A stretch of DNA of 63,848 nucleotides from Thecamonas trahens ATCC 50062. Its lineage: Eukaryota; Protista; Apusomonadida. This document shows, piece after piece, positions 1 to 63,848 of the stretch. A model generated the notes under the pieces. It was given only the letters and a program-made list of their open reading frames with translations, ran no database searches and was not told the origin of the DNA. The DNA lies in contig NW_013657668.1 in assembly GCF_000142905.1 (NCBI RefSeq), forward strand, positions 482,644-546,491, in the 5' to 3' direction. The translations under genes and the position numbers were made by a program. Every line of letters starts with the position of its first letter. Within the stretch, counting starts at the first letter, position 1.

Positions 1-97
1 CCCCACCCCTGCAAAGAGTACGCACCACCGCCACCCTCCCCCCTCCCCCCTCCCCCCTCCCCCCCTCCCTCCCCAAACACCACTCACCCTACATACC

Positions 98-2418
98 ATG
101 GTCTTTTACGCGTAGTGGGCAAGAACGGATCCAAGCAGCTGCGTGAACCAGACCCTCGGGAGAGAGCGTCGGCGACGGCCGAGGACAACTTGGTCGCCGT
201 CTTCTCGCCCGAGTTTCGGCCCGAGACCAATACCATCTCGATGGACTCGTTTGAGGTTCTGAGGGAGATTGGTCATGGATCGTTCGGGCAAGTCAACTTG
301 GTACGGAAAAAGAGTAATGGCAAGATTTACGCCATGAAGCTCCTCGACAAGCAGTCTATTCTGGACACCGACGCTGTGGCCCAGTCAAAGGCCGAGCAAG
401 CGCTGCAGAACATCGCAGGCAAGCATCCGCTCATTGTCAACCTCCGCTTCGCCTTTCAGACCAACAAGCATCTGTGCATCGTCCTCGACTACGTCGGCGG
501 AGGTGACTTGTTCGACCATCTGAAGGTCGCTCGCCGCTTTGACGAGTCGCGCGCCCGGCTCTACGCCGCTGAGGTCTACGTCGGCCTCGAGTTTATGCAC
601 TCGATGAACATTGTGTACCGCGACCTCAAGATGGAGAACGTCATCCTCGACCGCGACGGACACATCCGCCTTGCCGACTTTGGCCTCGCCAAGGAGCTCT
701 CCAATCTCCATCGGACGTCGACGGTATGCGGGACGGCCGAGTACATGGCGCCCGAGGTTGTCGACACCTCGATCGAGTACGGTGTCGAGGCCGACTGGTG
801 GTCGTACGGTATTTTCGTCTTTGTTATGCTCTTTGGCAAGTACCCGTTCTCGGCCAAATCGCGCGCCGAGCTCAACGCCAAGGTCCTCACCAAGTCGATT
901 TCGTTCCCGGCCTCGGTCCCCGTCTCCAACGAGGTCAAGTCGCTCATCCGCGGCTTGCTTCACAAGAACCCGGCCAAGCGCATCTCCGGCCCTGTCATCC
1001 GCGACCACCCGTGGTTTGCCGGAATCGACTGGGACCGCGTCGCCAACCGCGGATATGACCCGCCGTTCAAGCCGACCCTCGATCCCGAGATCGAAGCCCT
1101 TCTCCTTGCCGCGCCGCAGCCCAAGTATGACGCCGACGTCCTCCCGCCTGCAGTCTCGGTGTCTCTGCCGAACTCGTCGTCGCGCTCGGGCAAGTCCCGC
1201 TCGCGCCGTTCCGGCCGCTCCTCGCGCTCGCGCAGAAGACGGCGTCACCACTCGTCGCGCTCGTCGTCGTCTTCGTCGACTCCGCCCACGCCGCCGTCGT
1301 CGTCGTCATCGCCGGCTCCGACTCCTGCCGCACCCGCCTCGACCACCTCCTCTGGCCGCCGCAAGCGCCGCAGGCGCCGCAAGCAAAAGTCGCCGTCGTC
1401 GTCTGGCTCGACCTCGCCGCCGCGCACCGTCTCGGCTGCTCAGTCGCCGTCGCCAGCCGCGAGCAAGCTCTCGGGCAGCCACTCAAAGTCGACGCCCAAT
1501 GTGACGGGCCATGAGTCGCCGACGCCGTCGTCGTCGTCGGGCCGCTCCCACCGGCGCCGGCGCCGGCACCGATCGTCCTACCGCGCCAAGAAGGAGTCGT
1601 CGTCACAGAGCAAGCCAGCATCGGCGCCGGCGCCGGCTCCGCCCACCTCGGCATCGGCATCCGAGTCTGACGAGTACGACGTTGACGATCCGCGCCTGCC
1701 CGACCGCACCGCCGTCGCTCCGCTGCCACCGCCGCCGTCGCCGTCGGCGGCTGCCAAGGCCGCGGCGGCCATTGCACCGTCGCCTTCGAGCTCCTCCGGT
1801 CACCTCTCACTCAATGCTTTTGCCGCCGCGGCGAGCGGTGACGCCGAAAGCAGGAACGGGCGGCGGCGTCGGAAGCGGCGCCACAAGCCGCTTAAGCCGT
1901 CGACGTCGACTATTGACACCAACTCGATCCGCGACCAGGCTGCTGTTGTGCCCGAGACCTCTGTCTTTAACCCCGACATCTCGCGGCCGGCGCCGACGCC
2001 AACAGCTCCCGACGATGATGATGACGACGAAGACACACCGCTGTTTTCGTCCGACGTCGGCGACGTTGTCGCCTCACACTCGACCATCGAGTTCTCCGAC
2101 TCGGACGTCTACGGCGCCGGCTACTCGTACGACGCCTCGCCGTCCGTCGTCACCGCCCCGCTCCCGGGAGTCACCGTCACTTCAGCAACTCCGGGGCCCG
2201 ACGCACCTGCAGGCTCGGGCCCGCCACATCCGCGGGCCGTCGCCAACTCGACCTACTCGTACTACTCTGGCGACGACGACGACGATGACGAGCCCACGTT
2301 CTCCATCTCGGACGAAGGTACACTCGCCGCACCTCGCCCGCGAACCACCGTCCATCCCAACTTTCGCCCGCATCCAGACGATGAGTACTCGTCTACAGAT
2401 GTCTTCTCCTCTTCGTAA
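98..2418 (+). CDS. AGC-family Ser/Thr protein kinase (S6K/Akt-like catalytic domain) with long low-complexity Ser/Pro/Arg C-terminal tail
   Basis: GHGSFG loop, YAMK, YRDLKMEN, DFG, TVCGTAEYMAPE, DWWSYG and AGC tail PPFKP. The ORF track starts at GTG 115. An ACCATG at 98 would be in frame if one G is missing (MGLLRVVGK...). The first in-frame ATG is at 241, so the start is uncertain. Confidence 0.92.
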
Positions 2419-2757
2419 TACTTGTGTAAGCCGTACCATCGTTCGCCCGCGTCACCACCGGCTTCCTGCCTCAACGTGAACACCATAGTGCCCTATTTAT
2501 CCCGCGGCCACCACCAGATTCCGGCCGATTGACCTGCCGTGCACATCATCAGTGCTCGGCCAGTTTGCCGGTCGGTTCTGCGGTGGGAAGCACTGCGCGC
2601 AAGTTGGCGCCCCCCCCCCCGTCCCCCCCCCCCGATTGATGAGTTTGTGGCGACGGCAGCCGCGTTGATCACGACGACAAGGCGCGGGCTGGGCCAGCCA
2701 CTTCACCCTCATTCCATTCCCCCCCAGGCCCTTTCCCCCTCCGCAGTCACACACCTC

Positions 2758-5700
2758 ATGCACATTGTGGTGAGCACATCCCCACTCCAGGGGTCGCAGT
2801 GGACTGAGAGCCATGTGGGAGTGAGCATGGCAGGCGTAGGAGGTGGCAGCCCAAGACAAGGCAGCAGCAGCAGCAGTGGTGGTGCGAGTGGTGCGAGTGG
2901 TGCGAGTGGTGCGAGTGGTGGCACAGCCAGCGGGTCGCCAAGGACCGGCTACAGGGGAAGCAGGTGGGAGGAACAGGGACAAGTACTTGGACTTGCACAT
3001 GGTCACTTTCTCTGTCTCTCTACTTGTGCAGATGCCATAGAGTTGGTTCATACACATACTGCATTCCCCCTGGCTAATAACGCCCTTCGTCTTGCCCTCC
3101 CTTGCCCCCTCGTGGCAAGGGCCTCCATCCAACTGGTGGCAGACTCGGGTCATGCATGGACTCTCTCTCCCTCTTCCTCCTCAACTCCTTGGATCAATGA
3201 CTCTCAGTCACATGCGCCACTTCCTCTCGACTCGCCATGCTCGCTCATTCTCCTCGCTCCGCTGGCTAATGGCTGTATTCTCCGTCTTGTCGTCCCGCTC
3301 CCGCTCCTCCGCTCGCTCCCGCCCGCACTCCCACCCGCTGCCTCGTCGGACATGGATCCGCTGAAGGCTGGCGACCACATGTTCTCGTTCTTCTCAGACT
3401 TGGCCTCTGCTGGCCTCCTTGGCTCGGACTTGGTCAAGCCGGTCGACGTGCTGGATGTGCTGGGCGATGCTGGCGCCGCAGTCCGTGACGAGTCTGGCGA
3501 GCCGGTGGAGGGCCTCGCCCTCACCGCCATGGACGTGCTCCCGCCTGACGCTGCAGAGCTTGTTGGCGAGCAGGACATTGTCCGTGTGGTCCAGAGCGCC
3601 ACGCCTGGTGCGCCGGCCTCGCTGGCTGTCTGCGGCCTCTCGGATGGCTCGCTGTGGCTGGCCGCGCTGCCCGGCCGCGGCGCCGCCGTCGAGGGCGCTG
3701 CTGTCAAGCTTCAGTCAGCCTCGCTCCTAGGCAAGATGTTTGGACTGCTCTCGACTCCATTTCGTTCCCGCAACCAGGCGCCGCCGCTCCTCTCGCTCCA
3801 CAAACTTCCCGGCGTGCCGTACGTGCTTGCTCTCTCTGCCGACCTTGTGTTCTCGCTCTGGTCGCTTGAGCAGCGGGCGGTTGTCGGCCGCTTCTCGCTG
3901 GCGCACCTGACCGACGACCCGGTCGAGCTCGGCGACGCGGGCATTCTCGACGACATTGTGTGCTCTGTGGTGCCCGACATCGACGATGAGACGACCTTTG
4001 CCATTGTCGTCTTTGTTCCACTCCTGGCCAACGCCTCGCCGGAGCTGGTTGCCTCGGCGCTCGCCGACGATCGGCCGGAGCTCTTTGTCTTTGCGCTCGA
4101 CATCTCGACGCTGCGTGCGGCCGACGACACCGCCGAGGCGACAGACGCCCTTCAGCTTCGTGCTGTCGAGTGCCAGTTCACCCGCGACCCTGCCGTGGCA
4201 GGCGCGCGCCCGGTCGATGTGCTCTACGACGCGCCGGCCGGTGCGCTCCACGTTCTCTACGCCATGCCGGCGTCGATGTCGGCTGACGGCTTCCAGATCT
4301 GGAGCTACACGCTCGACGGCTCGGCCTCGGTCCAGCCGTCGACTCTGGCAACGCATCTCGGCTCGCTCGACCACCTTGAGCTGCCCGGGCTCGACACCGA
4401 GCTCAACGCCAACGAGCTGCACAAGGTCTACGCCGGCGAGGTGTTTTACCCTGGCCGGTTTTCGGCGACGACGCTGGCGCTGGCGGTCCAGGCGTACCAC
4501 GGCTCGCGGATGAGCCTGCTCGAGGGGGCTGCTGCGCCAGCGCCGGCAGTCCTCCGCCAGGTGGCGAGCAACGCGGTGACGGCACATGCTGCTGCTGTTG
4601 CGGCGTCGGCCGGCGACAGCCCGGCGGCGTATGCCGAGGCTCTTGTTGCTGGCTGGGAAGCCATTCTTGAGCACTGCATCCGTCTGGCGCGGGCCGAGAC
4701 AGCGCCCCTGGCGCTTGGGCTTCTCCCGGCGATCGGCGTCGAGCCAGCCGGAGCGGTCGGGCTTGTGGTGCTGTGTTCCGGCGCACTGGCGGTGGCGTGC
4801 GAGGTCGGCCCGGCCACCGACGGCCTCTTTGCGCTCACCGAAGTGCCCGAGACCAACGTCGGCGTCCTGGAGCCTGCCGAGGCCGACGCGCGACTTGTTC
4901 ACCAGCTCGTCGACCTCATTGACGTGCAGCTCGGCGGGCCTGCGCGGGTCCGGTTCTTCCGGGCGCTTCTCCAGTCGCGCAACCCGCTCACTGCCGCCAT
5001 TCCAGACGTCGGCCAGCTGACCGAGTCGGAGGCTTCTGGGCGGTTTGTGCTCACGTTCCTCCGGTTGTGGCGCTCGCTTCACGACCCTGTGGCGGCGGTG
5101 CAGGGCGCGGTGGCGCGGTTGGTGGCAAGTGCGCAGGCGCTGACGCGCGAGCTCGAGGTTGTGCTTGCGCTCGGGGCCGAACAGGCGTTTTCGGCGTGCG
5201 CGCTGCAGAGTGCGGCGTTTGTGGCAAGCCGAAGCGTTCGCCAGGCGCGGGCGCTGCTGCTCACGCTCTACCTGGTGGCCCAGCTTCGCGACGACTCACG
5301 CTGCTCATCGGACGGCCACGAGGTCATGCTCTCGGAGGTTGTGCCGGCGACCGAGGTTGTGCTGATGCGGAGCGTGGTGGCGGCGGTGGTGGTGCGGGCG
5401 AGCAAGCACGGGCGTGGCGGGTGCGGCGCGCCGCTTGTCTCGGGCCTCTCGCAGGCGTCGGTGCTGGCGGTGCTGGCGGGCGAGGCTGGGTCGTGGCTTG
5501 TCCGTGAGCTGCTTGCGAGCGGCGAGGCGACCAACGCGCATGTGGTCCAGCGGCTGCTCGAATCGGAGGCGCTGCTGCGAGGGCCGGGCGAGGCCGGCGA
5601 GACCGGCTCGGCGCGGGCACAGCTGGTTGGTGAGGCATACCTCCACACTGGCGAGTTTGGCAAGGCACGCAATGCGTTCCGGCGGGTGGACGGCGACGTG

Positions 5701-6999
5701 AACTACTTTGCCGAGGTCATGCAAAAGTTTGACGAGAGCTACCAGCCGGACCTCGCGCTCGAGTTTGCTCAGGTGGCGCTCGGGTGTGCCGGCGAGTCGA
5801 GCGAGATGCGGGCTGTGCTCTGGTCGAACGTGTTCAAGCACGCATGTGCGCTCCACGACTACGACAGCGCTTACCTAGCGATTGCGTCGAACCCAGACCC
5901 CGAGCGGCGGCAGGACTGTCTGCGGCGGTTTGTGGTGGTTCTCTGCGAACTGGGCGAGGGCGTTCGGCTGTGCGAGTACCCGTTTGTGGGTCTGTGCGAG
6001 GAGGTCGAGGCGACGCTCCTCCGCAAGGGCCGGTCGGGCCACGCCAACTACTACGAGGTCCTCTACGCGTGGCACTGCTTCCGGTCCAACTTTCGGGCTG
6101 CGGCCGGCGCCATGTACGAGCGTGGGTGCATGGCGGCGACAGCCGACGACGCGCTGCGCGGGTACCTGGCGGCGGCGACGGCGCTCAACCTCGTCGGCGC
6201 CAGCTCGGCTTGGATTCTTCATCCGCGGCAGTGGCGGCACGCCGCCGACGGTGGCACCGGCAAGCGGCGGCACGAGAGTGTGACCCAGGTGAGCGACGAG
6301 CTGGCGATTGTGAGCTTGGCCGGCGTGACCATGGAGACGGCTATTGTGCGGGCGTGGGCGCTGCTCGGGACCGATGCGCGGCCGGAGGATGCCGACGGCG
6401 CAGTGTTGGCGCTGGCGACGAGCGGCTACATCGATGAGGCGTTTTTGCTCGCCAAGCTCTGCGACGCCTCGGTGGAGCCGGTCTTTGGCGTACTTGTGGA
6501 CAAGGCGATGGCGGCTGCGCCGTCGGCGACGGCAGACGCGGTTGTTCCGGGCTGGGAGCTCCCGCTCGGCGAAGAGTGGTGGGGCGCGCCGTCGCTGCGT
6601 GCGGCGCTCTGGCGGGTGATTCTGGACGGCCTCGCGCGGTACGACTCTCCGCAGACTGGGTTCCGATACCATCTTGTGGTGGCGCACTGCGTGCTTACGT
6701 TTGATCGACGGACGGCGCTTCCGCGGTCGCTGGTGGTCTCGTTGGTTGCGCCTGACGGGGCGGGGTCGGTCAACGTGGCCAACGTGGCGGCGCTTGCACG
6801 GCTCTACCTCTCATTTGGATGCGCAGGCGAGGCTGCCGCGCTCGCGCTCGAGTTTCTGGGCGGCGACGCCGGAAGTGCGGCAGCCAAAGCCGGGGTGGAG
6901 AGCTTTGGCGCGTGGCTCCCGTACCAAGTCCTCGACGAGATTGCGCTGTCCGAGGGCCAGGAGGAGTTCCGGGCTGCGATGGAGGCGCTGCTGGCGTGA
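2758..6999 (+). CDS. NUP160: Nuclear pore complex protein Nup160
   Basis: About 1410 aa. The C-terminal helical region LWSNVFKHACALHDYDSAYLAIASNPDPERRQDCLRRFVVVLCE...YPFVGLCEEVEATL...NYYEVLYAWH...NFRAAAGAMYE matches the Nup160 consensus. The N-terminal part is beta-propeller-like. ATG 2758 was chosen as the first in-frame ATG after the C-rich leader. Confidence 0.9.
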   Translation: MHIVVSTSPLQGSQWTESHVGVSMAGVGGGSPRQGSSSSSGGASGASGASGASGGTASGSPRTGYRGSRWEEQGQVLGLAHGHFLCLSTCADAIELVHTHTAFPLANNALRLALPCPLVARASIQLVADSGHAWTLSPSSSSTPWINDSQSHAPLPLDSPCSLILLAPLANGCILRLVVPLPLLRSLPPALPPAASSDMDPLKAGDHMFSFFSDLASAGLLGSDLVKPVDVLDVLGDAGAAVRDESGEPVEGLALTAMDVLPPDAAELVGEQDIVRVVQSATPGAPASLAVCGLSDGSLWLAALPGRGAAVEGAAVKLQSASLLGKMFGLLSTPFRSRNQAPPLLSLHKLPGVPYVLALSADLVFSLWSLEQRAVVGRFSLAHLTDDPVELGDAGILDDIVCSVVPDIDDETTFAIVVFVPLLANASPELVASALADDRPELFVFALDISTLRAADDTAEATDALQLRAVECQFTRDPAVAGARPVDVLYDAPAGALHVLYAMPASMSADGFQIWSYTLDGSASVQPSTLATHLGSLDHLELPGLDTELNANELHKVYAGEVFYPGRFSATTLALAVQAYHGSRMSLLEGAAAPAPAVLRQVASNAVTAHAAAVAASAGDSPAAYAEALVAGWEAILEHCIRLARAETAPLALGLLPAIGVEPAGAVGLVVLCSGALAVACEVGPATDGLFALTEVPETNVGVLEPAEADARLVHQLVDLIDVQLGGPARVRFFRALLQSRNPLTAAIPDVGQLTESEASGRFVLTFLRLWRSLHDPVAAVQGAVARLVASAQALTRELEVVLALGAEQAFSACALQSAAFVASRSVRQARALLLTLYLVAQLRDDSRCSSDGHEVMLSEVVPATEVVLMRSVVAAVVVRASKHGRGGCGAPLVSGLSQASVLAVLAGEAGSWLVRELLASGEATNAHVVQRLLESEALLRGPGEAGETGSARAQLVGEAYLHTGEFGKARNAFRRVDGDVNYFAEVMQKFDESYQPDLALEFAQVALGCAGESSEMRAVLWSNVFKHACALHDYDSAYLAIASNPDPERRQDCLRRFVVVLCELGEGVRLCEYPFVGLCEEVEATLLRKGRSGHANYYEVLYAWHCFRSNFRAAAGAMYERGCMAATADDALRGYLAAATALNLVGASSAWILHPRQWRHAADGGTGKRRHESVTQVSDELAIVSLAGVTMETAIVRAWALLGTDARPEDADGAVLALATSGYIDEAFLLAKLCDASVEPVFGVLVDKAMAAAPSATADAVVPGWELPLGEEWWGAPSLRAALWRVILDGLARYDSPQTGFRYHLVVAHCVLTFDRRTALPRSLVVSLVAPDGAGSVNVANVAALARLYLSFGCAGEAAALALEFLGGDAGSAAAKAGVESFGAWLPYQVLDEIALSEGQEEFRAAMEALLA

Positions 7000-7040
7000 G
7001 CGAGCGAGCGAGAGAGTGAGTGCGTGTGTGTCTTTTGTCT

Positions 7041-8860
7041 TTACGCGTAAATGGCGGCAGCAATGGCGACAACGCCGGCGACGGCGGCGAGGAGGCTTGC
7101 GGGGAGCGGGGAGGTGCCTGGTGCGGCCGAGCCGAGCTCAAACGGATACCACACGTCTGAGGGGAGCTCGGGAATGAGGTTCGGGTTGCGGGGAAAGACC
7201 TCGTCGGGGCGGGCGAGTCGGCGTCGATAAAGTTGGAGGACGAGGTGAGGACGAGGGCGAGCGGCGAGCCCGGGGCGACGTCGGTGACCGACCCGACAAT
7301 GTACTCCATCTGCGCGCCGATGATCTTGTGCTGCGGGTTGTTTGCGGCGCCACCAGCAACGGTGACAAAACCGTAGTGGACGCCGACGACCATGTTGGCA
7401 CACGTACCAGTGCCTTGGGCGGGCGTGGGCACTGCGTCAGGGAGGGCGATGTCGGTCCAGTCGGCCGGCGTGTCGGTCTCGGACGAGCCCCAGGCGGCGA
7501 CGACGTTGACGGTAGCGTTGGGCAAGAGGAGACTCACGAGCTTGTTCTGCAGCGCGGCGCAGTTTGCGAGCTCTGCGCGGTCGAGCTCGATTCTGCAGCC
7601 GAAGAGGGCGTCGGTGGCGTAGGCGAGATCTGCACGCGAGCCCGGGACGCCGAGGCTGGGCGCGATGCAGGCGCCAAAGGCGTCACCGGCGGCGAGGGTG
7701 AGGTCGACGGCGGTGATGGCGGTCGCCGCGGCCGCTGCCTTGAAGCCGCCGCGGACAGGCAGACCTGCAGCATAGCCAGGGTTGCCGGACTTGGCCACCG
7801 GGACGGTGCCGTCGGACGGGACAAAAGCGACGGCAAAGTCGGCGAGGTACGAGAAGGAGGCGTTTGCCGAGGCGCCTGCAGCCGAGACGACGACGTCAAA
7901 GTTGAGCGAGGCGGCCGAGACAAGCATGTCGCCGGTGTAGGCGACGGTGAGACCGACAGAGACGACGAGGTTGCGGCAGCCGCCGGCGTCGGCGTATGCG
8001 ATAGCGGCGTCGGAGGGGCAGGCGACGATGGCGCGGGAGGCGCGGTCGGTCGAGTCGTAACACGTGACGGTGCCAGCGGTGATCGGGATGATTGCGGCCG
8101 GCGCAGCCGACGACGACGGCGATGGGAGGATGCCGTAGTCAAGCCAGCGTGCAGCCGACGCGGCGGCGCAGCCGGAGTAGGTTGTGGCGGACGTGGCGGC
8201 CGGGTCGAGAGTCCGGACGCAGGAGGAGGCGGACGCGGAGAGAAAGGCGGGCGCGGCTGAATCGTCACACGCAGCGGCGGGGCCTGCTGCGACAGGGCCG
8301 AGGACACGAGTGGTTGCGCCTGCGGCCGCGGTGGGCGCGGCGAGGAGTGGGGCGCCTGGCGGGTAGCGAGTGGCGGCGGCGACGCCTGGCGAGGCCGGGT
8401 CCTGGAACAGAGGGGCGGAGCTTGCAGCGAGGAGGGCCGAGGCAGCACCAGTATTGAGCGGCGAGGGCGGCGGCGGGAAGAAAAAGCCGTCCGAGGGATA
8501 GTTGTCGGTGGTGACGCAGAGGAGGTCGCCGAACCACGAGGCGTCGAGCCCGTTGGTGGCGCGGACCTTGTCGCGGTTGACGCAGAGGCGCGAGGCAGCC
8601 GGGTCGAGGCCTGGCGTGGAGGCACACGCAATGCCAGAGGCATTGAAGTATTCGAGAATGGGCGTGGTGCATGACGGGTCGCAGCAGCAGCCGACGTCGC
8701 ACATGCCGCCGGTCACGTCGCAGGGGCAGGCGCCAAAGTCGGTCCCGCCCGGGGCGACTACCGCCGCACCGTCGGCACTCTGCGCAAGGGCAACAAGAGC
8801 AACAACAACTGCAAGCGCAAGTGCCCCATGAAGACACACTCCCACACGGTGTGTTGCCAT
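7041..8860 (-). CDS. TCTN: Tectonic (ciliary transition-zone protein); one-base frameshift near 7207
   Basis: Signal peptide, CPCDVTGGMCDVGCCCDPSC motif, SGNPGY..GLP motif, and in the next frame a PELPSDVWYPF C-terminal motif plus hydrophobic tail ending at TAA 7041-7043. About 606 aa after restoring one C. Confidence 0.88.
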
Positions 8861-9455
8861 GGTGGGTTGGTGGTACGTGTGTGTGTGCGGGGCGAGAGGG
8901 GGGGGGGGCGGTGGGGAGGGCGTGGAGTGTGGTGGTGGTGGTTGATCGCGATCGCGCGCGGTTTGGCGCGCGAATGGGGCGGCCAAGGGGGGGTGTGGAA
9001 CCCGCTTCAAGGCCGTAGGAGAGGTAGAGGAAAGGGTTGAGAATGAAGATGACAAAGAATGTATGTATGGTGGTACATAGCATGTGATGGGATTTTGGAG
9101 TCTGCGGTAGCGGTATCGGGGGATGTGGAGGCGAAGCAGGCGTGTGATGAGCGAGCGAGTGCATCAGGAAAAAGGTCGTGAACTTGCGAGTGATCGATCT
9201 TGATCGGGAGCGGCTTTTGGCAACCGGTGGCCATTCTTGACGCGCGTGCGGGGGAGTATGTGGATGAGGGTGCCGTGTTAGGGAGGCGAGGGTGTGGCAT
9301 GGAGGAAGGCGATGGGAGGGAATGGGCGGGGGAGTGGGCATGGTGGCAAGGGGAAAGGGACGGGGGGTAGGGAGGGAGGAGGGAGGGGGGGGTAGGGGGG
9401 GTGCGCGGGTAACTGATGTGCGCGGGTGATGGTGGTTATGGGCGGTGGTGTAGTA

Positions 9456-10610
9456 ATGGGCGCGCGAGGCAGCGATGCTGGGGCGGATGGGTCGACGGTG
9501 AAGGCGGTGAAGGCGGTGAAGGCGGGAGGCAAGTCGGGACGGGGCCGGCGGAGTCGGGCGAGCTCGACGTCCAAGGCTGCAGCTCGGGAGATGCTTGGCG
9601 GGCGGGCGAAGATTCTGAAGATTCCGTTTGAGAAGCTGCGCAAGCTGCAGGCTGTGGGCTCTGGCCAGTTTGCGCTTGTGTACCGGGCCGAGTGGCGGTC
9701 GTCGCGAGCGCCAGGCCAGAAGAAGCGGCAGTTTGTGGCGATCAAGTTTGCCAAGAAGAACATGCTTGATCAGCGTGACTTGCTCAAGGAGATCCGGCTG
9801 CTGTCACGGCTGCAGCACCCTAACGTGATGCGGATCTACGGAGTGACGACGGACCACAAGGGGCGGCGTGGAGCGGTGATGCAGTACATTCCGTGGTCGC
9901 TGGTCAAGGTGCTCGACAAGGTGGATCCTGTGCGTGTGGCACTGGACGTGGCCAAGGCGCTCAAGTACCTGCACGAGCGCAAGTTCCTGCACATGGATCT
10001 CAAGCCGGACAACGTGCTGATCACGACGAGCGGGCGGGCGGTGCTGTCTGACTTTGGGCTCGCCGGGCGTGTGGGCCTGACGACGCCTGCGGGCGGGGCC
10101 GGGACGCGCGGGTACATGGCACCCGAGGTGCGTGACGTTGACGTAGCGGGGCGGCCGCGGTACTCGTATCCTGTGGACGTGTACTCATTTGGCAAGCTGC
10201 TTGTGGACCTCAAGGCGTACAATGAGGCGACGCCTGAGGCGCTCAAGAAGCTCGCCAAGCGGTGCATCAAGACTGAGGCGTCAGAGCGGCCTACGTTCCG
10301 GCAGATTGTCAAGTTTCTGAAGAAGCTGCGGCTGATGTCGCCGCCGCCACAGTTTTCGTCGTCGGGCGAGGTGCTGTCGTCGGCACCGTCGCGGTCTGCG
10401 GGCGATCCGCGCGGCTCGGGCGGCCTTGCGCCGTACTCGCTGGCGGCCGGCCCGTCGTCGCTCGCCTTTGCCTCACCGGCCTCGTCGTCCGACTCGACGT
10501 CGAGCGAGAGCAAAGGAGCAAGCACCAGCAGTAGTTCGAGCGAGTCGAGCAGCTCGAGCTCGAGTTCGAGCTCCAGCAGCGAGTCGAGCAGCTCGAGCAC
10601 GTCGTCGTGA
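9456..10610 (+). CDS. TKL-like protein kinase (non-RD), Ser-rich tail
   Basis: GSGQFA, VAIK, EIRLLSRLQHPNV, HMDLKPDN, DFG, GTRGYMAPE, DVYSFG, RPTF. The start is uncertain (9426/9429/9438/9456). Confidence 0.88.
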   Translation: MGARGSDAGADGSTVKAVKAVKAGGKSGRGRRSRASSTSKAAAREMLGGRAKILKIPFEKLRKLQAVGSGQFALVYRAEWRSSRAPGQKKRQFVAIKFAKKNMLDQRDLLKEIRLLSRLQHPNVMRIYGVTTDHKGRRGAVMQYIPWSLVKVLDKVDPVRVALDVAKALKYLHERKFLHMDLKPDNVLITTSGRAVLSDFGLAGRVGLTTPAGGAGTRGYMAPEVRDVDVAGRPRYSYPVDVYSFGKLLVDLKAYNEATPEALKKLAKRCIKTEASERPTFRQIVKFLKKLRLMSPPPQFSSSGEVLSSAPSRSAGDPRGSGGLAPYSLAAGPSSLAFASPASSSDSTSSESKGASTSSSSSESSSSSSSSSSSSESSSSSTSS

Positions 10611-10685
10611 CCATGTGAGATGATGGCCACTGAAGGCCGTAAACTCTTCTGACCGACCAGTGGCAGCCGAGAGCAGCAGCGTTTG

Positions 10686-11141
10686 TCATGAGTCGTCGTC
10701 GTCGTCGTCTTCGGCGTCGACAGTGGGGGCATCCGCCTCTACGCGGAGGCCAAGGCGATCGACCATAGCCATATGGTAGAACGAGGTGGCGAGGGCGGCG
10801 GCAGCGAGAGCGAGCGGGCCGGCGAGGCGCGGACGGACCATGTAGGCACGGACGCCCGAGACGCCCGTGACGACCGATGAGACGGCGATGGAGAAGGACA
10901 TGGCAGATGCAAGGGCAGCATCGTCTTCGGCCACATACGTGTCTCTGATCATGAGGCCGGCCATCCCACACGCGCCCGCAAGAACGCCCGAGGTCAGAGC
11001 CACCGGGACCGAGGCCGACCGCAGCAGCGAGAGACCGGCGTGGGTGGCCAGGACCGAGCCCAGCGCCCATGACCCGCCACCGGGAGCCGCCACAAAACCC
11101 TCTTCCATCCGTTCCACCCATTGGGGAGGGGAGCTAGCCAT
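10686..11141 (-). CDS. Small multi-pass membrane protein, TMEM14-like
   Basis: 151 aa from ACCATG. It has 3-4 small-residue hydrophobic helices (RSASVPVALTSGVLAG..., SVVTGVSGVR..., PLALAAAALATSFY) in a pattern resembling the Tmemb_14 family, and an acidic tail. Confidence 0.55.
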   Translation of the reverse strand: MASSPPQWVERMEEGFVAAPGGGSWALGSVLATHAGLSLLRSASVPVALTSGVLAGACGMAGLMIRDTYVAEDDAALASAMSFSIAVSSVVTGVSGVRAYMVRPRLAGPLALAAAALATSFYHMAMVDRLGLRVEADAPTVDAEDDDDDDS

Positions 11142-11264
11142 GGTGTTGTGTGTTTGGGGTGTGGGGAGCGAGGTGGGGTTGGGGCTGAGGCTGAGGTGAG
11201 CGACAGCCGGAGCAAGGTGGGGCACGACTCCCGACTGGGTGGTTACTGTTGTGTGGGCCTGCGG

Positions 11265-11365
11265 GTGTGATCGTTACGGTGTGTGGGCTATGTGTGTGAT
11301 CGCTATGGTATGTGGGGAGTGTGATCGCTATGGTGTGTGTGGTGTGTGTGTGTGATTGCTATGGT
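11265..11365. repeat. Degenerate repeat, four copies of GTGTGATYGYTAYGGT in a GT-rich background
   Basis: Copies at about 11265, 11294, 11319 and 11350, between divergently transcribed genes. Confidence 0.6.
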
Positions 11366-11451
11366 CGGTTGGGTATGATCATGGTGCCTATCGATTACTC
11401 GTTGGCCACACTCAGCTAATCACTGCTGGCACCGGTTGTCTCTCGTTGGCC

Positions 11452-14097
11452 ATGTCGCGGACTGTTCGACCCCAACGGTCCAATGCGTCGGTACGGACAC
11501 AGCCATGCTCTCCCCTTCCTCCCTCCTTCCCTCCGCCCCTCCTCCCCCCTCCCCCCTCCTCCCCACCCATACCCATACCCTACCCCCCCCCCTCTCTCCC
11601 CTCTCCCCTCCCCTCCCCTCCCCTCCCCCCCTCCACCGACACTGCGCCCAGCCATGACTGCGGGTCACGCTGGCCGTCGGTCGAGTGGCGCCGTTTTTTG
11701 TAGAGGGACGACGCCCAGCAGAGTGGGTAGGGAAGGAGGGCTGGCCAGGTGGGTAGGGGCTACCGGGGGCAGGGGGGGGGGCAATGTGGAGAGATACGGT
11801 GTACTCACGTGGCGTGTGTGTGTGTATGTTTGTATGTGTGTGTGTGTGGCTGTGGCTGGCTGGTGTGGCTGGCTGGTGTGGCTGTGGCTGGCTGTGGCTG
11901 GCTGTGGCTTGCTGTGGCTTGCTGTGGCTGGTGGCACCTAACGATGACTGGCTTTGGCTGGTTGGTGGCACCTGGGCCGTGGCGTACAATGACCGTGGTG
12001 GTGTTGACTGGGCTGGGCTGGTGGCGTCGCGGCGGCCGGGATATAGCTGAGGACTTCGGCGGACAACCTCAACTTGGCGGCTGCGCGGGCAGACTCGCCA
12101 GGAAACGCCTCCAACTCGTCGCTGTTTGATGATGAGTACCATATGGGCGGAGCCGGAGGTGGGGCAGGTCAAGGAGGAGCTGCCGAACGGGCTGCGCTGA
12201 CAGAAGACCAGCTGGATGCGATCCATGAGAAGGTGCTGCGGGCCGAGAACCCGTCGGCACCGCAGAGTGTGGTGGTCTTTGACCTCCGCAAGGGCGCCTT
12301 TGCAGAGATCCCGACAGTGGACCATGTGCAGAACCACTTTGAGCTCGAGGCCAAGATCTTCCACAAGAGCTCGGACGACGCCAAGCGGCAGCGGCTGTCG
12401 GCGCAGGCGGCAGAGGAGGCGGCTGAGGGCGACTCGCGGCTTCGCAACGAGTTCAACTTTTCGGAGCGGGCGACGCAGACGATCAACGCGTCGACGCGTG
12501 AGCGCGGGACCAACACCGAACCGCCGCCGCGGCAAAACTACAAGGCGCTGGTCACGCAGTGGAGCATCTACGACACGTTTGTGGACGACCTCGAGCGGAT
12601 GCGGCGCGAGAAGGAGAAGCAAAAGTCGCGGGTCCAGCTCTCGTCGCAGGCCATGGCGTCGTTCTCGTCGTTTGCGGCCGGCGCTGGGCGCGGTGACCGC
12701 AAAAGGCCGGCGCGTCGTCGTCGTCGGACCTGTACGGGCACTCGGAGTCGATGGTCTCGCTGCTCAAGGTGATGGAGCGGATGGTGAACCTCAACACGTA
12801 CCAGGCCATTGCGCACGACTACAAGTACCTCGAGTTTCCGCTTGACAAGCTCGCGTCAAACGCGCTGACGGGAACGCTCATGCCGCTGTGGGAGTTTGAG
12901 TCTGCCAAGGTCAAGAAGCGGCACGTGACGGCGCTGGCGTGGAACCCCGAGTATCCGGACCTGTTTGCCGTTGGCTTTGGCTCGTACGACTTTGGCAAGC
13001 GGCGGCGTGGGCGGGTCTACTGCTACACGCTCAAGAACCCGTCGCACCCCGAGTACGCGTTCGAGACCGAGTCGGGCGTCATGTCACTCGACTTTCACCA
13101 GCCGCCGCACTCGTCACTCCTCGCCGTCGGCCTCTACGACGGCTCAGTTCTTGTCTACGACATCAAGGTCCGCTCCAAGGATCCGATCTTCCGCTCAACC
13201 ATCCGCAACGGGAAGCACACCGACCCGGTGTGGCAAGTCCAGTGGCAAGAAGACGACCTCTCTAAGAAGCACAACTTTTTCTCGGTCTCCTCCGACGGCC
13301 GCGTCACCTCGTGGACGATGGTCAAGTCGGACCTCGTCCACACTGACATCATCGAGCTCCAACTGGTCGACAACGTCAAGGCCGCCGCCGCTGACGAGGA
13401 GGCCGCGCTGTTTGGGCTCGCCGGCGGGCTTTGCTTCGACTTTAACCACACTTTCGAGCACCTGTTCATTGTCGGCGTCGAGGACGGGTACATCCACAAG
13501 TGCTCCAAGGCGTACAACTCACAGTACCTCGAGACGTACGTCGGCCACGTCGGCATGATCCATGCCGTCCAATGGAACCCGTTCCACCCTTCCATCTTCA
13601 TCTCGGCCTCGTCGGATTGGACCGTCAAGATCTGGGACCACGCGCTCAAGACGCCGCTCATGTCGTTTGACCTCAACAACTCGGTCGGCGACGTCGCGTG
13701 GGCCCCATACTCGTCGACCGTCTTTGCCGCTTGCACCGCAGACGGCAAGATTTACGTCTTTGACCTCTCCGTCAACCGCCATGAGCCGCTCTGTGACCAG
13801 AAGGTCGTCCGCAAGGCCCGGCTCACCCACCTCGCCTTTAACCCGGACCCGGACAACTACACCCTCATCGTCGGCGATGACCGCGGCGTCGTCCGCTCCT
13901 TCCGCCTCTCGCCGAACCTACGCCAGATCGCAAAGATCGAAGAGCCGAAGCCGCAGTCGCTCCTCCTCGACGCCCCGCTCGACGCTGACCTCGACGCCAA
14001 GCCCAAGGCCAAGCCCAAGACCCGTGCAGAGATCGAGGTCGAGCGCCTCGACGCCATCTTTGCTGCCCAGGACAAGTCAGTTACCATGATTGCATGA
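11452..14097 (+). CDS. DNAI1: Axonemal outer-arm dynein intermediate chain (DNAI1/IC1-like, WD40); 5' intron and one-base frameshift near 12702
   Basis: LRNEFNFSERATQT...TEPPP...TQWSIYD, LKVMERMVNLN, LMPLWEF, WNPEYPDLFAVGFGSYDF, KNPSHPE, GKHTDPVWQV, HKCSKAYNSQYL, LSPNLR. The main exon begins at acceptor AG 12046. Exon 1 is either 11452-11490 (GTACG donor, phase 0) or starts at ATG 11654. The frames join at AAAA 12701-12704. Confidence 0.9.
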
Positions 14098-14151
14098 GCG
14101 ATGCAGACGTAAAGGCAAGCGCGGCAGTGCAGGCGCCGTACGCTCTCGTCG

Positions 14152-15332
14152 TCAGTCAAACAGCAGCCAGGTCTCGTGCCGATACACCTCGCCAGGCTCG
14201 AGCCGCCCGTGGCACATCCGAGGAGCGGGCCGAGGTGAATGGCGTCAGGAAAGAACTGCGTCTCGAGGCAGATGGCCGAGCCGTTGCCATAGTTGACACT
14301 TGCGCACTGCGCGTGGACCGTGTCGGCGATCGGGATGCCGGCGTGTCCGAGCCCGTTGCCAGTGTAGACCTGGACGCCCGGCTTGGTCGTCGTCACCCGC
14401 ATTCGCAGACCGCTGGGCACGTGCACCAGCGCGCCGATGCATCGACAGGCACCGGCGGTGTCGGGCGGAGCGAGGACGTAGTTGTGGTCGAGGCCCTCGA
14501 GCTTGGCCTCCGAGCCGAGCGAGGCCACCGCCGCGGCGAACGGCGAGTCGGCGGCCAACGGCACAACCTCGCCCGTCGGAATGAGCGCGTCGTCGACGGC
14601 GAGCACGCCCGTTGCCTCGTGGAGGTCCAGCTGATGGTCAGCGAGCCCGCCCTCGCGCGGCTCGCCAGAAAGGTTAAAGTACGCGTGGTTCGTGAGCGCA
14701 AGGAGCGTGACCGCCTCCGCCTCGCCCTCGAGCACAATACCGAGCGCATGCGCACCATGGGCGACAACGTACGTGGCGCGGACGTTGACTCGGCCGGGGA
14801 ACCCGTTCTCGCCGTCGGCCATCGTGCTGGCAAACGTCACCGCATCGTACCGTCCACAGCCCGCGATGGGCCAGCCGACAAAGGCATCGGCGCCATCGGT
14901 CTTGCCGCTCACCCGCTCGGCCATCTCCCACACCCGCCCATCCAGCGCGCCATCGCCTCCGCCACCATGCAGGCAGTTGCCGCCTTCGTTAGCCCGTGCC
15001 TGATGCCTCTCGCCATCGAGCTCAAACTCTCCGCCATGGCCGATCCGGTTGGCCACGCGCCCGACTGTCACGCCGAGGTACGGGCCCGCATGCCTGCGAG
15101 CGGCGTCGTCGGAGGCGAGGCCCAGGACTACTGATCGCGTCGTCCAGGCCGCCGCGCGGCTGTTGCTCCCGCACTTGGCGCACTGAATGGCTCCGATAGC
15201 AGACTCGGCGCGCGATGGTGACGATGGGGGAGAGGATAGCGTGAGGCTGCGTAACGCAGCGCCGAGCGGTGAGAGCGTGGCGACGAGACCTGATTCCGAG
15301 GCAAGGGTGAAGTTCGAGCTGTTGTCGGACAT
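14152..15332 (-). CDS. GALM: Aldose 1-epimerase (galactose mutarotase); one-base frameshift near 14207
   Basis: YLGVTVGRVANRI, NEGGNCLHGG, DGENGFPG, LTNHAYFNLSG, LDHNY, PGVQVYTGN, ICLETQFFPDAI. The conserved end LEPGEVYRHET..F lies in the next frame and ends at TGA 14152-14154. Confidence 0.92.
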
Positions 15333-15413
15333 GACGACGAGGCGAGACGAGTGATGGGACTTTACGCTTGGCTCCGACCACAGTAAAGCGCGCGGGCATG
15401 CCTTTGGCGGACA

Positions 15414-16331
15414 TCACGAGGACCAGGACTCGGAGGCAGTCGATGCACTTGTCGTCATCGTTGCGGTGGTGGTCGACGACGATGTCGCGGTGTCGGACGA
15501 GCCCAGGGCACGATTGAGCCACGAAGCGGCTGCGACGGCGACAGCGCCCAGGCCAATGCCGAGTGAAGCGAGCGCGGCAGCTTTGGCCTCAGGCGAAGAA
15601 TCCATGGCTCGGAGCGCGGTCTTGGCCCAGCGATTGACCCACTCCGGTGGCGGAGCGACGCCGAGGGCGGCGGCAGCGGCGGCACAAAAGTCCACGCAGT
15701 TGTTGCGGAGGAGGTGATAGTCGCCACAGCAAAACTCGTCCTTAAGCTGGGAGATGAGCCGCCGAACACGGAGCCACCCGGCCGACGTCTGCCCGAGGTA
15801 GACCGTACATCGGTAGCGATGCATCGGGTGGAGGCGTGGCTCGACGGCAAAGACGCCCGTGGCGCTGGGAGGAATGTCCGAGTCGGGATCAGCGCGGCCG
15901 AACGACCACTCTTTGCCGCGGACCTCGATGCCAGCATGGAACGCACCTCCCAGCGACTTGCTCGCCTTGCCCGACCAGTACACGCGCGCCGACATGCTTG
16001 CCTGACGCTCTCTTCCCCGGCCCGAGCCCGAACTCCTTCTGCCGCGGCTAGGCGGCCGCAGATCGATCTGGAACAGCGAGTTGAGCGCAGCGACGGCCGG
16101 CTCGTGTGAGAGATCGTAGACGTTGAGAAAGACGTCCTTGTTCGAGATGGCCGACGGTTGCGGCGGGGCGGGGTACTCGTCATCCGCCAGTCGCGCGCGA
16201 GCCTGAGCACCGCCTGCGCGCGTGCTTGCCCGCCTCGACCTCGACGATGACTTCTTGCTCGCCGACCGAGCATCCTTCGATTGCGACCTACTGGATCCCT
16301 TCTGCCTTGACCTTGACCTTCTACTCGACAT
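15414..16331 (-). CDS. PPPDE/DeSI-family cysteine isopeptidase (deubiquitinase/deSUMOylase-like)
   Basis: VFLNVYDL, GAFHAGIEVRGKEWSFG (catalytic His), YHLLRNNCVDF (catalytic Cys), PEWVNRWA. Basic N-terminus and a hydrophobic segment near the C-terminus. Confidence 0.88.
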   Translation of the reverse strand: MSSRRSRSRQKGSSRSQSKDARSASKKSSSRSRRASTRAGGAQARARLADDEYPAPPQPSAISNKDVFLNVYDLSHEPAVAALNSLFQIDLRPPSRGRRSSGSGRGRERQASMSARVYWSGKASKSLGGAFHAGIEVRGKEWSFGRADPDSDIPPSATGVFAVEPRLHPMHRYRCTVYLGQTSAGWLRVRRLISQLKDEFCCGDYHLLRNNCVDFCAAAAAALGVAPPPEWVNRWAKTALRAMDSSPEAKAAALASLGIGLGAVAVAAASWLNRALGSSDTATSSSTTTATMTTSASTASESWSS

Positions 16332-16576
16332 TCGTGTGTGCGTGTGGATGAGCTGCCAGTGGCCGAGACGAGAGCTGCGCGTGTCGCCTATAGTTGTTTC
16401 GCGAATGACGTGAGGGCGGGGAGCGGGCCGAGGAAGCCCAGAGTTATCCAAGGGTGGCGTGGGTTGTGGAGGATGCTTGTGGAAGGGAGATGGGCGGAAG
16501 GGAGGGGATTAGTAGGAGAATGGGGATATGTGTGTGGGCTGTGGGTGCTATGTTGAAGGAAGAGGGATATGCACCT

Positions 16577-16900
16577 CTGCATTGTGCAAACGTGAGTTAA
16601 TCGTTGTGTTTCATCCCTGCATTATACAAACGTGAGTTAATCGTTGTGTCTCATCTCTTCATTGTGCAAACGTGAGTTAATCGTTGTGTTTCATCCCTGC
16701 ATTATGCAAACGTGAGTTAATCGTTGTGTCTCATCCCTGCATTATACAAACGTGAGTTAATCGTTGTGTTTCATCCCTGCATTATGCAAACGTGAGTTAA
16801 TCGTTGTGTCTCATCCCTGCATTATACAAACGTGAGTTAATCGTTGTGTCTCATCCCTGCATTGTGCAAACGTGAGTTAATCGTTGTGCCTGCATTGTGC
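16577..16900. repeat. 40-bp tandem minisatellite, about 8 copies, relatively AT-rich
   Basis: Unit ATTRYRCAAACGTGAGTTAATCGTTGTGTYTCATCCCTGC starting at 16581, 16621 ... 16861. There are no unique spacers. Confidence 0.97.
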
Positions 16901-16965
16901 CATTCGGCTGGTGCCAATGTTCCCAAAAGCCGCCGTCGTGGAACACCCGTCGCCTTCCCTTCGCC

Positions 16966-18813
16966 ATGGCCAGCAACGGCAACCAGGGCATACAGCCGAC
17001 CCTCGGCAGGCTTGCACGGGTAGGGGCATACACAGCATCGGCAGGACTGTTTGTCTCGAGGTGGGGCCTCGCACTCTCATCCACAGCGGCGTCATCGGCC
17101 CTCGGCCTCTCCTCGCTCCTCGCCTCTTCGACCGCCCTCGTCGTCCCCTCGCTCCTGCCTGGTGGCTCAGCCATTTCTTCGGCTCTCTCGGCCATCGCTC
17201 TCGGCTCGTGGGCTGCACGCACCTCGATCACCGCATCATCACTTTCGGCACAGTCATCGCTGCTCGCCCTAGAACTCGCCCTCCGCACCGGCTCGTGGGC
17301 CGCTGCAACCATCGCCTCAGTCGCCTCGGCTTCGTCCTCGGCTCCGGCACCAGCTGCGACAGACGACTTTGACAATGCGCCGCTGGTGGTAGCCTGGCGG
17401 AGCTGGGAGCGCCCGGACTCGGTTGATCGCTGGCTTCGCCCGGCCATGAACGTGCATGCATGGCAGCTCGACGTGGACATCTTGCAGACCGCCATCGGCT
17501 CACACGCTGCTGCGCTGAGCGCATGGACGGCTGCTGATGGAAACATGGCGGCCTTGCCCGAGGCCAAGCGCATGACGCTCGCGCTGTGGTACGCCGCCGC
17601 CCACGCTGCGCTCGAGCCGTCGGACGCGCGGTCTGCGCTCGGCAGCCGTCTCCTCTCGGGCGGATCAGCAGTGGCCGCGCTGGCCTTGCTGCATCAGCAC
17701 GAGCGGGGCGCGAGTGCAAGCGAGCGCAAGCCAAGAGTCGAAACAGAAGCTGCGCCTGCGACAAGCTCGTCGTGGTCGTCGTGGCTTCCTTGGCGGGCGC
17801 GGGCGTCGCAGCCGCGGGCTGCGGGCTCGTCATCCGAGGCTGCAGCACTCGTCAACTTGGGGCGTATGTACATGCCGCTGGCGATCGCAGCGTACGGTGA
17901 GGCTGCGCTTATCAAGCTTTCGGCCGAGCCAGAGGTTGCAGCAGCGTATCCGTCGTTTGATGCTTTTGTGAGCTCGGTTGCTGGCGACGAGCTGCGGGTG
18001 GTGCGTGCGCGTGGACAGACCGACGGCCGCGCGCTCAACTACGCAGTGCTGGAGGACACCGCTAATAGCGTGATTGTCGTTGCCATTGCCGCGCCGCGCA
18101 GTTTGGACGAGCTTGTGACCTCGGCACTTGTCAAGCCACCGCTCAAGCTCGATGATGCTAACTTTGTGGCGCGCGAGGCGCACGAGCTCGCGGTTACACT
18201 CCGCGACGAGATCGGACCAGAGCTCGCACGGCTGGCTCTGGCACAGGCTGCGCCGGCCACCGTGGTGGTGGCCGGGCACTCTCTCGGCGGCTCGGTTGCC
18301 GCGCTCCTCGCGCTCTACCTTGTCGAGCCGATGCGCGAGGCTGCACCCGCAGCCACTGTCCGCGCACTTGCATACGCCCCGCTTCCGTTTGTGTCGCACC
18401 GGTACGCGATCCAGGACGTGGTCCGCAGAACAGTTGTTGTCTACGTAGCCACCGCCGACGCCCTGCCACGACTGACGGCCTCGCACGTGGCAGCGCGGGT
18501 GACGGCACCGCTTGTCGCACTCGCTACAAGCGCAGCTGCGCTGGTCCCGGCCATTCTTCTTGGCGAGCAGGTCGACGCCGGTGCCGCTCTGCTGCCTGCG
18601 CCGACCGACCTCCCGTCGCTCTCCAGCCCGGGCCTCGAGGCCAATCTCGTTGTCGCCGGCACGGTTTTGGTCGTCGACAATGGCGGCGAGATTGTCAACG
18701 AGAGTGAGCCCGGTGCACTCGCCGCGGGCCTGACGCTTGCTCCCGACGCGTTTACCTCGCACATGCCGCAAGCCTATGCGCGCGCGCTCTCGGTCACCAC
18801 CGATAGCTGCTGA
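16966..18813 (+). CDS. Class-3 lipase (DAG-lipase-like alpha/beta hydrolase)
   Basis: VVAGHSLGGSVA nucleophile elbow, LAYAP, DALPRL (Asp), SHMPQAY (His). Long Ala/Ser-rich hydrophobic N-terminal region. Confidence 0.82.
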   Translation: MASNGNQGIQPTLGRLARVGAYTASAGLFVSRWGLALSSTAASSALGLSSLLASSTALVVPSLLPGGSAISSALSAIALGSWAARTSITASSLSAQSSLLALELALRTGSWAAATIASVASASSSAPAPAATDDFDNAPLVVAWRSWERPDSVDRWLRPAMNVHAWQLDVDILQTAIGSHAAALSAWTAADGNMAALPEAKRMTLALWYAAAHAALEPSDARSALGSRLLSGGSAVAALALLHQHERGASASERKPRVETEAAPATSSSWSSWLPWRARASQPRAAGSSSEAAALVNLGRMYMPLAIAAYGEAALIKLSAEPEVAAAYPSFDAFVSSVAGDELRVVRARGQTDGRALNYAVLEDTANSVIVVAIAAPRSLDELVTSALVKPPLKLDDANFVAREAHELAVTLRDEIGPELARLALAQAAPATVVVAGHSLGGSVAALLALYLVEPMREAAPAATVRALAYAPLPFVSHRYAIQDVVRRTVVVYVATADALPRLTASHVAARVTAPLVALATSAAALVPAILLGEQVDAGAALLPAPTDLPSLSSPGLEANLVVAGTVLVVDNGGEIVNESEPGALAAGLTLAPDAFTSHMPQAYARALSVTTDSC

Positions 18814-18823
18814 GCGAGGCTTG

Positions 18824-21118
18824 TCACGAGTAAAAGTGAAACGCAGTCGACGACGACGATCGGTGGACCTCATCCTGTCGTGCAATGCTCTTGATCCGCA
18901 CGCCCGAGCTATTGACGCGGCAGAGGGGCAACCCAGAATCCGCGACATGCATGCCCGAGCCCAAGCCCGAGCCCGACAACTGCGACGATGGCAGTGAAGC
19001 AAGCGAGGCGCCACCGGTTGTGCCCCGTGAGTTGGTCGGCGAGGCTGACCCAGTCACCAAGCCCGAGGAGCTGGCGTAGGCAACGTCGCGGAGCGAGACA
19101 GGAAAGCGCGAAGAAGCTTGCGCACTTTGGCTCTCCCTCTCGTTGCTCTTGTTCTCGACAGGCTTCTGCCCCTGACCGGCGGGCTCGGCGACGCCGAGCT
19201 GGGGTGGTTGCTCATCGGTACTCGCAGGGCGGGCTACCGGCAGCTCATGGGCGCTGTCGGACCACCAGGCGGGGATAGCCGACCCTTTGGGACCGAGGGC
19301 AGCAGCCTGCATCTGGGCGTACACAGTGTAAAAGGCATCGGTGACACCCGGGAACTTGGACTCGAGGTCGGCGAGAACGTCTGCGGTTCGGGCGCGCTCG
19401 ATGGTCAGCGACGAGTGATGCGGGCCGGCGAGGAGACGGCCCGCCGCCGTCGCCATGCGGGTGTCCTGTGCCTGGAGCAAAGTGAGTGGGTCGTGTGTGG
19501 ATACCGGATGCGAGACAAAGGCGGCGTCGAGGACGGCTTGTGGGACAGAGAACGTGCTGTCGAAGCGATCGTTGTCAGCGATGCGCGCGATGGCATCGGT
19601 CAGCTGCTGAGCAGTCTCGGGAGTGACCGAGTTGTTGTCCACAGCAAGCTCGAGAGGCGGGCGGGTCGGGAACAGCTCCAGAAGGCAGATTAACTCATGG
19701 ACGCCAGCATCGGTTACGTCGTTGCCGCTCAAATCAACTCGCGCAATGCGGGCGTTGAGAACAACCGCTCGGGCGACAGCGCCCATGGCATCGTCTGATA
19801 CAAAGTTGGCGGCAATGTTGAGCTCCTCAAGGGCGGGCGCACGGGCGAGTGTCTGCGCGATGGCAGCGACGCCGTCGTCAAAGAGCTCGTTGTCGGCGAT
19901 GCCGAGCACAGTGAGCGAGGTGGCGGCTGGGAGTGCGGCTGCGATGACTGAGGCACCACCAGGACCGAGGTGGTTGTAGTCGAGACAGATCGACGAGATC
20001 GTTGACTTGGGATGCGCGAGCACAAAGGCAATTTGTGAGGCACTCGAGTCGGTGATGGCGTTCTTGGCGAGGTCAATGTGAGCTGGAAAGACCTCGCCGC
20101 CAGGCACGTCGACCATGGCGGCGAGGAGCGCATGGACGTCGCTATCGCCAAAGTTGCATGCCACCAGACGGAGCTCATCGAGCTGGACGGCAGCAAAGAT
20201 GCGCCCCGCGTACTTGCTGAGGTTGGCAGACGTCTGCGCTTGCTCGTCGAGGTCGATTTGTGAGAGATCGAGCGATCCCTCGGTGACAGCCGATCCGAGT
20301 GGGTTGTGTGAGACGTCTAGCACACGGAGGGTGGGACAGCCTCGGATGCCGCGGGAAAGCACCGCAAGTCCATCGACGTCGAGCGAGACGTCACAGAGAG
20401 AAAGTCTTGTGAGCGGTGCATTCACAAGCATGCGTGCCACATACACCATACCTTGGGCCTTGAGTCGGTTGTGCGAGAAGACGACAGCCTCGAGCCGCGG
20501 CAACAACGACAGCGTGGCACAGAGCGTGCGGGTCTTCTCGCGGTCGAGACCTTGCCACGACACATCGATCGACTTGACCTTCTTGGCAATCCGTCTCGAG
20601 CGGAGCGACTTGGTCGACCGGCTTGACTTGACCGACTTGATGGTCGCGGTTGAGCCGACATCATCGTCGACGTCTGTTCCTTCGTCCGACTTTCCGCTCT
20701 CACCAGACTCTGTCGAGCCTTTGCCGAGCCAGTCGACCCTCCGCGGCGGCGCCGTCTCCCGTCCCAGTGACGATGACGACGAAGCCGAGAGGCCTTGGAC
20801 CAGACCTATGGAGCCCGGAATAGACTCCAGCCGACCGTGATGGCTCGCCGCGAGCTGTTCCGAGTCTGCGAGTGCGTGAGGCGACAAGCCAGCCGAGCCA
20901 GCCGAGCCGACCGAGCCCCCAGAACCGGGTGAGCCAACCGCATGTACTTCATGTGGACCAGGGCTCTGTTGGGCTTCGCTTCCGCTCTCTGGGCGACTCT
21001 CGTCCGGCCCGCCTGCGTCGAGGACCTTGATAAGCTCATTGAAGACATACGAGTCGCAGAGCGCATTGGCCTTCACGGTGACATGGCCGCGCTTGAAGAG
21101 GACAACACGGTGTGGCAT
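18824..21118 (-). CDS. Ribonuclease-inhibitor-type leucine-rich-repeat protein (NLRC3/CARMIL-like LRRs)
   Basis: About 28-aa repeats such as LRVLDVSHNPLG, ICLDYNHLGPGGASVIA, LGIADNELFDDGVAAIA, LNIAANFVSDDA, VDLSGNDVTDAG. Confidence 0.8.
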   Translation of the reverse strand: MPHRVVLFKRGHVTVKANALCDSYVFNELIKVLDAGGPDESRPESGSEAQQSPGPHEVHAVGSPGSGGSVGSAGSAGLSPHALADSEQLAASHHGRLESIPGSIGLVQGLSASSSSSLGRETAPPRRVDWLGKGSTESGESGKSDEGTDVDDDVGSTATIKSVKSSRSTKSLRSRRIAKKVKSIDVSWQGLDREKTRTLCATLSLLPRLEAVVFSHNRLKAQGMVYVARMLVNAPLTRLSLCDVSLDVDGLAVLSRGIRGCPTLRVLDVSHNPLGSAVTEGSLDLSQIDLDEQAQTSANLSKYAGRIFAAVQLDELRLVACNFGDSDVHALLAAMVDVPGGEVFPAHIDLAKNAITDSSASQIAFVLAHPKSTISSICLDYNHLGPGGASVIAAALPAATSLTVLGIADNELFDDGVAAIAQTLARAPALEELNIAANFVSDDAMGAVARAVVLNARIARVDLSGNDVTDAGVHELICLLELFPTRPPLELAVDNNSVTPETAQQLTDAIARIADNDRFDSTFSVPQAVLDAAFVSHPVSTHDPLTLLQAQDTRMATAAGRLLAGPHHSSLTIERARTADVLADLESKFPGVTDAFYTVYAQMQAAALGPKGSAIPAWWSDSAHELPVARPASTDEQPPQLGVAEPAGQGQKPVENKSNERESQSAQASSRFPVSLRDVAYASSSGLVTGSASPTNSRGTTGGASLASLPSSQLSGSGLGSGMHVADSGLPLCRVNSSGVRIKSIARQDEVHRSSSSTAFHFYS

Positions 21119-21351
21119 GGCGCGGCACCGTGGTCACAGAGCAAGCAAGCAAGAACGTTCCAAGTATACCTGTGTCGCCTTGTTTGCTCGCTAAACCTTC
21201 CCACAATATCTCGGCTATGCTCTTGTTCCCACGCCCCACCGCGTTCTGGAGCGAGGTGATGACCATTCCTATCCGCTGTGGGAAAAAATCGGGTCTTCGC
21301 GAGGGTGGACTGTGGGAGGAAAAAACGTTTGACAGACCGCTTATCCGCATT

Positions 21352-22997
21352 TTAATTGGCTTGACTCACGTGGCCCCAAATAGGTGACAGCCTGTCCTGG
21401 TTGCCACTCGCGCTGCTATCGGCACAGAGAGCAGCACGGAGCGCTGCGGCGGCAGAAGGCGAGAGCGAGCGTGGGTATGACGTGCTTGCAGAGGAGGCGT
21501 AGCTGGCCAGAATATCGAGCGCTTCGTCAAGCAGTTTCTGGGCGGATGCGGCGGCATCGACAACAACATCAGATGTTAGTCGTGATTCGGCCAAATCAAA
21601 CGGAGCGCCCAGGTGGATGAGAAAGCGGAGGCTGCCGCCTCCGTCCAGGATGCCGATGTAGACCGGCCGGCCCGGCTCGATGGTCACGGTGTCGAGTGCG
21701 GCAAGGAGCGTGTCTGTTTTTGAGCAAGCTGTTTCACCGACATTGCCGGTCGAGAGCAGGGCGTCGTCGACCTTGGCACAAACGACATAGCTGAGGCCTG
21801 GCGGGTACTCAGCCGATGCCATTGCTGGCGTTGCCGACGCCTCATAGGCAGCGTGGATGGCAAGCTTGTAGCCGGGCGCGAGATCAGCGACAAGCGCCGA
21901 GAGTGCAGCTCCTGCGGGCGACGCGAGCGGAAGTGGGACAAGGGCACCGCCAGCAAGCGTTCGGATGTCTAGCCGCGCGGCGTGCGCAGCGTGTGAGGTC
22001 AACGCACGTGTGCGGGCATCAATGGCAGCACGCGCGTCCGCCATCGCAGTGTCGAGTGCAGAAAAGGCTTCCGTATAGCGTGGCCCGAGACTCGCGAGCT
22101 GGGCCTCGGCAGAGGCGAGCCGTGCGGAAGCAGCAGCAGCAGCAGCGGCGTACTCGGCGTCGAGCGCGGCCGTGGCGTCGGTGACGGCGCTCACCAGCGC
22201 CGTCCACTCGGCATCGAGCACGCGACAAGCGCGATCGTGGGCGTTGGTGGCGGCACGGGCACGGATAGCTGCTGCAGAAGCAGCTCGCCGCGCGGAATCA
22301 ACCGCCGCGGCGCGCGTAGCCGCAAACTCGCGCTCGGCGGCGAGGTGAGCATCGCGGGCGGTGGCGACTCGGCTCTCGGCCACCCGCAGGCCGTCGAGGC
22401 TTGACAGCGCGGGCATGTGGTGGAGTACAAGGTCGACATACGACGGATGCCGCGCGAGCGGGTTGCCCGGGCGTGCGGATCGGCCAGCGCCAAGTGTGCA
22501 AGGCGGGGCAGCCTTGCAAGTTTCGAGAGAACCGCGGGCGAGGCTAGGCGATTGCCCGAGAGGTTGATCTTGGTGAGCGCGGCAAGCCGACCGACACCGG
22601 CGAGGTCGGTCAGCGCATTGTCAGCAACATCGAGATCGGCAAGCATTGGGGCATCGAGCTCGGCCGATGTCGGCAGGCTCGTCAGCTCGTTGCCTGCGAG
22701 GTTGAGGGCAACGAGGGCCGGCAGCGAGAGCGTTTGCTTTGCGAGCGGCGAGCCGATTCGATTGCTGGGACAAATGAGATGGGTTATATGGAGCGCAACG
22801 CCGATGCCGTCGAGCGATCGCAGCGAGCCGTGCGACATGAGCCGGACAGTGGTCAGCGACGGCGAGCTCAGCGCTGCGCCGAGGGCGACGATCGACCGGC
22901 AGTCGGTTCCGACCAGCGACAGCTCCTCCGCGTCGGTGGGGAGCGCTTCCGGCAGGGCCTCGAACGCCCACTCGTACCTGCGCCCACCAGCGGCCAT
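21352..22997 (-). CDS. LRRC9-like leucine-rich-repeat protein with coiled coil; one-base frameshift near 22470
   Basis: SDS22-type LRRs (LNLAGNELTSL, LDVADNALTDL, INLSGNRL). Across the shift it reads LALADPHA(P)GNPLARHPSYVDLVLHHMPALSSLDGLRV, an LRRcap with the DP..NP pattern I recall from LRRC9, followed by an Ala-rich coiled coil. About 548 aa. Confidence 0.7.
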
Positions 22998-23340
22998 AGA
23001 CAGAGCGGCGAGCGGTGACGACGGGTGAGGTGTTTGCAAGCGTGCTGGCATGTGCGCCTACGTGTGTGTGTGTATGCACCGGTTGTGGTGATGTGGCGTG
23101 GGGGGTGCGAGTGTTGACGACACAAATTGTTGGGAGGGTCGCAAGTGGGTGGGGGGTGGGGGGTGAGGAGCTGACATTTTTTCTTCTGTGATGCGGCCGA
23201 ATGCTTCTCTGGGTGGTATGAACGGAGCGGAGTGCCTCGGAGCGGACGGTACGAGAGGTAGCTTGACTCAGGTCATGTCGCTCCACCGACGACAAGTGGC
23301 GGGCAACGAGTTGGGCAGGGACGCGCCACCGGCACCCATT

Positions 23341-24150
23341 ATGGGCGTACCGGGTGCGGCGGCGCGGTATGTGCGGAACGGCGGCGGAGAGGCGACGCAA
23401 AAGTCGGTGCGGCGGACAGCCTTTGCTGAGCTCCGCATCTGGCTGGTCATCGTCGCCATCCTTCATGCGGTACAGGCGATAGTCTTTCTCGCTCGAGGAG
23501 GAATAGCAAGCGTGCCGGTGACTGCGAGCTTTTCCAACGCTGCGCCTGGTCTTCTCGCTATCCCTCAGGCCAAAGTGCTCTTCTCGGTCAATCTCGCCTC
23601 GACAACTGCTTTGTACGTCGGTCTCGAGGCCGCCGGCCTTGCTCTCCTCGCTTCTGTTGGCTTTGACCGTTATTCCACGCAGATCCGTCGTCGAGCCGGC
23701 TCGCTTCGCTGGCTGGCCATGGGTATACCGGCTGTCATCATGTACTTGCTCATCGCCATGATTGCCGGTGTGACGGATCTTGCGGCGCTGCTCATGCTCA
23801 CGTCGTCGATGGTGGCATGCTTTGCGCTCGGTTCTGCAGCAGAGGCCAACGTCCGGACGACTGGCAGTCTTTCTTGGACTTTGTTCGGGTTTGGCTGCTT
23901 TGCCGGCGGCATGCCGTGGCTGGTGATTGTTCTCTATGCCGCCATGGCCGGCGGCGCGTACCCGAGCTTTCTCGTGGCGCTGGTAGCTCTTCAGATGGTC
24001 GCCACGCTTGCCTTTCCGCTCAACTTGGCCATCACCAACTCACGGTTCGGGTGGTCTGCACTCACAGGCGAAGTCATCTTTGTCCTTATCTCGCTCATGG
24101 CCAAGACGCTTCTGGCGTGGATGGTGTTTGGCTTCGCGTCGCTAGAGTAG
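23341..24150 (+). CDS. Heliorhodopsin, divergent at the Schiff-base counterion
   Basis: 269 aa with seven hydrophobic helices and HeR signatures: LHAVQA (TM1), PVT..F..A.PG loop, RY....R...LRW, M..LIA.IAGVTD..AL, LG...E, FGCFAGGMPW, PSF, GE..F..ISLMAKTLLAWMVFG (retinal Lys255). The basic N-terminus fits the inverted topology. Confidence 0.9.
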   Translation: MGVPGAAARYVRNGGGEATQKSVRRTAFAELRIWLVIVAILHAVQAIVFLARGGIASVPVTASFSNAAPGLLAIPQAKVLFSVNLASTTALYVGLEAAGLALLASVGFDRYSTQIRRRAGSLRWLAMGIPAVIMYLLIAMIAGVTDLAALLMLTSSMVACFALGSAAEANVRTTGSLSWTLFGFGCFAGGMPWLVIVLYAAMAGGAYPSFLVALVALQMVATLAFPLNLAITNSRFGWSALTGEVIFVLISLMAKTLLAWMVFGFASLE

Positions 24151-24161
24151 CAGTACCGAGC

Positions 24162-27100
24162 TCAGTTTGACGACGAGGAGCCGACCGAGCCGATGGCGGG
24201 AGCGGGAGCGGGAGCGCTCCCGTTCGACCCGACTATGGATGGCGGCGGCGTGTGCTTGAACAAGCTGGAGTCCATGCCGACACCGGTGATGATGCTGCTG
24301 GAGCAGCCCGAGTCGGCTATGGTGTCGAGAGAGGCAACCTGAGCAGAGGCTTCGTGCCGGTGGCCAAGATCGGCGAGCAGGACGCTCTCGCCATCGCCCA
24401 TCCGGCTTTGCGTTGCCGGGTCGAGGTCGGCGGCGTCATCAAAGCCGTCAGCGTTGGCAAACACGCCCGAGACGTAAAATTCATCTGCCTCGACAGCCTT
24501 CTCGTTGCGGACCATGCGAAGGATGTCAATGGCGTTGCCGAGGACAATGGCGAGGACGTTGACGATGATGCCGACAGCGACGGCGATGCGCCGTGACTCG
24601 CGCTCGTCAAAGGTACCGCCGTAGAGAACGAGGCTGGTGGCGGCGAGGACGATGCCGGCGACCGCATTGTGAAAGCCGGCGGCGTACGGCCGGGCGAGCG
24701 CAAGATGGACGAGTGCGGCGACGAGGATAACAAGCGCGGTGTTGGCCTTGCCCTCGTCGGCAAAGACAAAGGTCATGGCGATGACAACGCCGGCCTTGCG
24801 GGCCATGATTGCCGCCTCGAACCACCATGTGTTGCCGGTGAAACGGCCAACAAGAAAGCCGTACTGGAGCTGAAAGGCCACTGGATCGAGGTGCCGGCGC
24901 TTCTGCCACAAGACGGCGACGACGGCTGCCGGGACGCCGATCCCGTAGCCGGCGACTGCCAGGAGACCCGGGGCAAATAGGCCGCGCCACCACGCGCTGT
25001 TGTAGCAGCTCCGAGCCGGGTCTGCGTCCATGACCCAACGGCGGCTCTCGTCGCGGCGGCAGCCAAAGACGGCAAACGAGGCCCGCGCCAGCGGGAGGTA
25101 GAGCAGGACGAGGATCTGGAAGACAGTGCGGCCGTAGGCACCGACGAGCCGGCGGCCATTGATGGCGGCCAGCAAGCCAAGCCCGGCTTGACGCCCGACG
25201 ACGATTGCGCAAGCGCCGATGCCGACAATGATGGCCGCCAACAGCGGGAGCGCGAGCGTGAGGACCCACTTGAGGACCCAGACGTCGGCGTTGGTGACAA
25301 CGGCGCACTCGGGTGCGGTGAGGCCAAGATCGACGTTCAGCGCCGATGCGAGGTCAAAGTAGAGCTGGGCAAAATCACCCCAGTCGAGGTCGAGCTTACC
25401 GTACAGCGCCGAGATCTGAAGGCCGTTGAGGCCGATCATGGCCGCTGCAAACTTGTACCGCATGCTCTCGGCGAGATTGAAGCCAAGGAGCATCCAGCAG
25501 ACAGCTAGGATGCCGAGGACAAGCAGCGTGATGACGAGCGCGTTCCGCCCGCCGTTACACTTGTGGCACACCGAGCCGAGCCGATAGTACCCACGGTCGC
25601 ACTCGGCGCACAGCCGAGCGGTGTAGCCTGATGAACAGGTGCCATCGCCGGCGCACGCGCGCTCGTTCGGGCACGCCACAAAGAGGGTCGAGCCAGCAGC
25701 GTCCGGGAAGAAGCCCGGTGCCGCGACGGGCGGCTCGAGCTCACCGGCGCACACGCCGCCGCGCGGGCAGAGCTCGCACGCCGTGTCGACAGTCATGCTC
25801 GGGCTCCAGAACCCGGACTTGCAGACGCAGACAGAGCCGGATCCGTCGGTCGACGCGTTGCTCGGCGTCCGGAACGTGTTTTCCGGGCAACTCAGAGTGC
25901 CAGTGCAGCTCGCGAGGCTGCCGTCGCCTGGCGAGGTGGTACCGGACGGGCAGAGCGCGCAGGCAATGACATCAACGCCGTCGATGGTGCGGGCGACGCC
26001 ACCCTCACCCGCTGCGCACCCGCCGACCGTCATGCTCGCACGGAGCGGAGAAACAGGCATGCCGACGGTGGCTCCCGATGCGGCCAGGCGCGCGTCGACG
26101 CCCAGCGCCACGTCGACCGCCAGCGGGATGTTGGTCTCGGCGCCAGCGGTGACGTAGACAGCAGCGGTGGGAGAGGCGACTGCCGTTGTCACCAGTGGGG
26201 TTGTTGCCACGCCGCCGACGAGAGCGGAGCTCTGCGGAGTGTCGTAGCTCAGCACAAGCGTGACGTGCGGCTCGATCAGACTCTGGCCAAACATGTCACG
26301 GCCGCGGATGGCACCTTCGATGGCTTCGCCCGATGGGACAGAAGTCCGCGGAAGGCTGGCCCACTCGAGCGTTGCCAAAGGGCCGGCGATCTTGCCGGCG
26401 CCGGTCTCCACCAGCGCGGACCAGGCGTCGGGCGCAATGCGGAGCCAAGGGAGGCCGACAGACGAGGCCAGGCTCGGCGCAAAGCCGTCAGCGGCGCAGA
26501 CAAAGGCATGCTTAGAGCTGCTTCGCCATGATGCAGCGGCGCCGCGCATAGCAATGGAAGCGCCGCAGGCAAAGACAGCATCGCCAAACAAAGAAGCGCT
26601 GTTGTCGGTGAGGGCAACATCGACGAGCTCGATGCTGGGGATGGCGGTCGGGCCGGCAGAGGCGGCGGCGGCACCACGAGCCATGGGCACGTCCACGCTA
26701 GCGGTGGCGCGCAGCGTCTCGGCGACAAGCTGGGGATCGACGACAGCGATGCCGCCGCCCGAACTGGCGACGTTGTTGGCAAAGATAGCGGACGTGACGG
26801 AGAGTGTGCTGCCGGCGTCGGCAAGGATGCCGCCACCGAGTCCATTGCCGGCTGCGACGTTGGCGGTGATTTGCGGCGCGGCGTCGAGATTGGCGATGGC
26901 CGTCGTACCGACAAAGAGACCACCGCCACCGGTGTTGGCGGCAGTGCAGGCATTGATGAGCGTGTTGGCGTGAGCGCGAAGGTGTGCACTGCCGACGATG
27001 GCCATCCCACCGCCCTGCTCGCCGGCGGTGCAGTGAGCGAGGGTCAGATCGGTAGTGGTGACCCGGGTGCCGGCGCCAGTGGCAAAGAGCGCCCGCCGCG

Positions 27101-29946
27101 GAACGACGCCGAGTTGTGTGTCATGGTAACGGCGGCCAAATCGAGCTCGGCGCCGCCTGATGCGAGCAGTGCACCACCGCGGCCCTCGTGCAGATACTGG
27201 ATGCCCGGGAGGGTACCAGCCGAACTGGCGAGACGGTGAGCGCAGCAAGGCGAAGACGGACGCCTGCGCCATCAGCGCGAATGCCCGGCGAGGCGTAGAG
27301 CGAGCTCCGGCCGGTGGTCATGCCAACAATGTCGATGCCGGAGATCGCGAGATGGCCAAGCGTGTCGATGAGCGGCGAGCTGTGGGGCGTGACCCGAAAG
27401 GTGACACCGCCGCCGGCCGCGGTGCAGTTAATGGCGACACGGCCGGAGGAGGAGAGAGGCGCGAGGGCAACCGGACGCTCGATAAGGATGTGAGTGTCAC
27501 GGCGGCAGTTGACAAAGTCAGCAGATGGCAGAAGGAGTGTCTGCTGCTCGCACCACGAGAGCGCGCCGAGGCTCTCGGTGATGCATGCAAGGGTGTGTGG
27601 CGCGGAGGAGCAAGCAAGCGATGTCGGAGCGTAGGCGACTGCCGGGGCAGAGTAGTTGTGGAACGGGCCGCGGAGATAGCGGGTGAGCATGACGAGCTTG
27701 TCCGAGTACTGAGTACCGACGATGAGATCGCTGTCGCCGTCGGCGTCGATGTCGGCGGCAGTGATGGCAAAGGCACCCGAGCCACTGTACATATCCCGCT
27801 TGGACGACCACGAGACGCCGCTAGCGTAGTTCTCGAACCAGGAGAAAACGTTCTCATCAAAGATGGCGACGGCGATGTCGAGGTCGCCGTCGAGATCAAA
27901 GTCGGCGACGGTGACAGAGGCGATGCCAGCAAGGTCCACACCTGAGGCAATGGTGTTCGTGGTGGTAAAGGTTCCGGCGCTGTCCGAGTTTTCGCGCCAG
28001 ACAACCGCAGCAGAGAGCGAAGCAACAATGACAACGTCAATGTCACCGTCAGCATCCATGTCTGCCGGCTGCACGTCGACGGGACGATTGAGAGTGGTCT
28101 CAACGGGCTGGGCAGGGCCGAAAGAGCCATCGCCAACGCCGGCGTGCCACTCGACCTTGTCGCTGCCACGGCAGGCGACGATGACGTCAAACTCGGAGTC
28201 GTCGTTGAGGTCTGCGACGGCGACCGAGGCGGCGCCGGCGCAGGCAGCGTTGACGACAACCGGGGATGCAAACGAGCCGCGGCCATCGGTGTTGGAGAGG
28301 TACACGATCGAGTCGTCGTCGACGGCGGCGTAGATGATGTCGATGGAGCCCGAGTGGTCAAAGTCAAGGGCGCGGAGGGCAAATGCGCCGGGATGGGTGG
28401 TGGTGATGACTTGTTGCGGGCCAAACGAGCCGCGACCATCGAGGTTCTCGTACCAGGCAACCTTTGAGTCGCGCTCTGAGACCGAGACGAGATCAAGGTC
28501 GCCGTCGTTGTCGATGTCGGCAGCAGCGGCGGCAGTAACGCCATCGGCAACGGTGGTAATAGTGCGTGGGTCGGCAAAGTCGGCGGCGCCGTTGGTGTTG
28601 CTCACCCAGCGGATGGAGTCGTCGCCGTAGTTGACGTAGACGACGTCGAGGTCACCGTCAGCATCGATGTCTGCGACAGTGATGTGACGGATGCCGTCGG
28701 CGGTAGAGGTGATGGTGATGTCGGACGACCACGTCGAGCTCGGCGGAGTGTTGCGGAACCAGGCAACGGGGCCTGTGCCAGCGGCGCTGGAGGCGATGAT
28801 GTCACGGCGGCCATCACCGTCGATGTCTGCGACTGCGAGCGCAGACGGGTCGGTAAAGTCGACAGCAAGCCTCTGGGCAGGGCCAAAGCCGCGAGCAGGC
28901 GAGACGTTCTCGGCCCAGTAGAGCATGTTGGCGTAGACGGCCGAGGCGACAAGGTCAAGGTCTCCGTCCGAGTCGACGTCGACGGCGATGACCGAGCGGG
29001 CACCGTTGAGCGCGGTAGAGACGACAATCTGCGGTGAGAAGGTGCCGGCACCGTCGACGCCGCGAGCCCACGCGAGTTTGTCATCAGCGAGCGAGACGGC
29101 GGCAATGTCGAGAATGCCGTCCGAGTCCAGGTCTGCGAGGACAACGTCCGAGACGTCATCGGTTGCGGTCATGGCGATGCGGCGCGACGAAAAGGTGCCA
29201 TTGATGGCCACATGATTGGCGTACCACACAACGACGTCTTCAAACGCCGGTGTGGCGGCGACGTCGAGTCGACCGTCGCCGTTGATGTCACCAAGGGCGA
29301 CGGCGCGGACGCCATTGAGGCTGCCACTGTCGATGACGAGAGGAAGCGCAAAGGTGCCGGTACCATTGTTAGCGATCCACACAATTTGCTGAGCATTCTC
29401 GACCGCAGCAACCACGTCGTTGCTTCCGTCACCGTTGACGTCACCGACGGCGACGGCGGCGACGGCGTCGAGATTGTCAGCCACGAGCTGGGGGGCGGCA
29501 AAGGAGCCAGCCGAGTCGATGTTGCGTATCCAGACGACGGACGAGTTGCCAGCTGAAGCCGCGACGAGATCCCAATGGGCATCGGCGTCGATGAGGGCTG
29601 TTGTCAGATGAGCGATGCCATTGACAAACTCGCTCGCGATGACGGTGGGAGGGGCAAAGGTAGCAGAGCCATCGTTCGTGACGAGAACAATGGTAGCCGA
29701 GGAAGCACATCCGATGACGACATCCCAGCCTCTCGCCAATCGCAACTTGTCCGAGACAATCATAGCGCTTGCAGAGTCCGATGGCCCACATGAGAAGATG
29801 GTAGAGTCGGAGAGGAGGCGCTCTGTTCGGCACTGAGCAATGTCCGGCCGAGCCGGAGTGCCGCTGGCCAGCGGGAGGAGGGTGAGGGTGAGGATGAGGG
29901 AGAGGGAGAGGAGGGGCACGAGGAAGTGGGGGCGGGGAGGGTGCAT
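24162..29946 (-). CDS. Large modular surface protein of about 1930 aa: signal peptide, FG-GAP/VCBS propeller repeats, Pmp-like GG[A/G][I/L] beta-helix, Cys-rich region, multi-TM C-terminal module; two one-base frameshifts
   Basis: Many ADxDGDGDxD repeats. A third-frame bridge (...HEGRGGALLASGGAELDLAAVTMTHNSASFRGG) links the 941-aa and 1036-aa ORFs with shifts near 27230 and 27093. Also FANNVASSGGGI, CSSGYTARLCAECDRGYY, FGC...MDADP..SCY, YGFLV..F....WWFE....RK. Confidence 0.78.
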
Positions 29947-30117
29947 TGTGGACGGAGAGAGGTGTGACGGTGACGATGCTAGTGGTTGTGGCGGCTGTGG
30001 CGGCTGTAGCAGTGGCTCAGCTGTGGTATGGTCGGTCCAATTTGGGACGTGGGTGATCGAATTTGGGCAATTTTTGTGTGAGGCACGTGTGCGTGGGAGG
30101 GGGGGGGGGGGGGGGGG

Positions 30118-31114
30118 TCATGTGCGCGAGGCCCAGGTCGGGGTGAGGAGAGCGCCGGCGTGAGTCCAGAATGGGTCGTGGGCGTGATGATCCTTGGGGG
30201 CATCGATCGGGGCGAGCGGACGAGCGCGCTTGAGCGGGCGGGTGTAGTCGTGGCGGTCATCAACGGGCAGGGGAGGCGTGGCGGAGAGGCCCGGGCGGAG
30301 CGAGACCGGCGGGAAAGGGCCGTCCGAGTCGGTGGAGAGGGTCGGCGAGACGATAGTGCCAAAGATCAGATCGAGGGTCTCGTTGTGGAGGCGGGTGGCA
30401 ATGGGCTGCTGCGGCGCGGCGAGGTCCATGGGCGCAGGGGCGACTGGGACCGAGGCCTGCGGGGCCATGGCGGCGGTAAAGCCCGGCGGGAGGACGGCGC
30501 GAAGGTTGTCGATAGCGGCGGCGAGGGCGGCATGCTGGTTGCGCGCGGCATCAACCTGGTCGCGAAGAGCCTCGGCAGTGGCGTCGAGGTCGGCGACGCG
30601 GCGCTCCATGTCGGCCTGGCGCATGGCCATCGAGTCGATGGCGTGCTCGTACTCGTCGCGGGTACGCTTGAGCGACTCGACCTCAACGCGCAGGTCAGTG
30701 ACGCGAGCGGCATCCGAGGTTGCAGGCGGGTTGCCGGTGGCGGCGATGCGAGCGGCGCGGGTCAGCTGGCCGCGGCGACGCTTCTGCGGCTTGCGCTTGA
30801 TGCGATGGATGAGCTCGGGGGCTCGCGGAGAAAGTAGTCGTGAGCAAAGGTGCAGGGGCCCAAGGCGTTGGCCGGGCCGGCAACCTTGGAGAACGAAAGT
30901 TGTTGAGCTGGCGGACAAACGACTTGAACTTGGCATGGTTAAAGTGTCGCGGCAGGACGTTGGCGGCAAAGGCCGGCGGGTCGAGGATGGTGAAATGGGC
31001 GCCGTCGGCGCGCCATACGACCGCATCGGTCTCGGTATCGACGATGGTCCGCAGAGAGCGGAGAAACGGCGGGAGGAGGTCAGCATCGGCCAGGCCACCG
31101 GCAGCAAGAGCCAT
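30118..31114 (-). CDS. HSF: Heat-shock transcription factor (HSF DNA-binding domain plus coiled coil); two one-base frameshifts
   Basis: PPFLRSL, VVWRADGAHFTILDP..FAANVLPRHFNHAKFKSFVRQLN. With shifts near 30897 and 30819 it continues FSKV...FAHDYFLR..PELIHRIKRK, followed by a heptad region. Confidence 0.85.
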
Positions 31115-32257
31115 AGTGGGCAGAGCGGTCGATGCAGAAGCAGCTAGAGGCTATGTCTTGGTGCAAGTGGTTTTGAGCCGATTCACGAACGTCTCAGCGG
31201 TGGTAAAGATTGTCGTTGTTGTTGTTGTCACACCTTTGGGCATCAAATGGATTTCCTTGCGCGCTAACGAGGAGGGCAAAGGGTGTGTAGGTTAAGGATG
31301 AGAAGGAGGAGGGAGGAGGACGATGACGATGGTCACAACAGCCAAGATACAGGTATGTATCTGTTCGAGCCTTTGGTGCAAAAAGATGGAGTCGGTCACC
31401 AAGCGAGTCTTTTTGTCAACGAGCAACCTTCTATTCCTTCGATGGAAGCGAATGAGAAACTTCGAACGCCTTCGACGGACCTTCCAATGGAAGCTCAAAG
31501 CCCAACACGCAGGTCAAGCAAGTCGCCAGCCAACCACTCGATCACACACGGGATCGGTAGCTGTAATGCCGTGCAAAGAGGTTGTCACAGGAGAGAATGC
31601 CTGTGCTGGTGGTTGCGTATGGAGGGGATGTGTCTGGAACGCTTAGTGTCGACTGCTCTGCTTGGAGCGAGACGGGTGCAGAGACGAGCGGCCAGCGACG
31701 AGCGGCGAGCGGGCGAGCGGTGAACGAGAGCCACGGCTGAACCAGAGGCCGGTTGCGACGACATGAACATGCTGCAGCGGTGTACATGGCCTCATCACAC
31801 AGCCGCCATCCACTCGCAGCGGCTGATCAGGCATATGGGCTTGATGCCTCCCCCTGATGACCGATCACGTGCTCACCTTTGGCCTCATCATGTGCGCGCG
31901 TGGACAAGATCATTGTACTGATGGCGCTGGAGATGGTGGATGAGACGATAACTGTAGCGATAGAGCACAGTTGACATTGTCATGCCAGCAGCAACCTCAG
32001 CAGGTTGTTGCCGACCTTAACCTGCTTGACGAGGCGGTGGAGCGGCGGTGCGCCATTGTTCGCCACATAGGCGACGATAGCAGCGGATGTGACAGACTCG
32101 GACGGGTAACCGACCACACTCGACACTGGCCACCTGTAGCATGCTCGGTGGTATACAAAGTGTAGTAGGCAGTCTCCGACAGCCGGGAATGGCTATGGCT
32201 GTGGCGGCCGTCAGCGTCGGCTGCTGCTTGTTGACAACCACCTCTCTCGTGACTAAC

Positions 32258-33285
32258 ATGGGTTCGCGTCAGTCTGTACCGGATGCCGAGTCGATCTATG
32301 ACTTTACAGTCAAGGACATCCATGGAGAAGAGATCTCCCTTGCTACATACAAGGATACTGTTCTCCTCATCACTAACGTGGCCTCAAAGTGAGGCCTTAC
32401 GGATGCTCGATACACCCAGCTGGTCACCTTGCACGAGAAGCTCCGCGACCGCAACTTCAACATTCTTGCATTCCCCTGCAACGTACGCATCCGTAGCTGA
32501 TCAGCGGGGTGATGATGGTGATGGTTGGGATGGTTGGGATGGTTGGGATGATGGGAATGATGGGGGTGATGGTGGTAGCGGGCATGGGTATGGGCTAGCT
32601 GTCTGTGGTGGTTGTACTCTTCTGCTCATCGGACTCACTATTGTCAATATTCGGTGGCTTGGTCATCCGGCTGCGCACTCTGTTCCGCAAAAACTCCGCA
32701 CCCGGTCGATCGCTTGCTACGTGGCCCGTGACGAACTTTGATGGTTTTGGGGTCGTGTCTCAACTGCTGGCCGAACACCAAACACCTCGTTGTGCCTTGG
32801 ATGATCATCGATGTCACCTCTCACTGACTCTGCTCCACAACTGCCTCCGTACCCGGTCGATCGCTTGCTTCGTGGCGCGTGACGAACGAACGTCAATGGT
32901 GTGGGATGCCTCCGGTCGATTGTCGATGGCTTGGGATGGCGCCTTAACTGCACTACACTCTGCTCGACAGCAATTCGGCGGACAAGAACCCGGCACCAAC
33001 GAAGAGATCCTCGAGTTTGTGGCGCGGTACAACGTCCAGTTCCCGCTCTTTGACAAGATTGACGTCAACGGTAGCAACGCCGCCCCGCTGTACCGCTATC
33101 TCAAGGCGCAGTCGTCGACGCTGTTTATGACCCGTGTCAAGTGGAACTTTGAGACCTTTGTCGTCGACGCAGACGGCCACGTCGTCTCGCGCCATCTGCC
33201 CACCGTCTCACCGCTCTCACTCGAGGACGACATCGTTCGCCTCCTTGACGAGCGCGACGCCCGCGACACCGCCGACAACAACTAG
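32258..33285 (+). CDS. GPX: Selenocysteine-containing glutathione peroxidase (GPx4/PHGPx-like); two exons, 32258-32482 and 32971-33285
   Basis: SIYDFTVKDIHG, ITNVASK-TGA(32390)-GLT with TGA at the catalytic position, ILAFPCN|QFGGQEPG joined by a phase-0 GT..AG intron (32483-32970), FDKIDVNG, PLYRYLK, VKWNF. Possible upstream ATG at 32189. Confidence 0.93.
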
Positions 33286-33319
33286 CCTGATCTCCCTTTC
33301 CGGCCGACGATGACACCTC

Positions 33320-33392
33320 TACGTCCCTGACGCACGCTCTGGCAACCCGCGACGCCTCGCCGCCGCGGCCCGAGCCGTGCCGAGCCACCGCT
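33320..33392 (+). promoter_or_regulatory. Candidate SECIS element in the GPx 3' UTR
   Basis: UGAC (33328-33331) opposite CGAG (33381-33384). A 12-nt helix II GCACGCUCUGGC pairs with GCCCGAGCCGUGC (one bulge, one mismatch). AA at 33344-33345, plus an apical ministem. Confidence 0.72.
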
Positions 33393-33537
33393 GCCGACTC
33401 TCGTGTCGGGCACAAGATGTGCCCGATCGGCAGCCCGAAGAAGCGCCATCCGTCCCCCCCCCCCCCCCCCCTCCACCAAAGCCCACCACCAGCCACCTCA
33501 CCTCCCCCCCCCCCCCCCCCCAGCGCGCCCCTGGCCC

Positions 33538-36500
33538 ATGACGACTCTTGCCACAGCGTCTATCTTCTCCAAACTCACGTGGTCATGGGTCTCCCCGCTC
33601 CTCGCCCTTGGTAGCCAGCGGGCGCTGACGCTCGACGACATGCCCGACCTCGACGAGGCCGACACCACCGAGCGATTGTCGGCTGATCTGGCCGAGGCAT
33701 GGGAGAGGCATCGCACGTCGGGTGGCAACTGGCGGCTGGCTCGGGCTCTGGCCGAAGCCTTTGGACCTTACTATCTCAAAGTCTCGTCTGCTGTGGCTGC
33801 AGAGTCGGCTGTTCGCCTCGTCCAGGTCATCTGTCTCACCGGCCTTGTCGAGTTTGTGGCCTCCGAATCGGCGAAGTCGGACTCGGTCTCCTCGCCTGTC
33901 GGCTGGCTCTGGGCTCTGGGCCTCTCGCTCTCAGTCATTGCTCATGGCGTTCTCCATCACGTCTACTTTTTCGGTGCAAACCGATGCGGGACCTGGTTCC
34001 GCACCTCGATCGCGTCGCTGATGTACGCCAAGGCGCTTCGCGTCCCGCAGTCGGCGCTTGCCGGCACCTCGACCGGCCGTATCGTCAACATCATTTCGTC
34101 CGATGCTGCCCGGCTGGAGCTCTTTGCCACCTACGCCATCTTTCTTGTTCTCGCCCCACTTGAGTGCATCGTCGCGCTCATCCTCATGTGGCGCGCCATC
34201 GGCCCGGCCTGCCTCGTCGGCTTTGCCACCCTCACCCTCCTCCTCCCGCTGCAGTGGTACTTTTCGCGCCGCATCGGCGCTCGCCGCTCCATCACCGCCA
34301 GCTTTACCGACGCTCGCCTCAAGCTCCTCACCGACGTGCTCAAGGGCATGCGCGTCATGAAGATGTACGCGTGGGAGGACTCGTTCGCCGGCCTCATCCG
34401 CTCCGAGCGCGCTCAGGAAATCCACTCGCACCGCGTCATGGGCCGGTTCATGGCCACCAACCTCGCGTCGTTCACTGTATTTGCCGTTCTCACCATGCTC
34501 ACCACCATGACCACCCTCTACTTTCAGGGTCGCACCCTCACCCCGGCCTCCGTCTTCACCACGCTCGCTCTCTTCAACATGGTCCGCCTCTCTTTCACCC
34601 TCTTTATCCCCTTTGCCGCTATGACCGGCGCAGAGTCGCGCGTCACCCTCCGCCGCGTCGAAGCCTTTCTTGACCTGCCCGAGTTTGCCGTGCCGCACCT
34701 GCTGTCGTCGTCTCCGGCGACCACCGGCGACCTCTCGCCGTCCGCCCCGTACCTCGCTCTCTCGCCGACCGCGGCCTTTTCCTGGCACCCGGCCACGGCA
34801 GCTGGTTCCGCTGATACCTCGGACGGCCTGCCCTCGGCCTCGCGTCGGTTTCAGCTCTCACACATTCCGCTCACGCTTGTGCCCGACACCCTCACCGTCG
34901 TCATCGGCTCGGTCGGCGCCGGAAAGTCGTCGCTCCTCGCTGCGCTCCTCGGCGAGATGGCGCCGCTCCCGGCCGCACCGCGGCTTCCAGCCTGGACGGC
35001 TGGCCTCCGCCTCGGCTATGTTGCCCAGGAAGCGTTCATTCTCTCCGCCACCATCCGTGACAACATCACCTTTGGCACACCCTACGACGACGCTTGGTAC
35101 GCCACCGTTGTCGAAGCCGCAGCCCTCGTCCCAGACTTTGCGCTCTGGCCCGCTGGCGACCTCACCTTTATCGGCGAGCGCGGCGTCAATCTCTCCGGCG
35201 GGCAAAAGGCCCGCGTCTCGCTCGCTCGTGCCCTCTACGCCGCGCCCGACGTCTACCTCCTCGACGATCCGCTGTCGGCAGTCGATCCCAAGGTCGGCGC
35301 CCACCTCTTCCGCCGTGCCATCCTCGGACTCGCTTTGGCGCCACCGCCGCACTGCCCGCGTCCGCTCTCTTCCCGCGCCCGTCGCCCAGCCATCCTCCTC
35401 GTCACCCATCAGCTCCACTACGCCGCCGACGCCGATAACGTCGTCCTCATGGTCGACGGCTCCATTGCCGCCCAGGGCTCGATGGACGCGCTGATGGCTT
35501 CGCGCCATGGCTCGCAGGTTGAACTCCTTGCCAACCACGTGAGCGCTGGCTTGGCTCGCGGAACGTCGGCCACGCTCTCGTCCGAGCTTGGACCGCCGCA
35601 GCCGAGTCAGGCCTACGTCAAGACCGCCGACGACAAGGCCGAGTCACTGGTCGCCGAGGAGCGGTCGGTCGGCTCCGTCTCCGCCGCCACCTACGGAAAG
35701 TACCTCTCGTCGATGGGCTCCGCCCCAGAGTCGGCTGGCGTCGTGGCCCTCTGCCTCATTGCCGAGGCCGCACTCGTTCTCCCCAACTACTGGCTCGTCG
35801 AGTGGTCTGAGGCGTCGGCATCAGACCAGCGTGCTCCTTCGTGGCTCTATGTCTACGCTCTCGTCGCCATCGCCGCCATGGTCCTCTCGTTCTCTCGCGC
35901 ACAGATCTCGTGGGCCGCCATGCTTACCGCCGCCGCCAAGCTCCACTCGGACATGCTCGACGCCGTCATGCGCTCACCCATGGCGTTCTTCGACGCTAAC
36001 CCGGTTGGCCGCATCCTCAATCGCTTCTCCGACGACCAGGGCGCCGTTGACTCGGTCCTCCCCTGGACTCTCTTCGACTTTATCCAGGTCTCGCTCATGT
36101 CCACCGCCGTCCTCATCATCACTGCAATCGTCGTTCCCTGGATTCTCATCCCGCTCCTCCCACTCGTCGCCTACTACGCCTACGTCCGCTCGCGCTACGT
36201 CAAGTCTTCCCGCGAGCTCAAGCGCCTCGACGCTGTCTCGAAATCACCAGTCTTTGCCCACTTTGCCTCGTCGCTGGACGGTCTCACCACCATCCGCGTC
36301 TTTGACGCCCAGCCCGTCTTTGCCGCCGGCTTCACCGGCAAGCTCAACGCCAACACCTCGACGTATCTCATGTTTCTCGCCACCTCGCGATGGCTCGGCT
36401 TTCGGCTCGACATGATGTCCGGGGTTTTTGTCACTCTCCTCGCTGTCCTCGTCGTCGTCACCGCTTCGTCCATCTCGCCAGGCTTCCTCGCCCTCGCCCT

Positions 36501-37797
36501 CGTCTACGCTCTTCAGCTCTCGGGCGCCTTTCAGTGGGCTGTGCGCCAGTCGTCGGTCGTCGAGAATCTCATGACTTCGGTCGAGCGTGAGCTCGCTTAC
36601 GCCCGCCTCCCGCCCGAAGCCGATCGCGAGACTCCTCCCACCCTCCGCCACACTCTGCCCAAGCCGTGGCCATCAGCCGGTGCCATTGCCTTCCGCGACC
36701 TCACGCTCCGCTACACACCGAACGCACCGCCGGTCCTCAACGGCCTCACAGCCTCCATCCCGCCGGGAAAGCTCGTCGGCATCGTCGGCCGTACGGGCGC
36801 CGGCAAGTCTTCGCTCCTCGCCGCCCTTTTCCGCCTCGCCGAGCCATCTCCCCGCACTTCCATCACCATCGACGGCGTTGTTACCGCAGACCTTGGTCTT
36901 GCACACCTTCGCGCAGCACTCGCCGTCGTCCCACAAGATCCTGTTCTATTTGCCGGCACTCTTCGCTCCAACATTGATCCGTTTGGCGCCTACCCTGACG
37001 CAGACCTCTGGCGTGTCCTCGAGCAGGTCCAGCTCAAGCATGTTGTCGAGCGCATGGTCGTCGACGAGCCGGCTGCCGCCTCGGGCCTCGACGTCACCAT
37101 CGCCGAGGCCGGCGCCAATCTCTCCGTCGGCCAGCGCCAGCTCGTCTGCCTCGCCCGCGCTCTCCTCAAAAACGCCCGCATCCTGGTTCTCGACGAGGCC
37201 TCGGCCAACATCGATCTCGAGTCTGACGCTATCCTCCAGTCCTCGCTCCGCGCCTCGCTCCGCACTCGCTCCACCACCGTTCTTGCTGTCGCCCATCGCC
37301 TCAACACCATCGTCGACTACGACCTCATCATGGTACTCGCCGACGGCCGCGTCGTGGAGTTTGACTCACCCGCCGCCCTGGTCGCAAACCCAGACTCTGT
37401 CTTTTCGTCCATGGTCGACGATACCGGCAAGCGCTCGGCCGAACGCCTCCGCGCCGCCATTTTTGCATCTGCCCCCGCTCCTTCCTCATCGACCACCTCC
37501 AAACCACTGGCCACCTTTGATCTCGCTCGCTCGGCAGAGTCCAGCTACACCTATGACGCCTACCCCGATCCCGAATCCTCGGGCTCGGACTCGACCTCGG
37601 CCTCGGGATCAGACTCGGGAGCCACATCGGACTCGCACCCCCACCCAAGGTCTGCCCAAAGCCTTGTCCCGACCTCTACCCTTGCGTCTACCACCCCTGC
37701 CACCTCGAACCTAGCGTCGTCTCTCTCAGCCTCTTCCCGTGACTCGGCGGTCACCACCTCGCTCTTCACTACCTCTGGTTCGCATTCAGACTACTGA
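33538..37797 (+). CDS. ABC transporter subfamily C (MRP4/ABCC4-like, full transporter)
   Basis: ASIFSKLTWSWVSPLL, KMYAWE, GSVGAGKSS, GERGVNLSGGQKAR, LLDDPLSAVD, NPVGRILNRFS, GRTGAGKSS, NLSVGQRQL, LDEASA. Confidence 0.96.
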   Translation: MTTLATASIFSKLTWSWVSPLLALGSQRALTLDDMPDLDEADTTERLSADLAEAWERHRTSGGNWRLARALAEAFGPYYLKVSSAVAAESAVRLVQVICLTGLVEFVASESAKSDSVSSPVGWLWALGLSLSVIAHGVLHHVYFFGANRCGTWFRTSIASLMYAKALRVPQSALAGTSTGRIVNIISSDAARLELFATYAIFLVLAPLECIVALILMWRAIGPACLVGFATLTLLLPLQWYFSRRIGARRSITASFTDARLKLLTDVLKGMRVMKMYAWEDSFAGLIRSERAQEIHSHRVMGRFMATNLASFTVFAVLTMLTTMTTLYFQGRTLTPASVFTTLALFNMVRLSFTLFIPFAAMTGAESRVTLRRVEAFLDLPEFAVPHLLSSSPATTGDLSPSAPYLALSPTAAFSWHPATAAGSADTSDGLPSASRRFQLSHIPLTLVPDTLTVVIGSVGAGKSSLLAALLGEMAPLPAAPRLPAWTAGLRLGYVAQEAFILSATIRDNITFGTPYDDAWYATVVEAAALVPDFALWPAGDLTFIGERGVNLSGGQKARVSLARALYAAPDVYLLDDPLSAVDPKVGAHLFRRAILGLALAPPPHCPRPLSSRARRPAILLVTHQLHYAADADNVVLMVDGSIAAQGSMDALMASRHGSQVELLANHVSAGLARGTSATLSSELGPPQPSQAYVKTADDKAESLVAEERSVGSVSAATYGKYLSSMGSAPESAGVVALCLIAEAALVLPNYWLVEWSEASASDQRAPSWLYVYALVAIAAMVLSFSRAQISWAAMLTAAAKLHSDMLDAVMRSPMAFFDANPVGRILNRFSDDQGAVDSVLPWTLFDFIQVSLMSTAVLIITAIVVPWILIPLLPLVAYYAYVRSRYVKSSRELKRLDAVSKSPVFAHFASSLDGLTTIRVFDAQPVFAAGFTGKLNANTSTYLMFLATSRWLGFRLDMMSGVFVTLLAVLVVVTASSISPGFLALALVYALQLSGAFQWAVRQSSVVENLMTSVERELAYARLPPEADRETPPTLRHTLPKPWPSAGAIAFRDLTLRYTPNAPPVLNGLTASIPPGKLVGIVGRTGAGKSSLLAALFRLAEPSPRTSITIDGVVTADLGLAHLRAALAVVPQDPVLFAGTLRSNIDPFGAYPDADLWRVLEQVQLKHVVERMVVDEPAAASGLDVTIAEAGANLSVGQRQLVCLARALLKNARILVLDEASANIDLESDAILQSSLRASLRTRSTTVLAVAHRLNTIVDYDLIMVLADGRVVEFDSPAALVANPDSVFSSMVDDTGKRSAERLRAAIFASAPAPSSSTTSKPLATFDLARSAESSYTYDAYPDPESSGSDSTSASGSDSGATSDSHPHPRSAQSLVPTSTLASTTPATSNLASSLSASSRDSAVTTSLFTTSGSHSDY

Positions 37798-37803
37798 CAA
37801 GCT

Positions 37804-40800
37804 TTACGTCGAGCTAGCGGACGCACCCGAGATGCGAGAGCTACCCGAGCCACTCAACCTGCTCGAGCTGTTCCATCGACCGTCGGCATCGGCGGTGGTC
37901 CCGGTCGCGGTCGCGGTTCCGGTCCCGGTCGTCGTCCCCCCACCGGTCTCCAACCCGCTGCTGCTGCCGGACGCAGCGCTCCCGGCATCATTGTCTCGAC
38001 GCATCTCCATGAGAACCGCCCCGACGCCCACAGCGCCAGCACGGATGATGTCATCGTCGTACTCCGAGTATGTGAGATCCGCCATGGCAACGGCCTTTTT
38101 GATGGCTACTGCGCCCGCCGCAGACTGCGCCTCGGCCCGGTTCGCCGCCACGCTCACCCCATCGAGCCGACAGATCCACCATACAACCCGCGGCAGCTTG
38201 TGGCGCATCTTGCGAAGCTTCTGTCGCGCCGCAACCGCGAGCATGTACCCGGTTGAGCCGAGAAGGAGCAGAACAAGGAAGATCGTGAGGACCGAGTGGA
38301 ACGGTGAGTTGACTACCACGGTGTCAGACCCTCCAAGCTCGTCGGCGTAGTAAAGCTGCGAGGCCATGAGGATGACAAAGGTGACGACGAGCGAGAGCAT
38401 CTCCATCGAGGTCAAAATCGAAAACGCAAACGGCGAGGCCTTCATGTGGACAAACAGCGCCAGCGCCACCACCCACACCGCCGCATACACCTGCGCCACA
38501 GGATTAGTCTTGAGCAAGACCTTGATGGTGATGATGGCAGACTTGCGCACAAGAATGACCATCTCCCAGTAGTACCGGTTCGGCAGAAATCCGGAGACCA
38601 GGAACGCGTACCGCCGCCGGCCCTCGGCCGTGTGCAGAACCTCACGCTGTCGCCAGAGGAGAAACACACCGCCAACCGGCACGCCCACCACGTACACCAC
38701 AAAGAAAACGCCTGCGGCAATCATCCACCGCACATGCGACGCCGTGTAGCACGCAAGCGACATGTCGGCAGCAAGATACGCCACACCGTCGATATTGCGG
38801 CAGGCAAAGACCTCCAGCACCGTGGACGTCACTGAGGGGTGGGTGAAGAAAATAAGCACTAGGACAGAGACCCAGATCCGCCGCGAGAACACTTTCCACC
38901 GCTTGGTCTTCAGTGAGCCAACACACTTGCGGACGTAGTAGTTGCCACAGAGGAGCGCGGTCGGGACCGTAACCACAAACAGAGGCACAAGCATGGCCAC
39001 CAGGACCGAGTCAAAGAAGCTCCACCCAAACGCGCACTGGATCGAGAAGAACCGTGTCGAGAATCCGTTCGACGACGACGCCATGCCAAACAGCACCCGT
39101 AGCGTGTTTGGCCATCGCGTTCGAAAGTCGCCCAAAAACGCCACTGTCTGCAGAAAGTTGATCATGATCTTGAACACCGCCGCAGAGATCGACTTTTGCG
39201 ACTTCCACGAGAGCAGTGCAGACTTGATGAGGAAGAGGATAAAGCCGATAAAGACAATGGCAATCGCCACAAGAATCGCCATGTTCTCCATCACACTCGG
39301 ACATCGCAGGCAGTTGTCACCAAACTTGGCATAACTGTCACGGCACACTCCGCAAAGCGGACCAGTGTACTCGGCCGCACACGCCTCCGATGCCCCACCC
39401 ACGCACGCATCCACCTCGTCGCACTCGAGAATCACATCGTTTTGCGACCGCGACGCCCGCCAGAAGCCAGCCAGTGGCACAATCGCGCCCGACGTACAGT
39501 TACCGCCACGCACACAACGCCGACACACACAGTCGGCACATCCAGCAGGCTCGCTCGACGGCAGGTACCACCCATCGCCGCAATGGCAGTCTGACCGCGC
39601 TCCGCGCGCCCCAGCAGTCGTGAACTTGTTGATCGGGCACTCGAGGCACCCGCCGTCGCCGACAAAGTCCTTGTACCCGCGGCTTGAGCACGGCTGGCAC
39701 TTGACTTCGCCCGCCACACTCGCAACCTCGTACCCGAGCCCGCACTGGCAGTCAACTCGATTGTCCATGGCCACAGAGTAGTTGCGCGACTCGCCGCAGC
39801 TCATGACTCGCACACCGCTCACCACCAGCGGCGCAAAGCCGGCAGCCGTCGTAAACTCGAATCGGTAACTCTCGTTGCGGAGGCCCACAAATGAAAAGTC
39901 GTAAAACGTGGCCACGCCATCGGCCTCGGTCGTCGCACTCGTTCCCGTCGTGAGCGTCACCAGCTCGCTGTCGGCCTCTCGCACGACTTGCAGCATGATC
40001 GGGACCTGCACTGATGCGTCATTGACCACAATTGCCCCACTTGCATCGCCAACACCGATCGCAGGCTGCAGCAAAGCCTCCAGTGCACCGGCATTGTCGT
40101 ACGCACTCGGAAGCGGGCGGACAAGCACAAGCTGCACAGGCGTCGAAAAGTAGGTAAACATCAGCGGCGGCGCATAGTTGAACCCGTCGTTGGTGACAGA
40201 GAGCGTTACAGCCCGCGTCGTCGGGAACGCAGGCAGCGTAAACTGGAGAATGGACTCGGAGACAAAGGTGATGCTGCTCCGTCTGAGGTCGACCAGCCCG
40301 CCTGCCCGCGATGCCGCTCGGTCAACCACACTGCGGCTCGCCGCCACGCTCTCAAACTTGATGCCAAGTGCCGGCGAGTCCAGAAAGACAAACGGAGGCG
40401 AGGCAAAGATGTACACGTTGGTACCACCGGCCTGCGGACCAGACTGCGGCACCGAGTCGAGAAGCGCCGGAATGTCGACGTAGAAGAACGTGACGCTTGT
40501 CTCAACGCTTGTCACCCCGTTGACTGTCACCTGTACCACCTGCGATGTGCCCGTGTTCGGCCCGAGCGGCATGGTGCATCCCGTGAGGATACCGTAGCTG
40601 TTGTCCAGCCCAGCCGAGCTCACTGCGCACGGATACCCGCCAATAGAGACACTCAGCCCGGTGCCGGCCAGCCCGGTCCCAGTCAACGTCACCGCAGTCC
40701 CGGTTGGCCCCAGTTTCGGACTAATCGAGACCAGGCCCGGCAGGATGGTCAGCGCCCCGCTCGCAGCCTCGCCGCCGCTGGTCACTCTCGCACTCACCAC

Positions 40801-43800
40801 ACGCCCAGATGCAAACGAAAGCGCTGGAACCACGCAGCCGGAGATACGGGTAAAAGTGACAACCACGCTCGAGTTGCAGCTGAGCCCGTCGAGGTCGACG
40901 ACCGCATCCGGACCAAACCCGATGCCCACAATGTCGACAGCCGTGCCGGCCGCCGCACTGCTGGGCATCACGCTCGTCACCGCGGGCACGTACTTGAACG
41001 ACACGTCCGCTGCCGGCCCGTCAACCACCGCCGCTACGTTGCCGACCACCGCCGAGACCGCAGCCACGCTCCCGGATCCAGCGCTTGGCGCCACGCACCC
41101 AAGCAAGACCGTGGCACCAGATTGCGCCACACCCGCGCCCGAGCACAGCAGGCCGCCGAGCGAGATCGAGTTGAGCGGCAGACCAGTGCCAAAGTAGCCG
41201 ATAATGCTCACCGCCGTGCCGACCGGGCCCGAGGTCGGCGCAATTCGCGAAATCGTCGCCGCGTATACAAACGAGACGCTACCGGTGGCAGAGCTCAAGC
41301 CGTCGAGCGTCACTCGGACGTCGGCAACCGTTCCCACCACCGCAGACGGTACGCTGCATCCGGTGACCGCAAAGAGCCCCGCTCCTGCTGCGCTCACGCT
41401 CGCTGGCCCGCCGCTCGCTGCCACTGCACCAAACACAATGTCACCACACGTGATGCCACCCAGCGAAGCGCCCACGAGCGTAAACGCCTGTCCGGTCATC
41501 CCGGCTGCAGGGGTCACAGACACCACCATCGGTTCGTACGTGAAAGTAACTCCTGCACCTGTACCCGAGGTCACAGCGTTAAACGCCACTGCGACTGCGC
41601 CGACGCGTGTGCTGGTTAGCCCTTGCGGGACGGCACAGCCTGCGAGCAGCGAACCGCTTGCTGCGGATGGTGTCCCGCTCGCCGCCACTCCGTCGATGAG
41701 AACCGAGGAGCAGTCTGCGCCAGCCAGCCCGCTGCCGGTCACATTGAATATCGTGTTCTGGTCGCCGGTGTCTGGCGACATGCTCACCAGCTGGGGAACT
41801 ACCGTAAAGCTCGGAACAACCGCTCCAGCCCGAGCTGCAGCGTCCAGCGATCCGGCCGACACGCTCACGCGGCCGACCGTTCCTACGCCAAGGCTCATCG
41901 GCACGGTACATCCGTCCAAGCGAGTCCCGCCCACAAGAACGGACGGACTTCCGCTCGCAGGTACGCCGTCAACGGTGACCGCGGCACACGAGGCAACGTT
42001 ATGAAAGCCGCTGCCGGTGACCATGATGGCAGCACCAGGCGGGCCGGAGCTCGGGCTCACCGCCACCACATCCGAGTAGACGTCGAGCGTGAGGTTGGCT
42101 GGCGCAGCAAGCGAGTCGAGCGTGAGCGTGAGCTCCAGACCTGCTTCCGCAGCCAGGCCGGGTGCCACTGTGCACCCACGAATCTCGTCGTTCGGCGAGC
42201 CGCGGACCACGGTGGCGGTCCCGGCAAGCGCCTCGCCACGGACATGCAAATCAGCGCAGGTTGCGCCTAGAAAGCCGGTTCCGGTCACCGTCACCACCGA
42301 GCCGGCGACGACGCCGGTCGGTGCCACGGCGCCCAGCGTCGGCACTGCGCGCAATGTAGTGAACGCCGCCGCAAAGTTGGTCTCCAGCGGAATGCCCGCC
42401 GAGTTGACAGCCGTTGTCGCATCGAGGGCAATGTCAATGACCTCAAGGTTCGGCAGTACAGTAGCAGGCACAAACGTAGCCGATACGTTGGCGAGTGAGG
42501 CCCAGGTGAGCGTGCCAGGAAGAGTCACCCGCGGCCCACCACCCGACGGCAGGTATGAGACCAAGAGCGCAGCCGCAACCGAGCTTGTCTCCATCGCTTC
42601 GTTGAACGCGAGTGTGATCGCAGTGGTGGGATGGACCAGCTCGGCCGTGTCTGGCGGTGCCACGCTCGTCACTCGTGGCGCGGTCACGTCAAGCGTGATA
42701 AAGCAGACGTCGACCGGCGGCGAGCCCAGGAGCCGATTGAGCGACACGTCGGTTGCCTCGCCGGTCACTTGCAAGCAGTGTCGCGTTAGATTGCGCAGTC
42801 CGTGGTCGCCACCTGGTGTGTAGGTGAGCACTCGGTTGACGTCTGACCACACAAAGGTACCCGACGCCGAAGCCGGCTCGAGCTCCTCGATCACTGCGGC
42901 ACCGCTCCAGGCCGTGAGGTTGAACGCAGCCTCGGTTGTCGCCGTGCTCATCGGCTCGGAGAAAACATGCTGATGGGCGCGGAGGCACTCACACCAATGG
43001 TGCCGTCGGCCAGCGAGACCGAGACAACGGTGGGAGGCGTGAGATCGACCGTGCGGAAGGTGGCAACAGCAGTGGCAGCGAGCGAGTTGAGCACCACGTC
43101 CTTGGCCGTCCCGCCCGCCACCGTCGTCCGGTAAGAGGCGTCGTCGGAGAGCGGCGCATCTGGCACCCATGTGAGCCGCGTGAGATCGCTTGACCAAGCG
43201 CTGGAGCCGCTGATGGGCACAAACGATGAACCGTCGATTCGCGCCACCGTCAGCGCCGAGTCGGCCGACGCCACGTCCATGCGCTCCGAGAAGACAATAC
43301 TGACGTTTGCGGTGACCGGGATTGAAATGGCGGCGTCGGCTGGAGTCATCGAAATCACGGTCGGCGCGGTAATGTCCTGCGTCTCCCATGTAAAGACCAG
43401 GTCGGGACCAGGCGCCATGGCGTTGCCGATAGCATCGGTGAGTGCAGCTCGCACGAAAACCAGCCGACACAGAGTCTCGTTGACCAGCGGCCTGCCTGCG
43501 GCCGGGCGGATGCCTAACCGCGCACCACCGAGCGAAAAGGCAGCGATGTGCGGCAGAGGGGTCCACGGCCCATCACCCCCCACATCGCGACAGGCAAGCG
43601 TGGCGGCATCGCTCGCGGAGCTCACGTTGAGAGCCTCGTCAAAGGTGACGACGAGCAGAGTCGTGACCGCAACGTTTGCAGAAGCGTTGGCTGGGGCGAC
43701 GCTGACAACGACGGGGCCGTCGATGTCCTCGGTGGTAAACTGGAAGAACGACGGCGCGAGCGAGTTGCCCGAAACATCGTGGGCGCCTGCCGAGACAGCA

Positions 43801-46800
43801 ACATAGTGGGTAGTCTTCTGGGCAAGAAGCGCCGAGGGCGTAAAGGTAACGACCGAGTTGTTTCCGGTCCAGGCAAAGGAGCCCGGAACGACACGTGCAT
43901 CCGCGTCGGAGAGCGAGAAGGCGGGCGGGAACGTGGTGGTGTTCATCGGCTCGTTAAAGGCGAGCGTGACCACGGTGGAAGAGATGGAGAGCGGGCCGGC
44001 GTCGTCGACTGGCAGGTGCCACTGCATGACTGGTGGGATGTTGTCGATGGTGTGGAAGGAGGAGGCCCAGGTCGGCGAGAGAGGGTACGACGACTCGTCT
44101 TGGGCGTCAGCTGAGATGGTGATGGTGTAGTCGCGGTCGGCGACCAAACCCGATGGAGTCCACTGGAGGACCGAGAGCGAGAGCCAAAAGGCCGAGCCGG
44201 AGACCGGAGTCACGCCGTCGAGCTTGACAGAGACCGCGTTCTCGGTCTTTGAGAGCGACATGGGCTCGGAGAAGGTGATCAGGATCGAGGCCGCGAGCGA
44301 GACTGCTGGTGCACCGTTCGGCGGAGACATGTTGATGACCGATGGCGGTCCGTTGTCGACGGTGAAAAAGTGCGAGGCAAAGGGGGCAGCCATAAAGTTG
44401 CCTGAAACGTCGCGGATGGTGGTCAAGAGGCTGATGTCGTAGCGATGCGCAAAGGTGAGGTTCGACGTGGGGGTGAGGGCCACGCGGGTGTTGCCGGCGG
44501 ACCAAGTGAGATAGCCGCCGACGCCGACGCTGGCCTCGTCCTCGACAATGAGGCTGCTGCCGAGAGTGACCGAGCTCGGGTCGATGGCCTCGTTGAACGC
44601 GATCTCAATGTCGTCACCGACCGGCACCCCCTGCTTAGCCCGGGTAGGGATGGTGAACGAGACCTGCGGCGGAGTGAGGTCGATGGTCTTGAAAGCAAAC
44701 GAGCCGACGTTGGCAAAGGCAAGGCCACCAGTGGCGTCGCGGGCGTGGGTCGAGACGGTGACAACAAACGAGGTCTTCTCGGCGAGCGGCTGTGCAGGGT
44801 CAAACACGACAAGCCGCGGGGTGATCCAGGTGAAAGAACCCGGGAACGAAGCCACGATGCCGGCAGAGAGCGAAAAGGCGGCCTCGACACTCGAGGCGTT
44901 CATAGGCTCAGAAAAGACGACGGTGACGTTGGACTCGACCGCGACGTCCACAGCGTTGGCCAGTGGGATGGTGGCGTCGATGAACGGGCGGGTGACGTCT
45001 TGGCAGGTTGGCGGCAGGAGCGACCAGACTGGGCCAGGCTGGCAAGTCCGCGACGCGTCGCCGATAAGCGAGTAGTACTGGTTGCAGCCGTAGTGGCAGA
45101 CGCTGGGGAAGGTGGTGTTGGTGCAGCCGTCGACAAGATAGCCAGCGACCGGCGGGATGAGCGGCCCACAGTCCTGGGCCACGCACACCGGATGACTGCC
45201 TGTCCAGTTGCCGGTCACCAGGCACGTTCGCGACGTTGCGCCGATAATGTCATAGCCCGAGTTGCAGGAGAACGACGCACAGATGCGGTCGACTTCAGGA
45301 ACACAACCGGTCGGCGGCTGGAGGTCGCCGTTGGCCGGCGCGGCGAGCGCAGGGCACCAGTTGGGGAGCGGCTTACAAACCGGAGTCGGCGCGGACCAGT
45401 TACCTGCGGTGGCCGAGCCTTGGAGACACGAGAGCGTTGGCGAACCAACCAGATAGTACCCGGTGTTGCAGCCAAAGACGCCACACTGACCGGCGATGGA
45501 GCGGTTGCAGGCGCCAAGCGTACCGTGGGGGTCGGCCTCGAGGTCGGGGCAGTACTCGGTGGAGATGGCGCAGATGGCCGGCGTTGACGACCACGAGCCC
45601 GAGGCCAGGCAGGTGCGGGTGATGTCGCCAACAAGGATGAAGCCGTCGTCGCAGTCGTAGGAGCAGACGTCACGGTAGGTACGCGACGGGCAGCTGAGGA
45701 GCCTGCCGTTGACCGGGGCAACGAGCTGCTCGCACTCGATGTTGGTGCAGCGTGAGGCGTTTCCGGACCACAGGCCGACGGTCTCGTTGAAAGCAGTGCA
45801 TGTACGCGAGGTCGGGCCGTCGAGCTCGTAGCCGACGTCGCAGTAAAAGACACCGCAGGTGTCGTCGACGCGATGGCCGCACTCGTTGAGGTTGCCAAAT
45901 TGCGGCGGAGGCAGCGGCGTGCAGTATCCGTCGCGCGGCGTGCAGTCGACTAGCGAGGCATTGCTCCACACGCCCAAAGCGCGGCTTGCGCCTTGGACGC
46001 ATGCCGTGGACTGGACGCCGAGCGAGTGGTAGCCATCACGGCAAGTCATGTCGAGGACCTGGCCGAGGCGGCGCGAGAAGGAGGCAAAGGTGCCGCCTTC
46101 GGCAGGAGCCAGGTAGGGGCAAAACGACTCGTCGACGGGGCAGACAATGTCTTGCGACCACTTGCCATGGGTAGCATTGTGTGCCTTGCATGTGACGTTG
46201 ACGACGTAGTCGTCGACGGCAAAGCCGATCTGTTTGCGGCCGACATCGCATTGGAATGGGCCGCAGCTGCCGCCGATGGAGGTGGTGCAGGCTCCACCAA
46301 AGGTGCCGCCGTCCGGGGTGGCTAGCAGCGGACAGTAGTCAGCAATGAGGGCGGAGCAGTCGGCGCCGTCGTATCCAATGTCGCAGGCGCAGGTGTTTGG
46401 CGCGACGCATGCGCCGTGCTCAATTGAGCAGGCCGGCGCGTTGCAGATGGGATCACACTCGTCGAGCGCGAGGACAGAAATGCCATGCACGGCCGAGTTG
46501 GGGCAGGCAGCGACTTGGAGCGAGACTTCGATGTGACCGAGGGCAGCGGCGACAAACTCAACGTATGGCGCGCCGGTGAGCGCCGAAGTGACTGTTGCCG
46601 GGCCGGTGACAGTCCAGGCATACGAGGACGAAGCGACGTTGGTGCTCACGCGGAGCGACATGGTGATGCAAGCGGTGGTGTTGAGCGTGGCGCCGTCAAA
46701 GGACGAGGCGCCGTCGACGACAATGGCGGTGGCGAGCGGGCCGACCACCAGCTCGCTCGGGTAATGGAAAGAGCCGAGGTTGATGTCGTAGACGGCCTCG

Positions 46801-49280
46801 GTACCGACCGGGAGCCGGACAATGGCGTCCGGGTACGCCTCGGCATCGTCAAAGTATGTGGCGGCGGCGCCGGGAACCGACCAGAGGATCTCGCCCGCTG
46901 TGGTGTTGACGGCGCTGGCCGAGATGTTAGACTGGGAGAGGTAGACGGTGCCAACAAAGCAGTCGCGGGCAATGGTGAGGAGCGGGGTGGCATCGTCGAG
47001 AAAGTCGGTGATGACCGGGTCGGCAGCCGAGGCTTCGATGTAAACGTTGGCGACATCGCCAGGCAGACCAGCGCCGCCGGGTCCGCCGGTCCCGCCGGCC
47101 CCGCCAGCTCCACCATCGGCGCCAGCGCCGACGACGTCGAGGAACGTCGAGTTTGCGGTGACGTACTCGACGCCTTCGTTGCATGTAATGACGACGGAGC
47201 CGTTGCAGTAAGAGGGGACGTAGCCCGAGGTGCACCTGCCGAGAAAGTAGAGGCCGCCACACTGTTCAGGCACGATGTTTCCAGAGCAGGAGGCCGTGGC
47301 GTTGTTGTTGACGCACACTTCAACGGTCTCTTCGGGCACAAAGGTAGTGTTGAGCCAGGAAGCGCAGGTGTAGCCGGCGATGGCGTATGTCCCGTTGCAG
47401 CATTCGGCGGTGGCGTTGCCTGAGCAGCACGGGCGCGGCGCGGCGCAGTCATCGAGAAAGACACCTGTGGAGCAGTACGGCTCGAGAGTGCCTGCGCAGC
47501 AAGCGGCGGTGGCGTTGCCGAGGCAGCAGCCTTCAGTGCCGGCGCACGTGGCGTTGTACTCGAACGCGCCGGAGGAGCAGTTGAGGCCGTAGGTACCTGT
47601 GCAGCATGCGGCGGTCGCGGTGTCGTTGCCGTAGCAGCACGCGTCTTGTGGAGTCGACCAAGTGCCGTTGGTGCACGCCAGCTCGTAGGTCCCATTTGAG
47701 CAGCAAGCTTCGGTGGTGTTGCCGAGGCAGCAGTCAGCCGCGCCGGCGCATGTGGCGTTGTAGTCCCAGGTTGCGCCGTGGCAGAGGGCCTCGGGCGTGC
47801 CGCCAACGCAGACCGGCTGCGGGTTGGCATCGCGCGGGCAGCATGAGGCGTAGGGACAGTCATGGACGTAGGTGCCGTTGGCGCAGGTAAAGACTGGTTC
47901 CCAGTGGGTGCAGTTTGCAACAGTGACGTACTGGACGGTGGCATCGCCGGTGAAGACGCCACCAATGCCGCCGTCGCCACCAGCGCCGCCGGCGCCGCCA
48001 GGGCCGCCGACGCCGCCGGTGCCACCAGGACCGGCCTCGAGCGAGCACATGCGGAAGACGCCGTTGGCGCCGTTGTTGAAGACATAGACGGCAAAGTTGC
48101 CGCCGCCGGAGAAGCCACCTGTTCCCGGATAGCCGCCTTGACCGCCGCCGCCGCCGCCGCCACCGCCGGAGCCGGCACCAAAGACGGTGATGTTGGTGGA
48201 GCGGAAGCCGCCGCCGCCACCGCCGCCAGAACCGCCCTCGCCGCCGTAGCCGGCGGTGCCGTTTGCGCCGCGGCCGCCGGGAAAGTAAAATCCTGCAGCG
48301 TGGATGGGAAGCTGAGCTGAGACGCCTCCCTCGTCGCCGGCGGCGCCCGAGACGCCGTCGACGGCGACACCGCCTGTGCCGCCCGGCGGGCCTGCCGTGC
48401 CGCCGACGCCTCCCGGTCCGCCGAGAGGTGAGGCACCGCCATCGGCACCATGCCATCCGGCGGGTCCGCCTGAGCCGCCGCCGCCACCGCCCATGCCGTC
48501 TTGAGTCATGTTGGTGCCGAGCTGCATCGAGCCGGCGGTCGAGTTGACGCCGGCGGTCCCGCCGTAGACGCCGGCACCGGCGCCGCCGGTCCCGCCAAGG
48601 CCCGGTGCGTTCTCGAGCTCCTTCGTCCCGTTGCCGCCGGAGAGACCGGGCAAACCGGGCAGGCCAGGGGCGCCTGCGGTGCCCGGAGCGCCAGAGGAGG
48701 CGGCACCGGTGACGACGCGGACCCGAGTAAAGGTGTAGTCAGAGCAGGCCTCGAGACGGATGCCGTAGATGGTGACACCAGCAGCCGAAGAAGCAGGAGC
48801 GTCTGCGACTTGAAGCCGCAAAGTATGCAGCTCAAAGTGAGAAGCATCCGTAGCGATGAGACCGGCGATGTAAGGGTAGGAGGCGTTGCCATCGACATTG
48901 AGAGATGATCGGAAGAGGACAGTCGTGTCTGGGTTGTTTGTCCTCGACCAGGCCGCAGGCTCGTAACCACCTTGAACAAAGGTATACGACGGGAGGGCCA
49001 GAGCGGTATCAAACGAGTATGTACCGGTAGCAAGGTAGACATAGACCGTATCATCGGCACTACCACACAGCGCAGCCAGTTCCAGTCCGTGACCAAGTGT
49101 GGTGGGTGCAGAGCGAGTGCCATTGGAGCCACTGTCGCCCGTCACCGTTACAAACACTTCCAAAGCATTCACATCAAGCGGACAGAGAGCTTGAGATGTT
49201 GATGTCAAGACAACGAGGACGAGGACGAGGACGAGGATGGTGGTGGTGGTGGTGGTGGTGGTGGTGGTGGTGGTGGTCAT
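37804..49280 (-). CDS. Giant modular surface protein of about 3825 aa: signal peptide, beta-helix-like domain, Gly-rich PGRS-like region, Cys-rich insert, EGF, sushi/CCP repeats, Big_5-type Ig repeats, IPT/TIG repeats, Cys-rich region, multi-TM module; one-base frameshift near 42963
   Basis: The 2110-aa and 1920-aa ORFs join within a Big_5 repeat (...PIS(x)xFSEPM). Repeated FSEPM/FNEAM...D..GN motifs, C..GY.L.G...RTC...G.WS sushi motifs, and P.SGP.GT.V.I.G IPT motifs. C-terminal CAAEYTGPLCGVC, FKIMINFLQ, FAC...LAADMSLACY, YAFLV.GF....YYWE..ILVRK. Confidence 0.8.
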
Positions 49281-49773
49281 GGTCGATGTGGGTGGGAGGG
49301 GGGGGAGGGGCGGGGGGAGGGGGAAAGAATGAACTCCTCGGGGGGAGGAGACGGGGTGAGGGAGGGGAAGGGGGGAGTGGGGGGAGGGGTGAGGAGGAGT
49401 GGAGGTAGGAGGAGAAAGAGAGAGGGAGTGAGGGAGTGGCGTTGGGTGTTAGGCGGCAACAGATGAGGGGGGTGGGGGGTGGGGGGTGGGGGGTGGGGGA
49501 GGGGGGTGGCAGGAAGGCTCGAAGACACCCGTGCCACCACCCACGTGGACCGTGGCGCATCAAGTTGAGGATGATTTTTTTGGGGCGGAGGTGGCTGGCG
49601 TGAGGGAGCGCGAGCTTGGCTGCCTTACCGGTTGTCAAGTCGATTGCTTTTTAGCATGGCATTGCCAGCGAGTATTGGTGTGCTGTGTGCTGTATAGTGT
49701 GGCTGTCATGTGGCGAGATGATCAAGGGGTAGGGGGTGGGATGGGGGTGCAACAAGGAGTGCAGCGCGACATA

Positions 49774-50204
49774 CGCCCAGCCATCGCCCAGCCATCGCCC
49801 AGCCATCGCCCAGCCATCGCCCAGCCATCGCCCAGCCATCGCCCAGCCATCGCCCAGCCATCGCCCAGCCATCGCCCAGCCATCGCCCGGCCATCACCCA
49901 GCCATCGCCCAGCCATCGCCCAGCCATCGCCCAGCCATCGCCCAGCCATCGCCCGGCCATCACCCAGCCATCGCCCAGCCATCGCCCAGCCATCGCCCAG
50001 CCATCGCCCAGCCATCGCCCGGCCATCACCCAGCCATCGCCCAGCCATCGCCCAGCCATCGCCCAGCCATCGTCCAGCCATCGCCCAGCCATCGCCCAGC
50101 CATCGCCCAGCCATCGCCCAGCCATCGCCCAGCCATCGCCCAGCCATCGCCCAGCCATCGCCCAGCCATGCCCAGCCATCGCCCAGCCATCGCCCAGCCA
50201 TCGC
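49774..50204. repeat. 11-bp tandem minisatellite (CCCAGCCATCG) x about 39, with a 66-bp higher-order pattern
   Basis: Read directly. The variant unit CCCGGCCATCA occurs at 49886, 49952 and 50018. Confidence 0.97.
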
Positions 50205-50413
50205 TCACCTTCATTCGCATCCGTTCACCTTTCCCCACTCGCCACCACCACCTGACCCCACCCAACACCCACCACCCTCCCGCCCTCCCCACCCCACCCA
50301 CTCCACCACACCACACCACACCGCACCGCACCCCACAACCTTCCACCCACCCACTATCTCCCCCCTCCCCCTCCCCCTCCCTACGTACCCTCCCTCTACT
50401 CTCGACACCCGCC

Positions 50414-51865
50414 ATGTCTGGGCGCAAGACGTCGTCGTCGTACTTTGCCGAAATCGACAAGTCCCTCCGAAAGAGAGCAGGCAGTTCACCGAGCTCATCT
50501 GCTTCGTCAAGGTCAAGGGCGTCCGCAGTACACCGTTCTGGAAGGGGAAGCAGTGCTAGTGGCTGTTTTGGTCATGGTTCTGGTCCTGCTTTGACGGCGG
50601 TGGCTGGCTCGTGGTCACACTCGCCGCTGCGCTCACAGGGCTTGCCTTCGCCTCACACCACTGCTCCTTCAGGCGCTCGTCGGCAAGACGCGGCTGATGA
50701 CGACTCGGTGCGGAGCTCGGGCTCACCGAGATCTCGTTCGACTCAGTCTCCTCGTTCGCTGAGCACGATGAAGGCAAGAGCAGGCGGGCGGGTCCAGTCG
50801 GGTCCGCCGTCGGGCCGGACGGGACAGGCACAGGCGGAGGGGCGTGTGCGGGCTTTGGAGGGCAATGAGGCGAGCTCGCTGGAGGCAGCGCGGGACCTGG
50901 CGGTGGGCTCGGTGCGTGCAGGGTCCGAGCCGCGATCACTGGGTGCAAGCCGTGGCTCGGGCGATGACGCCAGCGACGTCGTCCTGGTTCCACACTCGTC
51001 GCTAGAGCGCGTGGTGGAGGAAGAGTTGCATAGAGGCGTCGGCTCGGCATCGTCTGGACGCGAGTCTCAGCGCAAGCGGCGGGTGCTGCGGCACTCGTTT
51101 GATGCTCACGAGCCGAACAGCAGCACTTCGCCGACGCGGCCGACTGCGGTGGCGCTGTATGACTTCAAGGGCCGCGATGGGTCGCAGCTCTCGTTCAAGC
51201 GCGGCGACGTCCTCTTGCTTGTCTCCACCGTCTCGACGTGGTGGACTGCAGAACTCGATGGTCGCCGCGGCAAGATTCCCTTCAACTACGTCCGGGTCCG
51301 CGACGAGTCGGAGGCCTCGGCCAGCGACGCCAGCCTCAAACGTCGCGAGCAAACCTCTCCAGGCATCGATGCTGGCTTTGGGCCTTCCATCAGTGTCTCT
51401 GCCGCGAGTGGAGGTGGGTCCGCTGGCGAGAGCCGGGCCGAGGTGGCGTCCTCCGGACGGGTGGCAGCCGCCCAGGCTGCGCGCCGGCGCAAGGCCCGCG
51501 TCTACACCCATGGGCGAGTGGACAAAGTCAAGGAAACCCCTCAGCTTGTCTCGCGGGAGTCGCTCCATGCGGCGTACGCCGAAATCGACCGACTCCGGCA
51601 GCTGCTCGTGGTGACCCAGCAAGAGTCGATTGCCAAGTCCAAACTCGTCCACTCACTCACACGCAGCCTCGCGGTGTCGGGTGATGAGGTCCGCCAGCTC
51701 AAGGCCGAAAATCGCCATGCTGCCAAGGTGGCGAAGGCCCAAGCCGAGAACTGTGCCTCGGGCGCATGTCAGGTCTCCTCGCTAGCGGCCACCAAGTACG
51801 CCATCCGTGCCATGACCTCGACGGCGAGCCGGCGGCTCCACGCGGGTTCTGCACCGACCAAGTGA
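50414..51865 (+). CDS. SH3-domain protein with low-complexity N-terminus and C-terminal coiled coil
   Basis: GCCATG start after a C-rich leader. AVALYDFKGRDGSQLSFKRGDVL...WWTAELDGRRGKIPFNYV. It may be spliced to the downstream coiled-coil ORF through GTGAG at 51862. Confidence 0.82.
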   Translation: MSGRKTSSSYFAEIDKSLRKRAGSSPSSSASSRSRASAVHRSGRGSSASGCFGHGSGPALTAVAGSWSHSPLRSQGLPSPHTTAPSGARRQDAADDDSVRSSGSPRSRSTQSPRSLSTMKARAGGRVQSGPPSGRTGQAQAEGRVRALEGNEASSLEAARDLAVGSVRAGSEPRSLGASRGSGDDASDVVLVPHSSLERVVEEELHRGVGSASSGRESQRKRRVLRHSFDAHEPNSSTSPTRPTAVALYDFKGRDGSQLSFKRGDVLLLVSTVSTWWTAELDGRRGKIPFNYVRVRDESEASASDASLKRREQTSPGIDAGFGPSISVSAASGGGSAGESRAEVASSGRVAAAQAARRRKARVYTHGRVDKVKETPQLVSRESLHAAYAEIDRLRQLLVVTQQESIAKSKLVHSLTRSLAVSGDEVRQLKAENRHAAKVAKAQAENCASGACQVSSLAATKYAIRAMTSTASRRLHAGSAPTK

Positions 51866-52145
51866 GAGCACGCCTGCCCGCCTGCCCACCTACCCGCTCC
51901 TTCAATGAACTCGGTTTCCTCTGTCTACTCTCCCGCCTGAATCATCGCCGCTCATCACCTGATCCATCGCCCTCCCCCCCCCCCCCCCCGCCCAACCCGT
52001 CGTCTGCCTGCCACTGATCGCCCGCCCGTCGCCACAGACAGGCAGCCCACCCCCTGCCCTCCTCTCCCCTCGCCCCTCGCTCTCGCCCACCACCACCACC
52101 CCACCCACCACCACTCCTGCCCACACCAGCCAACACCAGGCATAT

Positions 52146-54044
52146 ATGAACGCCACCGAGCAGCTGTTTGCCGAGCTCGAGGCGGTCTACGCCACAGCTG
52201 ACGAGCTTCGGGCTGTGCTGGCCAGCGCGCGCGAAAGCAACGAGAGTTTGAAAGAGAGCGAGGCGACGGTTCGGAAGGAGCGGGACGAGGCCGTGGCAGC
52301 CAAGAATGAGCTGATACTCGAGCTGAAGCGCGTCAGGGACAATGCATGTGCTACAGAGTCTCGTTTGGCTGACACAGAGAGCGAGATAGCTCGTTTGGCT
52401 GGCCTTCAATCCCAGAACGGCGCACTTGTCGAGCAGATCGAGGCTCTGAAGGCGCGGGCAGAGGCGGCTGAGCGCAAAGGCTGCGACGCCCAGAAGAGTG
52501 CTGATGGGTGGCAGAAGCGGGCTGAAGCAGCAGGAGGAGAGGCCCGGGCACTGGGGGCGGCACTGGCGGCGGCTCAGGCCAAGGTGCAGGTGCAGGCAGC
52601 CGAGGCGGCGTCGGTGGCGGAGATCCGGGCGGCGCGTGAGGAGGCACTGTCCGAGGCCAAGGCCCGAGCTGCAGCGCTAGCGCGCGAGGTTCGTGACGCT
52701 CGCGCCGAGCGCGATGCGCTGGCAGACAAGCTGGCGACAGTTCGTGACGACGCGGCGCGCTTGGCGGCGGTAGCGGCGGCGGGGCGTGCCGAGATCGAGG
52801 CGATGCAGGCCGAGACGGGCAAGGCTGCCCAGCAGGCGGCGGCGGCGCGGCAGGCCCGCGATGTGGCCATCGCCGAGGAGGCTCGACGGAGCGCAGCGCT
52901 CGAGGACGCGCTGCAGCGTGCTCACACTATGCTCGAGGAGTCGCGTGCTGAGCTCCGCTCGAGCAGTGCGGCGTTGAGTACGCTGCGCGAAGAGGTGGAC
53001 GCGCTCAAGGAGACGGCGGCACGGCTGGCTCGCGAGCGCGATGCGGCGCGGGCCGAGGCGGCGGCAACCAGCGCCGAGCTCAAGGGCGTGACGGCAAGCC
53101 ATCACTCGACACTCAACGCGCTTACAGCCGCCGAGCTCAAGCAGGCCGCCGCCGAAGCCGCCGCTGCCGAGCTCCGGGCCGGGCGCGACAAGCTCGAGGC
53201 GCAGCTTACCGAGTCGCGGACGGATGCGGCGGCAGCTCTCGAAGCGAGCCGAGTTGCTGAGACGCGAGTGGCCCAGCTCGAGGGCGAGCTCAAGATTGTG
53301 CGCAGCGAGAAGCGGTCGCTGGCAGCAGCCTTCCGCGCGGCGCAGGACGCGTTTGCAAGTGCAGTCGAGGGTATGGAAGCCGAGGCACGGCAGATGGCAA
53401 GCGAGCGCGACGGAGCCAAGCGCGAGTCGGCGGCACTGCATGCTCAGATGCAGGCGGCGGCGAGCCAGCGGGAGAGCCTGGTCGCCGAGGTCACTGGCCA
53501 GCTGGTGCAGCTGTCCGAGGCCGAGGAGCACACGTCGTCGGCACTGAGCGTGGCACAGACCGAAGCCTCGCTCTACTCGCGGCGGGTGGGCGCGCTCGAG
53601 TCGGCGCTTGCGGAGCTGAAGCGGATGCTCGAGACGGCGACGAGCGCGCTCGCCGAGTCGAACGCCGAAGTAGAGCGGCTACAGAGTGAGCTCGCCGAGA
53701 CGGCAGCCGAGGCGGCGGCGGCGACAGCGGCGGTGGGTGAGGCGCGGACGGCGGCGGCGACGGCCGAGGCGCGGGCAACCGCGACAGCGGCGACGGCGGC
53801 GGTGGCGCAGGCTAAGCTCGATGCAGCACTCGAGGCACAGGCCAAGCTCGATCGCGAGACGGCAGCGACACGCGAGGCGTTGGCAGCGGCCGAAGTCTCT
53901 GCGGCGGATCTCTCGTCGCGGTCGCTGCTCCGTGTACAGCAGCTGGAGTTTGAGCTTGCAACGGCGCGGCGCGAGGCTGCCGACTCCAAGCGCGAGCTGG
54001 AGAGTCTCCGCAAGCTCTGTGTCGAGTTGAGGGCGCTTCTTTAA
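52146..54044 (+). CDS. Long coiled-coil protein (possibly the 3' exon of the SH3 gene)
   Basis: 632 aa of A/E/R/L-rich heptads with typical codon usage. Confidence 0.8.
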   Translation: MNATEQLFAELEAVYATADELRAVLASARESNESLKESEATVRKERDEAVAAKNELILELKRVRDNACATESRLADTESEIARLAGLQSQNGALVEQIEALKARAEAAERKGCDAQKSADGWQKRAEAAGGEARALGAALAAAQAKVQVQAAEAASVAEIRAAREEALSEAKARAAALAREVRDARAERDALADKLATVRDDAARLAAVAAAGRAEIEAMQAETGKAAQQAAAARQARDVAIAEEARRSAALEDALQRAHTMLEESRAELRSSSAALSTLREEVDALKETAARLARERDAARAEAAATSAELKGVTASHHSTLNALTAAELKQAAAEAAAAELRAGRDKLEAQLTESRTDAAAALEASRVAETRVAQLEGELKIVRSEKRSLAAAFRAAQDAFASAVEGMEAEARQMASERDGAKRESAALHAQMQAAASQRESLVAEVTGQLVQLSEAEEHTSSALSVAQTEASLYSRRVGALESALAELKRMLETATSALAESNAEVERLQSELAETAAEAAAATAAVGEARTAAATAEARATATAATAAVAQAKLDAALEAQAKLDRETAATREALAAAEVSAADLSSRSLLRVQQLEFELATARREAADSKRELESLRKLCVELRALL

Positions 54045-54054
54045 TGCATGCGTT

Positions 54055-54468
54055 CTAGCGGAGGACGGCGACAAGCTCGAGATCCGTGTTGAGTGCGAGG
54101 CCGAGGGCGGTGTCGCGGGCGCGGATGCGGCGGAAGCCGCTGGCGCGCGCTGTCCGCAGTGCGAGCTTGTGCGACGGCACGCCGCTGGCCTCTGCGGCGG
54201 CGACGATGGCAGAGACCAACGGTGCCTTCCATGTTGTGTCAAAGGCCATAGGCTCGGGCACATCGCGGCTGCGGCCGGAGCCGCGCTCGAACGAGATAGT
54301 GAGGCTGATGGGCCCGTTGTCGTTGTAAAACTTGTTGCCGCATGTTGAGCATCGGCACACGCCCGACTTCTCGGCGAGCTTGACGGCCTCGGCCTCGCCT
54401 GTAGACGCGCACGCAAGCGCCGACGCCACTGCGCATCGATCACCACCCCAATGCTGCTCAAACTTCAT
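54055..54468 (-). CDS. Hypothetical protein with a CxC..C motif and possible C-terminal ubiquitin-like fold; 5' extent uncertain
   Basis: 137-aa ORF (VCRCSTCGNKFY; PLVSAIVAAAEASGVPSHKLAL...DTALGLALNTDLELVAV). The frame stays open about 90 nt upstream of the ATG. It is convergent with its neighbour at 10 bp, like other real genes here. Confidence 0.5.
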   Translation of the reverse strand: MKFEQHWGGDRCAVASALACASTGEAEAVKLAEKSGVCRCSTCGNKFYNDNGPISLTISFERGSGRSRDVPEPMAFDTTWKAPLVSAIVAAAEASGVPSHKLALRTARASGFRRIRARDTALGLALNTDLELVAVLR

Positions 54469-55287
54469 GATTGGTGGGGCGGGGGTATGGAACTGCGAAA
54501 GTGTGTGGTTGTAGTTGCAGATGCCGAGCGCCCCGCTCTCGTTGTGGCGCGCCGATAGTCATAGTAAATGTGGCGGAGCAGCATGTGGCGGAGCAGGTGC
54601 CGGAAGGGCGACCCAACCGGCACATCCGCCACATGTTCAATGGAACAAGCACGTGATAAGAGATGGAAGATGTGACTATCTGTTGTCTTGCGCCTCTGAT
54701 GATCCTGGCGCTCGCCGGCGCTGTTTGAGTTGGTCTCTCCGACGGCTACCGCCTCGCCGTCGCCTCGCCGCCGCCGACCCTCGCCGCTGAATGCTGGGCG
54801 CTATTGAGGGAGAGCCAGCGACGGTCTTGGACAGCCCACCAAGGCAGCATTCGCAATGCCACAGTTCGCAGTCTCACATGATGATGGCTGTGAATGGTTA
54901 TGCCTGTGGGCATACCTCTGCCGACATCTCGCCATCAACCATCTCTTGCCAAGTTGAACATGGTTGAGGTCAAACCCGATCGTGTCCAACCCCGCCCACC
55001 CCTCACCCTGGCCCTTCACCCAAGCCCATCACTCCGTCTCACTTTGCCCCAGTCATCTCACTTGTCCCTGACAAGGTCAACGCCCTCATCGGCCCGCATC
55101 TCGCCTCACCCGCATGCCCCCAATTTGAGGCCACAACCCAAAAATGCAAAAGTCGCCAACGTCAGTGCGACGCCAGCAATAGTCGCGTTGCCAGCCGGGC
55201 GGCGGCTCGCCAGCTGGTGGGCAAGGCAGGGCAGGGCAAGCAACGGGAGGTGAGGCCACCTCACTTTGAGACAGACAGTGGCAGAGG

Positions 55288-56859
55288 ATGACGAGAGTGG
55301 AACTGATTGTACATGGCAACTTTGTGCACTCCAAGTCGTTTGACGAGTTGGAGGTGCTAGAGGCGAGCTACGTGGGCGTGGACAACAAAGGGAGCATTGT
55401 GTTTATGGCCTCTGCTGAGGAGATGTCTGGTGTGGAGGCTGCGTTTGGCTTTACTCTTGATGACTTTGATGGACGACTGGTGGATACTCTGGCGGGCAAG
55501 GATCGGGCCGATGGTACTTTTATTGTTCCTGGCTACATCGATACCCATGTCCATGCTCCGCAGTATGCCTTTGCTGGCCTGGGTCTGGACATGCCTCTCC
55601 TCCAGTGGCTCGAGACGTACACCTATCCCATGGAGGCTCGATTTGCCGACACCGACTTTGCTGCTGTGGTGTACAAGGCCATGCTCAAGCGCATGGTGGC
55701 TGCAGGCACCACCACGGCTTGCATGTTTGGCACTCTTCACGCCCCGGCTTCCGTTGATCTTGCCCGCTACTCGCGCGACGTCGGCCTCCGCGGCCTCGTC
55801 GGCAAGGTCTGCATGGACTCGCACGCACCAGACAACTACATCGAGCCGAGCGCAGAGGACTCGCTTGCCGCCACCAAGGACTTTGTCCGCGATGTACTCG
55901 CTCTCGACAACGCGCGTGTCCGTCCGGTCATTACCCCGCGCTTTGCGCCGTCGTGCTCGGCTGAGCTCCTCGCCGGCCTCGGCCAACTCGCCACCGACTT
56001 TGGCGGCCTCCACATCCAGAGCCACATCTCCGAGTCGCCGGCCGAAATCGCCTGGGTCCGCGACCTCTTCCCCGACGCTGCCTCGTATGCCGACGTCTAC
56101 GCCGCCGCTGGCCTGCTCACCAAGCGGACCGTCATGGCCCACGGCATTCACCTCACGCCCGATGAGATGTCGCTCTTTGCCCGCGCCCGCACCGGCGTCT
56201 CACACTGCCCGGCCTCCAACTTTGGCCTCACCTCGGGCATCCTCAACGTTCTCGACCTCGTCCAGTACGACATCGATGTCGGCCTCGGCACCGACGTCGC
56301 CGGCGGCCCGGCCATTTCCATCCTCGATGCCATGCGCCTCGCCCTCGTCGCCTCCAAGATCCTCACCATGCCGCAGCACCAGGCCAACCGCAAGCCCAAC
56401 TCGGACGCCCTCTCCATCCATAACGTCTTCTACATGGCCACCATGGGCGGCGCCCGCGTCCTCGACATGCACCACTCGGTCGGATCGTTTGCCGTCGGCA
56501 AGCAGTTTGACGCCGTCGTCGTTGACGCTCTCGCTCCAGACTCGCCCTTTGACGTCTTTGCCACCGACACCTCGCTCCACGCGCTCTTTGAAAAGTACCT
56601 CATCCTCGGTGACGATCGCAACCACGCCGCCGTCTACGTCGCCGGCGAGCTCATCCACACCCGCGAGACCTTCTCCCACTCGGCTGAGTCGTCCACCACC
56701 ACTACCACATGGCACAAGTCGCCGCTCTCTCGCCGCTCCCGCCGCTCCCGCCGCTCCTGCGCCCCGCAAGCCTCGACCGCCCTCATCGCCGCCCGCGCTG
56801 CCTCGGTCATTACTGCTGCCGCCGCCGCCGCCATCGCCGTCTTTACCACCACCGCCTAG
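55288..56859 (+). CDS. GDA: Guanine deaminase
   Basis: PGYIDTHVHAPQY, PLLQWLETYTYPME, GTTTA, GKVCMD, ITPRFAPSC, IQSHISE, MAHGIHL, SHCPASN, VGLGTDVAGG, GDDRN. Confidence 0.96.
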   Translation: MTRVELIVHGNFVHSKSFDELEVLEASYVGVDNKGSIVFMASAEEMSGVEAAFGFTLDDFDGRLVDTLAGKDRADGTFIVPGYIDTHVHAPQYAFAGLGLDMPLLQWLETYTYPMEARFADTDFAAVVYKAMLKRMVAAGTTTACMFGTLHAPASVDLARYSRDVGLRGLVGKVCMDSHAPDNYIEPSAEDSLAATKDFVRDVLALDNARVRPVITPRFAPSCSAELLAGLGQLATDFGGLHIQSHISESPAEIAWVRDLFPDAASYADVYAAAGLLTKRTVMAHGIHLTPDEMSLFARARTGVSHCPASNFGLTSGILNVLDLVQYDIDVGLGTDVAGGPAISILDAMRLALVASKILTMPQHQANRKPNSDALSIHNVFYMATMGGARVLDMHHSVGSFAVGKQFDAVVVDALAPDSPFDVFATDTSLHALFEKYLILGDDRNHAAVYVAGELIHTRETFSHSAESSTTTTTWHKSPLSRRSRRSRRSCAPQASTALIAARAASVITAAAAAAIAVFTTTA

Positions 56860-57031
56860 CCTAGCCCTGCCTAGTCTAGCCCTGGACCTGGACCTGCGCC
56901 ACTCTTAAATCCCGAGCTCGGCCAGCCGCCTGCCGCCCGTCGCCCGTCGACCGCCGCCCGTCGACCGCCGCCCGACGCCCGCCGCCAACCACACAGCCAC
57001 AGCCACTCAGCTCCCCCCCCCCCCCCCCCCC

Positions 57032-57498
57032 NNNNNNNNNNNNNNNNNNNNNNNNNNNNNNNNNNNNNNNNNNNNNNNNNNNNNNNNNNNNNNNNNNNNN
57101 NNNNNNNNNNNNNNNNNNNNNNNNNNNNNNNNNNNNNNNNNNNNNNNNNNNNNNNNNNNNNNNNNNNNNNNNNNNNNNNNNNNNNNNNNNNNNNNNNNNN
57201 NNNNNNNNNNNNNNNNNNNNNNNNNNNNNNNNNNNNNNNNNNNNNNNNNNNNNNNNNNNNNNNNNNNNNNNNNNNNNNNNNNNNNNNNNNNNNNNNNNNN
57301 NNNNNNNNNNNNNNNNNNNNNNNNNNNNNNNNNNNNNNNNNNNNNNNNNNNNNNNNNNNNNNNNNNNNNNNNNNNNNNNNNNNNNNNNNNNNNNNNNNNN
57401 NNNNNNNNNNNNNNNNNNNNNNNNNNNNNNNNNNNNNNNNNNNNNNNNNNNNNNNNNNNNNNNNNNNNNNNNNNNNNNNNNNNNNNNNNNNNNNNNNN
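57032..57498. other. Assembly gap (467 N)
   Basis: Run of N immediately following a poly-C tract. Confidence 0.99.
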
Positions 57499-57504
57499 CT
57501 CGCT

Positions 57505-58785
57505 ATGCTTCGGGGTGTTCTCATTGTATGCGCGTCGTCGGGCAAGCTGCTATTCTCGCATGCAGCGACAGCAGGCTTTGGCCTCCCGCCTGCACTGGCA
57601 CCGCCAGGCCAAGGCGGCGAGCACTCGTTGGCCGGACTCATCTTTGCCTTTTTCCTCAACTCTTGCAACTCTCTTGCTGCCGCCTCCTCGCGCGATTGCC
57701 CGCCGCATTTGGTCATGACGCTACCGGCATCTGCGACAAAGATGGTTCTTGCTACTCTGTCTCATCAAGATCTTCCTTCGCCGCTTCTTGTTGCTCTGCT
57801 CCTTGACTCTGCCCTTGTTTCGTCTGGCACTGACGCCGATGGCAGCGGCTTCCTTGTCTCGTCTCTGGCGTCGTCGCTTGTCGATGCCTTTGCCCGCAAA
57901 GTTGCGCGGAGGCTCACTCGTGGTCACTCACTTGTTGCCTGTGCCACCGCGAGCACCGCTTGGCTCCGTGCCTGGATCGCCACAGACCTTCCCGTCGTTG
58001 TCGGTAAGCTTCTCGTCGTCGCCGCGCGCACTCCGTGGATGTGGATATATCTTGCCCGCGCCACAGATGATGCCGAGCACAGCGCGAGTGATTCGGTCTA
58101 CCATGCTATGGTTCCGAGCGAAGCGCCGCCCATGCTTGCGCCGTACACCGTTTTTGCCGCGCCCGACGAGTCGCCGTCGATAGGCACTCAGATGCGCGCC
58201 GCGCTTGCCGCCTGCTGCGGCTGCTGCTGCCGGTCGACCAAGGCCGGACGAGTGGTCGACGCAAGTGATGATGACTGTAACCCCAAAGGCCAGGAGGGTT
58301 GTGATGTCGACGCGGATGCCTCCTCCCACCCTCGCCGCGTCTTTGCTCTGCCGGTCTCGTCGGTCCTCGTCGCCGAGCGGCCCGAGGCGGGGACCCGATA
58401 CGCGCTCGCCGGCTCGAGCTTGGCTAAGCTCGCACCCGAGCTGCTCACCAAGCTTAGTCCGGATCCAGACCTGCTCGGTAGATACCAGCGTCAGCGGGTG
58501 AGCGTGAATGTGAGTCTCAGCCCCAGCGTGGGCGACATTGACAACAGCGGCGAGGGTGGTACGAGTTCGTCCGGCTTTGAGCTTGACGTCGACGTCGCTT
58601 GTCTCTCGTCGCGCATTCTTGTCGGCATTCCTACGCGGGATGCGGCGTCTCTTGGCGAGACGCTGTTGCCCGAGGCGGCACTCCGCGTTCTCGAGGGCTA
58701 CCTCGAGCTGCTAGAAGGCTCGCGGCTCGAGCCCGACGCAGTAGCAACTGCGGTGGCGTCTGTCGTCGAGTGCGGGGCCGACTGA
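57505..58785 (+). CDS. Hypothetical protein, possible N-terminal longin-like domain, Cys cluster
   Basis: 426-aa ORF. The N-terminus LRGVLIVCASSGKLLFS...SLAGLIFAFF resembles the longin beta-hairpin/helix. ACCGCCCR is a possible palmitoylation cluster. The start lies next to the gap. Confidence 0.6.
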   Translation: MLRGVLIVCASSGKLLFSHAATAGFGLPPALAPPGQGGEHSLAGLIFAFFLNSCNSLAAASSRDCPPHLVMTLPASATKMVLATLSHQDLPSPLLVALLLDSALVSSGTDADGSGFLVSSLASSLVDAFARKVARRLTRGHSLVACATASTAWLRAWIATDLPVVVGKLLVVAARTPWMWIYLARATDDAEHSASDSVYHAMVPSEAPPMLAPYTVFAAPDESPSIGTQMRAALAACCGCCCRSTKAGRVVDASDDDCNPKGQEGCDVDADASSHPRRVFALPVSSVLVAERPEAGTRYALAGSSLAKLAPELLTKLSPDPDLLGRYQRQRVSVNVSLSPSVGDIDNSGEGGTSSSGFELDVDVACLSSRILVGIPTRDAASLGETLLPEAALRVLEGYLELLEGSRLEPDAVATAVASVVECGAD

Positions 58786-58795
58786 GGTGCGACGT

Positions 58796-61584
58796 TTACT
58801 GCGCTGCGCTCTGCGGAGGCGGCGGGTCGGCCGCGCGCTCCAGCGCGTCCAGGACCTCGGCCGCGCGGTCGAGAACAGGCTCGGGCATGCCGGCAAGCCG
58901 GGCAACGTGCAGGCCGTACGACTTGGATGCTGCGCCCGGCACCACCTTGTAGAGGAAGAGTAAGTTGTTGGCGAGCTCGCGGACATCCATGGCATAGTTG
59001 CTCACGTTGGGCAGCGCCTCGCCGAGCTTGGTCAGCTCGTGGTAGTGGGTGGCAAAGAGGGTGCGAGCGCGCGGCGCGAGGGCAAGGTGCTCAACAATGG
59101 CCCACGCGAGGGCGAGCCCATCGTAGGTCGCCGTCCCACGCCCGATCTCGTCCATCAGCACCAGCGACGCTGGGGTGGCCGACTTGACAATGGCTGCAGC
59201 CTCGACCATTTCGACCATAAAGGTTGACCGGTCGCCAGCGAGGTCGTCAGCAGCGCCGACCCGCGAGTAGACGGCGTCGACGACACCGATGGTCGCCGCC
59301 TCGGCCGGAACGAACGAGCCCATCTGAGCCAAAATGACGATGAGCGCGTTCTGCCGCAGGAACGTCGACTTGCCGCCCATGTTCGGCCCGGTGATGAGGT
59401 GGAGCGAGGTGGCCCCGTCAAAGGCGCAGTCGTTTGGTGTAAACGTTCCGCGACCGCTGCCGGAGAGCTCAACAAGTGGGTGCCGGCCGCCGACAATGTC
59501 GAGGATCCGCGGGTCGGGCGTCATGTCTGGCCGCACAAACCCGTGGTCTGCTGCCAGCTTGGCGAGTGCCGATGTGACGTCGAGCTCGGCCAGCGCCTCG
59601 GAGAGATCGAACAGAGCCGGCGCTGCAGCGAGCGCAGCCTGGACAAGCTCGTCGAAGAGCTTGGTTTCCAGGAGGACTGCGTCCGATGCCGCCGCTGCCA
59701 ACTCTCGCTCGAGGTCCTTGAGCTCGGCCGAGGCGTAGCGGTGCGAGGCCGCCATCGACTGAATGTGGAAGATGTCGGGCGCAAACTCGTCCATTCGTTC
59801 TTTGCGGGTGGCCGGGACCTGGATGTAGTACCCAAGCACCGAGTTGTGGCGGATTTTGAGGGCAGCGAGCCCGGTGGCGTCGCGGTACTTGGTCTCGAGC
59901 TCGGCAACAAGCGCAGCGCCGTCGTCGCGTGCAGCGCGCTTGCGGTCGAGCTCGGCTGAGAAGCCCGCCGCAACGACCGCCGCGCCCGATGAGAGCCCAC
60001 TCAGATCAGCGAGCGAGATCGGGAGCGTATCGGCCAATGCAGAACCGAGCGTGGCTGCCAGCCCGGACGTTGCAGCCACAACTGACGGTGGCACCGGTGG
60101 GCTCGGTGCGTCGAGCGCCACCAGCTCGGCAGCCTTGGCTAGCGATCGCGAGACGACGCCGAGGTCGCGCGGCGAGCCTTTGGCCATGCACAGCCGCTGC
60201 AGTGACCGCGAGAGGTCGCCGGTTCCGCGGAGGATGTGGCGAACATCCTTGACAGTGGCCGGCGCAGTGACATATGCCTCGACCGCGTCGTGCCGGGCGG
60301 CAATGTCCGGCAGCGAGGTAAGCGGGGAGGCGAGCCATGAGCCAAGCATCCGCCCGCCGGGGCCAGTCACCGTCTTATCAATGAGCGAGAGGAGAGTCGG
60401 CCCGGGCTTGCGCGCAAGAGCGTGAACCGGCACAGCCGACGCGGGCTCGCTGGCTTCAGTCACATCCGGTGGCGCCACAGCGGCCGAGGACGAGGTGAGC
60501 TCGAGCGAGGCTCGGGTCGCTGCGTCCATCGAAAGCATAGAGTCGCGGGCGCAAAGTCGCGGCGGGTGCAACAGCGGCGTTGCGCCTGGATGGGTGCCAG
60601 CCACCACGTCGAGGAGAAGATTTCCGGCAGCAGTGTGGTGTGGTGCAAACGGTGCAGCGTCGAGCGCGGCACGGGCGGCAGCGAGCGAGGCGCAGTCAGC
60701 AGCAGCGGCTGCCGGCGGCGCCGGCGGGTGGGTGTTGACGTAGTACGGCTCAAGGGCTGGACGGAGGACGTCAAGCAAGTGAGGAAGCTGTGGGTCGAGC
60801 ACAATCTCGGCCGGAGCCAGCCGCGCGAGGTCGGCCGGAAGCAGGTCCGGCGACGTCCGGTCGAGGAACCACTCGCCGGTGGAGACGTCGATCCAGGCGA
60901 GGCTGCACATGGACGGCGGAGCAGCCGGCGACGGCGGAGCAGGCGCGGAGATCGACATGAGGTAGTTTGCGATGCGCGGCGCAAGCAGAGCGTCGTCAAT
61001 GAGAGTACCGGGGGTGATGCGCTTGGTGATGGCGCGGTCAACGATCTTGGCACCACGCGACCGCGCGGCAGCCGGCTCTTCAACCTGATCGGCGACGGCG
61101 ACGAGAAAGCCCTTTTGATCAGCCGCTCAATATACAGCGAGGCAGCATGAGCAGGCACGCCAGCCATGGGAATGGGGGCGCCATTGTGGCTGCCGCGTGT
61201 GGTCAGAGCAATGTCCAGAGCAGCAGACGCACGGGCAGCATCATCAAAGAACAGCTCATAGAAATCGCCCATACGAAAGAGGAGAATGAATCCAGGTACA
61301 CTCGCCTTGAGTTCCATGTACTGATTCATCATCGGTGTCGTCGCCGTCGCTCTGCTCCTGCTCAGCCTCGCTGATCTGCCCGTCTTGCCTCCTCGCCTTG
61401 CTTTGCTTTTGCTGCTCGCTCCGCCTGCGCTGCTCGCTCCGCCTGCTCTGCTTGCTCCGCCTGCGCTGCTCGCTCCGCCTGCTCTGCTTGCTGCAACCGT
61501 TGCAAACAAGCTCCGGTAGCCGTGTACCCATGTATGTGCGTGTCCTATATACATGGCCGTGCTGCGAGGTATCAGCCGCAGCAT
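58796..61584 (-). CDS. MSH1: MutS1-type mismatch repair ATPase, probably mitochondrial (MSH1 of the fungal/bacterial type); one-base frameshift near 61114
   Basis: [25 protein letters not shown], then after the shift [12 protein letters not shown]...[53 protein letters not shown]. Arg/Ser-rich presequence-like N-terminus lacking acidic residues. About 929 aa. Confidence 0.92.
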
Positions 61585-62010
61585 GGCTCGGGCGAGGGTG
61601 AAGTGTGCCCGCCCACAGCCGACGACCGGCAGCAGCCGATGGGGGGGAGGGGGGGGGGGAGGGGGGGGGGGGGGAGGGGGGGGTCAACACAGCACGGTCT
61701 GGTATGATCTGATAGCCGCCAGAGTGTAGGAGGTAGGTGGAGCACGTGGTCAGGGTGGAGCACGGTTTATGCGACTCGGTCGATCGGAAGCAGATGGAGC
61801 GCGGAGAGGAGAAAGGGAGAGGGAGGGAGCGGGAGAGGCAGAGGTGCCCAGCTAGAGTTCGATGTCTTGAGAGCTAAGCTTGATACTCGAGTGCGTAGCT
61901 GGCCAAGCCCATAGTCCCGGGCGCGGAACAGCTGTTCCAGCCTGACGATCCAGGCCCGATGGCGACCGACCGACGTCGATTGATGCAGGGGAAGGGAGAA
62001 AGAGGGGCGA

Positions 62011-62540
62011 TTAGGCCGATGCCGGGTTGGGGGCGACAGAGGTGTCGACAAAGGCAGCCAGAGCCGCAGCTAGATCGCCGTTGTGCTCGCGAAGGAGGGT
62101 GTCGGCGTCGTTGATGGGCAGATCGAGGTGGTAGGCGAGGCGCTGGACGTCGTTCTCGTCGACCTGAACCCGTGCCAGTGCCAGCTTGCGCATGATCTCT
62201 TCACGCCGTGCGGCCTCACGCTGCTCGTTCACTTCCTGGAAAGCCTGTCCGTGCCATGATGTCACTCGTCATGCTGTGAGTCGCTTGCCCATGCCCCCGG
62301 CCTCCATGCCCGCCACGAGGTGTCGGTCAAAGTGGATCGAGCCGGAGCCTTCGACGACACGGGAGTGTCACTGGTAGGGGGTACGGAGAAGGAGGAGAAG
62401 GGAAAGTAGATACAGAGTATACGTACCTTCTCGGCACGCTCCTTGTCAAAGTTGGTGGTCTCTGCTTCCGCCATGGACGCAAAATCAACGTCGGCAGACT
62501 TTTGCTGCGCAGAGCGTGTGTCGACCTCGGCGTCTGCCAT
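62011..62540 (-). CDS. HYPK: Huntingtin-interacting protein K (HYPK)-like; two exons, 62540-62427 and 62244-62011
   Basis: A phase-0 GTACG..ACAG intron (62245-62426) joins MADAEV...ERAEK to AFQEV...LARVQVDENDVQRLAYHLDLPINDADTLLREHNGDLAAAL, a HYPK UBA-like domain. Confidence 0.82.
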
Positions 62541-62655
62541 GATTGATTGATGGATGATGATGATGAGAGCAGTGGGAGATGGTAAAGGGGGGGGGGGGGG
62601 GGGGGGGGCTGCCAGCCCATGCTGGGTGTGTATCAGATCTGGGTTACAGTTCAAG

Positions 62656-63848
62656 CTATGCCCGTGAAGCGGCGTTGATGGCGTAGTACGAGTCATCATA
62701 GCCGGCGTGCGGGTCGATGAGCGGGGCGGACTCATGGAGATAGGCGGCGCGGCGGTTTCGGCGGACAATGATGAGGGCCGTGACAGCGATGATGATGACA
62801 AGGCAGGCGGTGAGGATAATCCAGACCAGTGCACCGGCACCATGCGATGGAGGCGGTGGGGGTGGGGTGGTCGGGGACGTCGGGGCCGGCGGTGGCGGTG
62901 GCGGTGATGCCGGCGGCGGTGGCGGCGAGGGCACGGCGATGGCCTCGTAGCCGACAACACGCGTAGCCGTGACGGCAACAATATCACGGCTGCCTTGGTT
63001 GAAGATCCGGCCAGTCTGCAGCTGGACAATGCCGTTCAGCTCACCTGGAAGGACGTCAACGACCCACGAGCCGCCGCTACCGCGACGCTGGGCCCAGGCG
63101 ACGGTCGAGAGGTTGGCAGTGGCAAAGGCGATCGAGTCGATCTCGAGCGTGCCCTCGTCAATGGTGGCCATAGCCACCACTTCGTGATGACTGTCGAGAT
63201 CAGAGATGGTCTCGCGGATGGCAAACTGGAGCGGGCTGATCTGCTCCAGCCGAACAATGTTCACCGAGGTGGCGAGAATTAGGCCCGGCAGAGTCAGCTT
63301 GCCAGCTTGGGAGAACTTGCCGGCGGTGACGGCTGTGATGGTGACGCCCTCTTGGACCTGATGAGCCATGGTAGGAGGCTTGAGCTCGCCGGAGCCAGTG
63401 TTGCGGATGATCCAGACGGTGTGCAGGTTGTTGGCCGTCTCGACGCCGTGGATGACGATGTCGTCGAGCCCGTCGCCATCCATGTCGGCAAAGATCGGCG
63501 GGCTGAGTGCTTGTGCTGCCAGAGCCACAAGTGGGGCACCAAATCCGGTGCCGTTGCCGTACGTGTTCCGCATCCACGCCAGCGCCTTGAGCCCGCCGGT
63601 CTCGTGGCCGAGCAGCACCAGGTCCTGCGACGGCGCACCGGGATACGGCACCGAGATCTGGAGGGCACCGATCCAGGTCGGCTGCAGCGAGGCCGAGATG
63701 ATGACGCTACTGTCGCCAAACGAGCCTTCGTTGTTGCGGTAGTACTCGATGCCCGTGCCATCTTTCACAGCAATGATGTCCGGCCAGCCCGAGCTGGTGA
63801 GCACTCCGAGGCAGGCAGCGTTCAGGGAACCGTCAAACGAGTCACCGA
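62656..63848 (-). CDS. FG-GAP/VCBS repeat type-I membrane protein (5' end beyond the window)
   Basis: FADMDGDGLDDIV and related blades, Pro-rich stalk, TM ALVWIILTACLVIIIAVTALIIV followed by RRNRR, and a Tyr-containing tail. The frame is open to the window edge. Confidence 0.8.
   Translation of the reverse strand, partial: GDSFDGSLNAACLGVLTSSGWPDIIAVKDGTGIEYYRNNEGSFGDSSVIISASLQPTWIGALQISVPYPGAPSQDLVLLGHETGGLKALAWMRNTYGNGTGFGAPLVALAAQALSPPIFADMDGDGLDDIVIHGVETANNLHTVWIIRNTGSGELKPPTMAHQVQEGVTITAVTAGKFSQAGKLTLPGLILATSVNIVRLEQISPLQFAIRETISDLDSHHEVVAMATIDEGTLEIDSIAFATANLSTVAWAQRRGSGGSWVVDVLPGELNGIVQLQTGRIFNQGSRDIVAVTATRVVGYEAIAVPSPPPPPASPPPPPPAPTSPTTPPPPPPSHGAGALVWIILTACLVIIIAVTALIIVRRNRRAAYLHESAPLIDPHAGYDDSYYAINAASRA

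Follow-up and report, generated by a model that had tools for sequence, protein, structure and literature searches.

TtHeR2, the name used here for the second heliorhodopsin of the apusomonad Thecamonas trahens ATCC 50062, keeps the retinal-binding lysine of its family, carries an alanine in place of the counterion glutamate of transmembrane helix 3 (TM3) and features a new glutamate, Glu96, on TM2. The best-supported single reading of this arrangement, unproven and drawn from one orphan sequence, is a displaced counterion: Glu96 would have taken over the role of the lost carboxylate, to which we assign a probability of about 0.45, i.e., slightly below even odds. Every characterised heliorhodopsin uses one TM3 Glu as its sole counterion, and in a November 2026 survey of ~40,000 rhodopsin sequences E3.45 is still a hallmark of the family and is retained by heliorhodopsins (PMC13739731). 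If the reading is true, TtHeR2, with the lysine kept and the only nearby carboxylate on TM2, would represent the first example of a displaced counterion among heliorhodopsins. It would also provide a natural test of how the counterion position relates to colour, Schiff-base pKa and the proton-transfer route within a heliorhodopsin scaffold.

The gene is located in the window G000:C12:482644-546491, i.e., the whole stretch of 63,848 nucleotides that was analysed, within the 28.7-Mb, 131-contig genome of T. trahens. An open reading frame spans positions 23188-24150 on the forward strand and, starting from the ATG at 23341, encodes 269 amino acids. Two further in-frame ATGs occur 5' of this start, at 23191 and 23275. 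The features discussed below are given one per line, with residues of heliorhodopsin 48C12 as reference:

23341..24150, + strand: TtHeR2 coding sequence, single exon, 269 codons plus TAG, complete
23464..23466, + strand: His42 codon, corresponding to 48C12 His23 (generic 1.50), retained according to the alignments
23593..23652, + strand: TM2, residues 85-104 as predicted by the model, with the inward face Tyr92, Glu96 and Leu100 at the positions of F72, S76 and H80
23626..23628, + strand: Glu96 codon GAG at the Ser76 position (generic 2.54), from raw sequence and alignments
23638..23640, + strand: Leu100 codon CTT at the His80 position (generic 2.58), from raw sequence and alignments
23698..23700, + strand: Gly120 codon at the Asn101 position, from the alignments
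23701..23763, + strand: TM3, residues 121-141, from model and alignments
23716..23718, + strand: Ala126 codon GCC at the counterion position Glu107 (generic 3.45), from raw sequence and alignments
24058..24141, + strand: TM7, residues 240-267, with Glu244 (E230), Ser251 (S237, generic 7.46), Lys255 (K241, generic 7.50) and Trp260 (W246)
24103..24105, + strand: Lys255 codon AAG, the retinal-binding lysine K241, from raw sequence and alignments

TtHeR2 is a resident eukaryotic gene without intron, and its GC content equals that of the surrounding DNA. Bacterial contamination was rejected on account of this local GC content, the 563-kb assembly contig carrying the gene and its eukaryotic neighbours. 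A pseudogene was likewise rejected, as the whole domain is present without frameshift, stop or helix indel despite its deep divergence. The identical 269-aa protein has already been deposited in NCBI, UniRef and EukProt, where it bears no functional name.

The Pfam Heliorhodopsin profile PF18761, whose curated cut-off is 26.7 bits, matches TtHeR2 in one piece over profile positions 1-239 of 242 (E 2.3e-65, 220.8 bits), so that a chance match can be excluded for this sequence. Among solved structures, phmmer recovered the heliorhodopsins TaHeR (E 1e-28) and 48C12 (E 1e-20). An AlphaFold2 model, built from a 92-row alignment, features seven helices and the AB beta-hairpin with a mean pLDDT of 92.3 and a pTM of 0.87. 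TaHeR and 48C12 were also the top Foldseek matches of this model (TM-scores 0.78-0.91; for TaHeR 0.84/0.91 with an rmsd of 1.8-1.9 Å), and type-1 rhodopsins ranked far below with TM-scores of 0.5-0.6. As judged from sequence and model, TtHeR2 is an intact, highly divergent heliorhodopsin which keeps the predicted seven-helix fold, along with the retinal lysine, Ser251 beside the Schiff base, His42 of TM1 and an Arg123/Glu168/Glu244 cluster. Five Arg/Lys among its first 30 residues fit the positive-inside rule for the inverted topology of heliorhodopsins with a cytoplasmic N-terminus.

The residue mapping is identical in three alignments (phmmer, MAFFT with 150 homologues and MAFFT with 7), and the phmmer alignments with the solved structures are gap-free in TM2, TM3 and TM7. 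In TM3, RWLAMGIPAVIM of TtHeR2 aligns with RWVEYSLSSSVM of 48C12 and RWFEYSISASFM of TaHeR; in TM2, LEAAGL lies over LSALFH and ISATAH, respectively, and in TM7 SLMAK lies over SLVAK. Compared with the canonical proteins (PDB 6SU3, 6UH3, 6IS6), with which it shares Pfam family and fold, TtHeR2 agrees at the retinal lysine, S237, H23, R104/W105, E149, E230, P172/W173, W246, D127 and Y179, whereas it differs by E107A, S76E, H80L, N16L, N101G, Y108M, S111P, N138M and F206T at an overall identity of only 24-28%. Within TM3, Arg123 (R104), Trp124 (W105) and Met134 (M115) are kept, and Ala126 stands for the counterion Glu107, Met127 for Y108, Pro130 for S111 and Val132 for S113; outside TM3, Leu35 occupies the Asn16 position. 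Accordingly, of the marks by which a heliorhodopsin is recognised, the TM7 counterion site 7.46 carries Ser (Ser251) rather than Asp, but the single TM3 Glu counterion (E107, 3.45) is replaced by Ala126, and the His pair H23/H80 is incomplete, with His42 kept and His80 changed to Leu100.

A preceding sequence-only reading of the gene had recognised a eukaryotic seven-transmembrane heliorhodopsin, and both its origin and its residue numbering proved correct. It had placed the retinal lysine at Lys255 in TM7 SLMAK (codon 24103), Ala126 at the counterion position (codon 23716), Glu96 at Ser76 (codon 23626) and Leu at His80, all of which are confirmed by the codons and alignments given above. The residues it had listed as retained, namely the TM1 His, the TM3 Arg/Trp and the Glu residues at the end of TM4 and in TM7, are His42, Arg123/Trp124, Glu168 and Glu244, and the canonical motifs it had given match the 48C12 sequence in the phmmer alignment. 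The check it had proposed, an alignment to Pfam, 48C12 and TaHeR, places Glu96 on the conserved inward face of TM2, where residues 92, 96 and 100 are spaced i, i+4, i+8.

The rarity of this residue combination was assessed by a full HMMER scan of 1.84 billion protein cluster representatives, which yielded 664 matches. The only match below E 1e-30 was TtHeR2's own fragment; the next best shares just 32-35% identity, and therefore no orthologue was found. Word-indexed protein searches, conducted with TtHeR2 alone and with an 8-sequence clade alignment, had only TtHeR2 itself and a few distant eukaryote heliorhodopsins among the matches listed, and a scan of metagenome contigs with the single protein revealed no relative. 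For residue counts, the best 149 of the 664 matches and the in-genome paralogue were combined to a sample of 150 homologues, 125 of them near full length. In this sample of best matches, position 107 is Glu in 121/150, position 80 His in 126/150 and position 76 Ser, Ala or Thr in 131/150, and no reliably aligned homologue features an acid at position 76; the sole other Glu there belongs to P0053, a truncated fragment whose alignment starts at that very column. Among the 83 full-length members of the sample that retain the lysine, position 107 is occupied by Glu (80), Asp (2) or Gln (1), and His80 is present in 79. Conversely, 22 of the 23 full-length homologues in the sample with a non-acidic residue 107 have also lost the lysine, with an unambiguous TM7 alignment. 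The exception, P0101, features Gln107 followed by Glu108, as well as Glu79. Loss of the TM3 acid thus appears normally to accompany the abandonment of retinal binding in the 150-homologue sample. Compared with these best matches, TtHeR2 alone combines a kept lysine, the absence of a TM3 acid and an acid at position 76. Full-text literature searches turned up neither a report of a naturally occurring heliorhodopsin that has a carboxylate on helix 2 and a neutral residue at 3.45, nor a mention of the second Thecamonas heliorhodopsin; Kovalev et al. name only A0A0L0D8K8.

In phylogenetic trees, TtHeR2 is located inside a eukaryote heliorhodopsin clade with a support of 99 (126-row quick tree) and 100/99 (48-row careful tree). 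Named members of this clade are Corallochytrium, Mastigamoeba balamuthi and Cyanophora paradoxa; the placement beside the Corallochytrium and Mastigamoeba sequences is weaker (88/60), and the terminal branch of TtHeR2 is the longest in the tree. All seven other clade members, 23-27% identical to TtHeR2, differ from it in featuring A/S/T76, H80, E107 and the lysine. The other heliorhodopsin of the organism, encoded at G000:C15:543506-544213, translates exactly to XP_013759543 / A0A0L0D8K8 (AMSG_02642). Although it shares genome and family with TtHeR2, it is canonical at A76, D79, H80, E107 and the lysine, reaches 303 instead of 221 bits against the Pfam profile and, in both trees, clusters with other homologues than TtHeR2 does. 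Nevertheless, a sister relationship of the two Thecamonas proteins was not rejected by the AU test (48 rows, p 0.18); therefore, despite the clade support of 100/99, TtHeR2 represents either an old eukaryote lineage or an in-genome duplicate.

The structural argument for displacement derives from the canonical proteins. In 48C12, the Schiff base is directly bonded to Glu107 and Ser237, and Ser76 together with Ser111 stabilises the Glu107 side chain (PMC7049168), with Ser76 donating a hydrogen bond to the Glu107 carboxylate (PMC7049168, PMC6951262, PMC9726877). In QM/MM calculations, Ser76 sits between Glu107 and His23, and the S76A exchange moves the absorption maximum by 6 nm (PMC9726877). 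In TaHeR E108D, S78, the equivalent of Ser76, flips and thereby bonds the counterion, which is shorter in this mutant (bioRxiv 10.1101/2020.06.24.168591). Residue 76 therefore faces the counterion carboxylate and lies within a few ångströms of the Schiff base. The exchange of Glu107 for Ala would free three side-chain heavy-atom positions, and that of Ser76 for Glu would add about as many from the opposite wall, so the Glu96 carboxylate may extend into the vacated space. The counterion would thereby move from TM3 (generic 3.45) to TM2 (generic 2.54), and a charged Glu96 reaching the Schiff base of a bound retinal would serve as sole counterion of the protonated Schiff base and as its primary proton acceptor. 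For TtHeR2, one would then expect the Schiff-base pKa to be lower and the absorption maximum to be shifted. Displacement of the counterion to Glu96 is favoured by the inward TM2 face, the acid at position 76 that no other reliably aligned member of the 150-homologue sample shares, the otherwise coupled loss of the 107 acid and the lysine, and the bond between Ser76 and Glu107 in 48C12. Family and fold, the concentration of the radical losses in the Schiff-base cavity, the channelrhodopsin precedent at 2.54 and the cellular context, all described below or above, speak for it as well. Moreover, a buried Glu that is absent from all other reliably aligned homologues would hardly persist without a charged partner. 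What counts against it is the lack of an orthologue for the Glu96/Ala126 pair, together with the retinal-pocket changes, the conservation score, the codon usage (all detailed below) and the longest branch.

The change around the Schiff base is not confined to these two residues. The sequence-only reading had described a paired loss and gain on neighbouring helices; the loss of Glu107 and the gain of Glu96 stand, but the alteration is wider, with 7 of the 11 residues which form or stabilise the Schiff-base cavity being changed (H80L, N101G, E107A, Y108M, N16L, S76E, S111P; H23, Y92, E230 and S237 are left) in addition to three retinal-pocket residues (Y108M, N138M, F206T). Tyr108 and Phe206 are present in 78 and 64, respectively, of the 83 lysine-retaining homologues from the best-match sample. 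Of the 28 columns conserved to at least 80% among lysine-retaining homologues, TtHeR2 keeps 20 (0.71). In four of the eight columns not kept, one hydrophobic residue conservatively replaces another, and the four radical losses (H80L, N101G, E107A, Y108M) all concern residues lining the Schiff-base cavity according to Kovalev et al. (PMC7049168). For 48C12, a proton relay from Glu107 to His80 was proposed (PMC9726877). Given the changes H80L, N16L, N101G, Y108M and S111P, neither the water-filled cavity of 48C12 nor this relay can work as described, and therefore any proton leaving the Schiff base would remain on Glu96 or His42. The displaced counterion would accordingly imply that the Schiff base and Glu96 exchange the proton by a simpler route, possibly involving His42. 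At the same time, owing to N16L, H80L, N101G, Y108M, S111P, N138M and F206T, decay of the photochemistry stays a live rival.

Other rhodopsin families provide precedents for both the site and the concept. Since His80 is generic 2.58, position 76 corresponds to 2.54, which is the channelrhodopsin Glu "E3" site beside the Schiff base (PMC13739731); other rhodopsins thus place a functional Glu there. In addition, anion channelrhodopsins occur without a TM3 (3.45) carboxylate (PMC12557545). Glu96 shares its generic helix-2 position with the E3 residue of ChR2 (Glu90), although channelrhodopsins are a different family with opposite membrane orientation and feature Asp at 7.46 where TtHeR2 has Ser, and channel activity of TtHeR2 is not implied by its sequence. 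In ChR2, the Glu at 2.54 is protonated in the dark, and therefore Glu96 of TtHeR2 need not carry a charge. In animal opsins, the counterion was displaced from Glu181 to Glu113, with both states being experimentally established. The concept is the same, i.e., a Schiff-base counterion relocating to another structural element during evolution, but these proteins are unrelated to TtHeR2, for which the move is deduced from one sequence. Among heliorhodopsins, Glu191 of V2HeR3 (48C12 Leu202) is the hallmark of the ion-transporting viral and eukaryotic members, and E191Q abolishes the photocurrent (PMC9448325); TtHeR2 features Gln218 in this column and thus lacks the transporter hallmark.

Instead of using a relocated counterion, TtHeR2 might be a photochemically inert or decaying protein that follows its lysine-less relatives, with Lys255 merely not yet replaced and Glu96 incidental, which we regard as unlikely but as deserving serious attention. 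The coupled loss of acid and lysine in the homologue sample points in this direction, and so does the TM3 motif RW-x-G/S-x-G of lysine-less homologues, which resembles RWLAMG of TtHeR2; P0040, P0100 and P0143 likewise lost the 107 acid, feature G/S/A at 107 and G at 109 and often lack Y108. However, these homologues have no retinal lysine and no acid at 76, whereas TtHeR2 keeps Lys255 and Ser251 and, with a secure TM7 alignment, stands outside the lysine-less group. The mean score over the conserved columns is 0.70 in lysine-less and 0.91 in lysine-retaining relatives, which brings TtHeR2 (0.71) close to the former, and a per-column likelihood comparison of the two profiles places it between the groups at 8.2 bits, a crude measure with widely overlapping distributions. 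The altered retinal pocket (Y108M, F206T, N138M) and the weak codon bias suit inertness as well: third-position GC amounts to 0.68 and is thus lower than in neighbouring genes (0.77-0.78) and in the other Thecamonas heliorhodopsin (0.82), which is compatible with low expression or relaxed selection. Against decay, Lys255, Ser251, His42 and Met134 were kept along the longest branch; only 14 of the 41 lysine-less relatives in the best-match sample feature Ser at the 251 column. Moreover, the reading frame runs uninterrupted across 239 of 242 profile positions without helix indel, the model is very confident, and a buried acid devoid of a role would be selected against. If TtHeR2 binds no retinal, it would be an intermediate towards the lysine-less heliorhodopsin-like proteins, which occur frequently in the homologue sample.

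Glu96 could also be neutral or too distant from the Schiff base, which would then be unprotonated in the dark, rendering TtHeR2 a UV- or violet-absorbing heliorhodopsin (~400 nm) and a short-wavelength sensor. The sequence-only reading had named UV sensing and anion stabilisation as alternatives, and both correspond to the published behaviour of 48C12 E107A, which forms a 410 nm species, its sole form at low salt or high pH, and, when chloride is present, absorbs at 550 nm (PMC6951262). In V2HeR3, the E105Q exchange leads to loss of absorption in the visible range (PMC9448325). Like TtHeR2, these mutants and 48C12 E107Q combine a neutral 3.45 with the lysine, and these data on uncompensated Ala107 or Gln105 proteins therefore make the two alternatives realistic. 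Nevertheless, the mutants keep Ser76 and a polar cavity, whereas TtHeR2 features Glu at 76 and a hydrophobic one. This largely hydrophobic replacement of the polar, proton-stabilising lining would itself favour an unprotonated Schiff base. A precedent exists in the same organism, whose anion channel rhodopsin TtApuR absorbs UV light by means of an unprotonated Schiff base, and apusomonads avoid blue light (PMC12557545). Still, a buried, inward-facing TM2 Glu that is absent from all other reliably aligned homologues is hard to explain without a charged partner, and Ser251 and His42 are retained; a UV-absorbing TtHeR2 is therefore considered rather improbable.

Returning to the displaced counterion, a further-reaching version may be outlined, which is speculative and has a low probability: TtHeR2 might be a working pigment which exchanges its Schiff-base proton with a Glu at the E3 position. 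In 48C12, the Asn101 side chain separates the Schiff-base cavity from the cytoplasm (PMC7049168), and with this seal replaced by Gly, light could control a route by which protons or ions reach the cytoplasm, or the protein could be a sensor switched by pH or UV light, with a part in the avoidance of short wavelengths by apusomonads.

Finally, a halide or another small anion might occupy the space left by the Glu to Ala exchange and act as the counterion, with Glu96 protonated or assisting binding. According to PMC6951262 and to Singh et al. 2019 (cited in PMC9385722), anions bound by 48C12 E107A and E107Q maintain the protonated state of the Schiff base, and E107A with chloride shows the wild-type absorption maximum; the TaHeR cavity binds chloride at low pH (PMC9385722), and chloride counterions exist in coral opsins (PMC12401545). 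Gly120 at the position of the Asn101 plug could moreover open the cavity to the cytoplasm. This anion dependence is nevertheless very unlikely in TtHeR2, as a charged carboxylate at 96 would repel an adjacent anion, the heliorhodopsin cavity opens to the cytoplasm, where chloride is normally low, and Leu, Leu and Met take the place of the polar residues and waters which solvate the anion in 48C12 and TaHeR.

The genes flanking TtHeR2, a divergently transcribed LRR protein and a convergently transcribed 1036-aa DUF7630 membrane protein, provided no functional lead. The ENA contig ERZ27245236 k141_255923 is identical to TtHeR2 over the 639 CDS bases it carries, with one difference downstream, and this identity carries no evolutionary information. 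Pieces that are 99-100% identical to TtHeR2 were furthermore found on RNA-library contigs, i.e., in metatranscriptome assemblies, from three independent environmental studies and one further run. They are compatible with transcription in nature, of which they are no proof, DNA carry-over being possible. One of these contigs covers the codons of Glu96 and Ala126, both unchanged, and shows a single difference, A101T. The Thecamonas genome additionally encodes a carotenoid oxygenase of the RPE65 family and has two loci for type-1 rhodopsins, and TtHeR2 adds a third kind of rhodopsin to this organism, whose light avoidance is under active study.

The retinal lysine was absent in about 38 of the 121 full-length nearest homologues of TtHeR2, when the best 149 of 664 matches were aligned together with the in-genome paralogue. 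In this alignment of nearest homologues, loss of the lysine was strongly coupled with loss of Glu107 (48C12 numbering, as for the homologue positions below), which was mostly replaced by Gly or Ser, and the framework of R104/W105, E149, E230, and W246 was conserved in the lysine-less proteins. These homologues, e.g., P0040, P0042, P0100, P0116, P0134, P0140, P0143, and P0149, among others, point to a sizeable set of putatively pigment-free heliorhodopsin-like proteins. Among the full-length proteins within the best 149 of 664 matches, P0101 (302 aa; Logan and ENA assemblies) was the sole homologue besides TtHeR2 to retain the lysine without Glu or Asp at position 107. With Gln107-Glu108 in TM3 and Glu79-Tyr80 in TM2, it may be another case of a rearranged counterion region, distinct from that of TtHeR2.

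A polar residue of TtHeR2, Gln218 (window 23992-23994), occupies TM6 in its otherwise hydrophobic extracellular half. It shares its column with Leu202 of the canonical 48C12 and Glu191 of V2HeR3, this position being the hallmark of proton-transporting viral heliorhodopsins (PMC9448325). Homologues carry Glu in 6 cases and Tyr in 17 at this column.

The T. trahens genome features two heliorhodopsins, and its rhodopsin-type genes amount to at least four in total. Besides TtHeR2, the following rhodopsin and retinal genes were located:

Contig C15, 543506-544213 (locus L001, 1315-2223), + strand: heliorhodopsin A0A0L0D8K8 / AMSG_02642 (Pfam, 303 bits)
Contig C11, 8724-9374: type-1 rhodopsin domain
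Contig C51, 111714-112379: type-1 rhodopsin domain
Contig C15, 136793-138232: RPE65-type carotenoid oxygenase, a candidate retinal-forming enzyme

A0A0L0D8K8 possesses canonical key residues (A76, D79, H80, E107, and the lysine) as well as a Ser/Thr-rich N-terminal extension of about 90 residues, and clusters with other homologues than TtHeR2 does. One of the two type-1 domains is contained in a 1080-aa open frame.

At 0.68, the third-position GC of TtHeR2 (window 23341-24147) is clearly below 0.77 and 0.78, the values of the genes on either side, and 0.82, that of the other heliorhodopsin. Only 11 bases separate its stop codon (24148-24150) from that of a convergent gene encoding a 1036-aa DUF7630 protein (24162-24164), and the 3' untranslated regions of both genes must overlap. 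In a seawater metatranscriptome, a near-identical contig (run X3) spanning 23549-23786 carries G>A at window 23641, changing Ala101 to Thr, with the codons of Glu96 and Ala126 identical to the genome. Likewise, subsurface and marine RNA libraries and the ENA assembly ERZ27245236 hold Thecamonas-like sequence.
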